A stretch of 64,000 nt of DNA from Spirochaetia bacterium (GTDB lineage Bacteria > Spirochaetota > Spirochaetia > DSM-2461): the NCBI GenBank assembly GCA_963668315.1, contig OY764216.1, forward strand, positions 928,001 to 992,000. Reading direction: 5' to 3'. Positions 1 through 64,000 of the stretch are shown here, in pieces (within the stretch, counting starts at the first letter, position 1; every line of letters begins with the position of its first letter). The position numbers were made by a program, and so were the translations under genes. Under the pieces are notes generated by a model. The model ran no database searches. It had not been told where the DNA came from and worked only from the letters and a program-made list of their open reading frames with translations.

Positions 1-759
1 GACAGGGAGAGCTGCACCGATGTGCTGAACTGTTCCCGATCCGATCTGGACAGCATACGCTGGAAGAACCTCTCCTATGTCATGCAGGGATCGATGAACG
101 TGCTGAATCCGGTAAGGAAAATCCACAAATCCTTCATCGATTTCGCCTACAAGCATATGGATATTCCCGACAAGGAGGAGTTCCGCAAGGCCGTCGTGAA
201 GTATCTGGCCAAGCTCCGCCTTCCCGCGGAAGTACTGAACTCCTACCCCCACGAGCTTTCCGGCGGAATGAGGCAGCGCGTTATCATCGCCCTGGCTACC
301 ATCTGCAATCCCGATGTCATCGTGGCGGACGAACCGACCACGGCTCTGGACGTGGTGGTGCAGCGGGAGACTCTGAACCTAATACGGGAGATTCAGGTAC
401 AGCAGAAGAATACGGTCCTTTTGATTACCCACGATATGGCCGTTCACGCCAATATCGCCGACAGAATCGGCATTATGTACGCCGGGCGTCTGGTGGAAGA
501 GGGGAAGACAAGGGACATTTTCTACTCTCCCAGCCATCCCTATACGCAGCACCTTATCAGTTCCCTGCCCCGGATCGGCGATTCCAGCCACAAAGAGGGT
601 CTCAAGGGAAATCCTCCCAATCTGGCTTCACCCCCGACGGGATGTCCCTTTCATCCCCGCTGTCCCCGGGCCGGAAAAGAGTGCGCCGAGAAAACCCCCG
701 CCATGGAAGTGATCGGGGATGAACACCGGGTCGCCTGCTTTTATCACGGCGCCAAATGA
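1..759 (+). CDS. Oligopeptide/dipeptide-family ABC transporter ATP-binding subunit (OppD/DppD-like), 5'-truncated by the window edge
   Basis: Frame is open from base 1; [12 protein letters not shown] signature, Walker [14 protein letters not shown]-loop ITHD, C-terminal HPYT and GCPFHPRC oligo-HPY domain. Confidence 0.92.
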
Positions 760-769
760 GGAGAAGACG

Positions 770-1735
770 ATGAGCCAAGTACAGTTAGCCATAAAGAATG
801 CCGTTAAGGAGTACCGGTTGGGAGGAATTGTTTCCGGCACGACCTTCCGGGCGGTCAATGAAGTGAATTTTGAGTTATACACGGGAAAACCGGAGGTCTT
901 TTCCATTATCGGGGAGTCCGGATCGGGCAAGACGACCCTGTCCCGGATGATCCTGCGCCTGATCAAGAATGACGGGGGATCCATCGAACTGGACGGTAAA
1001 GATCTGAACAAGATCAAGGGCCGAAAGGGCGAGATGGACTTCATGTCCCGGGTCCAGCCGATCTTTCAGAATCCCTTCGAAACCTTCAATCCCCTGAGCC
1101 GGGTGGACCGGTATCTTCTGGATACGGCGACGCACTTTTTTCCCGAAGACGCCCATCCCGAGAAACGGGTGGAAGAGGCTCTGGAGGCGGTAGGCCTGAG
1201 CCTGGAGGAGATAAGCAGACGATATCCCCACGAACTTTCCGGAGGACAGCTGCAGAGAACGTCCATCGCCCGGGCCATTATTCCCAAGCCGGAGATTCTC
1301 ATCGCCGATGAGCCGGTCTCGATGATTGACGCTTCTCTGAGAATGAGTATTGTCAATCTGTTCTCCAGCCTGAAGGAGCGTTTTGATACCTCGATTATCT
1401 ACATCACCCACGACCTGGCCACGGCCTATTATGTGAGCGACAGAATCGCGATTATGCACCGGGGGATTTTCGTGGAGCAGGGAGAAGCCAAGGCCATACT
1501 GGAAAACCCCAGGCACCCCTACACCAAGCTGCTCGTCCGGGCGGCTCTTGATCCGTCGCCCGACGCGGAGGACTTTGATTATAAGCCCTCCCGTTTTGAA
1601 GGGGAGGAGTTTACCGCTAAGGGTTGTCTCTTCGCCGACCGATGTGAAGAAGCAGGGAACGAGTGTTTCCATGTACTTCCCAAGGAAGTAAGTATGGAAG
1701 ACCGGGTCATTCGTTGCCTGAAATATAATAACTAG
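770..1735 (+). CDS. Oligopeptide/dipeptide-family ABC transporter ATP-binding subunit (OppF/DppF-like)
   Basis: Walker [43 protein letters not shown] at 770 follows GAGGAG SD. Confidence 0.92.
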   Translation: MSQVQLAIKNAVKEYRLGGIVSGTTFRAVNEVNFELYTGKPEVFSIIGESGSGKTTLSRMILRLIKNDGGSIELDGKDLNKIKGRKGEMDFMSRVQPIFQNPFETFNPLSRVDRYLLDTATHFFPEDAHPEKRVEEALEAVGLSLEEISRRYPHELSGGQLQRTSIARAIIPKPEILIADEPVSMIDASLRMSIVNLFSSLKERFDTSIIYITHDLATAYYVSDRIAIMHRGIFVEQGEAKAILENPRHPYTKLLVRAALDPSPDAEDFDYKPSRFEGEEFTAKGCLFADRCEEAGNECFHVLPKEVSMEDRVIRCLKYNN

Positions 1736-1748
1736 ATAGTATAATTGA

Positions 1749-3278
<1,530 letters not shown>

Positions 3279-3370
3279 CGGAAAAAAGGCGATGCCGTTC
3301 CTGCGAACTGAGGGCGGCATCGAAAGAGTATGCCCGGCGGGGAGCTGCTTCGCCGGGAAGGAGATTAATC

Positions 3371-4837
3371 ATGGATAGTGCTGTTCTTAACGGAGATATC
3401 AGAAAAAATAAAATAAGCCGTCATATATACGGTCATTTTTCCGAGCACCTGGGCCGCTGCATCTACGGCGGTTTCTGGGTGGGCCCCGATTCTTCCATTC
3501 CCAATACGGAGGGGATTCGAAACGATGTGGTCGACGCGCTCAAAAAACTGAAGATTCCCAACCTTCGCTGGCCCGGCGGCTGTTTTGCCGACGAGTACCA
3601 CTGGGAAGACGGCATCGGTCCCCGGGAAGAACGGCCTACCATGATTAATACCCACTGGGGCGGGGTGATCGAGAACAACCACTTCGGCACCCATGAGTTC
3701 CTGAGGCTCTGCGAGCTTCTGGAGTGCGAGCCCTATATCTGCGGCAACGTGGGAAGCGGAACGGTCAAGGAGATGTCCTCCTGGGTCGAGTACATGACCA
3801 TGGACGGCAAGAGTCCCATGGCCGACCTGAGGCGGGAAAACGGACGGGAAGAGCCCTGGCCTCTGACCTACTTCGGAGTGGGGAATGAGAACTGGGGCTG
3901 CGGCGGCAACATGAGGCCCGAGTATTATGCCGATCTTTTCCGCCGTTACGCCACCTACTGCCGCGATTACGGGGATAACAAGCTTTTCAAGATCGCCTGC
4001 GGTCCCAATACGGATGATTACCACTGGACCGAAGTGCTTATGCGGGAAGTCGCCAAAGTCGGCTTCCAGGGACACTGGCTGATGAACGGCCTCTCCCTTC
4101 ACTACTATACCGTTCCCGGTACCTGGGCCCAGAAAGGTTCCGCCACGGATTTCAGTCTGGAGGATTGGAATTCCACCATGGAGAAAGCCCTCTACATGGA
4201 TGAGCTGATTGCAAGGCACGGAGCCATCATGGACCGCTACGACCCGGAAAAGCGGGTGGCCCTTGTCTTTGACGAATGGGGAACCTGGTTCGATGTGGAA
4301 CCGGGGACAAATCCGGGATTTCTCTATCAGCAGAATACCCAGAGGGATGCCCTGGTCGCCGCCATCGGATTGAATATTTTCAACAACCGATCCGACCGGC
4401 TGCGCATCGCCAATATCGCCCAGACGATCAACGTGCTCCAGGCGATGATTCTGACCGAAGAGGACAAGATGGTTCTTACCCCGACCTACCACGTCTTCGA
4501 GATGTTCAAGGAGCATCAGGATAACGATCTTCTGGCCCTGGATCATCTTCCCAGGGAAGTCAGCGGAAGCGCTTCCATCAATGAGAAGGGTGAGATTTTC
4601 GTGACTCTGGCCAATATGTCGGGTGTGGAAAAATGTCAGTTTGAGCTGGATGTCAGAGGCTTTGAAGTGAACGGAGTAAGCGGCAGGATCCTTCAGCCCC
4701 AGGACTACAGGGATTTCAATAGTTTCGAGAATCCTGAAAAGGTAAAACCCAGGGTAATGGACAATCTCGTCAGAGAGGGGAACTCCCTGCGTATCTCTCT
4801 GCCGGCGGCTTCTGTAATTGCTTTACAAATAATCTGA
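3371..4837 (+). CDS. Alpha-L-arabinofuranosidase, GH51 (Abf2/Xsa type)
   Basis: [58 protein letters not shown] 3371 after AAGGAG. Confidence 0.93.
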
Positions 4838-4858
4838 TATGAATTATTCTAGGCCATT

Positions 4859-5794
4859 ATGACTAAAAAAGAAACGTCCCCTCGAGTTATGCTTCTCAGT
4901 CCCAAAAGGGATATTCATATAATCAAGGCTCTGGCGTCGGATATCCGTATGGATATACTGACGCTGCTCCAGAGCGAAGAGCTGAATATAAACAGCATCT
5001 CCGAGATTTTGAAAATTCCCCAGTCTACCGCGGCGACGAATATACAGACCCTGGAGAAGGCCGGTCTTGTCAGTTCCACGATTTTCCGCGGCGGAAAGGG
5101 TGTTCAGAAAGTCTGCCGGGCTCTTTACGATGAGTTCATAATCCGGATGGATGATTCGGTGAAAGCCGAGGATAATGTCATAGAGGTCGAGATGCCCCTG
5201 GGGCTTTTCATCAAGTATAAAGTGAACGTCCCCTGCGGTATCTGCTCGCCCGAAAAGATTCTGGGAAACCTGGATATGCCGACGGCTTTTCTGAGCCCGG
5301 AACGGGTCAAGGCGGCCCTTATCTGGTTCGGCAGCGGCTCCATCGACTATCAGTTTCCCAATAATGCCTTTGAACACAGCAAACCCCTCAAGGCCCTGGA
5401 GTTTGAAATGGAACTTTCCTCGGAAGTCCCCGGGACCAATCCGGACTGGCCTTCGGATATCTCCCTGGCGATAAACGGAGTCTCCCTGGGCCATTGGACC
5501 TCACCGGGGGATTTCGGTGACAAACGGGGAAAATTCACCCCCGAATGGTGGAAGCTCAAAGGGTCCCAGTACGGTATCCTGACAACATGGCGCGTCGATA
5601 AAACGGGGACCTATGTGAATAACAAGAAAATCAGCTCCGTGGTTCTGAATGACCTGGAAGTTATGGAGCATCATTCCGTGCGGTTGAATATTTCCGCCGA
5701 TCTTGAAGCGGAGAATGCCGGCGGACTGAATATTTTCGGCAAGGGATTCGGAAATTACGAGAGAGATATCCTCATGAGGATGATATTCACTTAA
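4859..5794 (+). CDS. ArsR-type HTH transcriptional regulator with long C-terminal ligand-binding domain (COG4189-like)
   Basis: N-terminal KALASDIRMDIL...INSISEILKIPQST wHTH; C-terminal ELSSEVPG..DWPSDI, WTSPGDFGDKRGKFTPEWW, SQYG motifs. Confidence 0.8.
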   Translation: MTKKETSPRVMLLSPKRDIHIIKALASDIRMDILTLLQSEELNINSISEILKIPQSTAATNIQTLEKAGLVSSTIFRGGKGVQKVCRALYDEFIIRMDDSVKAEDNVIEVEMPLGLFIKYKVNVPCGICSPEKILGNLDMPTAFLSPERVKAALIWFGSGSIDYQFPNNAFEHSKPLKALEFEMELSSEVPGTNPDWPSDISLAINGVSLGHWTSPGDFGDKRGKFTPEWWKLKGSQYGILTTWRVDKTGTYVNNKKISSVVLNDLEVMEHHSVRLNISADLEAENAGGLNIFGKGFGNYERDILMRMIFT

Positions 5795-5856
5795 AATAAA
5801 CCTGTATTTATGATATGCTGAAATAATAAACTATCTGATGCAGGAGAAACAGGCCG

Positions 5857-8286
5857 GTGAAATTTGAATCGATTCGTGAAGAGGGTAATAGTCTGTACAT
5901 TGAGGGTGAGAATTCGTCCTTACGGCTGGAGGCCGTCGGGGAGAATATCATCCGCTGCTCCCTGGCCGGCGGGAATTTTCACCGGTCTTCCGATTTAGTA
6001 CTTGAACAGAAACCTCTGCCTCTGGCCTATGCCGACAGGGAAGGTTCTTACGAACTGGAAACGGAGATCCTGGCACTCAGCATTGACCGGGAATCGGGTC
6101 GTTTTACCTGGAAGGATAAAGCATCGGGCTCTGTTCTTCTGAGGGAAGGGGATAAAACCCTGACTCCCGTGGATGTGATACGGTACAGCACCCAGGGGGA
6201 AGAGCCCATCCTGGAAAGGATAAAGACGGTTGACGGGGAGAGAAGCTTCATCAGGAATCTGAAGCCCCATGTGGACAGAACCGCCTATCGGGCCAAGATA
6301 AATTTCGACTTTCAGGATGATGAGGGAATCTACGGACTGGGCCAGGCCGAAGAGGGAATTTTCAACTACCGCCATAGCAACCAGTATCTTTACCAGCATA
6401 ATATGCGGATTCCCATTCCCTTTTTTATCTCTTCCAAGGGTTACGGGATCCTGGTGGACTGCGGTTCTCTTATGACATTCAATGATGACCGCCGGGGAAG
6501 CTATCTTTTCTGCGATACGGTGGATCAGCTGGATTATTACTTTATTGCCGGAAAGGATTTTGACGAGATCATCGCCGGATACAGGGAGCTGACCGGCCGG
6601 GCTGTCATGCTGTCCCGATGGACCTACGGCTACGTCCAGTCCAAGGAAGCCTACCGGACGGGGGACGAGCTGGTGGACGTGGCCCGGAAATACCGGGAAC
6701 TTTCCATTCCCCTGGACTGTATCGTACAGGACTGGAATACTTGGGAGCCGGGAAAATGGGGACAGAAAACCGTGGACAAGACCCGTTACCCCGATCTGAA
6801 GAGAACCAATGAAGCGCTTCACTCCATGAATGTTCACTCCATGGTGTCCGTGTGGCCCAATATGAATCCCGGCTGCGAGAACCACGGGGAGTTTGCCGAG
6901 GCCGGGCTGCTCCTGAACGACAACTCCACCTACGATGCCTTTTCCGAGAAGGGGAGGGCCATCTATTTCAGGCAGGCCGAAGAGGAGCTCTTCAAAGGGG
7001 GCTTTGACTCCTGGTGGTGCGACTCGACCGAACCCTTTCCCGGTCCCGACTGGCAGGGCTCGGAGTTGCGGGAACCCTGGGAGCGCTACCATCTGGTCGG
7101 AGAGGAGCACAAGCAGTTCCTCGATCCGGGCCAGGCGAATCTCTTTGCCCTTATGCATGCCCGGGGCATCTACGAAAACCAGCGGGCCGGCTATCCCGGC
7201 AAGAGGGTGGTGAACCTGACCCGCTCCGGCTACGCCTCTTCCCAGCGCTTCGGAACGGTCCTCTGGTCGGGGGATATCGCCGCGACCTGGGACGTTATGA
7301 AGAAGCAGATAGCCGAAGGCCTGAACTTCGCCCTGAGCGGCATGCCCTACTGGACGCTGGATATCGGCGCCTTCTTTACGGTGGGTAAAGAGTGGCGCAA
7401 CCGGGGCTGCGGTCAGAACGAAAATCCCAATCCTCTCTGGTTCTGGAAGGGCGATTATGACGAGGGCGTGAAAGATCCGGCCTACCGGGAACTATATGTC
7501 CGCTGGCTGCAGTTCGGAGCCTTCCTCTCTATGTTCCGTTCCCACGGGACCGACACGCCCCGGGAAATCTGGAATTTCGGAAAGCCGGGCGATATGTTTT
7601 ACGACACCATAGCTTCCTTCATCCGCCTTCGTTACCGCTTGATTCCCTATATCTATTCTCTGGCGTCCCTGGTTAACAGGAAACATTACACCATGGTCAG
7701 GAGCCTCCTTTTTGATTTCCCTGAGGACGAAGAGGCTCTCTCCCTCGCGGACGAGTTCATGTTCGGTCCGGCTTTTCTGGTCTGTCCCGTAACGGAGCCT
7801 ATGTACTACGACAGAAACGGGAAAATGGAGGGGACCGTAAAAAGCCGCCGCTGTTATCTCCCCGGCAAGGGTGTGAAATGGCTGGATTTCTGGACGGGGG
7901 AAGAGTTCGGCGGCTGCCAGTGGATAACGGCCGATGCTCCCCTGGAGAGAATGCCCCTCTTTGTCCGGGCCGGTTCCATCATACCCATGGCCGAGGGCCT
8001 TCAGTATGCCGATCAGGCCGACGGGGCCGATCTGGATATTCATGTGTATCCCGGAGCCGACGGTTCCTTTGAGCTCTATGAGGACGAAGGGGACAATTAC
8101 GCCTACGAAGAGGGGGCTTTTTCTCTGATTCCCCTGGATTGGAATGACGCCGATAAGGTTCTGGTTCTGGGTGACAGGCAGGGGACCTATCCGGGAATGA
8201 GAGAAAAGAGGAATATCAGGGTTCACCTTGAGGGAGAGACGAAAAGCCTGATGTACGAGGGACAGGCCGCTTCCTTCTCATTTTAA
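5857..8286 (+). CDS. Glycoside hydrolase family 31 (alpha-xylosidase/alpha-glucosidase-like)
   Basis: IPLDCIVQDW, nucleophile WWCDSTEP, acid/base WSGDI, DIGAF, ELYVRWLQFGAF, FRSHG, LYEDEGDNY. Confidence 0.9.
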   Translation: MKFESIREEGNSLYIEGENSSLRLEAVGENIIRCSLAGGNFHRSSDLVLEQKPLPLAYADREGSYELETEILALSIDRESGRFTWKDKASGSVLLREGDKTLTPVDVIRYSTQGEEPILERIKTVDGERSFIRNLKPHVDRTAYRAKINFDFQDDEGIYGLGQAEEGIFNYRHSNQYLYQHNMRIPIPFFISSKGYGILVDCGSLMTFNDDRRGSYLFCDTVDQLDYYFIAGKDFDEIIAGYRELTGRAVMLSRWTYGYVQSKEAYRTGDELVDVARKYRELSIPLDCIVQDWNTWEPGKWGQKTVDKTRYPDLKRTNEALHSMNVHSMVSVWPNMNPGCENHGEFAEAGLLLNDNSTYDAFSEKGRAIYFRQAEEELFKGGFDSWWCDSTEPFPGPDWQGSELREPWERYHLVGEEHKQFLDPGQANLFALMHARGIYENQRAGYPGKRVVNLTRSGYASSQRFGTVLWSGDIAATWDVMKKQIAEGLNFALSGMPYWTLDIGAFFTVGKEWRNRGCGQNENPNPLWFWKGDYDEGVKDPAYRELYVRWLQFGAFLSMFRSHGTDTPREIWNFGKPGDMFYDTIASFIRLRYRLIPYIYSLASLVNRKHYTMVRSLLFDFPEDEEALSLADEFMFGPAFLVCPVTEPMYYDRNGKMEGTVKSRRCYLPGKGVKWLDFWTGEEFGGCQWITADAPLERMPLFVRAGSIIPMAEGLQYADQADGADLDIHVYPGADGSFELYEDEGDNYAYEEGAFSLIPLDWNDADKVLVLGDRQGTYPGMREKRNIRVHLEGETKSLMYEGQAASFSF

Positions 8287-8305
8287 CAGGGACAATCCCC
8301 GGCCT

Positions 8306-9052
8306 TCACTTTTTCAGCTGCCCCTTGCTGTCCACCAGGTCGGGATATAGCTCCTTCAGGCAATTGGGGCATATCCCGTGGCTGAAGGAGACATCCTTCT
8401 TCCTGTGCATATAGTCGTCGACGGGCTGCCATTTTCCCTCATCGTCAAGGATCTTTTTGCAGTGGGAGCAGATGGGGAGAAGCTCTTCGAGGGTGGCTAT
8501 CTGCAGCTTGTAAAGGTTTCTGTTCCGTTCGTAGGAGAAGAGGATAAAGCCGATGCAGGAGTGTACGAGCAAGGCCGCCAGCGTCTCTATTCCGTTATAC
8601 GCCACGGCAATTCTCCCCCGGGAGGACAAGAGAAAGAGCAGACCTATGATGATCAGGAAGGAGAGGGTCAGGATAAGTCCTTTCCTCTGACTGTGGAGAG
8701 AGAAGAAGAGGGGAGGCAGGATCAGGGTCCAGATAATGCCTGTGTTGCCGAAGCCGCCGTTCCAGTAAAGATATATACCCATGGCTATGACGAGGACAGT
8801 TAGCAATCTCCTCGGACCCCGGCTTTTCTTCCTCAGGATAAGGCTGTAAAACGTATAGATCAGCATTATCGTGCTGCTTATCAATTCCGCCCTGCCCGCC
8901 GTGACTCTGCCTACTTTTACATTGACGATTCCGAATAGGAAAATCAGGAGAGAGATAATGATGGAAAAGGACAGGGTTATTCTGGTTTTCATGATATCAG
9001 ATTCCGCCCCGTCATCGAGCTGTACTTTTTTTCCCTTCTTTTTTAACTTCAT
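8306..9052 (-). CDS. Multi-pass membrane protein with C-terminal Cys-rich module (LPICxxCKKI...FSHGICPxC)
   Basis: About 5-6 hydrophobic segments followed by LLPICSHCKKILDDEGKW...FSHGICPNC. Confidence 0.75.
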   Translation of the reverse strand: MKLKKKGKKVQLDDGAESDIMKTRITLSFSIIISLLIFLFGIVNVKVGRVTAGRAELISSTIMLIYTFYSLILRKKSRGPRRLLTVLVIAMGIYLYWNGGFGNTGIIWTLILPPLFFSLHSQRKGLILTLSFLIIIGLLFLLSSRGRIAVAYNGIETLAALLVHSCIGFILFSYERNRNLYKLQIATLEELLPICSHCKKILDDEGKWQPVDDYMHRKKDVSFSHGICPNCLKELYPDLVDSKGQLKK

Positions 9053-9141
9053 AGGGTAATTATAAGCCCCGGTGTGGCAATTCTCAAGTTTTCATGATTA
9101 ATTGCAGCGCCATCGGGGAAAGAGCCGTTACCCCATTAACA

Positions 9142-11955
9142 TCAGCACTCCTCATAACAATGATTCTTAATATCGAATCGTGTCCCTTCGAAGGTCCGTA
9201 TCAGGCTGGTACTGACCCGGAGTTCCACCCGGTTTGTCCCTTCGTTCAAGGCGGAAGCATCCGTTTCTACCCTATAGGGCATCCAGGGGGCCGGCAGGAA
9301 GGGACCCCCGTTCAGGCTGATTTCCAGGGCGTCCTGAAAAGGAACGGGAGGGAGGAGTTCAAGCCGGGTTTTTCCCGTGGATTCCGTCGTACTCCCGTAG
9401 TTGAAATCGAATGCATAGAGCAGCCGCCCCGAATAATAGGGAAGGCCCATCTGCCGGTAATCGTCGAACCGGCAGGGGGTGAACCGGCCCTTCGGCGGAG
9501 CGGCAGTGAGAGAGTCGTCTCTATTCACCAGGAAATCTCCCGCCAGATAAAGGGGAGATACCAGACCGTCGTCCAGTTTCTCGGCGTCGCAGAAAATTTC
9601 CAGGGTGTTCCGGCCTTGGGAGAGCGCCCCATCAAGGGAGAGGCTTCCGGTCCCCCTGACCGGATAATCCCCGGGTTTCAGGTTAACACCGCCTCCCAGG
9701 TCCTTTCCGTTAAGACGAATCTTCCATTTCCCTCTCAGCGATCCCGGTTCGATCATCAGTTCCGCCCCTTTGGAGGCTGCGGGGTCAAGGAGGACGATTT
9801 CTCTTCGATAGATTACTGACTGCGGGCTTGCCGTCAGATCGGGCATCCAGCCGAAGTAGTGCTGAATGGCCGGTTTCCATGAAAAACCGCCCTCGTCTAT
9901 CTGATTGATGAGGGGAGAAGCCGAAACGGAATGGTTTTCGCCGTTCAGCTCCATTTCCCAGCTGTCCAGGCGCAGGTAGTTCTTCCCCAGGGGGCGGGCG
10001 TCCAGATCCGAAGGTATGTGAATGATGACCGGCCCATCGGACGGGACGTCCTCGCTCTTCGTCTCGGAAGGGGCCGTCAGGAAGGATTCGAAAGGAGCGA
10101 TGACCTTGCGGCAGGCCGTTCTGGCCCGGGGTTCGGAGCCGGAGAATTCGGTGATGCCCATTCTGCGGGCGAAGGATATTTCCAGGGGGGAATCTCCTGT
10201 GTTCAGGAAAAAATATATTCTCTCGCCGGTTATCTTTTCCCTGGTGACCATCCATAGCCGTTCGGGACTCTTTCCCGAGAGGGAGAAGGAGAGGGAAGGC
10301 GCGATTTCCAGCCCTTCCAGGTCTTCCGCCGTTCTAACAATCTGCACAAGTCCGCCCCGGGAGGTAAAGCTTTCCAGGGCGGCCGCCTTATCCGGTTCCT
10401 CGCTGGCCGTCTCCAATACGAGAAGGGTCTTCCCCCTGAGATCTTTTCCCAGTCCTTCGATGATATCCGGTTCCACCATGAGAAAATCGATTTGCCGGCC
10501 GGCCAGGGCATACAACAGGCCCTGATAATTTTCCCGCTCCTTCTCCGTGGGCAGCGATCCGGTCGGATCGTAGATATAGAGATCCGAGTGGATACGGGTG
10601 GCATCAAAGGCCTCCTGGATGTGGGCAATACGCTCCGACAGAAGATGGGTCAGCGGCCAGTAGGGCATCTGGAAGAAGAAGGTGGGCGGCGCGTCGTGCT
10701 TCGTCAGGCCGTGGGTGGTATAGAAGTAGCCGTGGGGCACCAGCATGGTTATGCCCATGAGAACCAGGCTCTCCGCGATAATCCTTGCATCCAGCAGTGT
10801 TCCGCTCCAGCCCAGGCTGTGATAGCATTCGCACAGGCATCCTTCCTTATCGTAGAACTTGGCCGCCGAAGCGCAGGCCCGGGCATTGCCCCTCAAGGTT
10901 GACCTGATTATATCGGGGATCCTTCCCGCTTTGGTATGGCCCGGATCGCAGCCGGGAATAGCCATATGCTTCATCTGGCGCAGGTACAGAGAAGGTTTTT
11001 CTCCGCAGTAGCGAATCCCGTTTTCTTCGCACCATCGGCTTACGGGGATTTCAAAGCTCTCCTCGAAGAGTTTGTACTTGAGGCGGTAGAGATTTTGTCT
11101 TATGCCGTCGGCTCCGGGAAAACTGTCGCTGATCAGGGCGGGCAGCTTATCGGTAAGCTCCTCACCGTAGGCCTTTTTGTACTCTTCGGGCAGGCGGGCA
11201 GACCAATCCGGTTCTATCTCGTCGGTAAAGGATGAGAAAAAGAGGGACGAGAGTTCCTCTCCGAAATAATCCCCATAGGCCTTGTGCGTCTTGGTAAGGA
11301 AATACTCCATGGCCTCGGGATTCAGGACATCGGGAAGGGTTCCCCAATATTTGAAGCGATCCTGTTCGGTTTGAACCGAGACGCAGAGGCTATACTCCCC
11401 CTTTTCCAGTTCCATTATCAATGTAGGAACAGGCCGGGAGGCGAAGTAGCGTTTCTGGTTATAAGACGTCAGCCCCCCCGCATGGAAGGTGTGGTCTGCC
11501 AGGACCATTCCTATATGAGAGGTGACATCCCTGCGGTTATCCCATAACTCCCTTTCCCCTTCCATGGGGACGAGAGTGGCGTTGAGAATATGCCCCTCCG
11601 GAAGAGGCAGGGAGACGCTGCCTCCCGAAAGGGAGTAGTTCTTCTGTACGAGGTGGGTGCCCCTGAATTCGGGACGGCCCAGGGTGACGAAACCGCCGGC
11701 GGATCCGGAGGGATAGGGATATTCATCGTAGATGTGCGCCGTCATGTCCTTGTCCCGGCTGTATTCAGCCGTCTGTCTGAGAAGGGCGAAGAAGCTCTCC
11801 GACAGATAGGGGAGGGTCATGCCCTGGCGGAAATGGATATAGAATCCATTAATCCCCTGTTCTGCCATCAGATCTATCTGGTGTCGGATCTCCTCTATCT
11901 CCATGTCGCCGTTCCAGAACCAGAACGGATGAAATCCTGTTGTCTTTTTGTCCAT
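9142..11955 (-). CDS. Large glycoside hydrolase, GH106 (alpha-L-rhamnosidase)-like with C-terminal beta-sandwich domain
   Basis: PFWFWNG, GFYIHFRQG, IYDEYPYPSGSAGG, FTDE, CECY..LGW, PHGYFY, GLPYYSG; GGAGG SD. Confidence 0.7.
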   Translation of the reverse strand: MDKKTTGFHPFWFWNGDMEIEEIRHQIDLMAEQGINGFYIHFRQGMTLPYLSESFFALLRQTAEYSRDKDMTAHIYDEYPYPSGSAGGFVTLGRPEFRGTHLVQKNYSLSGGSVSLPLPEGHILNATLVPMEGERELWDNRRDVTSHIGMVLADHTFHAGGLTSYNQKRYFASRPVPTLIMELEKGEYSLCVSVQTEQDRFKYWGTLPDVLNPEAMEYFLTKTHKAYGDYFGEELSSLFFSSFTDEIEPDWSARLPEEYKKAYGEELTDKLPALISDSFPGADGIRQNLYRLKYKLFEESFEIPVSRWCEENGIRYCGEKPSLYLRQMKHMAIPGCDPGHTKAGRIPDIIRSTLRGNARACASAAKFYDKEGCLCECYHSLGWSGTLLDARIIAESLVLMGITMLVPHGYFYTTHGLTKHDAPPTFFFQMPYWPLTHLLSERIAHIQEAFDATRIHSDLYIYDPTGSLPTEKERENYQGLLYALAGRQIDFLMVEPDIIEGLGKDLRGKTLLVLETASEEPDKAAALESFTSRGGLVQIVRTAEDLEGLEIAPSLSFSLSGKSPERLWMVTREKITGERIYFFLNTGDSPLEISFARRMGITEFSGSEPRARTACRKVIAPFESFLTAPSETKSEDVPSDGPVIIHIPSDLDARPLGKNYLRLDSWEMELNGENHSVSASPLINQIDEGGFSWKPAIQHYFGWMPDLTASPQSVIYRREIVLLDPAASKGAELMIEPGSLRGKWKIRLNGKDLGGGVNLKPGDYPVRGTGSLSLDGALSQGRNTLEIFCDAEKLDDGLVSPLYLAGDFLVNRDDSLTAAPPKGRFTPCRFDDYRQMGLPYYSGRLLYAFDFNYGSTTESTGKTRLELLPPVPFQDALEISLNGGPFLPAPWMPYRVETDASALNEGTNRVELRVSTSLIRTFEGTRFDIKNHCYEEC

Positions 11956-12177
11956 CCTTTCCTCCGTATTTCACAGTGTAGGGGAATATCGGGGAGAATA
12001 ATATAAAAATATTGCCAATTAATTGTCTTTTATACCCAAAAATCAAATGGAACGCACCGATCCTGACCTGGGGATCGGGAAGAGAGAGAATCTGATCAGG
12101 AGGTGACTTTCGACCATAATGTAAAATGTTCTAAAAAGTCAAAAATTGTGTATATGCAAAAAAATAACTCTAAAATA

Positions 12178-12214
12178 TTGACATATGCAAAATAAATAAA
12201 TATTGTATTTTGCA
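12178..12214 (+). promoter_or_regulatory. Sigma70-type promoter of the DUF917 operon with overlapping inverted repeat
   Basis: TTGACA (12178-83), 17 nt spacer, TATTGT (12201-06); TGCAAAATA (12186-94) / TATTTTGCA (12206-14) inverted repeat. Confidence 0.6.
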
Positions 12215-12298
12215 ATAGCTATTTTATGGGGAATCTGATTTACGCGAAAAATATAGGGGTTCTATCACAAACAAATGTAGTTGTTGCAGGGGAAGATA

Positions 12299-13387
12299 AT
12301 GGATTACTTACTTGAAGAGGATTTAGATTATATCGCCATAGGGGCTGCCATACTGGGCGCGGGCGGCGGAGGAGACCCTTATGTGGGAAAACTGATGGCT
12401 AAGCAGGCCATCAGGAAGCATGGAAAGGTAAGGCTGATAAAAGCAGAGGACGTACCGGATGATGAGCTTGTCATTCCTTCGGCTATGATGGGAGCGCCGG
12501 CCGTTATGCTCGAGAAGCTGCCTAACGGGAATGAGCCGGAGAATTCTTTCCGTTCCCTGGAAAAGCATTTGGGGAAAAAGGCTTATGCCGTCATTCCCAT
12601 TGAGGCGGGAGGATTGAACTCCTGCATTCCCGTCTATACGGCGGCTTGTCTGGGACTGCCTCTTGTTGATGCAGATGGTATGGGCAGAGCCTTTCCGGAG
12701 CTTCCCATGACGACCTTTAGTGTTGCCGGAGTTTCTTCCACTCCCATGGTCCTTTGTGATGAGAAAGGGAATAAGGTTGTCATGGATACAGTGACGAACG
12801 ACTGGTCCGAAGTTCTGGCCAGAAATTTGACGGTTGCCATGGGATTGTCATCCATGATGGCTATTTACTGCATGACAGGACAGCAGCTTAAAAAATCCTC
12901 TGTTAAAGGAACGATGTCCTTTGCCTGGAAAATCGGGAAAAGGCTTATGGAAGCAAATAAAGAGAAGGCCGATCCGGTCGCCGGATTGCTTGAAGTCGCC
13001 GGCGGATTTCGTTTGTTCGATGGTAAAATCGCCGATGTACAGCGGGATCTTACTACCGGGTTTATCCGGGGGAAGGTCAGAATGGATGGAATTGATGAAG
13101 ACAAGGGATCTTCCTTTGAGCTGGATTTTCAAAATGAGAATCTCATCGGCATCCGAAATGGTGACGCCGTTGCCATGACTCCGGACTTGATTACCGTTCT
13201 TGATAAGGAAAAGGGTTTTCCCATAACGACGGAGAGCCTGAAGTACGGCCAGCGCGTAACGGTCATAGGTATCCCCTGTGATCCGTTCTGGAGAACTGAG
13301 GAGGGGCTGGCGCAGGTGGGGCCCCGGTATTTTAAATACGATTATGAATATTCACCCATAGAAGATCTGTCCGGGAGTAAAAAATGA
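12299..13387 (+). CDS. DUF917 family protein
   Basis: GAAILGAGGGGDP, MGAP..EK, IEAGGLNS, VDADGMGRAFPEL, FQNENL, PDLI, ITTESLKYGQRV, GPRYF. Confidence 0.85.
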   Translation: MDYLLEEDLDYIAIGAAILGAGGGGDPYVGKLMAKQAIRKHGKVRLIKAEDVPDDELVIPSAMMGAPAVMLEKLPNGNEPENSFRSLEKHLGKKAYAVIPIEAGGLNSCIPVYTAACLGLPLVDADGMGRAFPELPMTTFSVAGVSSTPMVLCDEKGNKVVMDTVTNDWSEVLARNLTVAMGLSSMMAIYCMTGQQLKKSSVKGTMSFAWKIGKRLMEANKEKADPVAGLLEVAGGFRLFDGKIADVQRDLTTGFIRGKVRMDGIDEDKGSSFELDFQNENLIGIRNGDAVAMTPDLITVLDKEKGFPITTESLKYGQRVTVIGIPCDPFWRTEEGLAQVGPRYFKYDYEYSPIEDLSGSKK

Positions 13388-14937
13388 AATATCGGTTGGG
13401 AATTGATGTGGGCGGTACGAACACAGATGCCGTCATTCTTGATAAGGATAATAAGGTTATTGCGAAGTGTAAAAAAGCCACGACCGAGGATATCTCGGTG
13501 GGTATTGTCAATGCGGTCGAGCATGTGCTGGCTGAGTCGGGTGTCGATCCAGCGGAGATCGCCGACGCCATGCTGGGGACAACCCATGCGACAAATGCGA
13601 TTGTGGAGAGGAAAGGGCTGTCCAATGTCGGCGTTATTCGTCTGTCGGCCCCATCAGGGTATTCTATTCCCCCCTATGTTGAATGGCCCGAAGATATTCT
13701 GGAAGCCATTAATCATTTTTATGTCATCGTCAAAGGCGGTTACGAGTATAACGGGGCGCTGATTTCCGACATTGACAGGGATGAGATCCATAGAGCGCTT
13801 CTTGAAGTTAAGGCGAAGGGAGCCGAGGCTCTGGCCGTATCAGGAGTTTTTTCTCTGGTCAACAATGATCAGGAACATGCTGTCAAAGAGATGGCCGCAG
13901 AGGTTTTCGGAGAAGATTTCCCCATTACCCTATCCAGCGAAATCGGTTCTATCGGAATCATAGAGAGGGAGAATGCCGCCATTCTCAATGCGGCGATCAG
14001 GAAGCTGGCAGGAAAGGCTTACGGATCTTTTCAGAATGTACTCAGGGAGCATGGCATCAAGGCAGATCTCTTTATCACGCAGAATGACGGAACGCTCATG
14101 TCTATTGATTATGCGAAGAGATATCCCGTTCTGACAATTGCCTCGGGGCCGACCAATTCCTTGCGGGGCGCTGCTTTTCTTACGGGGATACAGGATGGAA
14201 TCGTTGTGGATGTCGGCGGGACGACCACAGATGTAGGCGTACTCAGCAAGGGATTCCCCCGGGAATCTTCCGCCGCCGTTGAAATCGGGGGGGTCAGGAC
14301 TAATTTCCGAATGCCCGATCTGATCACTCTTGGTCTCGGCGGAGGCTCTCTGGTTAAGACATCTCCCTCCATGCTGATTGGTCCCCAGTCCGTAGGATAC
14401 CGGATACACCAGGAAGGTATGATCTTCGGGGGCGGAACATTGACGGCTACCGATCTTGTCGTAGCATCAGGTCGTTTCAAACTGGGAGATACGCTGCTGG
14501 TCGAGGATCTTGATAAGGCACTGGTTGATGAAGGTCTGAGTTTGATGAAAGTCATGGTGGAGGATGTGGTTGATAAGATGAAAACCATGGCTTCCGACTT
14601 ACCCGTAATTGTCGTAGGCGGCGGAAGTATTCTTGTCGGAGATGAGCTAGAGGGGGCGAGTTCAGTCATCAAGCCGGAGCATTACGAAGTCGCCAATGCA
14701 ATCGGAGCGGCCATATCCCAGGTTTCAGGCAGCATCGATGGGGTCTTCGATATTGTCGCTAAAGGCAGGGACGCTGTGATAGAGGAGGTTAAGGAAGCGG
14801 CGAAAAGGGAGGCTGTGAAAGCCGGAGCCGATGAGTCGACATTGGAAATTGTCGAGTTGGAAGAGATACCCCTGGCCTATCTTCCTTCCAATGCCGTCCG
14901 TTTTCGTGTGAAAGCCGTAGGGGAATTAAAAAGATAA
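13384..14937 (+). CDS. Hydantoinase A / 5-oxoprolinase family ATP-dependent protein
   Basis: GIDVGGTNTDAV, GTTHATNA, RENAAILNA, NDGTLM, SGPTNS, VDVGGTTTD, GLGGGS, VANAIGAA; ATGA overlap with the DUF917 gene. Confidence 0.9.
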   Translation: MKYRLGIDVGGTNTDAVILDKDNKVIAKCKKATTEDISVGIVNAVEHVLAESGVDPAEIADAMLGTTHATNAIVERKGLSNVGVIRLSAPSGYSIPPYVEWPEDILEAINHFYVIVKGGYEYNGALISDIDRDEIHRALLEVKAKGAEALAVSGVFSLVNNDQEHAVKEMAAEVFGEDFPITLSSEIGSIGIIERENAAILNAAIRKLAGKAYGSFQNVLREHGIKADLFITQNDGTLMSIDYAKRYPVLTIASGPTNSLRGAAFLTGIQDGIVVDVGGTTTDVGVLSKGFPRESSAAVEIGGVRTNFRMPDLITLGLGGGSLVKTSPSMLIGPQSVGYRIHQEGMIFGGGTLTATDLVVASGRFKLGDTLLVEDLDKALVDEGLSLMKVMVEDVVDKMKTMASDLPVIVVGGGSILVGDELEGASSVIKPEHYEVANAIGAAISQVSGSIDGVFDIVAKGRDAVIEEVKEAAKREAVKAGADESTLEIVELEEIPLAYLPSNAVRFRVKAVGELKR

Positions 14938-14990
14938 GTCGTCAGAGGCGGCATAAAAAGGTCTACTAAAGAGAGGAGAGGGAAAGTACA

Positions 14991-16313
14991 ATGGAAGGAA
15001 AAAAAGATCTACTTGAGGATTACGGAGTCAATCCGGTTCCCGAAGGGAAAGGGAAAAACTGGTTTGAAATCGGTATCGTGTATTGGGGGTCGGCGATTTG
15101 CCTGCCCGCATTTCTTATCGCCGGACTTATCGCCGGTCCTTCCCGCCTGAGTACGGCGGCGGGGGCGTTTTTGTTCGGATCAATTGTTCTGGGTGCGATT
15201 TCCATTTTAGTGGGAATTTTGGGCGCGAAAACCAGGCTTTCCACGGGTATGTCCGCCAAGTTCACATTCGGGAGATACGGGGCCAACGTTCTTCAGCTCC
15301 TGCTCTTTTTCGGATTATGGGGCTGGTTCGGAGTTCAGCTGGGCTTTATGGTTGCCGGCTTGGGCAACGGAGGACTCGCGTTTGCTCTCGGGGGGGCTGT
15401 TCCCGTTTGGCTGCTGAAAATCGTAGGGGGAGTCCTCATGACCCTTTCTGCCATGCTTGGATTCAAAGCCATTGAGAAACTGAGCATTGTTGCCATACCA
15501 CTCCTTATCATAATAATCCTGGCCACCATTGTCAGTGTTTACAGCGGAGACAAGACTCTTGCCTCCGTCGCTTCGGTAACTGCAGAGGGAGCCATGCCTC
15601 TGGGGGCAGCCATCTCTATCGTGATAGGCACCTATATTGTAGGAGCACTGATCGCTCCCGATATAACCCGTTACGCAAAAAGCAAATCGGCCGGCGGATG
15701 GGGAATGGCTTTCGGAATGCTCATCGGCTTTCCCGTTGTTCTTATCCTTGGCGCCGTTATGGTTAAAGGAGCAGGGGGAGAAGTGGACTTCTCAAAAGTT
15801 ATGCTCGCGAATAATTCGGGCTTCTGGTCCGTTCTGGCAGTCCTTGCGATAATTCTTGCCGCCTGGACTACGAACGATAACAACCTCTACTCTGGAGCTC
15901 TGTCTCTGAATGCCATGTTCCCTTTCATGAAAAAATGGATGATAACCATTGTCTCGGGAGTCGTGGGGACGGGATTGGCCCTGGCCGGCATAAATACCGC
16001 CGCCGGATTTCAGGCTTTTCTGGGGGTCGTCGCCATATTGATACCTCCGGCGGCTTCGGTCATGATTATTGACTATTATTTTTTCAAATGCGAAGAGAAC
16101 AGATTTTTTAATTCAGAGGAAGCCAATGACGCCGAAGATTTCAGGCCGATTCCTTTCATCGCCTGGATGGTCGGAAGCGCTCTGGGTTTTCTGATTCAGA
16201 AAACAAGCCTCCAGATAACTACGGTTCCGGCTCTTGATACGATTATCGTGGCCGGGATCTGCTATGCTGCCATTATGGTGGCTTCAAAGAAGAAAGTTCT
16301 AGTCAGCGCGTAG
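14991..16313 (+). CDS. NCS1 / cytosine-permease (CodB-like) family transporter
   Basis: About 12 TM segments; FGRYGA, GWFGVQ, PDITRYAKS, AWTTNDNNLYS, IIDYY. Confidence 0.85.
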   Translation: MEGKKDLLEDYGVNPVPEGKGKNWFEIGIVYWGSAICLPAFLIAGLIAGPSRLSTAAGAFLFGSIVLGAISILVGILGAKTRLSTGMSAKFTFGRYGANVLQLLLFFGLWGWFGVQLGFMVAGLGNGGLAFALGGAVPVWLLKIVGGVLMTLSAMLGFKAIEKLSIVAIPLLIIIILATIVSVYSGDKTLASVASVTAEGAMPLGAAISIVIGTYIVGALIAPDITRYAKSKSAGGWGMAFGMLIGFPVVLILGAVMVKGAGGEVDFSKVMLANNSGFWSVLAVLAIILAAWTTNDNNLYSGALSLNAMFPFMKKWMITIVSGVVGTGLALAGINTAAGFQAFLGVVAILIPPAASVMIIDYYFFKCEENRFFNSEEANDAEDFRPIPFIAWMVGSALGFLIQKTSLQITTVPALDTIIVAGICYAAIMVASKKKVLVSA

Positions 16314-16318
16314 TGTCA

Positions 16319-16350
16319 CGCCATCCGCCGGGGTTCTCCGGCGGATGGCG
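16319..16350 (+). terminator. GC-rich hairpin downstream of the permease (probable terminator)
   Basis: Perfect 13-bp stem CGCCATCCGCCGG / CCGGCGGATGGCG, 6-nt loop; weak U tract. Confidence 0.65.
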
Positions 16351-16366
16351 CCTTCCTACCCTTTAA

Positions 16367-16395
16367 TTGACACTGCGAAATCCAGGGGATAAAAT
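16367..16395 (+). promoter_or_regulatory. Sigma70 promoter for the lrp/asnC gene
   Basis: TTGACA, 17 nt spacer, TAAAAT, ending 9 nt before ATG 16405. Confidence 0.65.
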
Positions 16396-16404
16396 GGTGG
16401 CTAT

Positions 16405-16860
16405 ATGGCTAAATATGACAAATTGGATAAAGTTGATCTGGAAATCATCAGAAACCTCTGGGATGGCAGAACCCCGTACAGCGAGATAGCTGAAAAGATC
16501 AATCTGACCACGAATACGGTTAGGAACAGAGTCAATAAAATGCTGGCCCAGGGCTCATTGCAGATAATAAGCCTTGTTGACCCTGCGGCGATAGAAGGGC
16601 ATCACTCCGCATTCATAGGAATTAAGGTTGATCCGAGAAAAACGAAGCAGGCGATGGAACAGATCAAGGATTTGAAAGGGATTGTCGGATTAGCCATGAT
16701 CAGTGGCCGATTCGATATTATGGCGGTCCTCTTATATAACGAAGACTATACTTATGAAAAATTTCTTGATGAGGAATTGATGAAAGTAGAGGGGATTATC
16801 AGTACAGAGACTTTTTTTACCGTCGGCAGTGCCAATTTTCAGTTGCGATACGTATTGTAA
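16405..16860 (+). CDS. Lrp/AsnC family transcriptional regulator
   Basis: LDKVDLEII..L..DGRTPYSEIA...TVRNRV HTH; SGRFDI RAM domain; 151 aa. Confidence 0.92.
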   Translation: MAKYDKLDKVDLEIIRNLWDGRTPYSEIAEKINLTTNTVRNRVNKMLAQGSLQIISLVDPAAIEGHHSAFIGIKVDPRKTKQAMEQIKDLKGIVGLAMISGRFDIMAVLLYNEDYTYEKFLDEELMKVEGIISTETFFTVGSANFQLRYVL

Positions 16861-16924
16861 TATGATTTCCCCGGGCCGTTCTTTTTCTCCCTTTATACCC
16901 GGTTTCCTGCTATAATTCTCCCCC

Positions 16925-17782
16925 ATGGAAGCCTTGAGACGGATAGAAGCCTATCTGAAAGATCCTGCTTTTCCTCTGGCTCTGAAACATGTGGATTCGC
17001 AGAATGATTTGAGTTTTCATAGCCATGACTTTCATGAACTGGTTTATGTGGCCGGAGGACGGGGCGTTCATCTCCTGGGGGAAAACCGCTTTCTTCTGGG
17101 AGAGAGCAATGTCTTTCTCATACCCCCCGGGGTGGAGCACGGTTATGAAAAGACGGAGTCTCTGGAACTGTACAACGTTCTTTTCCGTAAAGAGAAAATG
17201 CTCCCGACAATTTATGATATGGAATATTTGACCGGTTATCAGCTCCTTTTTCATATCGAGCCGTATCTGGACGGAGCCTGTTCTGACAGGCGGCTGCTTT
17301 TTGTCGGGAAGGAGCGGATCCTGGATCTTTTTACCCAACTTGAAAATCGGCTTTCCGATGGTGAAACGGGCTGGCGCTACAGGTCAAAATATCTGTTTGA
17401 CAGGATAATTCATACCATTCTAACTGAATACATGCCGATCCCGTTCAATTCCCCCCTTGATAAGCTGAGCCGTATCATGCCGTATATCCAGGAAAACCTG
17501 GAAAACAGTCTGACACTGGAAGACCTATGCCGGGAAGCAGGCATGTCGCGGAGTTCTCTTACCCGGGCTTTTCAGCAGGTCTACCGGATGAGTCCCATGG
17601 AAAAGCTGAGGGAGAGGAGGGTGGATAAAGCCTCCCGTCTCTTGAGAGCGGGCGATCTTTCCATTCAGAGAATAGGGGAGCTCTGCGGTTTCAGTACATC
17701 GGCCTATTTCAGCCGGACCTTCCGGGAGGAGACCGGTTTTACCCCTTCCGGATACCGGAAGAAATACAGGGCCCATTCATAA
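16925..17782 (+). CDS. AraC family regulator (RhaR/RhaS-like cupin)
   Basis: HSHDFHELVYV cupin; CGFSTSAYFSRTFREETGFTPSGYR. Confidence 0.9.
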   Translation: MEALRRIEAYLKDPAFPLALKHVDSQNDLSFHSHDFHELVYVAGGRGVHLLGENRFLLGESNVFLIPPGVEHGYEKTESLELYNVLFRKEKMLPTIYDMEYLTGYQLLFHIEPYLDGACSDRRLLFVGKERILDLFTQLENRLSDGETGWRYRSKYLFDRIIHTILTEYMPIPFNSPLDKLSRIMPYIQENLENSLTLEDLCREAGMSRSSLTRAFQQVYRMSPMEKLRERRVDKASRLLRAGDLSIQRIGELCGFSTSAYFSRTFREETGFTPSGYRKKYRAHS

Positions 17783-17851
17783 TATTGACATTTCCCGGCG
17801 GATTTCCGATGATTGATGCATTCTTTAATGCCTTTTAACATCGGGAAGAAG

Positions 17852-18880
17852 ATGAAAGAACTGACGTGGGAAAGCGGAACATTCTCCTTTGAGGGCGCCC
17901 TATCCGTAGAACGGGGAGACGGCTGGGTCTGTCCCTGGAGAATCGATTGGGCAAGAAGGGATTTTTTCCCCTATCTCAAGGACGACGGCCGGCCCCAGGG
18001 GAGCGCCCCTCCCGCCCGGCAGTGTTCGGGCGTCAGGCTGACCTTTGCCTTTGACGGGGAATTTCTGGCCCTTGATATTGCCGACCCGGAGAGTGATCTT
18101 GTTCTGGATCTCTATATCAACTCCCAATTCAGGGAAAGCGTCACCTCCTGCCCGGGGGACCGTCCGGTTCGTTTCGCGCCTCTGGAGCCGGGCTTGAAGC
18201 AGGTGGAAATCTGGCTGGACCAGAGGCATGCTTTTCTTTTGAGAAGCCTGAAAGTCGATGAAGGGGCCCATGTTTCGCTCATTCCCCCTGCCCGAAAGCG
18301 GTGGATCCATTACGGCAGTTCCATAAGTCATGCCCGTCAGGCCGATTCTCCCTCCCATACCTGGGCTTCCCGTGCCGCCCGGCGCATGGATCTTCATCTG
18401 ACTAACCTGGGGTTCGCCTCCCATTGCGTCATGGAACCGATGGTCGCCCGGCTGATTCGGGACCTTCCCGCCGATTATATAACTCTCAAGCTGGGGATCA
18501 ATACCTACGAAGGACCCCTTTCCCGGCGGACTTTTCAGTCCAGTGTCATAGGAATGGTGCAGATTATCCGGGAAAAGCATCCCGATACACCCCTGGCCCT
18601 TATCTCTCCCGTCATAAGCCCGTCCCGGGAGTCGGAAAGGGGCTGGGCGGAAGGGCTCTCTCTCAGGGAGATGAGGGAATGCCTCAAGGAAACGGCGGAG
18701 ATATGCAGAGCCTATGGAGACCGCCGTATCTGTTATGTCGACGGTTTGCGCCTTTTCGGTGCAGAGGATCTGGAGATGCAGCCCGACGGGGTTCATCCCG
18801 ATTCCAGAGCGCAGCCGATAATGGCCGACCGGTTTATCGAACTGGTCTTCGGAGAGGGGTTTTCGCAGCTGTCGGAATAA
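17852..18880 (+). CDS. SGNH/GDSL hydrolase (probable carbohydrate esterase)
   Basis: HYGSSISH block I, NLGFAS block II, LGIN block III, DGVHP block V. Confidence 0.82.
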   Translation: MKELTWESGTFSFEGALSVERGDGWVCPWRIDWARRDFFPYLKDDGRPQGSAPPARQCSGVRLTFAFDGEFLALDIADPESDLVLDLYINSQFRESVTSCPGDRPVRFAPLEPGLKQVEIWLDQRHAFLLRSLKVDEGAHVSLIPPARKRWIHYGSSISHARQADSPSHTWASRAARRMDLHLTNLGFASHCVMEPMVARLIRDLPADYITLKLGINTYEGPLSRRTFQSSVIGMVQIIREKHPDTPLALISPVISPSRESERGWAEGLSLREMRECLKETAEICRAYGDRRICYVDGLRLFGAEDLEMQPDGVHPDSRAQPIMADRFIELVFGEGFSQLSE

Positions 18881-18961
18881 ATTGACACAGGGTAAATTAA
18901 TTTGACCCTTTACAGTTGCATGCAATTATTATATACTTGCCCCATCTTTCGCAGGGAAGGG

Positions 18962-20161
18962 ATGATTATGGAGAAAGTAAGAATCGGCCTGGTCGGCCTT
19001 AACGGTTTTGCTCAGGTTCATCTGAGAAGTATAGATAATTGTATCGCAGCGGGACTGGCGTCTCTGGATGCCGTAGTCGTCCGTCCGGCGAGCCGGAACA
19101 ACGATAATTTCAAGGCCGTCGAACCCCGGGGGCTGAGGGTTTACGATACCCTGGATGAAATGCTGGAAGCCGAACAGGGAAAGCTGGATCTTATCGCCAT
19201 TCCCACTGGAATCGATTCCCACGCCCCTTTCTCCGTCGCCGCGCTCAACAAGGGCTTCGACGTTATGTGTGAGAAACCCGCCGCCGGTACCATGGAAGAT
19301 GTAAACGACATGCTCGAGGCGCAGAGGGAAACGGGGAAAACTCTGGTTATCGGTTTTCAGAACCTATTCACACCCACCGTTCAGAGGGTTAAAGAGATTC
19401 GTCTTGACGGAACCCTCGGAGAGCTGAAAGAGGCGAGGACGAAGGTGTCCTGGCCGCGGGATTCCAAGTATTACAGCCGGAACAGCTGGTCGGGAAAACT
19501 GTATATGGAGGGAAAGCCCATCCTTGATTCGCCCCTTCAGAATGCCACGGCCCATTTTCTGCAGAATATGCTGTACGTCGCGGGAAGCACGAAAGAGAGC
19601 GGTGTGACTCCGGTGAGCATCTACGGCGAGAACTATCACGCCCAGCCCATCGAATCGGCCGATACCCAGTATATCCGCATAGAGACGGAGGAAGGCCCGG
19701 TCATTCAGATGTCCTCCACCCATGCCTGCAAGGAGCTCCACGAGCCTGAGACCGATTACCTCTTTGAAAAGGGACGTATCCATTGGGAAAGGGAGACCTG
19801 CGAAGTCTTCCGTTACGAAGACGAGAAAGAGGTCTCCATCGAAAAACTGGATAATTACGATATGGATGTGCAGAAAAGGGTCTTCTGGAATGTCTGCCAG
19901 GATCTTCCCGCCGGAAGAACTCCTGCCTGTACGATCGAGAACTCCTGGCAGCAGGTCCTTTGCATCATCAAGCTGTTTGAATCCTCCGATGTCACCGGAA
20001 TCCCGGCGGACTATTATGAAATAGAGGAGAAGGACGGCGGAGAGAACTATCATGTTCCCGGTATCGAGAAGATGCAGGATGACATGTTCGCCAGGGGAAT
20101 AGGTTTTGCCGAGGCCGGAGCAGCCTGGGGCAAAGCGGGAAAAAAGGTTATCGCCGGCTAG
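18962..20161 (+). CDS. Gfo/Idh/MocA family oxidoreductase
   Basis: IGLVGLNGFA Rossmann start, CEKP, DSPLQNATAH. Confidence 0.88.
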   Translation: MIMEKVRIGLVGLNGFAQVHLRSIDNCIAAGLASLDAVVVRPASRNNDNFKAVEPRGLRVYDTLDEMLEAEQGKLDLIAIPTGIDSHAPFSVAALNKGFDVMCEKPAAGTMEDVNDMLEAQRETGKTLVIGFQNLFTPTVQRVKEIRLDGTLGELKEARTKVSWPRDSKYYSRNSWSGKLYMEGKPILDSPLQNATAHFLQNMLYVAGSTKESGVTPVSIYGENYHAQPIESADTQYIRIETEEGPVIQMSSTHACKELHEPETDYLFEKGRIHWERETCEVFRYEDEKEVSIEKLDNYDMDVQKRVFWNVCQDLPAGRTPACTIENSWQQVLCIIKLFESSDVTGIPADYYEIEEKDGGENYHVPGIEKMQDDMFARGIGFAEAGAAWGKAGKKVIAG

Positions 20162-20187
20162 CCGGATAAACCATTTATATCTTTTTT

Positions 20188-20221
20188 AAGGCTGTCCGAG
20201 TGGTTGCGGGCAGCCTTTTTT
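20188..20221 (+). terminator. Intrinsic terminator
   Basis: AAGGCTGTCCG...CGGGCAGCCTT stem followed by T run. Confidence 0.75.
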
Positions 20222-20237
20222 GTCAGGATGAAAGCCC

Positions 20238-21092
20238 ATGAAGATGTATCATGTTTACAACAGCAAACCGGCGGACGATGAGCTCAATATTCTTTTTGCC
20301 GGCAGTCAGCAGTGCTCCCCCTGTTATAGTTTCAAGGGAAGAAGGGACCATTACATCATTCATTACGTGGTTGAGGGAAGCGGACAGCTTTACATAAATA
20401 ACAAGAAGCATCAGCTGAAAAGGGGGTGCTCCTTTATTATCTCACCCATGCAGAGGAACAAATATCAGGCGTCTTCCCGAAGTCCCTGGAAATACCGCTG
20501 GATAGGTTTTTCCGGAGAACGGGTGAGGGGAATGCTTAAATCTGTCGGCATAAGCGAGAAGGAGTGCATCTTCAGGCAGCCGTTTTCGGAGGAGATGGAG
20601 GCTTGTTACCAGGAGATGTTTGAACTTCTTGAGAGCAAGGAATCGGGCTATCATATCCGTATTACGAGCCTTTTTCTGCAGATAATCTGGATGCTTCAAA
20701 GGGAAAAGAAGACACTTCCCTCCCTTAACGGCAAGAGTGTCAATTATGTCCGCACAAGTGTTGATTTTATTGAAAGAAACTATTACCAGAAGATTTCCGT
20801 TGAGAATATTGCGCAGTTTCTGGGTATTAACAGATCCTACTTTTCCCACCTTTTCCATAAGGAAATAGGGGTTTCCGTGCAGGAATATTTGATCGGTTTT
20901 CGTATGGAAAAGGCTAAGGAATACCTAATCTCCAGTGCCTATCTTGTTGAAGAAATCGCCCAGTCCGTGGGTTATCAGAACTATAATACCTTTTCCAAGA
21001 GCTTCAGGAAGCTGACCGGTTATTCCCCAACGGAATACAGAAATAAATTTACCGTGAGATTAGACAATTATTACTATGACGAAGAAGAGTGA
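20238..21092 (+). CDS. AraC family regulator (MsmR/MelR-like)
   Basis: RDHYIIHYV, PWKYRWIGF, VGYQNYNTFSKSFRKLTGYSPTEYR; lies upstream of an alpha-galactoside operon. Confidence 0.9.
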   Translation: MKMYHVYNSKPADDELNILFAGSQQCSPCYSFKGRRDHYIIHYVVEGSGQLYINNKKHQLKRGCSFIISPMQRNKYQASSRSPWKYRWIGFSGERVRGMLKSVGISEKECIFRQPFSEEMEACYQEMFELLESKESGYHIRITSLFLQIIWMLQREKKTLPSLNGKSVNYVRTSVDFIERNYYQKISVENIAQFLGINRSYFSHLFHKEIGVSVQEYLIGFRMEKAKEYLISSAYLVEEIAQSVGYQNYNTFSKSFRKLTGYSPTEYRNKFTVRLDNYYYDEEE

Positions 21093-21296
21093 CGAGAGGG
21101 TTGTTCTATCATATCTGTAAAATCGATAGGCATCTTGGCCGTATGTCATAATGTTGGATTATTTGATATATCTTTCATAAAATTAGTTATAAATGTTAGT
21201 TGCCTTTCTATAAGACATATTTGCTCCTATCCGATAAAAAGACCTTCCACAATTCTGTTTGTATTTCCCTAAATAATTCACATGGAATGAAATAAA

Positions 21297-21324
21297 TTGA
21301 CGATAGACAATATTGTCATATTGT
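21297..21324 (+). promoter_or_regulatory. Putative promoter with central palindrome for the alpha-galactoside ABC operon
   Basis: TTGACG, 16 nt spacer, TATTGT; perfect palindrome GACAATATTGTC (21306-17) in the spacer. Confidence 0.4.
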
Positions 21325-21462
21325 TTGTTTCACTCGGGATATCAGGGAATCGGCATTTTTTTATGATCCATCCTGAGCTTGCGTCCTGCCGGAAAAAGAG
21401 TTACCATTTTTGAAAAAATCAAGGTTTTCCAGAAGGCTTTCTGGGGAATAAGGAAGGATGAA

Positions 21463-22770
21463 ATGATAAAAATCAAAGGTCATATGAAGACGGCGGTTAC
21501 TGTACTGTTTGCCGTTTCTCTGCTGTTTCTGTCGAGCTGTTCCAAGGATAAGGCAGCCTCTTCCGCAGGCGGCAAGGACGGGACTACATCTCTTACTTTG
21601 CTAGGATGGGAGATATATCAGAAGGCCGGAATGGTCGCATTGGCTGATAAATATGAGGAGACCCATCCCAACGTGGATATCACCGTTGATATCTCGACCT
21701 GGGGCGAGTACTGGACAAAGCTTGAAGCCATGGCCAATACAAACAGTCTTCCCGACATCTTCTGGATGCATACCAATGAATTTTCCCGTTATGCAGAAGC
21801 AGGGCTTCTTGCAGATCTTACCGATCTTTACGCCGATGTGGAGGATAATTATTACTACAAGCATTTCCCCGACAATCTTGTACTGAATGCCACCTACGAG
21901 GGACGGATCTACGGGGTTCCCAAGGACTGGGACACAATCGGCCTTGCCTACAATAAAGATATTTTCGATGAAGCCGGCGTCGCCTATCCCGATGACACCT
22001 GGACATGGGACACCCTCAAGGAAGTTTCCGATACCATAATGGAAAGGACCGGCAAGTACGGAATGATGGCGCCCCTCAATGAGCAGGAAGGGTTTCTCAA
22101 TCTTATCTACCAGACCGGCGGATACTATCTGAACGATGACAAAACGAAATCCGGATTCCGTGATCCCGGTACCATCAAGGGATTGGGGGAGTGGATCAGC
22201 TGGAACACGGAGAATACCTTCTCTCCCAGCCAGGCCGAACTCTCCGAACTTGGTCAGTTTGAGAGATTTTTCGCCGGAACGGGAGCCATGCTCTATATGG
22301 GAAGCTGGGGCATCAATAACCTCTATATCAATTATCCCGACCTGAACTGGGATATTGCCGTTCTTCCCAAATGCCCCGATCCCGTAGCGGGTGACGGAAG
22401 AGCCAGTATCTATAACGGCTTGAGTTACGCCACCGGTTCGGGCAATAAAAATCTTGATGTCGTCAAGGACGTCCTGAAATTCCTTGGTACGAAGGAAGCG
22501 GCCATCATTCATGGTGAAAATGGAGCGGCTATCCCCGCCTATAACGGCACCGGTGATTCCTGGATCAATAATTACGAGGGTAAGAACGTGAAAGCCTTCG
22601 TGGAAATGATGGATTACGGTGTCCAGTTCCCCTATTCCAAGACAAAAAATGAATGGTACCCGAAAATGGAGAGTTTGATCCTCGATGTCTACAACGGCAC
22701 GAAAACTCTTGATGAATGCACTCTGGAGTGTCAGAAAATCGTGGACGGTTATCTGGCTACAGAGAATTAA
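21463..22770 (+). CDS. Sugar ABC transporter substrate-binding lipoprotein
   Basis: Lipobox LSSC, PDIFWM, YGVPKD, YNKDIFDEAGV; ATG after AAGGAAGG. Confidence 0.9.
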   Translation: MIKIKGHMKTAVTVLFAVSLLFLSSCSKDKAASSAGGKDGTTSLTLLGWEIYQKAGMVALADKYEETHPNVDITVDISTWGEYWTKLEAMANTNSLPDIFWMHTNEFSRYAEAGLLADLTDLYADVEDNYYYKHFPDNLVLNATYEGRIYGVPKDWDTIGLAYNKDIFDEAGVAYPDDTWTWDTLKEVSDTIMERTGKYGMMAPLNEQEGFLNLIYQTGGYYLNDDKTKSGFRDPGTIKGLGEWISWNTENTFSPSQAELSELGQFERFFAGTGAMLYMGSWGINNLYINYPDLNWDIAVLPKCPDPVAGDGRASIYNGLSYATGSGNKNLDVVKDVLKFLGTKEAAIIHGENGAAIPAYNGTGDSWINNYEGKNVKAFVEMMDYGVQFPYSKTKNEWYPKMESLILDVYNGTKTLDECTLECQKIVDGYLATEN

Positions 22771-22797
22771 GGTGGTACAGGTCGGGGAGATAGGGTT

Positions 22798-23727
22798 ATG
22801 CAAAAGCAAGGAATGAAAGCCAAATTAAGCAATGGGCAGTACAAACAGTCGCTAATTGATTCTTTGGCGGGACTTGGAATGATCGCTCCGACCATAATTG
22901 GATTGATTATCCTGAATATTTACCCCTTCCTGAGGACCGTCTGGATGAGTTTTCATAAATCCGGGTCCTTTGGAAAGTGGACTTTTATCGGCATGAAGAA
23001 TTACGCCGATATGTTCTCTTCCTCTGATTTTTGGAGGTATACGGGAAACACGATGATGTTCGCCCTGTTCACGGTTCCTCTGACGATCATGATCGCCATG
23101 TTCATCGCCGTCTTGCTGAATCAGAAGATAGGAGGTAAAGCTATCTTCCGGGGAATCTATTTTCTGCCCATGGTGGTAGCTCCCGCAGCTATCGCCATGG
23201 TATGGAAGTGGATGCTCAATACCGAATTCGGCATTGTGAATATCATTCTGGGCTATCTGGGTGTGGCGACGAAAGTTAACTGGATCACGAATCCGAATAC
23301 CGTTCTTTTCGCCTGTTCCGTCGTCACCATCTGGAGCAGCATCGGCTATGACGCCATTTTGCTTCTTTCCGGTCTTCAGTCCATTCCCACCACCTATTAT
23401 GAGGCGGCAACAATAGACGGAGCCTCTCCGGTAAGAAAATTTTTCTCTATTACCCTCCCCATGGTTTCTCCCACAATGTTCTTCGTTGTGATAATGAGGA
23501 TTATGGCGGCCATTAAAATCTTCGATGTCATCTATATGATGGTCGAGCAGACGAATCCGGCCATAAAGAATGCGAAGAGCCTTATGTACTACTTCTACAG
23601 GGAGTCTTTTGTTATGAATAACAAAGGCTACGGTTCGGCTCTGGCGCTTTGGATGGTTCTGATCATCGCCCTGGTTACTTATGTGCAGTTTCTTGGTCAG
23701 AAGAAATGGGTCAACTACGACGTTTGA
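22798..23727 (+). CDS. Carbohydrate ABC transporter permease (MalF-like)
   Basis: EAA loop YYEAATIDGAS, ITLPMVSPT. Confidence 0.92.
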   Translation: MQKQGMKAKLSNGQYKQSLIDSLAGLGMIAPTIIGLIILNIYPFLRTVWMSFHKSGSFGKWTFIGMKNYADMFSSSDFWRYTGNTMMFALFTVPLTIMIAMFIAVLLNQKIGGKAIFRGIYFLPMVVAPAAIAMVWKWMLNTEFGIVNIILGYLGVATKVNWITNPNTVLFACSVVTIWSSIGYDAILLLSGLQSIPTTYYEAATIDGASPVRKFFSITLPMVSPTMFFVVIMRIMAAIKIFDVIYMMVEQTNPAIKNAKSLMYYFYRESFVMNNKGYGSALALWMVLIIALVTYVQFLGQKKWVNYDV

Positions 23728-23744
23728 CAGGCGGGGATAGATAA

Positions 23745-24572
23745 ATGAAACAAAATACAAAGATTAATACCATAGCGTACGCATTACTGATATTCGGAAG
23801 TGTCATAATGATCTTTCCTTTTATCTGGATGCTCTTCACCAGCTTCAAAACGGTTCCCGAAACAACTCTGATCCCTCCGCAGCTGTTTCCTGACAGTTTC
23901 GCCAACTTTTCCGCCTACAAACAGGCCACAACAAGTCTGCCCTTTCTGAATTTGTACTATAATACGATTTCCATGATCTTGTTCAGAATCATATGCGCGG
24001 CTGTGTTTTCCTCCCTGGCGGCTTACGCCTTTGCTAAGATCAATTTTCCCTTGAAGAATCTTTTCTTCGCCATCGTGATCTCCCAGCTGATGTTTCCGCC
24101 CCAGATATATATTATCCCCCAGTACGAGATGATAGCGAAGATGGGAAGAGCCGATTCTATCTTTGCGCTTGTTTTTCCGGGACTGGTAAGTGCTTTCGGA
24201 ACGTTTTTCCTGAGGCAGGCTCACATGGGGATACCTAATGATCTGATTGAGGCGACGAGGATTGACGGATGCGGGCATCTTAAGACTTTCTGGGTGATCG
24301 CCGTGCCGCTTACCAAGACACCCCTTGCCGCTCTATCGGTTTTTACCGCTTTGTTTGCCTACGGCGATCTCATGTGGCCGCTCATCGTAAACACGAAAAC
24401 GGAGATGTTGACTCTGGCTTCCGGGCTTTCAACCCTCAAGGGGCAGTTTGCCGTTAATTATCCGAACCTTATGGCCGGTTCCGTGCTGGCGATGATTCCC
24501 ATGATAATTATTTATTTGATATTCCAGAAACAGTTTATTGAGGGAATTGCCTTGACCGGAACAAAATCATAG
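23745..24572 (+). CDS. Carbohydrate ABC transporter permease (MalG-like)
   Basis: LIEATRIDGC, WPLIV, QKQFIEGI. Confidence 0.92.
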   Translation: MKQNTKINTIAYALLIFGSVIMIFPFIWMLFTSFKTVPETTLIPPQLFPDSFANFSAYKQATTSLPFLNLYYNTISMILFRIICAAVFSSLAAYAFAKINFPLKNLFFAIVISQLMFPPQIYIIPQYEMIAKMGRADSIFALVFPGLVSAFGTFFLRQAHMGIPNDLIEATRIDGCGHLKTFWVIAVPLTKTPLAALSVFTALFAYGDLMWPLIVNTKTEMLTLASGLSTLKGQFAVNYPNLMAGSVLAMIPMIIIYLIFQKQFIEGIALTGTKS

Positions 24573-24607
24573 TTTCTAAAATACGTCACTTTCACGAGGA
24601 GAATAGC

Positions 24608-26083
24608 ATGGAAAAAAAGATCAAAATAGCCTTCATAGGCGCGGGCAGTCTGGTATTTGCCAGAACGCTTTTCACGGATATCATATCGGTCCCCGAACTA
24701 CAGGACTGCGATATCTCTTTCACCGATATCAACAAGGGTAACCTGGAAAAGGTGAAGGACCTGTGCCAGCGCGATCTGGATGCCGCCGGGATCGGGATAA
24801 AAATTCAGACGTCCACTGACAGGAGAGAGGCTTTTGCCGGGGCCAAATACATCATCAACCTTGTAAGAATCGGCGGTCTGGAAGCCTTCGAGACCGATAT
24901 CGATATACCCCTGAAGTACGGCGTCGACCAGTGCGTGGGCGATACGCTCTGCACCGGCGGTATCATGTACGGGCAGAGGGTCATCAACGAGATGCTGAAT
25001 TTCTGCAAGGACATCAGAGAGGTCGCCGCCCCGGACGCTCTCCTTTTGAATTATTCCAACCCCAACGCCATGGCCACCTGGGCCTGCAACAAATACGGCA
25101 AAGTCAACACCATCGGCCTGTGCCACGGCGAGATCCACGGGGAGCACCAGATTGCCGAAGTGTTGGATATTCCCCACGAAGAGCTGGATATCATCTGCGC
25201 CGGCATCAATCACCAGACCTGGTACACATCGGTGAAGCACAAGGGTGAGGATATGCTGGGCAAGCTGCTCGCCGGCTTCGAGGCCCATGAGAAATTCAGC
25301 GAGGAGGAGAAGGTCCGCATCGATATTCTCAAGCGATTCGGCTACTACTCCACCGAATCGAACGGGCACCTCTCCGAGTACGTGGCCTGGTACAGGAAAC
25401 GTCCCGATGAGATCGAGCAGTGGATCAATCTGGACAGCTGGATCAACGGGGAGACCGGCGGCTACCTGAGAGTCACTCGGGAGGAGCGTAACTGGTTTGA
25501 TACGGAGTATCCCAAGCTTCTCGAAGAGCCCTGCAAGAAGTTCGACGGCAGCGACCGGGGAAAGGAGCACTGCTCCTACATCATCGAGTCTCTGGAAACG
25601 GGCCGCCCCTACCGGGGGCACTTCAACGTGATGAACGAAGGATGCATCACCAATCTTCCCGCCGAATCGGTGGTGGAAGTGCCCTGTTACGTGGACGGCA
25701 ACGGAATCTCCGTTCCCCGGGTGGGCGACTTGCCCCTGGGATGCGCGGCGGTCTGTTCCCAGTCCATCTGGGTACAGAAACTGGCCGTGGAAGCCGCTGT
25801 GGCGGGAGACGAGACGCTTTTGAAGCAGGCGGCTCTGATGGATCCCCTGACCGGGGCGGTCTGCAATCCCCCGGAAGTCTGGCAGATGATCGACGAGATG
25901 CTTATCGCCCAGGAGAAGTGGCTGCCCCAGTACGGCAAGGCTATTGAAGCGGCGAAGGCGCGGTTCGCGAAGGGCGGTCTGATTAAGACCAACGAAGGCT
26001 ACCGGGGCGCCGTCCGCATCAAGGACAAGACCATCGAGGAGATCTCCAAAGAGAGGGAGAGCCGCACCATAACGGCGGAATAG
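24608..26083 (+). CDS. melA: NAD-dependent alpha-galactosidase, GH4
   Basis: IGAGS, KYGVDQCVGDT, NYSNP, GLCHG, AGINH, TESNGHLSEY, DPLTGAVC. Confidence 0.9.
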   Translation: MEKKIKIAFIGAGSLVFARTLFTDIISVPELQDCDISFTDINKGNLEKVKDLCQRDLDAAGIGIKIQTSTDRREAFAGAKYIINLVRIGGLEAFETDIDIPLKYGVDQCVGDTLCTGGIMYGQRVINEMLNFCKDIREVAAPDALLLNYSNPNAMATWACNKYGKVNTIGLCHGEIHGEHQIAEVLDIPHEELDIICAGINHQTWYTSVKHKGEDMLGKLLAGFEAHEKFSEEEKVRIDILKRFGYYSTESNGHLSEYVAWYRKRPDEIEQWINLDSWINGETGGYLRVTREERNWFDTEYPKLLEEPCKKFDGSDRGKEHCSYIIESLETGRPYRGHFNVMNEGCITNLPAESVVEVPCYVDGNGISVPRVGDLPLGCAAVCSQSIWVQKLAVEAAVAGDETLLKQAALMDPLTGAVCNPPEVWQMIDEMLIAQEKWLPQYGKAIEAAKARFAKGGLIKTNEGYRGAVRIKDKTIEEISKERESRTITAE

Positions 26084-26087
26084 GACT

Positions 26088-26981
26088 CTATGCGGGGACC
26101 GGCCGGTTTATCGCGGAGAGCTCTTTCGTCATCTGACGGAACTCCCGGGGTGAATGGCCGGTCGTCTTTCTAAACTGCCGGCTGAAGTAATTGCTGTCCC
26201 CGAAACCGCAGAGGGCGGCAATCTCTCCGATGGGGGCGTCGGTGTTCATCAGCTGGGCCTTGGCCGCCTGGACACGCAGGCTCAAAAGGTACTGCACCGG
26301 GGACATTCCATAGAGGGAAAGGAAGAGCCTCTGGAACTGCCGGAGGGAGATATTCGCTTTCTCCGCGATCTCCGGAACGCGAATATCCCGGGTGAAATTC
26401 TCCTCCATATAGGCCAGCCCGTGACCGAGCCGGGCGGTGGTGTCGTCGGAAATGTGCTTGGGATGTTCATAGCTCCTGGTGATCGTCACGGCCAGATCGA
26501 GAAAGCTGGACTTGAGCTTGGCCTGATACCCGGGACGCCTGTTATCATACTCGTCGGTCATGCTCTCCAGAAGCTTCCGGCATTTCACCAGTTCCGCGGC
26601 GGAGAGCTGATGGCAGTTTATCTGTTTTTTCGGTCCCGATTCATGCTCCATGACAAAGAGGTACTGGAAGCCGGGGAGGGCTCTCAGATCGCCCAGAAAC
26701 GTCAGCATATCTTCACCAAACATAATCACGTTAACGATTTCCAGATCCTTGTTGTCAAAATACCCATGCTCGTCCTTGGGTTTGACCACGAAGGTCGTGC
26801 CCGGTGAAATCCGGTGGGACATGCCGTTCAGCCGGTGGGTCCCCGTGCCTCCCAGAACGATGACCAGTTCGCTGAAGTCATGCTTGTGCAGGGGGTAATC
26901 TCCCTTCATGCAGGATCTGGTAAGACCCAGGGGAGATTGGGAATCGTTGATTATATCCCGGTACATCCAGGTGTGGTTCAT
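26088..26981 (-). CDS. AraC family regulator (RhaR-like), divergent from uxuA
   Basis: HKHDFSELVIV; CGFGDSNYFSRQFRKTTGHSPREFR. Confidence 0.9.
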   Translation of the reverse strand: MNHTWMYRDIINDSQSPLGLTRSCMKGDYPLHKHDFSELVIVLGGTGTHRLNGMSHRISPGTTFVVKPKDEHGYFDNKDLEIVNVIMFGEDMLTFLGDLRALPGFQYLFVMEHESGPKKQINCHQLSAAELVKCRKLLESMTDEYDNRRPGYQAKLKSSFLDLAVTITRSYEHPKHISDDTTARLGHGLAYMEENFTRDIRVPEIAEKANISLRQFQRLFLSLYGMSPVQYLLSLRVQAAKAQLMNTDAPIGEIAALCGFGDSNYFSRQFRKTTGHSPREFRQMTKELSAINRPVPA

Positions 26982-27124
26982 GTCGTAATTATGCTAAAAT
27001 ATGACTTAAAATGCAAGGAAAATTACCGTAGGATAGGCCACAATAAGGGAAATTCCAAAGTCGGGGCGAGACAGACCGGTGCAGATCGGCTTAAAGGGCT
27101 TCGTCCTTTGTCAGGAGAAAAACG

Positions 27125-28198
27125 ATGAATATGACCTGGAGATGGTTCGGCGAAGGGAATGACAGTATTTCCCTTGAGCAGATAAAGCAGATTCCCGGAG
27201 TGGAGGGAATCGTATGGTCTCTCCATGATATTCCCGCCGGAGAAGACTGGCCGGAAGAGAGGATCGAAGAGGTCCTCGGGCAGATCAGAAAGCTCGGATT
27301 CAACGGGGACGTGGTGGAAAGCGTAAATATTCACGACGCCATTAAAATCGGCCTTCCCGAGAGAGATAAATACATCGATAACTACATTTCGACGATCAGG
27401 AAGCTCGGCAAAGCCGGCGTCAAAGTTATCTGTTACAACTTCATGCCCGTATTCGACTGGGTCAGAACCGATCTCTACAGGAAAGCCGAGGACGGCTCCA
27501 ACGCTCTTTTTTACGAGAAGGCTCTGGCCGAGAGGGATCCGAAGGAACTGATTAAGGACGTTCTGGGCGGGGCCAAGGATTTCACCCTGCCCGGGTGGGA
27601 ACCGGAAAGACTGGCTTCCATCGAGAATCTTTTCGCCGCCTACAAAGAGGTGGATGAGGAGAAGCTGACGGAAAACTGCAAGTATTTCCTGGAAAGGATC
27701 ATTCCCGCCTGCGAGGAGTTCGGCGTGAGAATGGCCGTACATCCCGACGATCCGCCCTGGCCCATCTACGGGCTTCCACGGATCGTGCGGAGCGCCGATC
27801 ATATCCGCCGCTATCTGAGCCTGGTCGACAGCCCCAGCAACGGCCTGACCTTCTGCACCGGTTCCCTCGGAGCCAACGGGGATAACGACCTTCTTGCCAT
27901 GGCAGAGGAATTTCACGACCGCATCGCCTTCGTTCATCTTCGGAACCTGAAGAGAAACGACAAGGGCGATTTTATAGAATCGAGCCATAAAACATCCGAC
28001 GGTGATGTTGATATGGCCGGATTAATGGAATTGTTCCACAGAAATGGTTACAATGGATATATTAGACCCGATCACGGACGTCATATCTGGGGTGAAGAAT
28101 CAGAATGCCGTCCCGGGTACGGGCTGTATGACAGAGCGCTGGGAGTGATGTATCTCCAGGGGCTCTGGGATGCCTACGCACAGGGAGATAAGAAATGA
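27125..28198 (+). CDS. uxuA: Mannonate dehydratase
   Basis: MTWRWFG, VESVNIH, CYNFMPVFDWVRT, LPGW, HPDDPP, CTGSLG, RPDHGR, PGYGLYDRALG. Confidence 0.96.
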   Translation: MNMTWRWFGEGNDSISLEQIKQIPGVEGIVWSLHDIPAGEDWPEERIEEVLGQIRKLGFNGDVVESVNIHDAIKIGLPERDKYIDNYISTIRKLGKAGVKVICYNFMPVFDWVRTDLYRKAEDGSNALFYEKALAERDPKELIKDVLGGAKDFTLPGWEPERLASIENLFAAYKEVDEEKLTENCKYFLERIIPACEEFGVRMAVHPDDPPWPIYGLPRIVRSADHIRRYLSLVDSPSNGLTFCTGSLGANGDNDLLAMAEEFHDRIAFVHLRNLKRNDKGDFIESSHKTSDGDVDMAGLMELFHRNGYNGYIRPDHGRHIWGEESECRPGYGLYDRALGVMYLQGLWDAYAQGDKK

Positions 28199-29796
28199 AA
28201 CTGACACTAGCAGACAAGAAAGCCGGCAACTGGGCCGGTTGGGAAGGAGAACTTCCCCGGTTCGATATCGAGGAAATGAGAAAGAAGACCAAGGCCAGCC
28301 CCGAATGGGTTCACTTCGGCGCGGGTAATATCTTCCGCGGATTCGTCTCTTCCAATCATCAGAAACTGCTGGAAGCGGGTAAGGCCAGTACCGGTATCAT
28401 CGCCGTGGAAACCTTCGACTATGAGATCATCGAGAAAATTTACGAGCCCTTTGATAACCTGACTCTCAACGTGACCGCTCTGTCCGACGGAAAACTGGAA
28501 AAAGAGATTCTCGCCGGAATCGCCGAGGCCCTGACGGGAGACTTTTCCAACGCCGCCCACAAAGCCAGACTGGAAGAGATCTTCACCCATAAGGATCTGA
28601 AGATGGTAAGCTTCACCATCACAGAGAAGGGTTATGCCCTTACCGATGGAAAGGGTGACCTTCTGAACATCGTCAAAGAGGACATGGAAAGAGGCCCCGA
28701 AGGAGCCCGCCATGTGATGGCCATCCTCACCGCCCTTATGTACAAGCGTTTCAAAGCGGGCGAGCTTCCCGTGGCTCTGGTGAGCATGGACAACTGCTCC
28801 CATAACGGCGAGAAACTGCAGAATGCCGTTCTTCAGATGACCGAAGAGTGGGAGAAACGGGGACTGACAGAACCGGCTTTCACCGCCTATATGAAAAACG
28901 GTTCCAAAGTGTCTTTTCCCTGGAGCATGATCGACCGGATCACTCCCCGTCCCAACGAGGGCATCAAAGAGCTCCTCGAGAAGGAAGGCTGGGAAGATAT
29001 GGACGTGGTCATCACAGGCAAAAGCACCTACATCGCGCCCTTCGTCAACGCCGAAGAGACCCGCTACCTCTTCATCGAGGACTCTTTTCCCAACGGAAAG
29101 CTCCCCCTGGATGAAACGGACGGTATCTGGTTCACCGACCGGGAAACGGTCAACAAGGTGGAGACCATGAAGGTCACCACCTGTCTGAACCCCCTCCACA
29201 CGGCCATCGCCTGCATCGGTTCCCTGATGAACTACACCCTGGTGTCCAAAGCCGTTCAGGATAAGGATATCGATAGGCTGATCCACCTTATCGGCTATGA
29301 AGAGGGCCTTCCCGTCGTAACCGACCCGGGCATCATCAAGCCCAGGGACTTCCTGGATCAGGTTTACCTGAAGAGGTTCCCCAACCCTTATATCCCCGAT
29401 GCTCCCCAGAGGATCGCCACGGACACCTCCATGAAAGTGGGCATCCGTTTCGGCGAGACGATTAAATCCTACGTGGCCGCTTCCGATAAGGACGCTTCCT
29501 CCCTCGTGGGTATTCCCCTGGCTATCGCCGGCTGGTTTCGCTACCTCCTGGCCGTGGACGAGGAGGGCAAGCCCATGGATGTCAGCTCCGATCCCCGCAA
29601 GGATGAGATCCAGAGCCGGCTGAACATGGCCGAACCCTTCGGAAAGCCCGCCGATCTGAAAGAGTTCCTGACCAGCAAGGAGATCTTCGGTTCCGACTTG
29701 GTAGCCGCCGGTCTGGGCGAGAAGATTCAGGGTTACTTCGAAGAGATGTGTGCCGGTCCCGGCGCCGTCCGCGAGGTTCTGAAGAAATATCTCTAA
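28195..29796 (+). CDS. uxuB: Mannitol-dehydrogenase family protein, probably D-mannonate oxidoreductase (fructuronate reductase)
   Basis: WVHFGAGNIFRG, SFTITEKGY, SMDNCSHNG, MIDRITP, KVTTCLNPLH, QRIATDTS; ATGA overlap with uxuA. Confidence 0.85.
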   Translation: MKLTLADKKAGNWAGWEGELPRFDIEEMRKKTKASPEWVHFGAGNIFRGFVSSNHQKLLEAGKASTGIIAVETFDYEIIEKIYEPFDNLTLNVTALSDGKLEKEILAGIAEALTGDFSNAAHKARLEEIFTHKDLKMVSFTITEKGYALTDGKGDLLNIVKEDMERGPEGARHVMAILTALMYKRFKAGELPVALVSMDNCSHNGEKLQNAVLQMTEEWEKRGLTEPAFTAYMKNGSKVSFPWSMIDRITPRPNEGIKELLEKEGWEDMDVVITGKSTYIAPFVNAEETRYLFIEDSFPNGKLPLDETDGIWFTDRETVNKVETMKVTTCLNPLHTAIACIGSLMNYTLVSKAVQDKDIDRLIHLIGYEEGLPVVTDPGIIKPRDFLDQVYLKRFPNPYIPDAPQRIATDTSMKVGIRFGETIKSYVAASDKDASSLVGIPLAIAGWFRYLLAVDEEGKPMDVSSDPRKDEIQSRLNMAEPFGKPADLKEFLTSKEIFGSDLVAAGLGEKIQGYFEEMCAGPGAVREVLKKYL

Positions 29797-29802
29797 AACC
29801 TG

Positions 29803-29828
29803 CTGCCGGGTCTTTTCAGATCCGGCAG
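29803..29828. terminator. Hairpin between convergent uxuB and AraC genes
   Basis: CTGCCGGGTCT-TTTC-AGATCCGGCAG, 11-bp stem including one G-U pair. Confidence 0.6.
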
Positions 29829-29832
29829 ACTC

Positions 29833-30660
29833 CTAGATAAGGTCCGCTCCTCCCGAGGAGATAAGGGCCTTGTTCTTGTAGGAATTGGGGGAGAGTCCCG
29901 TCATTCTCTTGAACGTTTTGCTGAAGTAATAGATATCGGAGAAACCCGTTTTGTCCGAGACCTCCCCCACCGTATACTCTCCCGTTTCCAGAAGGGAGGC
30001 GGCCTTGTTTATCCTCACATGGTTGATGAAGTCGGAAATCCCCGTCCCTTCGGTTTTTTTGAAAAGGGAGCCGCAGTAGGCCGGGTGGAGCTTTGCTTTC
30101 CGGGCGAGGGAGGAGATGGTCAGCTTTTTGTCGTAATTCTGAAGGATGTGGCGCTTGATGATTTCCACATGGGCGTTCAGCGGGGCTTCCCGGTTTTCGT
30201 AAACCACTTTATGCAGAATAAGGGAGAAAAGCGCCTGGCACTTCATCTGGTAGCCCGGCCGTTTCTGGAGCCATTCGAAATCCAGTTCGGTAAAAAGACT
30301 CAGGAAATCCCCCAGACCCCCGGTGGCTGTCACTTCGGGCAGGTCGAGCGATTCGTCGTCGTTCAGCAGAAAATCCAGGGAGACGCAGGTCATGCCCCGG
30401 GTCGTGGCGCTGCGGATGCTTCCCGGCGCCAGAAAGAGAATGTCCCCTTCTTCCACCGTCCTCGGTCTGCCGTTGATGATATAGTCGGCGCTCCCCTTGA
30501 GGACGAACAGCAGATCATAGAAAAGAATCTCCTGCTCGTTGATCTGCCAGTTGGGAAGGCACTCCTTTTTCACGAAGTAGCAGAGCCTCGGATGGAGAGC
30601 GGGTGCCAGCTCCGTTTCGTGGAATATACTGGGTCTTTCATTGTTCAGGGATTCATCCAT
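29833..30660 (-). CDS. AraC family regulator
   Basis: YDLLFVLKG cupin; TGFSDIYYFSKTFKRMTGLSPNSYK. Confidence 0.9.
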   Translation of the reverse strand: MDESLNNERPSIFHETELAPALHPRLCYFVKKECLPNWQINEQEILFYDLLFVLKGSADYIINGRPRTVEEGDILFLAPGSIRSATTRGMTCVSLDFLLNDDESLDLPEVTATGGLGDFLSLFTELDFEWLQKRPGYQMKCQALFSLILHKVVYENREAPLNAHVEIIKRHILQNYDKKLTISSLARKAKLHPAYCGSLFKKTEGTGISDFINHVRINKAASLLETGEYTVGEVSDKTGFSDIYYFSKTFKRMTGLSPNSYKNKALISSGGADLI

Positions 30661-30780
30661 GGAGGCTTCCTCGTCTGTTATCTTTAATTATTACAAATAA
30701 AATATACTTGACTCATTTTCTTGTAAAGTAGGATGTGCTAGTTTTATTCCTATTATATTAATACGGAGGAGTTTAGGTTT

Positions 30781-31944
30781 ATGATGAATGTTGCCGTAAT
30801 AGGAACGGGAAACATCGCTCCCAATCATATAGAGGGGCTTTTAGAATTTCCCGATAGGTGCCGCATCACCGCCCTTGTTGATATCTATCCCGAGAAGGCC
30901 GAGGCGATGAAAAAGCGTTTCGGACTGGACTGCCGGATTTTTGATTCCCATGAAAAACTGCTTGCTTCGGACGTCCCCTTTGACCTGGTTCACGTGTGTA
31001 CTCCCCCCTACGTACATGCCCCTATCGCCGTAGATATGATGGATGCGGGAAAAAACGTGGTTGTGGAGAAGCCCATGGCCGCCTCGCTGGAAGAGTGCGA
31101 CAGAATGAACGAAGCGGAGAAGAGAAACGGCGTGGTCATGGCCTGTATCGCCCAGAACCGTTTCCGCGATTCCATATATAAGCTTAAGAAGACCCTGGAC
31201 GGAGGAAAGGCGGGCAAACTGCGCGTGGCCCATGTGAACTCCCTCTGGTGGCGGGGACACTGCTACTACGATCTCTGGTGGAGAGGTCTCTGGGAAAAGG
31301 AGGGCGGCGGTCCGACCCTTAACCATGCTGTTCACCACATCGATATGATCAACTGGATCCAGGGCGAGCTTCCCGCGGAAGTGACCGCTGTTCTGGGAAA
31401 CGTGATGCACGATAACTCGGAAGTGGAAGACGTTTCCTTTGCCGCCCTGCGCTATAAGGACGGCTCCATGGCTCAGGTGACAAGTTCCGTTGTTCATCAC
31501 GGTGAAGAGCAGGGGCTGGTCCTCCAGTGCGAGAAAGCGAAAATCGAGGCCCCCTGGGATACCTACGCCAGCACTTCCCTCCAGAACGGCTTCCCCGAAA
31601 GAAACGAGACTCTGGAAAAGGAGCTGAATGACGATTACGAGGCTATGCCCAACCTGAAGTATGAAGGGCATACCGGCGAGATCGATGATATTCTGAACGC
31701 CCTGGAGAAGGGAGAACGTCCCATGATTACCGGGGAGGACGGACGGAAGACGGTGGAACTGATTTCGGCCATCTACAAGTCGGGATGCCGGAAGGAGACC
31801 GTTACTCTGCCCTTGAGCAAGGATGACGATTTTTATACTTTCCAGGGAATCCTGGATAATGCTGTCAGGTTTTACAAGAAAACATCGAATGTAGAGAATT
31901 TCGCCGCGGAGGAAATAACCGTGGGCAATTACAAAGATAAGTGA
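30781..31944 (+). CDS. Gfo/Idh/MocA family oxidoreductase
   Basis: VIGTGNI, CTPPYVH, VEKPMA, WRGLWEKEGGG, NHAVHHID. Confidence 0.9.
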   Translation: MMNVAVIGTGNIAPNHIEGLLEFPDRCRITALVDIYPEKAEAMKKRFGLDCRIFDSHEKLLASDVPFDLVHVCTPPYVHAPIAVDMMDAGKNVVVEKPMAASLEECDRMNEAEKRNGVVMACIAQNRFRDSIYKLKKTLDGGKAGKLRVAHVNSLWWRGHCYYDLWWRGLWEKEGGGPTLNHAVHHIDMINWIQGELPAEVTAVLGNVMHDNSEVEDVSFAALRYKDGSMAQVTSSVVHHGEEQGLVLQCEKAKIEAPWDTYASTSLQNGFPERNETLEKELNDDYEAMPNLKYEGHTGEIDDILNALEKGERPMITGEDGRKTVELISAIYKSGCRKETVTLPLSKDDDFYTFQGILDNAVRFYKKTSNVENFAAEEITVGNYKDK

Positions 31945-31954
31945 GGTTGATTTT

Positions 31955-33028
31955 ATGGCTAAGAAGGAAGGATTAAACTACGCTCCCAAGGGAAAACCCA
32001 ATCCTGTTGTTAAGGAAGGGGAGTTCGTATTCGCCGCTGTGGGACTCGATCACGGTCATATCTACGGCATGTCCAACGGTCTGGTGGAGGCGGGAGCCAC
32101 CCTCAAATGGGTTTACGATCCCGATTCCGAGAAGGTTAAGGCCTTTATGAAGGCTTTTCCCCAGGTCAAGGCGGCCGACTCGGAAGAGCAGGTTCTTTCC
32201 GATGATGAAGTGAAGCTCGTCGCCGGGGCATGCATAACCTCCGAACGGGCCGATCTGGGCGTGCGCGTTATGAAGGCGGGCAAGGACTATTTTACCGACA
32301 AGGCTCCCCTGACGACCCTGGAGCAGCTGGATATAGTTAAGAAGGTCTGTGCCGAGACGGGTAAAAAATACGCCGTCAGCTACAGCGAGCGTCTTCAGGT
32401 GGAAAGTGCCGTTTTCGCCGGCGAACTGATAGAGCAGGGCGCCATCGGTAAAGTCGTCCAGGTTCTGGGACTGGGGCCGCACCGGCTTTCCGCCGACAAG
32501 AGACCGGCCTGGTTCTTCGAAAAGGAGAAATACGGCGGTATCCTGTGCGATATCGGAAGCCACCAGATAGAGCAGTTCCTCTTCTATACGGGAGCCACCG
32601 ACGCCACGATCGTCTCCAGTCAGATCGCCAACTACAGCCATCCCGAATACCCCGAACTGGACGATTTCGGCGATTGTACCGTGGTGGGAAACAATGGGGC
32701 CACCGGGTATTTCCGGGTCGACTGGTTCACCCCCGACGGTCTCTCCACCTGGGGTGACGGACGTATGTTCATCCTGGGAACCGAGGGTTATATCGAGCTC
32801 AGAAAGTATGTGGATGTGGCCCGGTCGGAAGAGGAAAACCATGTTTTCCTCGTGAACGGGGAAGGCGAAAAATACATTAACGTCAACGGTAAAGTGGGAT
32901 TTCCCTTCTTCGGACAGCTTGTCCTTGACTGTATCAACAGAACGGAAAACGCCATGACCCAGGAACACGCTTTCAAAGCGGCCGAGTTGTGTGTGAAAGC
33001 ACAGATGGCGGCGAAGAAGATTTCCTGA
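31955..33028 (+). CDS. Gfo/Idh/MocA family oxidoreductase (YteT-like)
   Basis: VGLDHGHIY, FTDKAP, YSERL, GPHRL, DIGSHQ, VDWFTPDGL..WGDGR. Confidence 0.88.
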   Translation: MAKKEGLNYAPKGKPNPVVKEGEFVFAAVGLDHGHIYGMSNGLVEAGATLKWVYDPDSEKVKAFMKAFPQVKAADSEEQVLSDDEVKLVAGACITSERADLGVRVMKAGKDYFTDKAPLTTLEQLDIVKKVCAETGKKYAVSYSERLQVESAVFAGELIEQGAIGKVVQVLGLGPHRLSADKRPAWFFEKEKYGGILCDIGSHQIEQFLFYTGATDATIVSSQIANYSHPEYPELDDFGDCTVVGNNGATGYFRVDWFTPDGLSTWGDGRMFILGTEGYIELRKYVDVARSEEENHVFLVNGEGEKYINVNGKVGFPFFGQLVLDCINRTENAMTQEHAFKAAELCVKAQMAAKKIS

Positions 33029-33046
33029 TTCCCCGTGTGTTGAGAG

Positions 33047-33081
33047 AAAGCTTCCGGTTTCTACCCGGAAGCTTTTTTTTT
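33047..33081 (+). terminator. Intrinsic terminator
   Basis: AAAGCTTCCGG / CCGGAAGCTTT stem, T9 tract. Confidence 0.85.
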
Positions 33082-33208
33082 GCATTTTTCCGCAAATTTC
33101 TGAACTTTTTCCTGGGAAATCTAAAAAATGTCCAAGTCTTGATAAAATACGTACATCTCCTTATGGGAAAAACGGGCTCATAATTGAATCATCTTTAAGG
33201 AGGTGTTT

Positions 33209-34492
33209 GTGAAAAAACTATCCATTTTTTTGTTGATCCTGTCTCTTTGTGCTTTCAGCGCCATGGCTAACGGCCAGGGTGACGGAGCTTCTTCAGACGG
33301 TCCCGTTACTGTACAGTACGGCTTCTGGGGAAACCCCGACGGTATCGGAGTTGAGCAGGATATCATTGATGCATTCGAAGCATCCAATCCCACACTCAAG
33401 GTTGAACCGGTTGTTTCCGGCTACAACGAATACCATACGAAACTCCTGACCCTTCTGGCCGGCGGTAACGCCCCCGATGTCATGAGAATCGACTCCTACT
33501 TTTTCCAGGACTTCACTCAGATGAACGCCCTTCGCCCCCTCGGTGATCTCGTGGCCCGCGACGGTGTCGACCTGAGCGCCTACTACCAGCAGGGCGTTGC
33601 CGAGAACACCTACAAGGGTGAACTCTACGGTCTTCCCTGGGGAACTGCCGCCATCTATATGCTCATCAATCTGGATGTCATGGAGCAGGCCGGCGTTGAA
33701 CTTCCTTCCCTCGACTGGAACATGGATGATTTCGAAGAGATCGTCAGGGCTTTCGCCGGAATCGACGATACCTACGGTTACGCCTTCGAGCTGAACAACA
33801 TGTCCGCCATGCTGCCCTATATCTGGGCCAACGGCGCCGACGTTTTCAGTGCCGACAGAAGCAAGTTCACCATGAATGCCAGCGCCGCTACGGACGCTAT
33901 GCAGAGAATCGCCGACCTTTACCAGGAAGGACTTATGCCCCAGGACTGTGTCACCGCTGACGCCGATATCCTGACCCGCTGGTTCATCAACAACAAGGTC
34001 GCCATGAGAATGGGTTCCGCCGCAGAAATCCTGAGCCTTCAGAAGGTTGACGGTATCCGCTTCGAAGCTTTCCCCATGCCTACCGGTGTTGCCAAGGAAG
34101 CCACGATCTTCAAATCCAACATCATCGGTCTGAACAATCAGTCCAAAAAGACCGAAGACGCATGGACCTTCCTCAAGTTCCTCCGCGGACCGGAAGGACA
34201 GGGAGAAACTCTCTACATGAAAGCCAAGAGAATGCCCCCCACCATCGACGATGAGAAATACTGGAGCCTTTACGCCGATCCTACCAAATATCCCAAGATG
34301 ATCGAAAAGAACTCCCGTGAAATCGCTGCCAGCTACGGACACAACCTGCCCATCAGACCGGGCTGGTTGGAAGTACAGCAGCTGCTCTGCCCCGCTTACC
34401 AGCAGATTTTCCTCGGCGAGCTTAGCGCCCAGGAAGCCATGGACGGTATAGCACCCAAGGTTCAGGCCGTTCTGGACAGAACCGCCAAATAA
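33209..34492 (+). CDS. Sugar ABC transporter substrate-binding protein
   Basis: GTG after AAGGAGG; signal peptide ending AMA/NGQ; APDV, LYGLP, AWTFLKFL. Confidence 0.9.
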   Translation: MKKLSIFLLILSLCAFSAMANGQGDGASSDGPVTVQYGFWGNPDGIGVEQDIIDAFEASNPTLKVEPVVSGYNEYHTKLLTLLAGGNAPDVMRIDSYFFQDFTQMNALRPLGDLVARDGVDLSAYYQQGVAENTYKGELYGLPWGTAAIYMLINLDVMEQAGVELPSLDWNMDDFEEIVRAFAGIDDTYGYAFELNNMSAMLPYIWANGADVFSADRSKFTMNASAATDAMQRIADLYQEGLMPQDCVTADADILTRWFINNKVAMRMGSAAEILSLQKVDGIRFEAFPMPTGVAKEATIFKSNIIGLNNQSKKTEDAWTFLKFLRGPEGQGETLYMKAKRMPPTIDDEKYWSLYADPTKYPKMIEKNSREIAASYGHNLPIRPGWLEVQQLLCPAYQQIFLGELSAQEAMDGIAPKVQAVLDRTAK

Positions 34493-34518
34493 AAACGATA
34501 ACCCAAAACCAACTATAA

Positions 34519-34540
34519 CCCGGTCCCTTCTGGGGCCGGG
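34519..34540 (+). other. Intra-operon hairpin after the binding-protein gene (possible mRNA stabiliser or attenuator)
   Basis: CCCGGTCCC-TTCT-GGGGCCGGG, 9-bp stem. Confidence 0.55.
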
Positions 34541-34563
34541 ATTCTTAAGGATTTAATGACGTT

Positions 34564-35469
34564 ATGAGTAAAACTGCCCAAAACATCGTAACTCAGCGTA
34601 AAAAAAAGGAATATCTGGCGGCTTTTCTTTTCCTGCTGCCTAACCTGGTCGGATTTGTCCTTTTTATGCTGGTCCCCTCATTGGGATCTTTCATCATGGG
34701 ATTTACCGATTGGAATCTGCTCACATCCCCTACTTTTGTGGGACTGGCCAATTTCAAGGAACTCCTTGCTGACGATCTATTCTGGAAAACCCTGGTAAAT
34801 ACGGTATATTATACATTTATCAAGGTGCCTCTCAATTTGTTCCTTTCCCTGCTGCTGGCCATACTGTTAAATAGACAACTACGCGGGCGGGACCTTTTCA
34901 GGGTGATGACTTTTCTCCCCATGGTCTGTTCCTCCGTTTCCATAGCCCTTATCTGGAAGCCCCTCATGGAGTCCACCGATCAGGGTCTTCTCAACCATTT
35001 TCTCGGCTGGTTTCATCTGGGACCCTATCCGTGGATCAATTCCATACCCTGGGCCATGCCCAGTGTAATTCTCGTGGGTATCTGGAAAGAGCTGGGTTAC
35101 TTCATGGTCATTTTCCTCGCCGGGCTTCAGGGCATTTCCAAGTCCTATTACGAAGCGGCGGAAATCGACGGGGCAGGGCCGATAAGCGAGTTCGTCCATA
35201 TCACGCTCCCCCTGATTTCACCGACCACGTTCTTCGTCTTTGTCACGTCGATCATCGGATCCTTCCAGATCTTCGACCTGACATCGGTACTCACCGCAGG
35301 AGGACCGGGTAACGCGACGAATACCATGGTAATGTATATCTATCAGGCCGGTTTCCGGTTCTTCCGCATGGGATACGCCTCGGCACTCGCCTTAGTCCTG
35401 TTTATCGTGATCTTCATTTTCACCATGATTCAGGACCGCGCTTCCAAAAAATGGGTTCATTACGAATAG
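34564..35469 (+). CDS. Carbohydrate ABC transporter permease
   Basis: LAGLQGI..YYEAAEIDGA, ITLPLISPT, MGYASA. Confidence 0.93.
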   Translation: MSKTAQNIVTQRKKKEYLAAFLFLLPNLVGFVLFMLVPSLGSFIMGFTDWNLLTSPTFVGLANFKELLADDLFWKTLVNTVYYTFIKVPLNLFLSLLLAILLNRQLRGRDLFRVMTFLPMVCSSVSIALIWKPLMESTDQGLLNHFLGWFHLGPYPWINSIPWAMPSVILVGIWKELGYFMVIFLAGLQGISKSYYEAAEIDGAGPISEFVHITLPLISPTTFFVFVTSIIGSFQIFDLTSVLTAGGPGNATNTMVMYIYQAGFRFFRMGYASALALVLFIVIFIFTMIQDRASKKWVHYE

Positions 35470-35478
35470 GAGTCTGAC

Positions 35479-36309
35479 ATGATAGGAAAATCCAAACCCC
35501 AGACCATAGTTCTGAGTTATGTATTCTTAATATTTCTGTTTTTCGTCATGTTCGTCCCCTTCTGGTGGACCGTGGCGACATCGTTCAAAACCTTTGATGA
35601 GGTGTACACCCGTTCCTACTCGCTGATCCCGAACCAGTTCAAGCTGACGAACTACAAGGCGGTCTTCGCGAGTACCCCCTTCGGCATGTACTTCCTCAAT
35701 ACGGTCAAGGTTTCCGCCGCCGTCTGTCTCGGTACGCTCCTGACATCGGCCATGGCGGCTTACGCCTTCTCACGGCTGGAATTCCCCGGAAGGGACGGGC
35801 TGTTCTTCGTCTATCTCTCCACACTGATGATTCCCCGGCAGGTCGTGCTGGTTCCGGACTTCATCCTCTTCAAATGGATGGGCCTTCTGAACACCCACTG
35901 GACCCTTGTCTTTACGGGTATTTTCACCGCCTACGGAACCTTTCTGCTCAGGCAGTTTTTCTTCGGGATTCCCCGGGAACTGGAAGAAGCGGCCGTTATG
36001 GACGGATACGGCTATTTCAGCCGATTCACCAAAATCGTGCTTCCCCTGGCCAAACCGGCTCTGGCGACGCTGTTCATTTTCACCCTGCTCCAGATCTGGA
36101 ACGAGTACCTCTACGCTCTGGTATTCATCAATTCCGACGTGAAGAGAACCCTGACCCTGGGACTGTCCCTGCTAACGGGAGATATGGATGTTCAGTGGAA
36201 CCTCGTCATGGCGGCCACGACCATCTCCATACTGCCGATTGTGGCTGTCTACCTGAGCGCCCAGAGGTTTTTTATCGAAGGCATTGCCTTGACGGGTGTG
36301 AAGGGATAA
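35479..36309 (+). CDS. Carbohydrate ABC transporter permease
   Basis: IPRELEEAAVMDG, WNEYL, QRFFIEGI. Confidence 0.93.
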   Translation: MIGKSKPQTIVLSYVFLIFLFFVMFVPFWWTVATSFKTFDEVYTRSYSLIPNQFKLTNYKAVFASTPFGMYFLNTVKVSAAVCLGTLLTSAMAAYAFSRLEFPGRDGLFFVYLSTLMIPRQVVLVPDFILFKWMGLLNTHWTLVFTGIFTAYGTFLLRQFFFGIPRELEEAAVMDGYGYFSRFTKIVLPLAKPALATLFIFTLLQIWNEYLYALVFINSDVKRTLTLGLSLLTGDMDVQWNLVMAATTISILPIVAVYLSAQRFFIEGIALTGVKG

Positions 36310-36318
36310 AATAGTAGT

Positions 36319-37062
36319 ATGCTGCGTGTCATGATAATAGAAGACGAGCCCTCTGCCATGGACCGGTTTTCCGGTTATGTGGAAAGCTACGGCGATTGTC
36401 TGAATGTCACGGCACGGGCCTATACTTCCGAAGAGGGCTGGGATCAGTTTCTTGTGGAAAAGCCGGATATCATCTTCACCGATATCCGGATTCCCGGCGA
36501 GAACGGCCTGGTCCTGGCCGACCGGTTCAGAAAAGCGGGCTGGAAGGGGGAGCTTGTCATCATCAGCGGTTATGACGACTTTTCCTACGCCCAGAAAGCG
36601 TTGAAGATCTCGGCGGCCGATTACCTTTTGAAACCTGTCTTCCAGGAGGATTTCAACCGCATTCTCGACCAGCTTATGGAGAGGATGCGGGAAGAGTCGG
36701 TCCTGGAAGAGGAAGACGACGACATGGTCTGTCCCGAACATATTCTGCGGGCGAAGCAGTATGTGGAGATACATCTGGAAGAGGATATCTCCCTGACCGA
36801 TGCGGCGGAGTACGCCTTTGTCTCCTCCTCCTACTTGAGTTCGAGTTTTCATAAATTTCTCGGCGTCACCTTTATCGAATATATCAGGAATCTGAGAATC
36901 GATAAGGCCAAGGAAATGCTCAAATCCTCCCGCCTCACCCTAAGGGAGATAGGGGAAAAATGCGGTCTGGCCGATCCATCCTATTTCCACAGGTCTTTCA
37001 AGAAGACGACGGGAGTCTCTCCGAGCCGCTTTCGGAAGGAGTTTCACAGGGGAACCGCTTGA
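36319..37062 (+). CDS. Response regulator, REC plus AraC HTH (YesN-like)
   Basis: IIEDE, phospho-Asp FTDIRIP, ISGYDDF, YLLKPV, C-terminal AraC signature. Confidence 0.92.
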   Translation: MLRVMIIEDEPSAMDRFSGYVESYGDCLNVTARAYTSEEGWDQFLVEKPDIIFTDIRIPGENGLVLADRFRKAGWKGELVIISGYDDFSYAQKALKISAADYLLKPVFQEDFNRILDQLMERMREESVLEEEDDDMVCPEHILRAKQYVEIHLEEDISLTDAAEYAFVSSSYLSSSFHKFLGVTFIEYIRNLRIDKAKEMLKSSRLTLREIGEKCGLADPSYFHRSFKKTTGVSPSRFRKEFHRGTA

Positions 37063-38675
37063 GACGGACCCCGCCCTTTTTCCACCGCCTCCTGATCTTC
37101 AGCATCTGTCTCATTACGGCCTGCATTCTCCTTTTCAGTTTCATTACCTACCGCAGAATCTCCCGGGATCTTAACAGTCTCAGCAGGCAGATGATGCTTA
37201 ACCAGGTCCTTTCCGTTGAGAACAGCTATACCTCCCTGGTCGATGAGATGTCCGGCCGGCTGAATTCCCTCATGACTATGATCAAACGGGAGGCGATTGA
37301 GGGGGAGAGAGTCCGTGAGGTTCTGGACAGCATGATGGCCTCTTTCCCCGAATACAGGCATATCTGGATCATAAGAAGAAACGGGGAGCTCCTTAGCGAT
37401 TCCGGTACGAACGGGGACTATCTTTCCCAGACGGACTGGTGGAAGGAATTCAAGGACAGGGCGGCCATTGACGGAAACCCCGATTACCAGGGCCAGTACG
37501 TCGTCGCTCCCTTTCCCGGCGTTCCCTACAAGGACGCCATGGGGCTGAACACAATTCTCCCGGTCTCCTTTTTCCTGCTCTCCAGTATCAATACCGCCGG
37601 TGTGGCCTTTACCGAAATGGATGTCACGACGGTGCTGCAGAGAACTAAGCTCATCAGCGAACTGCTCAGCGGTACCAATTCCTATCCCATTAATATTTCT
37701 CTCTATGACAAATCGGGCCGTCTTCTGGAGACATCGGGCAATCTGTTTCCCGTGGTGGCCGATAATCCGGCCGGCGGCAGCGTCCCGCTCCTTGTGCCTT
37801 TCGAAGACTTGCGGTACTCCTCGGGAGCCGTGTTCGTCCAGGATGATGAGCGGGTATCCGTCTTTTCCCGCAATACGACGCTGGGCCTGGTATTCGCCGG
37901 CTCCCTGCCCAAGGATGCCATTAACAGCAATGCCCGCAGGGCCGCCCTCTACATACTCGTTATCGGGGTTTTCTGCCTGTTGTCCGTTCTGGGGCTGGGA
38001 CTGCTCCTGCTGGGGACCTATTACAGGATGAAGCACTACGAAAAGGAGCAGGCCTCGGCCCGGTTCCAAAGTCTTCAGAACAAAATGAATCCACACTTCC
38101 TGTTCAACACTCTGGACAGTCTGGTCGGAGTGGCGGAGCAGCGTGATTTCACCATGCTCATCAGCATGCTGCGCCATCTCTCCTATATCCTCCACATGAA
38201 TCTGAGGATAACCAGGGACATCATTCCCCTGTCCGATGAGATCCGCTATATAGAGAGCTATGTGGCTCTGCAGAAAATCCGATATAAAGAGGGCTTCTCC
38301 TTTGAGCTGAAGCTGCCGGAAAGCTGCGATGAACTGGAGATCCTCCGGTTCTGCCTGCAGCCCGTTGTGGAGAACTGCTTTGTTCACGGCGTCTCCCTGC
38401 ACAGAGGCTTTGTGGCAGTCAAAATGGCTCTGGAGAGAAGGGACAACTATCTCTGCTGCGACGTCACAAATACCTGTTCCTCCGCCACGGCTGAGACGTT
38501 GGAGAAGCTGCGGGCCCAGCTGTCCGGAGACGGGCAGGGGACGAAGGAGAACCGATTGGGGCTCTTAAGCATTCATAAAAGGCTGCGGATTCTTTACGGC
38601 GATGAATACGGCATCGAGTTACCCCCCCAGAGAGACGTCTTTCACGTTCGCATCTATATGCCCGTTCTCTGCTGA
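37059..38675 (+). CDS. Sensor histidine kinase, YesM/LytS family
   Basis: Two TM helices with an extracytoplasmic domain; LQNKMNPHFLFNTL H-box; LQPVVEN..HG N-box; TTG start overlaps the regulator stop. Confidence 0.87.
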   Translation: MRRTPPFFHRLLIFSICLITACILLFSFITYRRISRDLNSLSRQMMLNQVLSVENSYTSLVDEMSGRLNSLMTMIKREAIEGERVREVLDSMMASFPEYRHIWIIRRNGELLSDSGTNGDYLSQTDWWKEFKDRAAIDGNPDYQGQYVVAPFPGVPYKDAMGLNTILPVSFFLLSSINTAGVAFTEMDVTTVLQRTKLISELLSGTNSYPINISLYDKSGRLLETSGNLFPVVADNPAGGSVPLLVPFEDLRYSSGAVFVQDDERVSVFSRNTTLGLVFAGSLPKDAINSNARRAALYILVIGVFCLLSVLGLGLLLLGTYYRMKHYEKEQASARFQSLQNKMNPHFLFNTLDSLVGVAEQRDFTMLISMLRHLSYILHMNLRITRDIIPLSDEIRYIESYVALQKIRYKEGFSFELKLPESCDELEILRFCLQPVVENCFVHGVSLHRGFVAVKMALERRDNYLCCDVTNTCSSATAETLEKLRAQLSGDGQGTKENRLGLLSIHKRLRILYGDEYGIELPPQRDVFHVRIYMPVLC

Positions 38676-38799
38676 TTTACCCCCCGGCCTTTCTCTGCGA
38701 TGACAATCCTTTTTTTACTTGGGCTATCCTGTGTCAGTTTGATGAACCGGCGCCCTTTCCTCTTAACGGGACATCCGTATTGATGTAATATTTGTAATT

Positions 38800-39426
38800 A
38801 TGAATAAACCGATTGAACAGGATTTACATATCCATACAAACTACTCCTACGGCGATTCCGCCATTGAGCCCCAGCAGACATTAGATCTGATCAAATCCCT
38901 GGATCATGCCCGGATAACCGGCATAAGCGATCATTTCGAATATGTGACAGAGAACTTTATTGAGTACCGTGACGATGTGCATGGCCATGGATTCTGGTGC
39001 GGATGCGAGATTAATCTCTCAAGCGACGTTCCCCGGGCCCTGGAGCTTCCCTTTGATTACTATATATTTCACTGCCGCAACGAAGAGTCCGAATACCGCG
39101 GTGCCGAGAAGCTTCTCGAATCGGGAAAACCCCTTATCATCTCCCACCCCATCGCCATAGGGGCGGATCTGGCCAAGGTTCCCACCGGATGCTTCATCGA
39201 AGTTAACAACCGCTATATCTGGAAGGCGGAGGACTACAGGAGCTACTATGCCCCCCATCTGGACCGGTTCCGTTTTGTCCTGGGGTCTGATGCGCATAAG
39301 CCCAACTGGCTTAACCATGTGGTCGCCCAGTACGCGGCGGAGCAGATGGGTATTGTTCCCGCTCTGGTTTTCAATGCTCCCTATGTCTCCGCCGAAAAGA
39401 GGGAACCCGCCGGGGTAAAGGCGTAA
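38800..39426 (+). CDS. PHP-domain metallo-phosphoesterase
   Basis: DLHIHT, ISDH, SHP, EVN, GSDAH. Confidence 0.85.
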   Translation: MNKPIEQDLHIHTNYSYGDSAIEPQQTLDLIKSLDHARITGISDHFEYVTENFIEYRDDVHGHGFWCGCEINLSSDVPRALELPFDYYIFHCRNEESEYRGAEKLLESGKPLIISHPIAIGADLAKVPTGCFIEVNNRYIWKAEDYRSYYAPHLDRFRFVLGSDAHKPNWLNHVVAQYAAEQMGIVPALVFNAPYVSAEKREPAGVKA

Positions 39427-39496
39427 ATCGGGAATCGATTACGGCCGGATGGCATTCTATGATGACGAAATGAGGAATTTCCGGGATACGAAACAC

Positions 39497-40795
39497 CTAG
39501 GGGGCCGCGGCGTCATTCCTGATGGGGCAGGTACGGCAGTACTCTTTGACAAAGGGTGTCAGATCTCCGCAGTTATTCTCGAACTCCCTGAAGTAGCGTT
39601 TGCTGAATACGATGTAGTATCCTGTGAATGACCGCTGGCAGTGGAGAGTCTTATAATGCTCGTAAAGGGGCTTATAATAATTCCTGTACCAGTGCAGGGT
39701 CAGCTCGCTGATAAAAGGAGCCCGGCGGTACTTCCTTTTTAAAAAGAGGGCGTACTGCAGATACACCTGGCGGTAAAGGTAGCGGATCAGCTTCTTGGAA
39801 CAGGAGGGCAGGGTGAATTCGGGGATAAATTCTTTCTGCCTCGTCATTTGCCGGAATCGGTCAAGGGCTGTTTCCTTGTCTTCGGTCAGTGTCCCCAGAG
39901 TTTTGGCTCCCAGCTGGAGAAAAACGAGAAGGAATTTTTTGCGGTGCAGGCGGGCGGAGTAGAGGCGGTAAATTTCCTCCAGCCAGAGATCTTCGGCTTT
40001 CGGCTGCTTTTCCCAGAACCGGCAGAAGTCAAGAAATACATCGGTTGAACCCCAGCCGGGAAGAAGGTAAAGAAGGGAATTCTGCCCAATATAAACCATG
40101 GTCGTATCATAGATATTTTTCTTCCAGTCTTCTATGAGTTCTTCCGCTGACTCGGGAGAGCGATTCTTTTCCCTTTTAAAACGGTGGGGATATTCGGAAT
40201 AAACCGTCTTTTCCAGGCCGGTCCATGTCCCGCAGCGTCTGACGTCGAACAGGGACGGATCTACATAATTGAAAAGGTCCCTTCTCCTGTGTACGGATAC
40301 CTGCTCTTTCCAGAGGGGCAGGCTGTCGTAACCGAAGGAATCGGGGAGATTGAGAGTGGTGGCCTGCCGGCGGATCCGGGCGCTTATGAAATCCCGTTTG
40401 AGGGCTTTGGCGATTGAGACACGATGGTTGCCGTCCCTGATGAAATAGTAGCCCCCGTACTCGATGAGCCTTACCGGATCAAAGCCTGTGGCCGACTGCA
40501 TATGGATAAGGACTTTGATCCACCGTTCTCTCATCCATTCCCTGCGGGGATAGAAGTCGCCGGTAAAATCTTCCGACCGGTTTTCGCTTCCAATTATCCG
40601 GGAGAGGGGCACATCCTGAAGTCCCCCGTCCGTTTCTCCCGTGGAAGGCAGAATCGCGTGCAGCTTTTCCAGAGAAAGCAGACGGTACTTGTGGGATTTC
40701 TTGGGCAGCAGTCCCAGTATGCGTCCTTTTTTCAGCTGTTTATAGAAGAGTTCCTCCCCCTGATAGTGAAGAACCTCATTCTGGTGTATATCCAT
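39497..40795 (-). CDS. ParB/Srx-like N-terminal domain protein (DUF4032-associated type)
   Basis: VPLSRIIGSENRSEDF..DFYP, RW, PVRL...YFIRDGNHRVS. Confidence 0.65.
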   Translation of the reverse strand: MDIHQNEVLHYQGEELFYKQLKKGRILGLLPKKSHKYRLLSLEKLHAILPSTGETDGGLQDVPLSRIIGSENRSEDFTGDFYPRREWMRERWIKVLIHMQSATGFDPVRLIEYGGYYFIRDGNHRVSIAKALKRDFISARIRRQATTLNLPDSFGYDSLPLWKEQVSVHRRRDLFNYVDPSLFDVRRCGTWTGLEKTVYSEYPHRFKREKNRSPESAEELIEDWKKNIYDTTMVYIGQNSLLYLLPGWGSTDVFLDFCRFWEKQPKAEDLWLEEIYRLYSARLHRKKFLLVFLQLGAKTLGTLTEDKETALDRFRQMTRQKEFIPEFTLPSCSKKLIRYLYRQVYLQYALFLKRKYRRAPFISELTLHWYRNYYKPLYEHYKTLHCQRSFTGYYIVFSKRYFREFENNCGDLTPFVKEYCRTCPIRNDAAAP

Positions 40796-41010
40796 GGCTG
40801 ATCCTGTCTACGATTATACCCCATATAAGGGTTAACGCAAAGATAATCCTTTCCCATCGCCGGGGAATTTCCGCTTTACCCCATGAACAATGTTCGGAAT
40901 TTCTCAATAATGGACGGGAAATTGTAAAAAAAAGAACAATCTATTTCTTATTCCTTGAAAAATGAACTGCACTCTACTAGTATTTATTATCATTGTCAGG
41001 AGAAAAATCT

Positions 41011-42981
41011 ATGAGGTTTAAGGACTTGAAAATCGGGACGAAGCTGACGGGCAGTTTCATTATTGTCCTGTTGCTGATGGCGGTTCTCGGAGCTTTCTGC
41101 ATAAAAAGCATCTGGGATATCGAAACGGCCAATAGAGAAATTAACGGAATCACTATGGCCGAGTTAAGCCTGGCAAGAGGACGCCAGGACAGTTTGCGGT
41201 TGATCTATACGGGGATGAAGCAGTATGCGGAAGATGCGAGCGATGATCTGAATGCCGCCCGGGATTATGCGGCAGAGGTGGTCAGTATCAATGAGGAGTC
41301 CCGCATCTACAGCGAAGGAGTCACGAAGAACGGAAAATCTCTGGATGAAGCCCTGGTTCGGTATCTGGCCGCCTTGAGCCGCATAGAAGAGACAAATCTC
41401 ACCATGGAGCAGAGCCACGAGGAGAGCCATATAGCGTCGGAGCAGGTTGACCTGGTTTTTGACGGACTGGAGGATTTTGCCGTTGGCGTTACTTCCCGGA
41501 CCTTTGAAAGTAATAATATGGCCCTGGGGCAGCTTCTCTTGACGCAGAATCTGGTTCATATCTACAGCATGATTGACTGGTGGAAGCATATAGAACTGTT
41601 CCTTGCCGAATATGAAGCGGACAACAGCGACGATAACCGGTTTATTCTGGAAGACTCCCTGGTGGATATGATCGACTATTTTGATCGGGCCTCCGAAATC
41701 TTCACGACCGAGGAAGGGCGAGAGGCCATAAAGAATGTCCGCGTTCCCTTTGAGGTCTACGAGACGCAGATAAGAAACTATATCACAGCCATGGAAGAGC
41801 AGAAAAGCGCCATCGCAGAGGCTGTGGACGCCGGTGTCGTGACGGCCCGAGAGGCTGAGCAGGCCAAATTGCTCCTGGATGAGCTGGTGGAAGATACCAC
41901 CGGCAAAGCTGTCCGCTATACCCTAATCCTGTCCCTGGCCGCTCTTCTTATCAGTCTGGCCCTGGCCATTATCATTACCAGACAGATCACCGGTCCGATT
42001 GTGAAGAGCATGGACTATGCCAAGGCCCTTTCCGAGGGTGATTTCACCGTATCCCTTAATCTGGATCAGGGTGATGAAGTGGGAATTCTGGGGGAGGCCC
42101 TTGAAAATATGGTCGGTCGGGTGAGGGATGTCCTGGCCCATATTCAGGAGGCCTGCGGGCAGGTTACCGATGCGAGCGGCCAGATTTCCCAGGCGGCCCA
42201 GACCATATCGGTTGGGGCCACGGAACAGGCGTCGAGCATGGAAGAGGTCTCGGCTTCTCTTGAAGAACTGAGCAGCAGCATCCAGCAGAATGCGGCCAAT
42301 GCCGATCGGTCCAACGGAACGGCCAAAGGAACCGTGGGCGATTGCAAGAACGGTTTGCAGGCCGTACAGGATACGGTTGCCGCCATGCGGGAGATAGGTG
42401 AGAAGATCATTGTCATAGAGGAATTATCCAGAAATACGAACATGCTGGCCCTGAATGCCGCGATAGAAGCGGCCAGAGCCGGTGAAGCGGGTAAGGGATT
42501 TGCCGTAGTCGCCTCGGAAGTGCGCAAACTGGCGGAAAACAGCGGTTCCGCCGCTAAGAACATTACCGAGATAACCAGGGAGAACGTGGAGCGCGCCAAT
42601 AAAGCCCTTGAGCAGATAGAACATATCGTGCCCCGCATGGCGGAAACTTCGGAGCTTTCCGATGAGATCGCCGTCTCCTGTCAGGAACAGGCCAAGGGCG
42701 CCGAGCAGATCAGCACCGCGGTAACGACTCTGGACACGGTGGTTCAGCAGAATGCCAGTTCCAGTGAAGAGCTGGCTTCCATGTCGGAAGAGCTGGAAGC
42801 GCAGGCACGCAGCATGAACCAGGCGGTAAGTTTTTTCCATCTTGGAAATAACCCCCATGCCCGAAAGTCAAACTATAAGGACGATAAGGTGGAGATCGGC
42901 CGTCTTTCCCAGGAGGAGTCGCAGGGCGAGAGAATGCTGATCGCCGATGGAACGGACGGCGAATTCGAAGAGTTCGTTTAG
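41011..42981 (+). CDS. Methyl-accepting chemotaxis protein
   Basis: Two TM, HAMP (GDF..DEVG), [35 protein letters not shown]-terminal EFEEF pentapeptide-like tail. Confidence 0.96.
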
Positions 42982-43060
42982 GAAACCGGCATGGGACGGA
43001 AAAACATAATAGTGTAATGATATTCACTTATAGGGCCGATAACAGAGAAAGGAGTGTTAA

Positions 43061-43807
43061 ATGAAACGACTAGTTATTATTGCCATCACTTTGGCATCTC
43101 TTTTCTTTGCCGGCTGTTCCAGTTACAACCCCTTTGAAGATCTGAGTCTTGTAAGTCCCTTGGCCGTTGTCAGGGTCTCATCCAACACCGAGATTGACTG
43201 GTATGCCGAAGACGACGGGAATACCCTGGGGGGAAGCCTGCTGGGAGCCGTGGCCAACGCGGTCGTCAGTGAGGTGAAGGATGAGAAAGTCAGCAGTATC
43301 CTTTCGCGGGCCGACCTGCTGGTCGATCAGGCGGAAGCGACTCTCAGAGAGAGCCTTGCAGAGGTGGGTACCATTGAAGTCGCCGATAAGGAATCGGTTC
43401 TGACGTCCGATGCCTATGATAAGGTGGAGGACGTTCTTGATATTATGGATACCAATATTCTTCGAGCCGAAGGGTACAAGTATTTTAAAATCAATGACGA
43501 AAGGAATCTCGGACCCCGCCTTAAGAAGGAGATCGGTTCGAAAAGCTGGATTACCGCCGATTTTACCTTTGAGAAAATCATGGATTCCGGAGTCGATAAG
43601 AACGGAATGATGGGTGTATCCGTAGAAATGTGGATACAGTGGTTCAATGATGAGGGAGAAAGGATATACGCTCAGGGCTACTGGGAACAGAGTTCCAAAG
43701 CGATACCCGTCGTGGCCGGTATTTACAAGCCGGAAGACATGATGGCCCTTTATCCCGAAGTCATTGATAAGGTCTGCCGGGATTTCGCATCCGAATTCAT
43801 CCGCTAA
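43061..43807 (+). CDS. Lipoprotein of unknown function
   Basis: MKR, hydrophobic stretch, FAGC lipobox; AAGGAG SD. Confidence 0.8.
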   Translation: MKRLVIIAITLASLFFAGCSSYNPFEDLSLVSPLAVVRVSSNTEIDWYAEDDGNTLGGSLLGAVANAVVSEVKDEKVSSILSRADLLVDQAEATLRESLAEVGTIEVADKESVLTSDAYDKVEDVLDIMDTNILRAEGYKYFKINDERNLGPRLKKEIGSKSWITADFTFEKIMDSGVDKNGMMGVSVEMWIQWFNDEGERIYAQGYWEQSSKAIPVVAGIYKPEDMMALYPEVIDKVCRDFASEFIR

Positions 43808-43860
43808 GATTTGTTTACCGTCCTGTCCCCGCCGCATCCTGACGACGGGGATCAGGCGGA

Positions 43861-44043
43861 TTATGCCTTAAGGCAGTCATCCCGCCAGAGACAATTGTCC
43901 TGACCGCAGTTTTTCCCGTTTGTTCCGAAGCAGGGAGTATTTCCCTCTACCTTCTGGATGGTCTGGATCAGTTCAACCTTCTTCATTTTCCCTGGATTGA
44001 TTCCCATTCCTTCTGCCCTTGTTTTGATTTCCTTAACAGTCAT
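43861..44043 (-). CDS. Small Rho-N/SAP-like helix-extended-helix protein with four-Cys tail
   Basis: EIK..A..MGI...MKKVELI..IQ..EGN followed by C-x7-C-x4-C-x5-C; GGGGAG SD. Confidence 0.75.
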   Translation of the reverse strand: MTVKEIKTRAEGMGINPGKMKKVELIQTIQKVEGNTPCFGTNGKNCGQDNCLWRDDCLKA

Positions 44044-44265
44044 AAAGTCTCCCCTTGCTTTGAAATGTTAAAAATTCACATTAACATCAATTTACTTTTA
44101 TTTTTATTCAAACCGCGGAAGAATGCAAATCCCTTTGCTGTTTTTTACATGAATTACACAAAACCAATCTTAAGTTAGGCAAAACGTATAATGTTAGGGG
44201 ATGCTTGATTTCGCGGAGTCAACGGATTATCTTTAAGGTAGAATAGTTGAGTTAAGGAGAAGGTA

Positions 44266-44487
44266 ATGAATAAGTTTTCCATAGAAAATACGACGAGAGA
44301 AGAGAGGGAAAGGATCGTTCAGAGAGCATTAAGCTGCGGAGGCGACGGATGTGAGAACTGTTCCGGATGCGGTGTTTTCGGAGCGGGGGATCCCTATGAG
44401 ATGTACAGCCCCTATATTGAGGGAAAAATGGAGCTGGCCGAAATTAATATGGCTTTTAATGAGCGCTACTCCGTAAAAGGCCGATGA
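44266..44487 (+). CDS. Small Cys-rich hypothetical protein
   Basis: AAGGAG SD; TTREERERIV, CGGDGCENCSGC, YSPYIEGKMEL. Confidence 0.72.
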   Translation: MNKFSIENTTREERERIVQRALSCGGDGCENCSGCGVFGAGDPYEMYSPYIEGKMELAEINMAFNERYSVKGR

Positions 44488-44625
44488 GGAGTTTTCCGAC
44501 CGGCGTTCGGCACCCCGTGAGGGAAGCGGCCCTTTCAGAGGAGAAAAAGGAACCCGGCCCTTATTTATCAAGTTCACAGGAAAGGGTATAATGGATTTCT
44601 ATTCTTTTGAACTGGAGAAAATATT

Positions 44626-45534
44626 ATGAAATATACCGTATTGGGAACGGGAGCCGTGGGCGGCTACTACGGCGCTATGCTGCAGAAAGGCGGAGCGGAG
44701 ACGGATTTTCTGGCCCGCAGCGACTATCAACATATAAAGGAAAAGGGTCTGAGGATCGATTCGTGGAAGGGTGATTTTGTTCTGGATAAGGTCAATGTCT
44801 ATCCCAGCGCCGAGGATCTGCCCGAAACGGATGTGGTTCTTATTACCATGAAGACCACTTCGAATGCCATGCTGGAAGGGCTCCTTAAGCCGATCGTGCG
44901 GGAAGGGACGGTTATTTTCATTCTGCAGAACGGTCTGGGAATGGAAAAGGAGATCAGCGATATGTTTCCCCAGGCTGTCGTTCTGGGCGGCATGTGTTTT
45001 ATCTGTTCACAGAAGAGGGGAGACGGCCATATCGTTCACCTGGACAAGGGCTCCATCTCTGCGGCCCCCCTCGAAAGGAAAGATCTGTCCCTGCTCCAGG
45101 AGATTCAGAAGGATTTTACCGCTGCCGGAGTGGAAATGACCCTGATGGAGGATCTGGAAGCCGCCCGGTGGAACAAACTATTGTGGAATATTCCCTATAA
45201 CGGGCTTTCCGTTGTTCTGAATGCCGATACGAAGCAGATTATGGCAAGCGATAGCGGCCGGGCCCTGGCCAGAAAGCTGATGGAAGAGGTCGTGGCAGGC
45301 GCGGAAGCATGCGGATGTCCCCTGGCCGACGGCTCCGTTGAAAACATGCTTGATTTTACAGCTGTTATGGAGCCCTACGAACCCAGCATGAAACTTGATT
45401 ATGATAATCACAGAAAAATGGAGCTGGAGTATATGTACCGCCGTCCTCTGGCTGAGGCGAAACGGCACGGGGCGGAACTCCCTTCCATCGCCATGCTGAC
45501 CGATCAGCTGGCGTTCATGGAAGAGATACACTAG
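44626..45534 (+). CDS. panE: 2-dehydropantoate 2-reductase (ketopantoate reductase family)
   Basis: GTGAVGGYYG, LQNGLG, WNKLLWN, PSMKLD..MELE. Confidence 0.82.
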   Translation: MKYTVLGTGAVGGYYGAMLQKGGAETDFLARSDYQHIKEKGLRIDSWKGDFVLDKVNVYPSAEDLPETDVVLITMKTTSNAMLEGLLKPIVREGTVIFILQNGLGMEKEISDMFPQAVVLGGMCFICSQKRGDGHIVHLDKGSISAAPLERKDLSLLQEIQKDFTAAGVEMTLMEDLEAARWNKLLWNIPYNGLSVVLNADTKQIMASDSGRALARKLMEEVVAGAEACGCPLADGSVENMLDFTAVMEPYEPSMKLDYDNHRKMELEYMYRRPLAEAKRHGAELPSIAMLTDQLAFMEEIH

Positions 45535-45564
45535 ACAGGCCGGCCGGCTTCGGGCCGGTACCTG

Positions 45565-46044
45565 TCAGACCTTGCGGTTGATATAGTAGGAATAGTCCTT
45601 CAGCTGCGGTTCGTAATCGCTTTTAAAGAGGCTTGAGGAGATCATGAAATCCGCCGTGGACCTGTTGTTGGCGATGGGGACGTTGTAAAGAACCGCGATA
45701 CGGGTCAGGGCTTTTACGTCCACGTCGTGGGGCTGGGGTTCCATGGGATCCCAGAGAAAAATCATGATGTCTATGCCGCCCTCCGATACCAGAGCGCCCA
45801 GCTGCTGGTCTCCGCCCAGGGGACCGGATTTCATCTTCTTGATATGCAGGTCGGATTTGGTGAACTTGCCGTTACCATCGGCCTCAATTTTATTCAGGAT
45901 CGCTTCCTCCACCAGAGTACCGGTGGTTCCGGTGCAGAAAAGCTGGTGGGGAATGAGGGATTCCCAGTTGTATTCGACCCACTCGATAAGGTCTTTTTTT
46001 CTGTTATCATGTGCCACAAGGGCGATGTTTTTTTTCTTTTTCAT
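45565..46044 (-). CDS. mgsA: Methylglyoxal synthase
   Basis: ALVAHD, TGTTG, SGPLGGDQQ, PHDVDVKAL. Confidence 0.96.
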   Translation of the reverse strand: MKKKKNIALVAHDNRKKDLIEWVEYNWESLIPHQLFCTGTTGTLVEEAILNKIEADGNGKFTKSDLHIKKMKSGPLGGDQQLGALVSEGGIDIMIFLWDPMEPQPHDVDVKALTRIAVLYNVPIANNRSTADFMISSSLFKSDYEPQLKDYSYYINRKV

Positions 46045-46099
46045 AGGGGAAATATAGAGTATCGTTCCGTGTTAGGCAAGCAGAAAAGAGTTGACCCTC

Positions 46100-47098
46100 T
46101 TAAACGGGAATGTGATGGCCCGGGGATTGGAAGGCCCTGAGCATTGGTTCCAGATACCAGGCTTCCCAGTTCCGGTTCATGATATAGCCGCAGTGGCCTC
46201 CCCGGGGATGGTGAATGAAACGCACCTGGGAACTCATTTCCGACGAGGCGATGTGTGAGATGGGAATTATCGGATCATCCTCGGCCGTGAGGAGTGTCAG
46301 CGGAACGGTCACCGAATCGAGGTAACCCTGCTTCAGGTTGTATCTTCCGAAGTAATCTTCCAGGGAACTGAAGGATGTGTACTCTTCCAGGAGCCTTTCG
46401 GTCATGGGGATGCAGCCGTTGAGGGAGAGGAGGGAGTCGAAGCGGTAAATCTCGGGGAAGGTCCTCTGTTTGATGGCCAGGGATCTTTTCCATTTCTTGA
46501 GAAAGTATGTTCTTATCAGGCCTATCTCATCCACTCTGCGGGTCGATTCGAGGGGATCAAAGGGAGGATTGACGGCAAATATATGCTTCAGACCGGCGTA
46601 ATTCCCGTCGGAAGCTTTTTTCGCCACTCTGATGCAGAAATTCGCTCCCATGGAAAAACCGGCGAGGCAGGCGCTTCCGTCCGGGGAGAAGCGCCGGATA
46701 ATCTCCTTGACACCGGTGTAGGCCTCATCAATAAGGGTCCCCAGAAAAAATCCGCGGTTCAACCCGTGGCTGCTGCCGTGGTCCCTCATGTTCAGGCGGA
46801 ATACGCTGAATCCGTTGTCATAGAAAAAACGTCCCGTGCTGATCATATAGGCCGACTTATCGCTGCCCTCCCAGCCGTGGAAGAGAATGAGGAGAGGCGC
46901 CGTCCTGTCCTGATGTGCGGAGAGGAATCCCTGAAGATTCACCCCGTCTCCCCCGTCTATGATTTTCTCCCTGCTGTTGTTTTCAAAATCGCCGATTCCT
47001 TTGTTCCGGAATTTGGCGCTGTTCAATAGGGTCTGGGCCATGGCTCCTTTCAGATACCAGGGGGGATTGAAGTTCGTTTCGGGGGAATTGTCTGCCAT
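46100..47098 (-). CDS. YheT-like alpha/beta hydrolase
   Basis: HGWEGS, nucleophile GFSMG, AEDDP, GGHCG; ATG 47098 after GAAGGA. Confidence 0.85.
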   Translation of the reverse strand: MADNSPETNFNPPWYLKGAMAQTLLNSAKFRNKGIGDFENNSREKIIDGGDGVNLQGFLSAHQDRTAPLLILFHGWEGSDKSAYMISTGRFFYDNGFSVFRLNMRDHGSSHGLNRGFFLGTLIDEAYTGVKEIIRRFSPDGSACLAGFSMGANFCIRVAKKASDGNYAGLKHIFAVNPPFDPLESTRRVDEIGLIRTYFLKKWKRSLAIKQRTFPEIYRFDSLLSLNGCIPMTERLLEEYTSFSSLEDYFGRYNLKQGYLDSVTVPLTLLTAEDDPIIPISHIASSEMSSQVRFIHHPRGGHCGYIMNRNWEAWYLEPMLRAFQSPGHHIPV

Positions 47099-47218
47099 GG
47101 GTGTTCCTTCTGAAGTAACTAAGCTTACCCATAATATCATGTATTCAGGGGTCTGTCTTCTGTGCTGCCCCGTTTAAATTCCCCCGATCCTGATGTATGA
47201 TGGGAAGGGGGGACGTGT

Positions 47219-47701
47219 ATGACCTTATTGTATATAACGCTGGCTCTTTGCCTTGTTTCCTTTCTCGTCGACAGAGAGAAGACCCTGGCCGGAATAAAAA
47301 AGGGTTTGAAGAAGTTCCTGCGGGTTCTTCCTGTTTTTCTCATCATGATAATCGTAACATCCCTGGTCCTGACTCTGCTCCCCCGTGAGGTCATATCCCG
47401 TTATCTTTCGGGGGAAAACCGGTTTCTGGCCGCTCTGGCGGGGCTGGCGTGCGGGTCCGTGGCCCTTCTGCCCGGTTTTATCGCCTTTCCCCTGGGGGGA
47501 ATGCTCAGAGAGCAGGGCGTGCCCTATTTCGTTATCGCCGCGTTTACCTCCAGTCTGATGATGGTGGGGGTTCTGACTTTTCCCGTGGAAAAGACCTTTT
47601 TCGGAACCCGTTTCGCCCTGCTCAGGAATCTGGCCGGGGTTGTCATTGCGGCGGCGGTGGCCCTGGTCGCGGGATTGTTTTTCGGGGAGATTCTGCCGTG
47701 A
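47219..47701 (+). CDS. Predicted permease, half 1 (DUF318/ArsP-like, split)
   Basis: Hydrophobic 160 aa; PGFIAFPL, MVGVLTFPVE, FG.RFALLRN. Confidence 0.7.
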   Translation: MTLLYITLALCLVSFLVDREKTLAGIKKGLKKFLRVLPVFLIMIIVTSLVLTLLPREVISRYLSGENRFLAALAGLACGSVALLPGFIAFPLGGMLREQGVPYFVIAAFTSSLMMVGVLTFPVEKTFFGTRFALLRNLAGVVIAAAVALVAGLFFGEILP

Positions 47702-48204
47702 AAAAGAAAAATGCGGCCTCCTGGATTTTTCTGGCGGCTTTTGGTCTGTTTGCCCTTCTCTCTTTCCTCTTTGACTGGAACTGGGGAATGGAGGCGTCCC
47801 GGTCATTCGCCGGTAATTTCAAGCAGATGGCGGCGCTTCTTCCCTGCGCCTTTATTCTGATCGGGCTCTTCGAGGTATGGGTAAAGAGGGAGACTATTGA
47901 GAAGCATCTGGGCGAAGGGGCGGGCTGGAAAAGTTATCTGTGGGTGATTCTTCTGGGCGGCCTGACCCTGGGACCCATGCTGACGGCCCTGCCCGTGGCG
48001 TCGGCCCTGTGGAAGAAGGGGGCCGCCCTGAGCGTGGTCATTACCTATCTGGGAGCGGCGGCGGTGTGCCGGATTCCCATGACGATTTTCGAAGCATCTT
48101 TTCTGGGAATTCCCTTTACGGTGATCCGTTATGCCACGGCCCTCCCTCTGGTCGTGGTCAGTTCCCTGGTGCTGAGCCGTTATCTGAAGGGGCGTCTTCC
48201 CTGA
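47698..48204 (+). CDS. Predicted permease, half 2 (DUF318/ArsP-like, split)
   Basis: GTG overlaps the stop of the previous gene; ILIGLFEVWV, GP..ALPVA..L.KKGA, IPMTIFE..FLG. Confidence 0.7.
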   Translation: MKKKNAASWIFLAAFGLFALLSFLFDWNWGMEASRSFAGNFKQMAALLPCAFILIGLFEVWVKRETIEKHLGEGAGWKSYLWVILLGGLTLGPMLTALPVASALWKKGAALSVVITYLGAAAVCRIPMTIFEASFLGIPFTVIRYATALPLVVVSSLVLSRYLKGRLP

Positions 48205-48832
48205 GCTGTTTTCTCCAGGTTATCAGCCCCCGTACGGCCAGAATCAGAAGTATCACATAGAGAAGGGAGAGGAATTTCACTTCCTTGACCCAGTAAAGCC
48301 CTATGGCAATCACATCCACCACAATCCAGATCATCCAGTTTTCCGTCCGTTTGCGGGCCAGGAGGAACATGGCGGCGAAGCTGGAAATCGTTGTAAAGGC
48401 ATCCAGATAGGGAAAATCGGCGGCCAGGGGAAAAAGGGCGGGAAGGATGAGGTGAATCCGGGCCATGAGATAACCGCTCAGGGCCGATACGATAAGGATT
48501 CCCCCGAGCCAGCATAAATTGTTTCCCACGCTGCCCGCTTTAACGGTTATTTCCCTCTCTTCTCCCCGGTCACGCATCCAGTACCACCAGCCGTAGGCGC
48601 TGGCTCCCAGGTAGTAGATCTGCTCCAGGCAGTCCGAATAGAGCTGGATCTGATAAAAGAGCATCCCGTAGAGGATCACCGAAGCGATTCCCACGGGCCA
48701 GTTGAGCATTCTCTTCTGCGATATGAGCCACACCGACCAGAGGTAAAGAATCGTACCGACGAATTCGATATAGCTCATGGGGTACCCCATGAAGATGAAA
48801 AATATACTGTCTATGGAAAAGAAATTTACCAT
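48158..48832 (-). CDS. pnuC: Nicotinamide riboside transporter PnuC
   Basis: NWPVGI, LYSD..QIYY....YGWWYW, LDAFTT.S, ENW..WIVVD; adjacent to a NadR-like gene. Confidence 0.88.
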   Translation of the reverse strand: MVNFFSIDSIFFIFMGYPMSYIEFVGTILYLWSVWLISQKRMLNWPVGIASVILYGMLFYQIQLYSDCLEQIYYLGASAYGWWYWMRDRGEEREITVKAGSVGNNLCWLGGILIVSALSGYLMARIHLILPALFPLAADFPYLDAFTTISSFAAMFLLARKRTENWMIWIVVDVIAIGLYWVKEVKFLSLLYVILLILAVRGLITWRKQLREDAPSDNGSAPGN

Positions 48833-49821
48833 GTGTGATTCTCCTTGTAATGATTCAGTTCCCGGGCGACCCGATCCATCCTTTCGCTCAGACTGCCTTC
48901 CAGAAGGACATAGGGGATTTCTCTCCTGTCCAGATCCCGGCGAAAACTCCTTTGGAACAGGCTCCTATGGACTTCTCCGGAACGGTCCTCCGTATCGTCA
49001 TAGGGAATATCGTCGCCGCAGAGAAAATGAAGGTCGTACCGGTCCCGGCAGTCATCGGCCAGAAGCTCCAGTTCCTTTACAGCCGATCCGTGATAATCCA
49101 GGGCGAAATGATAAGTAGACAGGGCTCCCGTGTCAACAAAGAAGTAATCCCCCCCTATATAGGCCTCTTCTACTTCCTTTTTCCGGTGAATCCGGGCGAT
49201 TTCCAGGAGCTGTTCACCGGTCAGGCGGCGATTCCTCTGGTGCTTTTCCCAATATTCCCGGCCGTACTCGGCCATCCAGGGACAGGTGTAATGTTCAGCC
49301 AGAGTCCGGGCCAGGGTGGTCTTCCCCGTACTGGGGGCTCCGTGAAATACGGCCTTGATTATATGGTCAAAGTAAACCGGCGGGGGTAGGAATTCCCGAA
49401 AAGCCGGGGGATTCTCCCGTATCAAGGTTGCCGAAACGGGGATATGGATTCTCCGGGGATCCACCTGGCGGTTTCGGCACTTAAGGGCGCGGCTCATATG
49501 TTCCCCGTAGGGTTCGGAGGAGTAGAAGCTGTGAATGGGGACTCCCCCCAGAAGCTTGAGAACGTACTCCTCCTGGCATTTCATTATCTCCGGTGAGTAG
49601 CCCGTCTCCTCCGGTCCGTCCGGGGCCGTAATTACCTCGACCCGATGGGGGAAGCACTCCCCTATCCAGGCCGCCCTTTTATGAAGCGGTATAGACGTAA
49701 GTCTGCTTTGGTAAATTATCACCTTAACCAGGTCCATCTCCCTAAGGGCCGTTTCGATGACATAGGCATGGCCCCGATGGAAGGGAGCGTATTTACCCAG
49801 GCATAATCCGATTTTTCTCAT
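48826..49821 (-). CDS. nadR: NadR-type bifunctional NMN adenylyltransferase / ribosylnicotinamide kinase (no HTH)
   Basis: GKYAPFHRGH (HxGH), SSEPYG, PVSATLIR; P-loop GAPSTGKTT, EYGREYW, VDT, DIPY..DR. Confidence 0.85.
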   Translation of the reverse strand: MRKIGLCLGKYAPFHRGHAYVIETALREMDLVKVIIYQSRLTSIPLHKRAAWIGECFPHRVEVITAPDGPEETGYSPEIMKCQEEYVLKLLGGVPIHSFYSSEPYGEHMSRALKCRNRQVDPRRIHIPVSATLIRENPPAFREFLPPPVYFDHIIKAVFHGAPSTGKTTLARTLAEHYTCPWMAEYGREYWEKHQRNRRLTGEQLLEIARIHRKKEVEEAYIGGDYFFVDTGALSTYHFALDYHGSAVKELELLADDCRDRYDLHFLCGDDIPYDDTEDRSGEVHRSLFQRSFRRDLDRREIPYVLLEGSLSERMDRVARELNHYKENHTW

Positions 49822-51173
49822 AAACTGTCGGGGACCTCCGTTTGGAAGGTTATGATTTTCCTCTCCCCGTCCAGGCCGATGTTATCGCCCCTCTTCAGGG
49901 GAAGGTTTTGGGCACCGTACCCCTTGAGTACAATCGCGAGAGAGGAGAGAACTTCCTCTTCCTTTCCCGTGTTTGCGGGCAGTCCTACTTCCAGTGAGTA
50001 ATCTACCCGCTGCACTATTCTATAGGCAGGGAGGGCCAGGGGCGCCAGGGCTCGGGAAAAATCCACCGTATTGATCCATCCCCCTTGGGGCAGGGGAAAA
50101 CGTACCGGCTTACGGCCCTGGAAATCTGCCAGATATAACCTGTCCCCATCCCTTCGAATCCGGCAGAAATCTCCCGTTCGGTAGCGGATAAGGGGTAGGT
50201 AGGGATTATTGCCCCCGCTCAGGGCCAGCTCACCCCACTCTCCGTCGGGAAGGGAGCGGTCCTCCTTGGGATCGAGGATTTCCAGGAAAAGGTCGGGGCG
50301 CATGGATTGGGTCATCCCTTTTCTTGTCCAGGCGATGTTGCGGCACTCGGTCATGGAATAGACGTCAAACAGGGGGCACTGAAAGTGGGCTTCCAGCCTA
50401 TCGGCCAGTCCGGAAGAGAGGGTCATGGCACTGGAGATCATGGCTTGGGGCCTCAGGGGGATTTCCCTTTCCATCAGGGCGGCGAAGGCCAGGGGATCCC
50501 CGGTCAGCAGGGAGGGATTGAGTTCTGTCAAATACTTCCGGCAGTCCTGGGGATCTCTCCACTGGCCGGGATGGAGGTTGACCTTTATAAAACCGGCCCC
50601 GTCCAGATAGGACGAAACAGAGGCGTATGTCAGTGTTTCCAGCTGGCTGCAGATCAGGGCTATGGCGGTTTTCCCCGGGCCTCTTGCCAGGCTGATCCCT
50701 TCGGTTGAGAGCATTTTCTCTACCTGCGGCAGCCAGGAGGAGGCTTCTTCCGGGCCGAAAATCACATCCAGCGGGGCTCCCGTTGTACCGGAGGTGGCGT
50801 AGCAGAGGATATCATCGAGGGGGGCACTGTCTCTTACGAAATTCCAAGGCGCCCTTCGCAGGTCCTCCCGGCTAAAGGAGGGGGCCCGGAAGAAATCCGA
50901 CGGATAATCCCGGTAAGCGGGAACGTCGGAAAGGACATCTTTGTAGAACCCTTCTATGAAGTCTTCCGCAGCAAAATTCCCCCTTCCGTCCATATCTTTC
51001 CTGTAGACATTCAGGTTTTCCAGATGTTTCCCGGTCAGCCGGTCTCCCGACTTGAAATTGTAACGGGGAGAGTTGGGATGCTGGCGCAGAGCGTTAAGCC
51101 AATTTAGATTTTCAGCAGCGGGGAACCGTTCCTCATCGGTGAGAACCGGCATAATCTCTTTACTCTCTGCCAT
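49818..51173 (-). CDS. PaaK/CapK-like AMP-forming (ANL superfamily) ligase
   Basis: ATSGTTGAP (A3), DVYSMTE (A5), LIRYRTGD (A7), QGR (A8). Confidence 0.8.
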   Translation of the reverse strand: MAESKEIMPVLTDEERFPAAENLNWLNALRQHPNSPRYNFKSGDRLTGKHLENLNVYRKDMDGRGNFAAEDFIEGFYKDVLSDVPAYRDYPSDFFRAPSFSREDLRRAPWNFVRDSAPLDDILCYATSGTTGAPLDVIFGPEEASSWLPQVEKMLSTEGISLARGPGKTAIALICSQLETLTYASVSSYLDGAGFIKVNLHPGQWRDPQDCRKYLTELNPSLLTGDPLAFAALMEREIPLRPQAMISSAMTLSSGLADRLEAHFQCPLFDVYSMTECRNIAWTRKGMTQSMRPDLFLEILDPKEDRSLPDGEWGELALSGGNNPYLPLIRYRTGDFCRIRRDGDRLYLADFQGRKPVRFPLPQGGWINTVDFSRALAPLALPAYRIVQRVDYSLEVGLPANTGKEEEVLSSLAIVLKGYGAQNLPLKRGDNIGLDGERKIITFQTEVPDSL

Positions 51174-51744
51174 AGGTATTGGCCGCTTCCCGGGCTCTTT
51201 TTTCCCGCATCTTCCTTTTTATCTCCTCCGCCCGGCTGTGGGCCTGGCGGCTCTGCTCTTCCAGTTCGGCGCGATAGAGAGTATCCAGGGCCTTAAGCCT
51301 GTCTTCCCCTTCGCGGGGCGTTTCTCCCCGGGGGAACAGACCGCACCAGTGAAGGGCCAGGCGGCAAAGCTCTTCCCGGCGGGCCGGGTTTCCGATCATC
51401 TGGGGAGGAGAGACAAGGCGGACTAACCTGTCCATATGGTCGTACCCCCGGGAAAACCCCGGGCCCAGCTCTTCTCTTCCGTGAAACCAGGGGTGGGAGT
51501 AGAGGTAGGCCAGGACCTGCAGCCCCTGCCAGTGGCCGATCTCCCAGTTTTCCCAGCGTTTTTCCAGGCGGGATGCCAGTTCATCGGGTATTTCTACTTC
51601 CTGGAAAATAAAGAGGTCCTTTACTATCGCCAGGCTGTGAACTTTGGATAGGGAGTGGGAAGGGAAGGGGAGAGGGTTTTCCAGAAACAGTGCCGGGCAC
51701 TCGCTTAGGTAATTAAGCAACTCTTCAAGGGTCGGGCTGTTCAT
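51160..51744 (-). CDS. Hypothetical protein of the MoxR operon, helical with charged C-terminal coiled coil
   Basis: Overlaps both neighbours; RREELCRL...GET..EDRL..LD, REKRAREAA. Confidence 0.7.
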   Translation of the reverse strand: MNSPTLEELLNYLSECPALFLENPLPFPSHSLSKVHSLAIVKDLFIFQEVEIPDELASRLEKRWENWEIGHWQGLQVLAYLYSHPWFHGREELGPGFSRGYDHMDRLVRLVSPPQMIGNPARREELCRLALHWCGLFPRGETPREGEDRLKALDTLYRAELEEQSRQAHSRAEEIKRKMREKRAREAANTYGRE

Positions 51745-53489
51745 CCTTTTCCTCCAAATTTACCGGCGGCGAATTTTTTCGCGAACAGGGAAAGCTCTTC
51801 GTCATTGGAAACATAGTAAATCGTCCATCCCTCTTTTCGCAGAATATCCGCCTCCTTTTTATGATACTCCGGCCGGGAATAGAGGACCAGTGACCCGCCG
51901 CCCCCGCAATTCTCCATAGCCTTTTTGGCTACATCCCAGGTTTTCTCTCCCTCTCCATACCAACCGCCTCCCAGCATGGCGAAAATATCGTCATCGGTAA
52001 GGAGAAGGATATGGGTTTTTCTTTTGCGGGGGCGGGAGAAGTCCCTTCGCAGCCGGGGGATGCCAAAGGCGTATCCGGTCCCGAGATAGGATACAAGGAC
52101 ATCCATGATTTTCCGGGAGTCCCGTACAAAGCTCTCCGTTTCCATGAAAGAGCCCGGTTCCCCCGAAAGGGTTACTTTTACACGGGCTCCCCCGCGCAGG
52201 GCGGATTGGGCGATGATGGTCCCCGCCAATACGGGCCAGCTGAAGTTAATGGCCGGATTGCCCATAGAACCGGAACAGTCGATTCCTATGTAAAGATCCA
52301 AGGGGGTATAGGCCAGGGTATCTCCCTCGTCGGGGGCAAAGACCCGCTTTACCGTGGTCATCCCGGGAATGACCTCGGGGCTTCTTATGAGGGAGCCGAA
52401 CCAGTCTATTTCCCCCGGATTATCCCCCAGGTCCCACGATTCGAGCCCTTCGGGAATGACCCCTTCGGTCTGGGGAACCTTCTCTTTGGGGAAGGGAATG
52501 AGATAGGGGGCGGAAATTTGTTTGTAGTATCGGGCCAGGGCTTTGTGTATATCCAGTCCCGCCGGGTCGAGCTGCCGTAAATAGTCCAGATAGTCCCGGG
52601 GGGATTTGTATCTCTGCCGGGGCCCTTCCCCGGAGGATGACTTCTCCGGTATCCTACCGGCCAGGTCTTCTCCCTCAACAGGTCCAAGGGGCTCATCGTC
52701 AAGGTCTCCCGGGGGGGCTTCCAAGTCCGCCCCGACCCCGGAAGAGCCTTCGGAAGCTTTCAAGGCATCCATTATGAGAGTCCAGGTTTCGGCTTTACCC
52801 TCTTCCTCCCACAGATAGGGGTAGAACAGAATCGCATAGGAGTAGGCCCCTTCCAGCCAATCCCCCGAGTAGGAGCGTATAATATGAGCCCCCATTTCGC
52901 TGTCCCTATCCAGCTGTTCCCCCCTGTCCTCACCGGGGCGGACTCGGGTCAGTTCCCCCGGCTTAAGGGAGTAGAGCTTCTCGTAAATTCCCAGGTAAAG
53001 GTTCCAGACGGGGGAGGGATTCGCTCTTTTCTCCCTTTTCTGGATCTTTTTGTAGATATCGTCCATGCGAAGGCCCCGGCGGCTCTGGAGATGGTAGTTT
53101 ATCAGATGATCGGCAAAGAGATTCATAATTCGGGGGGCATGCTCCTCCTTTTCGGTCAAGGCTTTTCTTACCAGGGTGAGCATGCGCCCGTTATCGGTGA
53201 GATTGGCCGGCACATAAACGTGGTGGCCAATCTCATGGGCCAGAATCTCCAGGGCATAGTCGTCCAGGCCGTACTGCTTTATGAGCGAGCCATCCAGGAC
53301 GATGCGGTGATCCTTGAGCCTGATCATGGCAAAGCTGCCCTCCAGTCCCTGTTCCTTCGCTTCCTCCCGGGAAAAGCACCAGTGGGGAGGGCGCATCATT
53401 ACCAAGTGGCTCCACTGCCGCAGGGCCTCTTCCCATCGGTCGTCCCACATGCTGCGCATTTCATCCATCAGTTTATCACTTCTACCCAC
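51741..53489 (-). CDS. HEXXH metallopeptidase-like domain plus vWA (MIDAS) domain protein
   Basis: AHEIGHH; acidic/Pro-Gly linker; IGIDCSGSMG (DxSxS), GTG, LLLTDD. Confidence 0.8.
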   Translation of the reverse strand: MGRSDKLMDEMRSMWDDRWEEALRQWSHLVMMRPPHWCFSREEAKEQGLEGSFAMIRLKDHRIVLDGSLIKQYGLDDYALEILAHEIGHHVYVPANLTDNGRMLTLVRKALTEKEEHAPRIMNLFADHLINYHLQSRRGLRMDDIYKKIQKREKRANPSPVWNLYLGIYEKLYSLKPGELTRVRPGEDRGEQLDRDSEMGAHIIRSYSGDWLEGAYSYAILFYPYLWEEEGKAETWTLIMDALKASEGSSGVGADLEAPPGDLDDEPLGPVEGEDLAGRIPEKSSSGEGPRQRYKSPRDYLDYLRQLDPAGLDIHKALARYYKQISAPYLIPFPKEKVPQTEGVIPEGLESWDLGDNPGEIDWFGSLIRSPEVIPGMTTVKRVFAPDEGDTLAYTPLDLYIGIDCSGSMGNPAINFSWPVLAGTIIAQSALRGGARVKVTLSGEPGSFMETESFVRDSRKIMDVLVSYLGTGYAFGIPRLRRDFSRPRKRKTHILLLTDDDIFAMLGGGWYGEGEKTWDVAKKAMENCGGGGSLVLYSRPEYHKKEADILRKEGWTIYYVSNDEELSLFAKKFAAGKFGGKG

Positions 53490-54373
53490 AGGTAATGGCT
53501 ATCCTCCTTCAAATGGATTTTCAACTTTCCCTTCTCTTTTCCGCCGGGAAGGGTAAAGAGCCTGTCCTCATGGAAGGGAAAGGGAATAAGCCGGCTGCCG
53601 AAGGAGTCGGAAAAGAGCAGAAAAGCCCTCCTTTGATCATGGAGGATGAGTCCGGTGGAGCCCAGGGCGTCCGTCCCTTCCAGGCGGCGGCAGTGGGGAG
53701 GAAGGAGAAAAGGCCCGCCGTATCCGGCAAATCCGCCCAGCCGGCCCCCGGTATAGTCTCCGGGGATAGCCCAGGGATTTTCCCGGGCCGATTCCAATTG
53801 GCTGCGCCCATAGGGAAAAAGGGAGGCCAACTGCCTGTCGGAAAGCAGCTCGCATCCATCCAGAGCTGGAATGCGCCATTCGGCCATTCCCAATGTCCAG
53901 GCGGCCAATCGGCCCAGGGCAAAGGCCTCTTCCTTCCGTTCGCATACCATAAGGGGGGCTGCCATTTGATCGAGCCAGTCCCGCCGGGTCCGGGCATCGG
54001 GGAGAGAACGAATCGCACCGTCCCAGGAAGTAAGAAAGGAGCGTAATTCACCGGAAGGGAGGGCCTCTTTCCGGTTGAGAAAAGGGGCCAGGAGCAGCCA
54101 ACCCTTAAGAAAATCCCCATTAAGCATCATCTCTCCGCCCCGAACCAGAGGGGGGAGGGTCGTTTCAATACCGTGGATCATCAGGTTGAGCAGATGGTCC
54201 GATTCTCCGTAAGCTTCATAGAGAGCGGTGAGCAGAGGTGTCAGGTGCTTACCCAAATCGGCATCGGCCAAACGGGGATGGGAGAAAAGCAGCCCGTCCA
54301 GAACCGGCTGGATGTTCTCCTCTTCCCGGGCGAGAAAAGAGGCGAGGCCCCCCTCTATTTCCACTGGAGCCAC
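53468..54373 (-). CDS. Hypothetical protein of the MoxR operon
   Basis: Overlaps both neighbours; LAAW..G...WR..AL, GGFAGYGGPF..PP, SDSFG. Confidence 0.7.
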   Translation of the reverse strand: MAPVEIEGGLASFLAREEENIQPVLDGLLFSHPRLADADLGKHLTPLLTALYEAYGESDHLLNLMIHGIETTLPPLVRGGEMMLNGDFLKGWLLLAPFLNRKEALPSGELRSFLTSWDGAIRSLPDARTRRDWLDQMAAPLMVCERKEEAFALGRLAAWTLGMAEWRIPALDGCELLSDRQLASLFPYGRSQLESARENPWAIPGDYTGGRLGGFAGYGGPFLLPPHCRRLEGTDALGSTGLILHDQRRAFLLFSDSFGSRLIPFPFHEDRLFTLPGGKEKGKLKIHLKEDSHYLWVEVIN

Positions 54374-55932
54374 CTCTTGTAGTTCGTATAGCGCTGGTGG
54401 AAGTACTTCAATTTGAGAATATCGTCGGCCATATGGCCGTACAGTTTTCCGCTTCGGCTCATTTCGCTGAGGATCTGCTCAATCTGGAACATTCTCTTCT
54501 CCACTTCCGAGATGGAGAGACCCTCCATCCCTTTCTCAAAAAGTTCCTCCATCTTGGCCACCGGGTCGTATTCGTCCAGTTTCAACCGGGCGTACTCCTG
54601 GCAGGAGAGGTCGAAGCATTTTCGTATCCAGGTTATCCGGTCAACCCGGTAAGGGGCGTTCTCCTCCTTCTCGAAGAAGGGCGATTCAAGATGGGGAGAG
54701 AGGGCGTCGTGCAGGACGAAGGGCAGAATCTGCCGGATATCTTCCAATTCCACCTCATCCAGCCCTCTGAAGTAGGCCATGGCCTTGGCGTAGAGCAGCA
54801 GGGTCATGAGCTTTCTTACGGAAAGGCCGTTTTTGGCCTGGCTTCCCAGATCGCGGTTCATATCCTTGCCGCTTTCAAGTTCCATCAGTGATTGAAAGTC
54901 CAGGCCGGAAAGCTTGGCCGTGTCCTTTGTCATATAGTCCAGCTTCGTCGATGCCGGTTCGAAAAACTCAAACTGCCGGGCGAAAAATTCGATTTTGCGG
55001 CGGAGCGGGGCGGGAATGGCCACGGCCAGGATCTCCTTATAGAGGGTGTCCAGCTCCTCATCGGTAAAGATGATCTCCCGGGGAATGTTCTTTTCCGGCT
55101 TGTACCCCGTTTCTATTCTCCTTTGGAGATCCTCTACGAAGCGGGTGTTAAAGTGGAGAGCCCGGATAACCACATCGATTCTGTCTTTGAGCGCCTCAAT
55201 GACCTGATAGGTCCCGCCCCCGGCGTCATCGTTGGCCGTCAAATACCAGGCCGCTTCGGGGCACTCGTAGATCTGATCCATAATTTCCGCGTAGTTGTCC
55301 GCCAGAACGGTGAGCAGGGCCGATTGGGTCCTGGTGGGAATCCGGTTGTATTCGTCTATGATCTTCACTTTCATCTCCAGCCACTTTCTCCAGGAGATGC
55401 GTATCTGCGAAGGATCCTCCGATTTCATAAGATCCCCCGGGAAGGGATGGCCGAGCAGGTCGGCCACGGTCATCTGGGGCTGGCCGTGCTGAATGGCCCG
55501 CTTCATATCCTTGAGGTCGTATCCCGCCAGGAGCCCCATGAGAATGGAGGTGGCCGTTTTTCCCCTTCCCGGGCCTCCCACGATCAGGCAGCGCTTGCGC
55601 ACCGCCAGGGTCAGCAGGGGAATCAGGACAAAGCTGGAGTAGCACTGGCCGGTGGGAAGATCGACCTGAACCTTGGAGTCCCCGAAAAAGTAGGACTGGG
55701 GAGCCTTTTCGTTATACTCTATATCGTAGAAAGGGCTGATAATGGCCGTATTGGTAATCCAGAAGTAGGCCTGGCGGAGTTTTTCATCCAGGCCGGTTCT
55801 CTCCTCGCCTTTTTCGCTTTCCGAAGGATTTTCAAAAAGATCCTTTATTCGGAATGGGGTCCTCTTGGCGCCCCGGTCCACCGGGTTGGTGGGGGCTGCC
55901 GGAATATGGTGGGATTGGTCTGACCGCTGCAT
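54355..55932 (-). CDS. MoxR-family AAA+ ATPase
   Basis: Walker A GGPGRGKT, Walker B IIDEYNR, TQSALL, sensor-1 LTAN, EALKDR arginine finger; AAGGAG SD. Confidence 0.88.
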   Translation of the reverse strand: MQRSDQSHHIPAAPTNPVDRGAKRTPFRIKDLFENPSESEKGEERTGLDEKLRQAYFWITNTAIISPFYDIEYNEKAPQSYFFGDSKVQVDLPTGQCYSSFVLIPLLTLAVRKRCLIVGGPGRGKTATSILMGLLAGYDLKDMKRAIQHGQPQMTVADLLGHPFPGDLMKSEDPSQIRISWRKWLEMKVKIIDEYNRIPTRTQSALLTVLADNYAEIMDQIYECPEAAWYLTANDDAGGGTYQVIEALKDRIDVVIRALHFNTRFVEDLQRRIETGYKPEKNIPREIIFTDEELDTLYKEILAVAIPAPLRRKIEFFARQFEFFEPASTKLDYMTKDTAKLSGLDFQSLMELESGKDMNRDLGSQAKNGLSVRKLMTLLLYAKAMAYFRGLDEVELEDIRQILPFVLHDALSPHLESPFFEKEENAPYRVDRITWIRKCFDLSCQEYARLKLDEYDPVAKMEELFEKGMEGLSISEVEKRMFQIEQILSEMSRSGKLYGHMADDILKLKYFHQRYTNYKRWLQWK

Positions 55933-55959
55933 GGTAATCGCTCCTTAGGATGATGGCAT

Positions 55960-55987
55960 AATATAGGACATTTGCCTTATTAATCAA
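55960..55987 (-). promoter_or_regulatory. Putative sigma70 promoter of the MoxR operon
   Basis: Minus strand TTGATT, 16 nt spacer, TATATT, then AAGGAG SD. Confidence 0.5.
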
Positions 55988-56104
55988 ACTTAAATACCGG
56001 TGATTCCTAAGGGGCAGGCAAGAATTTACTCTGATAGAAGAATTGAAAGGGTACGCTAAATAAGTTTTTCTTGACTATTATCAGGTATATTGTATCTTCA
56101 ATTG

Positions 56105-57049
56105 ATGAACGAATTTAATGACAGTAATTCTCAGGCACAGGGAATGACCTGTGATCTGGAAACAGGTAGCTGCGGCCACACAGATACCGCCGATACAATA
56201 GAAATTATCACCCCCCAAACTACCCGCACAAAAGTTCAGATCATGTATTTTACAGATCCCATCTGTTCTGCCTGCTGGGCCATTGAGCCGGAAATCAAAC
56301 GGTTTAAACGGGACTTCGGAAGCTATGTCGATGTTAACGTACGGATGGGGGGACTGCTCCCGGGGTGGAAGGGCTTCAGCGACGGGGGAAACGGAATAAA
56401 CAAGCCCTCCGATGTGGCAGGCCATTGGGATGAGGTGGGAAGGGCCAGCGGAATGAGCATTGACGGTGATATATGGCTGGAAGATCCTCTGGAATCCTCC
56501 TATCCGGCGTCGATAGCCTTTAAGGCGGTGGAAATAGCGGAACCCCGGGCTTCGGGGAGATTTTTACGTATATTGCGGGAGATGGTCTTTCTGGAAAAGA
56601 AAAATATTGCCCGAAAGGAGAATCTCGAGTTGGCCATGGGACGCGCCGGGGCAGACGTGGGGGAGGTGAACCTCCTTATTGAAAACGGAACGGCGGAGAA
56701 AGCCTTCGAAGCGGACCTGGAAGAGGGCCGCCGTCTGGGAGTGAGGGGATTTCCCGCTTTTATTGCTTTCGGAGCGGACGGAACCGGATACAGGGCTTCC
56801 GGAATTTACTCCAGCGATCAATTACGGGACTTGTTTTATAAGGCCCTTGGCAAGGCTGTGGAGCCGGAAGGGAAAGCGGTTGACATCAAAGAGCTTCTTT
56901 CCCGTCAGGAGCTGACGGCGACCAGAGAGATATCCCGATTGAGCGATCTGAGCGAGGAAGAGACCCGTTCGCAGCTGATGGGTTTGACCTCGGCCGGTTT
57001 TGCAGAACATGTGTCCCATAAATATGGAGATTTCTGGCGGCTGAAGTAG
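56105..57049 (+). CDS. DsbA-like thioredoxin-fold protein (YjbH/SpxH-like)
   Basis: YFTDPICSACW, RMGGLL, SSYPASIAFKA, cis-Pro GVRGFP. Confidence 0.82.
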   Translation: MNEFNDSNSQAQGMTCDLETGSCGHTDTADTIEIITPQTTRTKVQIMYFTDPICSACWAIEPEIKRFKRDFGSYVDVNVRMGGLLPGWKGFSDGGNGINKPSDVAGHWDEVGRASGMSIDGDIWLEDPLESSYPASIAFKAVEIAEPRASGRFLRILREMVFLEKKNIARKENLELAMGRAGADVGEVNLLIENGTAEKAFEADLEEGRRLGVRGFPAFIAFGADGTGYRASGIYSSDQLRDLFYKALGKAVEPEGKAVDIKELLSRQELTATREISRLSDLSEEETRSQLMGLTSAGFAEHVSHKYGDFWRLK

Positions 57050-57167
57050 ATCGGGGAAATATCCCGGGGCCCCAAGGTGTGGACGTCAAGGAGCCTCCCC
57101 GGAAGCCCGTTGACAAAGGGGGGGAATTAGTCGAGTATGCTCAAAAAAATATAAAGGTACTCGATTA

Positions 57168-58010
57168 ATGCCCCCCTTCCTGAACGTCAAAGCATCCAAA
57201 CCCCTTTCCCCCATGGAGGAGCGCTACCTTAGGCGTATCGTTCGGGGGAATATTCTGGCAAAGGCTCTGACTTTGACAGTTATAGCGGGGGGAATGTCTT
57301 TGGTGGTTTTCCTTATTAAGAACTGGATTATTCCGGGTCTTACGGAGAGGTCCCCCTTTGCTCAGGTGAATTACATGGCAGTGATCCTCAATATTGCCAC
57401 TTTGATTATTTATTTCGTAACCCTTTTGACTGTGGGAGCGTTAATGCTGGCCTGGCATCCCTTGAAAGCGGGTTATCAGATAGATCAGGTGAGCGGTTCT
57501 GCCGAAAAGAAGGGCCGATCCCTGGGATATGCCCCCCTGATCGCTCCGCCGCCCTGGCGGCGGAAACTGCCCCTAAGAACGCCGGTACCCATGAGAGTGG
57601 CCTCCTTTAGGGGGCATATCAATATGGGGCGCCGGGGGGAAATCCTTCTAGGGGTTCCCCAGCTTGGACTGGATATGGAGGAGCATGCCCGCCTGGGATT
57701 GCTGAAATACCGCAATCCTTTGGTTTCGGCCATAGTATGCGCCGTCAGCCTTATGGGGGTATTGCTGCTATCCGTCTTTGCCGAAACGACCGTGGACCCC
57801 ACAAGCCTCCTGCCCTTTCTCCCCCGTGGCAATAGGCTGAAGGAGCTGTGCCTTTCGCCTGCTTCCACGGGCATCCTTCTACTCTATGTTCTGAGCTTTT
57901 CATCTGTACTGAGGTGTCTTTTTGTTCTGGTTCGAAACCCCGTTATAGGATTTCGGATCTCCAGGGCTCTGAAGAATCGACCAAAGAAGAAGATGACCTG
58001 GTATAAATAA
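57168..58010 (+). CDS. Hypothetical membrane protein (about 4 TM)
   Basis: Two pairs of hydrophobic helices flanking a basic soluble region; fills the intergenic space. Confidence 0.55.
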   Translation: MPPFLNVKASKPLSPMEERYLRRIVRGNILAKALTLTVIAGGMSLVVFLIKNWIIPGLTERSPFAQVNYMAVILNIATLIIYFVTLLTVGALMLAWHPLKAGYQIDQVSGSAEKKGRSLGYAPLIAPPPWRRKLPLRTPVPMRVASFRGHINMGRRGEILLGVPQLGLDMEEHARLGLLKYRNPLVSAIVCAVSLMGVLLLSVFAETTVDPTSLLPFLPRGNRLKELCLSPASTGILLLYVLSFSSVLRCLFVLVRNPVIGFRISRALKNRPKKKMTWYK

Positions 58011-58014
58011 ACCC

Positions 58015-58040
58015 GGGAGGGGGAAGTGATTCCCCCTCCC
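58015..58040. terminator. Hairpin between convergent genes
   Basis: GGGAGGGGGAA-GTGA-TTCCCCCTCCC, perfect 11-bp stem with GNRA loop. Confidence 0.65.
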
Positions 58041-58081
58041 GAATGGCATACTGACGGCATCTCCCGGGGATGGAATAGGTT

Positions 58082-59776
58082 TTACTTCTCCCGGGGGAAG
58101 GGCCAGGCGATGATGCCCCCTTCCATGACTTTCACGTTGGTGTAGCCCAGACCTTTGAGGATGAGCGCCCCTTCGTAGCCGCGCAGGGAGATCTTGCAGT
58201 AAGTGATGATCTCGGCGGATTTGTCGGCGGGGAGTTCGGCGGCTCGGGAGCGGAGGGCCCCCAGGGGGATGAGTGTTTCGCCGATGCCCAGGCGCATGGC
58301 TTCGAACTCGTCCGGTCCGCGTACGTCCAGGATGAAGGGATTCTCGCCGGCATCCACTTTGGCTTTCACCTCTACCGATGAGATGCCGGTCATGTTGCGG
58401 CGCCATTTGTTTTCGATGACGTGGACCGCCGTGATCAGGTTGTCGATGGCCGGGGAGAAGGGAGGGGCGTAGGGCAGGTCCAGGTTCACCATGTCGGAGA
58501 TGCACATTCTTCCGTGGAGGGCCATGGCACCCATGGCCAGCCGCTTGGAGACGTCACCCATGCCCACAGCCTGCATTCCCAGGAATTTGCCGGTAGTTTT
58601 GGCGGCTACCATTTTTATGATGACGGGAGCGGCGCCCATGAATCCGGGCTTGTCCGGAGCCGCGTGGATGGCGGTGATGATGTTCTGGAAGCCTTCCCGC
58701 TGGGCCATCTTTTCGGAGAGGCCCGTGCTGCCGGCGGTGAAGTCGAAGACTTTGCAGATGCCCGTGCCGATGACGCCGTCGTACTCTTCCACATTGCCGA
58801 GCACGGCGTTCTGGGCGACGACCCGTCCCTGGAGGTTGGCCGCGTCGCCCATGGGGAAGTGCTGTTTATTGCGGGTGATCAGGTTGGTCACTTCCACGCA
58901 GTCACCGGCGGCGTAGATATCCGGGTCATTGGTCTGCATAAAGCGGTTGACCGTGATGCCCCTGGATTTGCCCGTTTCCAGGCCGGCGTCGATGGCCAGC
59001 TGCGTGTTGGGACGTACGCCGATGGAGAAGACCACATGGTCGCAGGGGAGGATTTCTCCGCCGGATATCTCCACGCCGGTGACCCTGCCGTTCTCGCCGT
59101 GAAATTTCGTGACGCCCTGGCCGGTGATCACTTTCACCCCTTTGGTTTTCATGTGGTTTTCCACCAGTTTGGCCATCTCCCAGTCCAGGAAGGGGAGGAT
59201 CTGGTCCTGCATCTCCACCACGGTAATGTCGATGCCCGCCAGCTGGAAGGCTTCGCAGGTCTCAATGCCGATAAGTCCGCCGCCCACGACGACGGCTTTT
59301 TTCGCTTTTCTGTTTTTCGCCACATCCTTGAGGGTCATGGCGTCTTCCATGCTCTGGAGGGTATCGATGTTGTCCAGATCGATGCCGGGAATGGGCGGTC
59401 TGACGGGCGAGGCTCCCGTTGTCAGGATGAGTTTGTCATAGGGAAGGGCGGTCTCCTTTCCCGAGGGGAGGTCTTTTACCAGAACGGTTTTGGCTTCCCG
59501 GTCGATGGAGAGGGCTTCCGTTTCGATGATGGCCTTGATATCTTTGACTTTGGCGAAAAATCCCGGGTCCCGGGGAACGCCGGTGGGGGTGGAAATAAGG
59601 GAGTTGGGGTTGTCGAAAACGCCTCCCACGAAATAGGGGTAGCCGCAGGACGCCATACTCAGGTATTTTCCCTTCTGGATAATCGTCACTTCCGCTTCCT
59701 GGTCCAGTCTTCTGATTTTTGCGGCCACCTTGGGCCCTGCGGCAGAACCGCCGATGATCAAGTATTTCGCTCCCAT
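58082..59776 (-). CDS. CoA-disulfide reductase-rhodanese fusion (CoADR-RHD / Npsr-like persulfide reductase)
   Basis: IIGGSAAG FAD motif, SMASCGYPY active Cys, VVGGGLIG NAD motif, YAAGDC, LPYAPPFS, rhodanese LDVR...ITYCKISLRG. Confidence 0.88.
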   Translation of the reverse strand: MGAKYLIIGGSAAGPKVAAKIRRLDQEAEVTIIQKGKYLSMASCGYPYFVGGVFDNPNSLISTPTGVPRDPGFFAKVKDIKAIIETEALSIDREAKTVLVKDLPSGKETALPYDKLILTTGASPVRPPIPGIDLDNIDTLQSMEDAMTLKDVAKNRKAKKAVVVGGGLIGIETCEAFQLAGIDITVVEMQDQILPFLDWEMAKLVENHMKTKGVKVITGQGVTKFHGENGRVTGVEISGGEILPCDHVVFSIGVRPNTQLAIDAGLETGKSRGITVNRFMQTNDPDIYAAGDCVEVTNLITRNKQHFPMGDAANLQGRVVAQNAVLGNVEEYDGVIGTGICKVFDFTAGSTGLSEKMAQREGFQNIITAIHAAPDKPGFMGAAPVIIKMVAAKTTGKFLGMQAVGMGDVSKRLAMGAMALHGRMCISDMVNLDLPYAPPFSPAIDNLITAVHVIENKWRRNMTGISSVEVKAKVDAGENPFILDVRGPDEFEAMRLGIGETLIPLGALRSRAAELPADKSAEIITYCKISLRGYEGALILKGLGYTNVKVMEGGIIAWPFPREK

Positions 59777-59802
59777 CTATATCCTCCTTGTGGGGTTCAA
59801 AC

Positions 59803-59843
59803 GAACATATGTTCATAATAATTCAAGTAAGTTCCTTTGTAAA
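59803..59843 (-). promoter_or_regulatory. Promoter of the CoADR-RHD gene with palindromic operator at the transcription start
   Basis: Minus strand TTTACA (59843-38), 17 nt spacer, TATTAT (59820-15); perfect palindrome GAACATATGTTC at 59803-14. Confidence 0.6.
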
Positions 59844-59930
59844 GGATGAAATAAATAAAAAGTTATCAATATAGAGAATCACCAATATAAACGTCTAGCA
59901 TTCCTGTGCCTTTGATGTTAGGTTAGCCCT

Positions 59931-61307
59931 ATGAAACCCTTTTCCCATGTGAATATTTCCCCGCCCATGCTGGCGAATCTCAAAAAGATCGGTTACGACA
60001 CCATGACTCCCATTCAGGAAGGGGCGATTCCCCCCATTCTCAAGGGAAAGGACGTTTTGGCCCAGGCGAAGACGGGAAGCGGCAAGACGGCGGCTTTCGG
60101 AATAGGACTCCTTGAGCGGATGGATACGGAGCGGTACAGGGTCCAGGCCCTCGTGCTCTGTCCCACCCGGGAACTGTCGGAGCAGGTTGCTTCGGAGATA
60201 CGCCGGCTGGCCGGGTTTCGCCACAACATCAAGGTTTTGAATATTACCGGGGGGCTCCCTCTGCGGAAGCAGGAGCACTCCCTTTCCCATCAGGCCCATA
60301 TCGTGGTGGGGACGCCCGGACGGATTAATAAGCTTTTGAAGCGCGGTTCCCTGGTACCCGACGAGATCAGAACCCTGGTGCTGGACGAGGCGGACCGGAT
60401 GCTGGATATGGGGTTCATAGATACTATTCGGGAGATCATCGCCCATGTCCCCGAAAATCGGCAGACCCTCTGTTTTTCCGCAACCTTCCCCGAGGATATC
60501 CGGGCGCTCACCCGGGACATCATGAAGGATCCCCGGGAGATTACGGTGGATGCCATTCATGCCGAGGGAGTGATTGAGCAGTCGTTCTTCCGGGTGAATG
60601 CCGAGGAGAGAGGCCGGGCGGTGGTAAATCTGATACGGGAGCACCGGCCGGAATCGACGGTCGTGTTCTGCAACACCAAAGATGCCTGCCGCCGGATTCA
60701 GGAGGAGCTGGAACGTTACGGGATGCACTCCCTGGCCCTTCACGGTGATCTGGAGCAGAAGGAGCGGAACGAAGTGCTGATCCGCTTTTCCAACGGGAGC
60801 AGCCCCGTGCTGGTGGCTACCGACGTGGCGGCCCGGGGGCTGGATATCGGGGACCTGGCCTGCGTTATCAACTACAATCTGCCCTTTGAGACGGAAACCT
60901 ACATCCACCGCATAGGCCGGACGGGAAGGGCGGGGAAGACGGGGCTGGCTTTTTCCCTTATGAAGCCGGATGAGCAGTTCCGCCTGGACCGTATCAATGA
61001 ACTGACCGGCGAAAACTATGCCGCCCTGCCCATGGACTGCACCGTCCCGGAGGATTTTCCCGGACTCAAGCCTGCCATGGTGACCCTGTCTATCAACGGG
61101 GGACGGAAGAATAAGATCAGCGCCGGGGATATTCTGGGAGCCCTGACCGCGGAGGGCGGTCTGAAAGGGAGCGACGTGGGGAAGATTGACCGGCTGGATT
61201 ACATTAGCTTTGTGGCGGTGAAGAGGGAGTTTTCCGATAGGGCCCTGAAGATGCTCTCAAAGGGAGCGGTCAAAGGGAAGACTTTCAGGGCGAGGACTCA
61301 CCGGTAG
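59931..61307 (+). CDS. dbpA: ATP-dependent RNA helicase DbpA
   Basis: TPIQ, AKTGSGKT, PTREL, DEAD, SAT, HRIGRTGR; C-terminal DbpA RNA-binding domain INGGRKNKISAGDILGAL. Confidence 0.92.
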   Translation: MKPFSHVNISPPMLANLKKIGYDTMTPIQEGAIPPILKGKDVLAQAKTGSGKTAAFGIGLLERMDTERYRVQALVLCPTRELSEQVASEIRRLAGFRHNIKVLNITGGLPLRKQEHSLSHQAHIVVGTPGRINKLLKRGSLVPDEIRTLVLDEADRMLDMGFIDTIREIIAHVPENRQTLCFSATFPEDIRALTRDIMKDPREITVDAIHAEGVIEQSFFRVNAEERGRAVVNLIREHRPESTVVFCNTKDACRRIQEELERYGMHSLALHGDLEQKERNEVLIRFSNGSSPVLVATDVAARGLDIGDLACVINYNLPFETETYIHRIGRTGRAGKTGLAFSLMKPDEQFRLDRINELTGENYAALPMDCTVPEDFPGLKPAMVTLSINGGRKNKISAGDILGALTAEGGLKGSDVGKIDRLDYISFVAVKREFSDRALKMLSKGAVKGKTFRARTHR

Positions 61308-62508
61308 GGTTTTTCTTCTTTTTCGGCTTTTTGATTTTGAAGGGCCGCGTATCGAGAACGGACGGAGGCAGTTCCTTTGCCGGGGCGAATCCTTCTTCTA
61401 TCCTGCGGGGTATGACCTGCTGCGTCAGCCGCTCGATTGTCTTCAGTTCGTCAAATTCCTCGGCGCACACGAGGGATATGGCCACGCCGGGGCGGTCCGC
61501 CCTTCCGGTACGGCCTATGCGGTGGATGTACTCCTCTTTCACCCGGGGCAGATCATAGTTGATGACCAGGGGAAGCCGGCTGATATCCAGGCCGCGGGAG
61601 GCCAGGTCAGTGGCTATGAGAATATTCGCATCCCCCGATTTAAACTCCTTCAGCGCTGTTGTTCGGGCTCCCTGGCTTTTGTCCCCATGGATGGCGTTCC
61701 CCTTGATCCCCTTTTTCTCAAGCCGCCGGACAAGATGATCCGCCCCGTTTTTCGTTCCCGTGAAGATAAGAATCTTTTGGTCGCCGTACCGGCGGATCAG
61801 CTCTATGAGTAGGGCCGCCTTTTTCTCCCGGTCCACCGGGTAAACCCACTGCTCCACGGGCTCCGCCGTTTTTCTTTCCGGCTCGATATGAATCTCCAGG
61901 GGGTCCGCCAGCAGCTTCGTGGCAAGGGCTTTTACTTCCGAAGGCAGGGTTGCGGAGAAGAGGAGAGTCTGGGGCTTTCCCGGGAGAAGGGAGAGAATAC
62001 GCTGTACTTCGCGGGTAAAGCCCATGCTGAGTATGCGGTCCATCTCATCCAGAATCAGCATCTCCAGATTCGGGAAAAGGACGCCGTTCTTGTCATAAAT
62101 ATCCAGAAGTCTGCCGGGGGTAGCCACGAGGATCTCCACGCCCCGGTGCAGTTTCTGGAGCTGGGGGTTGATTTTTACCCCGCCGAATACAGCTTCGGTC
62201 CGTAGGGGCAGGTATTTCCCGTAGGCGTTGAGGGCATCGGCCGTCTGGCAGGCCAGTTCCCGGGTGGGTACCAGGATAAGGGCTCTGATGCGGCGGGCTC
62301 CCGCCCGGGGGCGTTTACTGAGTTTCTGCAGCAGGGGCAGGGAGAAGGCCGCCGTTTTCCCCGTTCCCGTCTGGGATGTCGCCAGGATATCCCGGCCGGC
62401 GAGGATGGGGGGGATCGCCTGCTCCTGAATGGGAGTAGGAACGGCGTATCCCCTTTTATTCAAGGCTTTCTTCAGAGGCTCGCCCAGGGGCAGTTCGTTA
62501 AAGTACAT
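61285..62508 (-). CDS. DEAD-box RNA helicase, RhlE-like (motif II reads DEMD)
   Basis: PTPIQ, QTGTGKT, PTRELA, TPGRLLD, DEMD, SAT, HGDKSQGAR, HRIGRTGR; basic C-terminal tail. Confidence 0.88.
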   Translation of the reverse strand: MYFNELPLGEPLKKALNKRGYAVPTPIQEQAIPPILAGRDILATSQTGTGKTAAFSLPLLQKLSKRPRAGARRIRALILVPTRELACQTADALNAYGKYLPLRTEAVFGGVKINPQLQKLHRGVEILVATPGRLLDIYDKNGVLFPNLEMLILDEMDRILSMGFTREVQRILSLLPGKPQTLLFSATLPSEVKALATKLLADPLEIHIEPERKTAEPVEQWVYPVDREKKAALLIELIRRYGDQKILIFTGTKNGADHLVRRLEKKGIKGNAIHGDKSQGARTTALKEFKSGDANILIATDLASRGLDISRLPLVINYDLPRVKEEYIHRIGRTGRADRPGVAISLVCAEEFDELKTIERLTQQVIPRRIEEGFAPAKELPPSVLDTRPFKIKKPKKKKNPTGESSP

Positions 62509-62511
62509 AGC

Positions 62512-64000
62512 CTACCAGTCGATGGGGAAGTAATCCTTCAGAAATTTCCCGTACATATGGTGGCCCGTGTTTATCCCGTCGAAGATGGGATCGCACACCC
62601 GGGCCGCTCCGTCCACGATGTCCAGGGGTGGCTGGAAATCGTGGAGGTCCACCTTCTTTTTGGCCAGCTGGACCGGATCCTCGTCGGTCACCCATCCCGT
62701 ATCCACCGCATTCATGAAGATGCCCCATTTCGCCAGTTCGTCGGCGGAGGTGTGGGTGAGCATGTTCAGGGCCGCCTTGGCCATGTTTGTGTGGGGGTGG
62801 CGTTCGCCCTTCTTGAACCGCAGGAATTTCCCTTCCATGGCGGAGACGTTGACGATATGCTTCTGCCCGGTATTTTCTTTTTTCATAAGGGGAATGAGTT
62901 TGTTGCAGAGGACGAAGGGGGCCACCGCGTTGACCAGCTGGATTTCCAGCATTTCGGATGTCTGGATCTCCCCCAGTTTCAGACGCCAGCTGTTGGTGGT
63001 GCGCAGATCCACCTGCTGCAGGTCCACGTCCAGCCTGCCCGCGGGAAATACCGCTTCAACCGATTTCTCTTCGTCGAAGTCGTAGGGAATCTGGGAGAGC
63101 TTGGCCGACTCCCTTAAGCCGATGCCGGGAGCCTTTTCATGCCAGCTCACAGGCAGGGCTTCCGTATCGTTCTGTTCCAGGACAGGGCGGGAGAAGGCGC
63201 TCAGCCTTTCGGTAAATATATGGAAATTACGGAGCAGTCCCTGCACGGAGGGGCTCATGTCTTCCACATCCAGCAGTTCGTTTTCCATGAGATGGGCGTA
63301 GAACCCCGGCGGGCGCCTTACGGTCTGGGCCGCGTTGTTTATGAGAATATCCAGGCGGCTGTAGGTCTCGTTGATATGCTGGCAGAAAAGCTCCACGCTG
63401 GGGGTATGGCGCAGGTCGAGTCCGTAGACATGGAGGCGGCTTCCCCACCGGGAAAAATCCTCCTCCTTCGCATAGCGCTGGGCCGAGTCCACGGGAAAGC
63501 GGGTCGTGGCGATGACGGTGGCGCCGGCACGCAGCATCATAAGGGTGGCGTGATAGCCGATTTTCAGACGGGAGCCCGTAATCAGAGCCACCTGTCCTGT
63601 CAGGTCGGCGGTCTGGAAGCGCTTGCGGTAGTTCAGGTCGGCGCAGGAGGGGCACATGGTGTCGTAGAAAAAGTGAAGCCGGGTATATTCGGTCTTGCAT
63701 ACGTAGCAGTTCCGCGGGGAGGGAAGGAGGGGGAGGGACTCGGGGTCGGAGGTGCCGTCGGTCAGCTGGGCGGGAGCGGTGAATACGGCTTCGGTACGTG
63801 CCTGACGTATTCCCGTGGCCGCCCGGGCTTCGCGGGCCTTCTGGGCGGCTTCCTTTTTAATGAGTTTTCTCTTGGCCTTGTTTTTCTTGCGGATCGCCTC
63901 CGCATCTGGCCGGGACAGCCGTCCCGCCAGTTTCATTAGCTCTATCTGCTGTTCCCGGGAAAGGGAGGCGAAGCTTTCGCTGTTCTCGGTCAATTCGGTG
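62512..64000 (-). CDS. Atypical SDR oxidoreductase with N-terminal CxxC...CxxC zinc ribbon, probably 5'-truncated
   Basis: CYVC...[44 protein letters not shown]; frame stays open to the window end. Confidence 0.8.

Follow-up and report, generated by a model that had tools for sequence, protein, structure and literature searches.

What could bring a MoxR-type AAA+ ATPase, a vWA protein with a zinc-peptidase-like domain, an adenylating ligase, a NadR-type enzyme and a transporter of the PnuC family together in one gene cluster? The question is raised by seven genes on the reverse strand of the window, a 64,000-nucleotide stretch from a Spirochaetia bacterium (contig OY764216.1). The initial annotation described them as overlapping reading frames of a combination found in no characterised system. 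Our literature search agrees: no description of the gene set and no report joining MoxR, NadR and PnuC was found, while a 2022 survey of MoxR evolution could list the subfamily. The features are given below, with gene limits and lengths as in the ORF listing.

g1, 54355..55932, (-) strand, 525 aa: MoxR-type AAA+ ATPase (Pfam AAA_3 at 5e-7, and AAA_lid_2)
g2, 53468..54373, (-) strand, 301 aa: unknown protein with a helical N-part and a small beta-rich C-part
g3, 51741..53489, (-) strand, 582 aa: protein with the two domains that follow, called from alignment and conservation
g3 HExxH zinc-peptidase-like domain (HEIGH), 53223-53237, (-) strand
g3 vWA domain, MIDAS DCSGS, 52266-52280, (-) strand
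g4, 51160..51744, (-) strand, 194 aa: helical protein whose 39-residue C-terminal helix ends ...YGRE; predicted to partner the ligase and likely its substrate
g4 tail, 51163..51243, (-) strand: residues 168-194, of which 168-193 are the predicted ligase contact
g5, 49818..51173, (-) strand, 451 aa: PaaK-type (ANL superfamily) adenylating ligase (Pfam AMP-binding 8e-10)
g6, 48826..49821, (-) strand, 331 aa: NadR-type enzyme lacking the DNA-binding domain (below the TIGR01526 cut-off, at E 5e-41)
g7, 48158..48832, (-) strand, 224 aa: PnuC-family transporter with WxxWxxxD (PF04973 6e-51; TIGR01528 above cut-off; 4qtn match)
Shine-Dalgarno sequence AAGGAG before g1, 55941..55946, (-) strand
Weak promoter-like site TTGATT-N16/18-TATATT/TATTAT, 55958..55987, (-) strand, 9/12 matches

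The family calls originally made are confirmed by Pfam (AAA_3/AAA_lid_2, AMP-binding, AAA_28 with CTP_transf_like, NMN_transporter), and all six overlaps claimed for the junctions from g1 to g7 (19, 22, 4, 14, 4 and 7 nt) are reproduced with the longest starts, the two set by g2 and g3 varying with start choice. A GTG at codon 4 of g2, which has the better Shine-Dalgarno sequence and corresponds to the 298-aa database call, gives a 10-nt overlap, and an ATG at codon 8 of g3 gives a 1-nt overlap (TGATG). The upstream signals proposed near 55940-55987 fared unequally: the Shine-Dalgarno sequence is present, but the promoter site is of a kind not above chance (6 found against 4.5 expected from shuffles). 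Rfam yielded no riboswitch over 47000-57000, where its two matches were at chance level.

We observe that g1-g5 form one conserved gene system, scattered in bacteria of many phyla. The complete core (MoxR, g2, HExxH-vWA g3, g4 and the PaaK-type ligase g5) is found in 45 of the 56 loci with g4 and g5. The gene-neighbourhood check proposed with the annotation accordingly reveals a core kept across phyla, and not homologues lacking conserved synteny. Direct adjacency of g4 and g5 (gap <500 nt) is seen in 54/56 loci, including those split from g1-g3. Several genomes have g1-g3 apart from g4-g5 but retain both halves (4/5 tested), so the system does not depend on a single transcript. The spread is patchy, amounting to a few percent of the genomes in several phyla: 2/61 relatives and, in samples of four other phyla, 12/251, 5/251, 2/104 and 2/401 genomes. 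Homologues of g4 number 759 representatives at E<=0.001 (clusters at 50% identity). No g3 relatives were found in the viral contigs searched, no g4 matches in the plasmids searched and no MoxR (g1) matches at E<=1e-10 in phage records.

The catalytic motifs of the motor and its partner are well preserved. Walker A (GGPGRGKT, 55555-55578) and Walker B (DEYNR) of g1 are intact in 59/59 orthologues; the protein is ~60% identical across phyla, and its only solved-structure match is 2r44. Orthologues of g3 retain HExxH in 53/54 cases, MIDAS DxSGS in 54/54 and a downstream NxxxDxxIN in 49/54, and T451 and D499 are invariant in the alignment. HExxH followed by NxxxDxxIN (without the MIDAS) is a pattern associated with DUF2201-type metallopeptidase-vWA proteins. 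The HExxH and MIDAS calls rest on this conservation and not on Pfam, which gives M48 at E 0.02 only and VWA in 1/28 members; the DUF2201 Pfam models gave no match in the 28 members at E 0.05. These 28 aligned proteins share a fixed architecture of 567-614 aa with the vWA domain at the end. Apparent stops inside g3 of G494 and G524 were rejected as internal breaks, as the match sits in one open frame.

The remaining core proteins g2, likely an adaptor, and g4 are modelled with pLDDT of 83 and 93.8, respectively. Profile searches gave no family match for g2. Neither protein has a clear fold match, which indicates neither novelty nor absence: the best hit of g2 has Z 7.5 and rmsd 4.0 over 112 helical residues, with the beta-rich C-part barely covered (Foldseek best E 0.29 in PDB and 0.11 in the viral set), and that of g4 has Z 5.0 (Foldseek best E 1.3). 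The Atlas supplied nothing usable for g4 and, for a g2 orthologue, only weak WD40-like leads, all below 0.9.

The ligase g5 belongs by profile to the PaaK-type subfamily (best E 1e-26), also has solved PaaK-type matches, and carries the motifs TSGTTG, YSMTE and RYRTGD and Lys439. It resembles phenylacetate-CoA ligase, NatL2, AjiA1 and the DVU_1553 family in subfamily and in the adenylation motifs kept, but falls far below every curated cut-off (the NCBIfam DVU1553/PaaK models included), has its own N-terminal extension and is predicted to hold a protein tail near the acyl site. Phenylacetate-CoA ligase proper was rejected as its identity (40.9 bits against a cut-off of 646), and no paa genes occur among the scanned neighbours of the loci. 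Motifs A3, A5 and A7 are kept in 47/51, 45/51 and 50/51 orthologues. A C-terminal Lys motif, presumably the catalytic A10 lysine, is found in 35/48 ligases; each of the 13 from one Pirellulaceae clade lacks it, and yet this clade retains the terminal Glu of g4. That residue is nearly invariant: the last position is E in 193/201 homologues, D in 3 and E-W in 3, and the g4 of one locus (L061) ends YANY.

Modelling of g5 with g4 scored 0.78 against 0.00 for the best control; the scoring mark was attained by 116/157 solved and 2/215 mismatched pairs, counts that apply only roughly here, and contacts agree between runs to at least 86%, with partner pLDDT of at least 74. In the predicted complex the C-terminal helix of g4 docks on g5 and reaches active-site motif residues. 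Among the g5 contacts are 224-226, 246, 248-249 and 273, aligned with motif positions of PaaK; residues 168-193 of g4 extend to SSA(M) and YSMTE, the counterparts in alignment of AGE and YGxxE of PaaK, and the family-specific N-terminal extension of g5 also touches g4. Conservation of the g4 interface exceeds that of the rest of g4 (0.66 vs 0.45), the g5 interface is no more conserved than the remainder of the ligase (0.50 vs 0.48), and E194 is absent from the confidently placed interface residues. The near-invariant terminal Glu and the predicted docking lend direct support to the protein-modification reading put forward initially.

What do NadR and PnuC have to do with this core? They had been viewed as a local extension of it, but the pair recurs as part of the system. 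NadR lies within 2.5 kb in 28/41 loci and PnuC in 26/41, in six arrangements, and 13/41 loci have no adjacent NadR/PnuC. In one phylum, NadR is encoded in 9/12 genomes with g4 and in 18/239 without, a tenfold enrichment; its Fisher p of 9e-8 overstates the link, since the loci are not independent, with 13 Pirellulaceae and 7 Riflebacteria-like ones among them. The planctomycete cores group as a single clade in the trees of g1 and g5, unlike their NadRs (AU p=0.0001); judging by these trees, the local NadR has been swapped for a distant NadR at least once. A strong PnuC match is restricted to the 2 system-bearing genomes among 37 of the same family. Since the host already has NadA, NadD and NadE, a specific need for NR or NMN would be a more economical explanation than general NAD shortage. 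No NadR was found in 5/5 genomes of a variant with paired radical SAM enzymes; 12/41 loci have an adjacent SPASM-like radical SAM gene, 4 times between g3 and g4. A strict link between g4 tail type and subtype proved imperfect, non-aromatic tails occurring with NadR too, and long NadR ORFs (515-566 aa) were rejected as fusions, being over-long frames overlapping pnuC.

What could be the chemistry performed by such an assembly? We tentatively favour the reading in which g5 adenylates the terminal Glu of g4 and loads it with a cargo derived from pyridine nucleotides, MoxR and g3 then resetting g4. The C-terminal helix of g4 is predicted to bind g5; the carboxylate of its Glu would be converted to an acyl-adenylate, and g4 would then receive a small nucleophile of nicotinamide riboside or NMN origin. 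NadR and PnuC likely supply this cargo, for which the NadR-less variant would rely on its paired radical SAM enzymes. A ring of MoxR, together with g3 and g2, might grip charged g4, the HExxH domain freeing the cargo or passing it on and so restoring the carrier; this scheme is at its weakest in the acceptor. The carrier mechanism is supported by the co-inheritance of five genes, the adjacency of g4 and g5, the near-invariant Glu, the intact catalytic motifs and the NadR association. Against it stand the uncertain placement of E194, the lack of extra conservation at the ligase interface, the 13 ligases devoid of the Lys motif, the YANY tail and the 13/41 loci with no adjacent NadR/PnuC. ANL ligases are known for small acids, and we know of none shown to activate a protein C-terminus. 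The gene set fits no described system in the literature searched, and its chemistry is what we infer.

Activation of a C-terminal carboxylate on carrier or tag proteins has precedent in the available portions of two sources (PMC8599861, PMC9303977). A parallel is offered by amino-group carrier proteins (LysW, Vzb22) and pearlins, which, as far as the accessible text of PMC9303977 goes, combine C-terminal cargo, radical SAM tailoring and protease release, the former consisting of a globular domain and a C-terminal extension. Here an HExxH domain, a candidate releasing peptidase, is linked to the candidate carrier g4. Those systems differ in using PEARL or ATP-grasp ligases and in having no MoxR-vWA motor and no NadR/PnuC; neither type of ligase was found in the core or its recurrent neighbours. 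By analogy, it is possible, if short of probable, that the system works like Pup or LysW carriers with unrelated parts. We consider it doubtful, yet worth stating, that this would add to E1/ThiF and Pup/PafA a third way in which prokaryotes conjugate protein tails: a PaaK-type ligase would adenylate the Glu of the 194-aa g4 and join a pyridine-nucleotide group to it (or use NAD+ as AMP donor, with NadR recycling NMN), the MoxR-vWA-peptidase machine would read and reverse the mark, and in radical SAM variants different cargo would be made or modified on that tail. Most MoxR-vWA machines have, to our knowledge, no known client. This system offers a candidate one in g4, one residue as a target for mutation (E194) and a predicted complex of ligase and tail, hence the question is open to test with purified proteins; if the proposal is true, uptake of NAD precursors would be linked to a new chemistry of protein carriers or tags.

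The terminal Glu of g4 can, by analogy, be explained equally well as a MIDAS ligand, as the NorQD MIDAS receives its sixth ligand from an acidic target residue according to the available part of PMC9976466. We regard it as unlikely, though it deserves serious attention, that g4 is a regulator whose tail plugs the acyl pocket of g5 and whose Glu completes the g3 MIDAS, so that removal or clipping of g4 by MoxR would switch on a ligase for a small acid, for instance nicotinate or an NaMN derivative. The DxSGS of g3 intact throughout, the joint duplication of g3 and g4 at one locus (L069) and the persistence of the Glu beside ligases devoid of the C-terminal Lys agree with this; the complex model is equally compatible with a plug, and it places E194 in the ligase without confidence. 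However, upon operon splitting g4 remains with g5 and not with g3, a MIDAS handle need not be the last residue, as Glu almost always is, and no conserved downstream enzyme for the acyl product was seen among the neighbours. Less probable still is a pupylation-like tag built from unrelated folds, with g4 ligated to target lysines, HExxH removing it and MoxR-vWA remodelling the tagged targets. The gene set does provide a candidate tag, ligase, peptidase and AAA+ motor, and the helix of g4 is predicted to dock on the ligase. Pup, PafA, Dop and Mpa likewise comprise a Glu-ending protein, an ATP-dependent ligase, a remover and a motor, Pup being joined through its C-terminal Glu's gamma-carboxylate and taken off by a dedicated enzyme, but PafA and Dop are of glutamine-synthetase fold and proceed through acyl-phosphate (both points from the accessible part of PMC8599861), whereas here a PaaK-type ligase faces a folded helical g4. 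The searches run detected no homology to pupylation parts and no Pup-ligase match among the seven proteins. Pup is small and disordered, unlike g4, predicted as a folded protein; the tag also leaves the NadR link and its apparent exchange for radical SAM pairs unexplained, and no conserved protease-complex genes were seen nearby.

The stress or conflict role also suggested in the initial annotation is weakly supported. An anti-phage or stress system that consumes NAD+, with NadR and PnuC refilling the pool as in phage NARP3, would be compatible with the proposed chemistry, but we judge it quite improbable. The patchy spread is in its favour, as are a gene with a nucleoside-deoxyribosyltransferase/TIR-like domain that 6 loci (2 being duplicates) carry between g1 and g2, an ADP-ribosylglycohydrolase at L010 and the NARP3 architecture of g6. 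On the other hand, PADLOC gives no match for the five core genes and matches 8/96 flanking genes, mostly through generic domains (kinases, ankyrins), so a defence-island context is not supported; the core has no NADase and no variable effector position, and its MoxR is slow-evolving. MoxR-vWA ternary conflict systems (VMAP, iSTAND, FtsH, beta-propeller; Kaur et al. 2020, PMC7159879) are similar in having a MoxR-vWA pair, further conserved proteins and strict gene order, and also occur in Planctomycetota and Myxococcota. They differ in that none of their four third components turned up in the family searches made here, and in that no effector fusion and a slowly evolving core are seen: g2 and g4 match no NTPase or FtsH family, g3 has no room for a propeller, g2 has the weak WD40-like lead, and g3 is of fixed architecture, with the effector-like insert confined to the 6 loci. 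The text of PMC7159879 and 2 of its supplement files contain no mention of NadR, PnuC or adenylation. Finally, it is hardly credible that a generic MoxR operon stands by chance beside housekeeping NAD salvage genes: NadR does occur in 18/239 genomes without the system, but the six arrangements, the replacement of NadR in place, the genome-level enrichment and the restricted PnuC already contradict this.

Returning to the carrier mechanism, its putative motor has the organisation of NorQ-NorD, CbbQ-CbbO, RavA-ViaA and MxaR/S/C/L, in which a MoxR ATPase works with a partner having a C-terminal vWA/MIDAS and a separate N-terminal domain (available parts of PMC9976466 and PMC12276312). Unlike those pairs, it has no linked metalloenzyme client, its adaptor has HExxH, and a ligase and a Glu-tailed partner are fixed members. 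Jumbo phages of group 2.2 likewise have vWA fused to an N-terminal metallopeptidase beside MoxR, but with a proposed virion-assembly role and without the ligase, g2 and g4 (PMC7824862).

The g7 transporter has D in WxxWxxx[N/D], a motif that is family-wide in PnuC (PMC5749112), is without an aligned Gln of 4qtn and keeps the NR-contact residues only in part. The g6 enzyme reaches 141 bits with TIGR01526 (cut-off 341), carries HRGH of the NMN adenylyltransferase and GAPSTGKTT and EYGR of the ribosylnicotinamide kinase, and has the phage NARP3 enzyme (9x6f) as its best solved match. Together, g6 and g7 display the two-gene architecture of NARP3 (phage NadR and PnuC; PMC13464706) and of bacterial NR salvage, with NMNAT HxGH and kinase Walker A/EYGR, no HTH, a neighbouring PnuC and NR as the putative substrate; unlike NARP3, they are cellular and tied to the five-gene core.

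The genes for the MoxR-type ATPase (g1), a protein without family (g2), the HExxH-vWA protein (g3), a 194-residue helical protein (g4) and the PaaK-type ligase (g5) form the core of a system that is real, widespread and uncharacterised. A scan of GTDB contigs with the ATPase confirmed 47 loci among 226 candidate stretches, with full-length matches at 56-94% identity, on contigs titled Spirochaetota, Riflebacteria, Planctomycetota, Myxococcota, Oligoflexales and others; a scan of metagenomes added 14 loci, genome searches with a g4 profile supplied further ones, and six duplicate or own-genome loci were removed before counting. Both g4 and g5 are present in 56 loci, less than 500 nt apart in 54, and all five core genes in 45 of the 56, across many phyla, which bears out the conservation for which the initial annotation had proposed a neighbourhood search. 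At 50% clustering there are 759 g4 representatives. The distribution is patchy: the system occurs in two of 61 relatives of the host (centre genome counted) and in 12/251, 5/251, 2/104 and 2/401 genomes of four other phylum samples, counts that include each centre genome, itself a g4 carrier except in the last sample. The earlier statement that no characterised system has this make-up also holds, as literature searches returned neither a description of it (one 2022 MoxR survey lay outside their coverage) nor the combination of MoxR, NadR and PnuC.

The core is not invariant. Four loci have g4-g5 without g1-g3 upstream, and for split or rearranged loci g1 and g3 are also found in the genome in four of five genomes. 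At L074:2379-8560 a divergent g4-g5 pair follows asparagine-synthetase-like, glycosyltransferase and PIG-L deacetylase genes, with relatives of MoxR and g3 on separate contigs; at L081:7773-9448, possibly a decaying remnant, g4 lies beside a ligase ending at 356 residues, and a search of that genome for g1 and g3 found neither. The divergent variant L063:7477-18778 has a MoxR 45% identical and no g2 match; an extra 207-residue gene separates its g4 and g5, followed by a TerB-domain gene, with a caspase-domain gene convergent. Unrelated insertions into the core comprise AlbA_2/Schlafen and ParA-like genes (L080:6241-8546), one gene without assignment plus a Ser/Thr kinase gene (L067:6858-10704) and a ZIP transporter gene (L011:15025-15831). 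A second, divergent g3-g4 pair stands behind the ligase at L069:11176-13595.

Catalytic motifs are well preserved: the Walker motifs of the ATPase are intact in 59/59 orthologues, and g3 retains HExxH in 53/54 and DxSGS in 54/54, its recognition by Pfam being marginal. Profile comparison assigns g5 to the PaaK-type adenylating enzymes, with a score far under every curated cut-off. The names A3-A10 denote adenylation motifs of this enzyme class, with a catalytic lysine in A10, and DUF2201 is a label for metallopeptidase-vWA proteins. Neither g2 nor g4 matched the family models, and fold searches with their good predicted structures (pLDDT 83 and 94) gave no clear match. The model of g4 ends in a helix of 39 residues. 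Of 201 homologues, 193 close with Glu, three with Asp and three with Glu then Trp, and 171 have an Arg-Glu ending; these 201 are the top profile hits, a sampling that favours proteins matching at the tail. Among the exceptions, g4 of L061 (11764-12369) ends in YANY, and P0100, P0145 and P0197 end in REW. The C-terminal lysine motif of the ligase is kept in 35/48 and absent from 13 Pirellulaceae ligases (L019-L022, L024, L027, L028, L031, L032, L034, L036, L037 and L043), which stop before it or lack it. Simple ATP-dependent adenylation is therefore disfavoured in this clade. In the same 13 loci, RYGE or RYTE closes g4, and a SPASM-like radical SAM gene stands upstream in most of them.

Prediction of the g5-g4 complex, run with paired 48-row alignments and with ATP and Mg, supports the view that the g4 tail binds the ligase. 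The predicted pair scored 0.78, against 0.00 for the best control; the score mark is reached by 116/157 solved and 2/215 mismatched pairs, counts that are only roughly valid here. The runs share at least 86% of contacts, with a partner pLDDT of at least 74. In the model, g4 residues 168-193 lie against the N-terminal domain of the ligase; among its contact residues, 224-226, 246, 248-249 and 273 align to the AGE and YGxxE motifs of PaaK, which we take to line the acyl and adenylate site; E194 is outside the confidently placed residues. Conservation in g4 is higher in the interface than in the remainder (0.66 vs 0.45), and in the ligase it is not (0.50 vs 0.48).

The core is also linked to NAD metabolism. 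In the 41 loci flanked on each side by 2.5 kb or more, NadR (g6 in our operon) is adjacent in 28 and PnuC (g7) in 26, in six arrangements: core-nadR-pnuC, core-pnuC-nadR, core-nadR, convergent, divergent upstream and co-directional upstream. In the g1 tree as well as in the g5 tree, fifteen planctomycete cores group as a single clade, and their NadRs split over two distant clades; a single-clade constraint on these NadRs fails the AU test (p=0.0001), for a group defined by the core trees but named after the NadR tree had been inspected. In one phylum sample NadR occurs in 9/12 genomes with g4 (8/11 minus the centre genome) vs 18/239 without, related genomes not being independent. Chance linkage of the core and the NAD genes is contradicted. 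The host encodes NadA, NadD and NadE, a search for PncB found none, and of 37 genomes in the host's family, only the two that carry the system gave a strong PnuC match. In g6 the DNA-binding domain is missing and both active-site motifs are intact, as in the phage NARP3 enzyme (PMC13464706), which is the best solved match of g6. The g6-g7 pair is a putative nicotinamide riboside (NR) salvage unit. At one locus, a PncB (nicotinate phosphoribosyltransferase) gene lies immediately upstream of MoxR (L069:3128-4642).

Radical SAM genes form a further recurrent association. A SPASM-like gene is adjacent in 12/41 loci, upstream or between g3 and g4, and a different pair lies downstream of the ligase in five, two of these with a second ligase; in one of the five, L072, the contig ends after the first gene of the pair. 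None of these five genomes, incomplete assemblies that represent at least two lineages, yielded a NadR. An ADP-ribosylglycohydrolase gene follows the pair, co-oriented, at L010:18352-19836. Loci L028 (11561-12529), L034, L037, L039 and L042 carry between g1 and g2 an extra gene with a nucleoside-deoxyribosyltransferase domain, which also matches a PADLOC TIR effector model; its N-domain, without assignment, looks macro-like by eye.

How might these parts work together? We tentatively favour a carrier cycle, in which g5 would adenylate g4 at its terminal Glu and a small nucleophile, supplied by NR/NMN metabolism or by the radical SAM pair, would then be joined to it; MoxR with g3 and g2 would remodel the charged g4, and the HExxH domain would free the cargo. 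The logic resembles that of pearlin and amino-group carriers (PMC9303977, as far as its available text goes) and of pupylation (PMC8599861, in the portion available), and the searches run found no homology to either. A Pup-like tagging of proteins would draw on the same parts; it leaves NadR unexplained, and we consider it rather improbable. The main rival, itself unlikely, would make g4 a plug of the ligase and its Glu a MIDAS ligand of the vWA domain, in line with the acidic target residues that act as ligand for NorD in the accessible part of PMC9976466. The ligase-partner hypothesis is specific and testable on these predictions, the chemistry being a proposal.

The initial annotation had set the proteins beside MoxR-vWA systems, conflict systems among them. 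The pair stands, by the motifs on which this assignment rests; the effector criterion of ternary conflict systems, as given in the available text of PMC7159879, does not fit it. A role in defence, to which the patchy distribution and the occasional TIR-like insert would point, is very unlikely, given that the core has no PADLOC match and little defence context. Jumbo phages share the peptidase-vWA fusion, with no ligase reported in the part of PMC7824862 available.

The seven open reading frames are all on the minus strand, and their coordinates and overlaps (19, 22, 4, 14, 4 and 7 nt) were re-derived identically with the longest starts; the first two shrink to 10 and 1 nt under alternative starts. 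Of the expression signals claimed ahead of g1, the Shine-Dalgarno sequence is present, and the promoter-like site scores no higher than expected from shuffled sequence. One transcript for the seven genes is plausible. In and around the operon lie:

47698-48204, plus strand: ArsP-like permease gene, convergent with pnuC, 3' ends overlapping by 47 nt
48158-48832, minus strand: pnuC
49108-49136, minus strand: sigma-70-like TTGACA-N17-TATCAT (11/12 matches), within nadR, about 280 nt before pnuC
55933-56060: region upstream of the operon
56090-57049, plus strand: DsbA-like thioredoxin gene, divergent, sharing a 157-nt intergenic region with the operon

The operon has a GC content of 55.8%, against 51.3% genome-wide. 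The region upstream of it bears no relation to its counterpart in L001 (9873-10000), a genome with a 94% identical MoxR, and the flanking genes differ, which suggests that the operon moved as a whole unit. The thioredoxin gene is not conserved next to the system in other loci, and no clear terminator was seen at the pnuC/permease junction. The near-consensus site in nadR, located in coding sequence, is also kept in L001 and could give a separate pnuC transcript.
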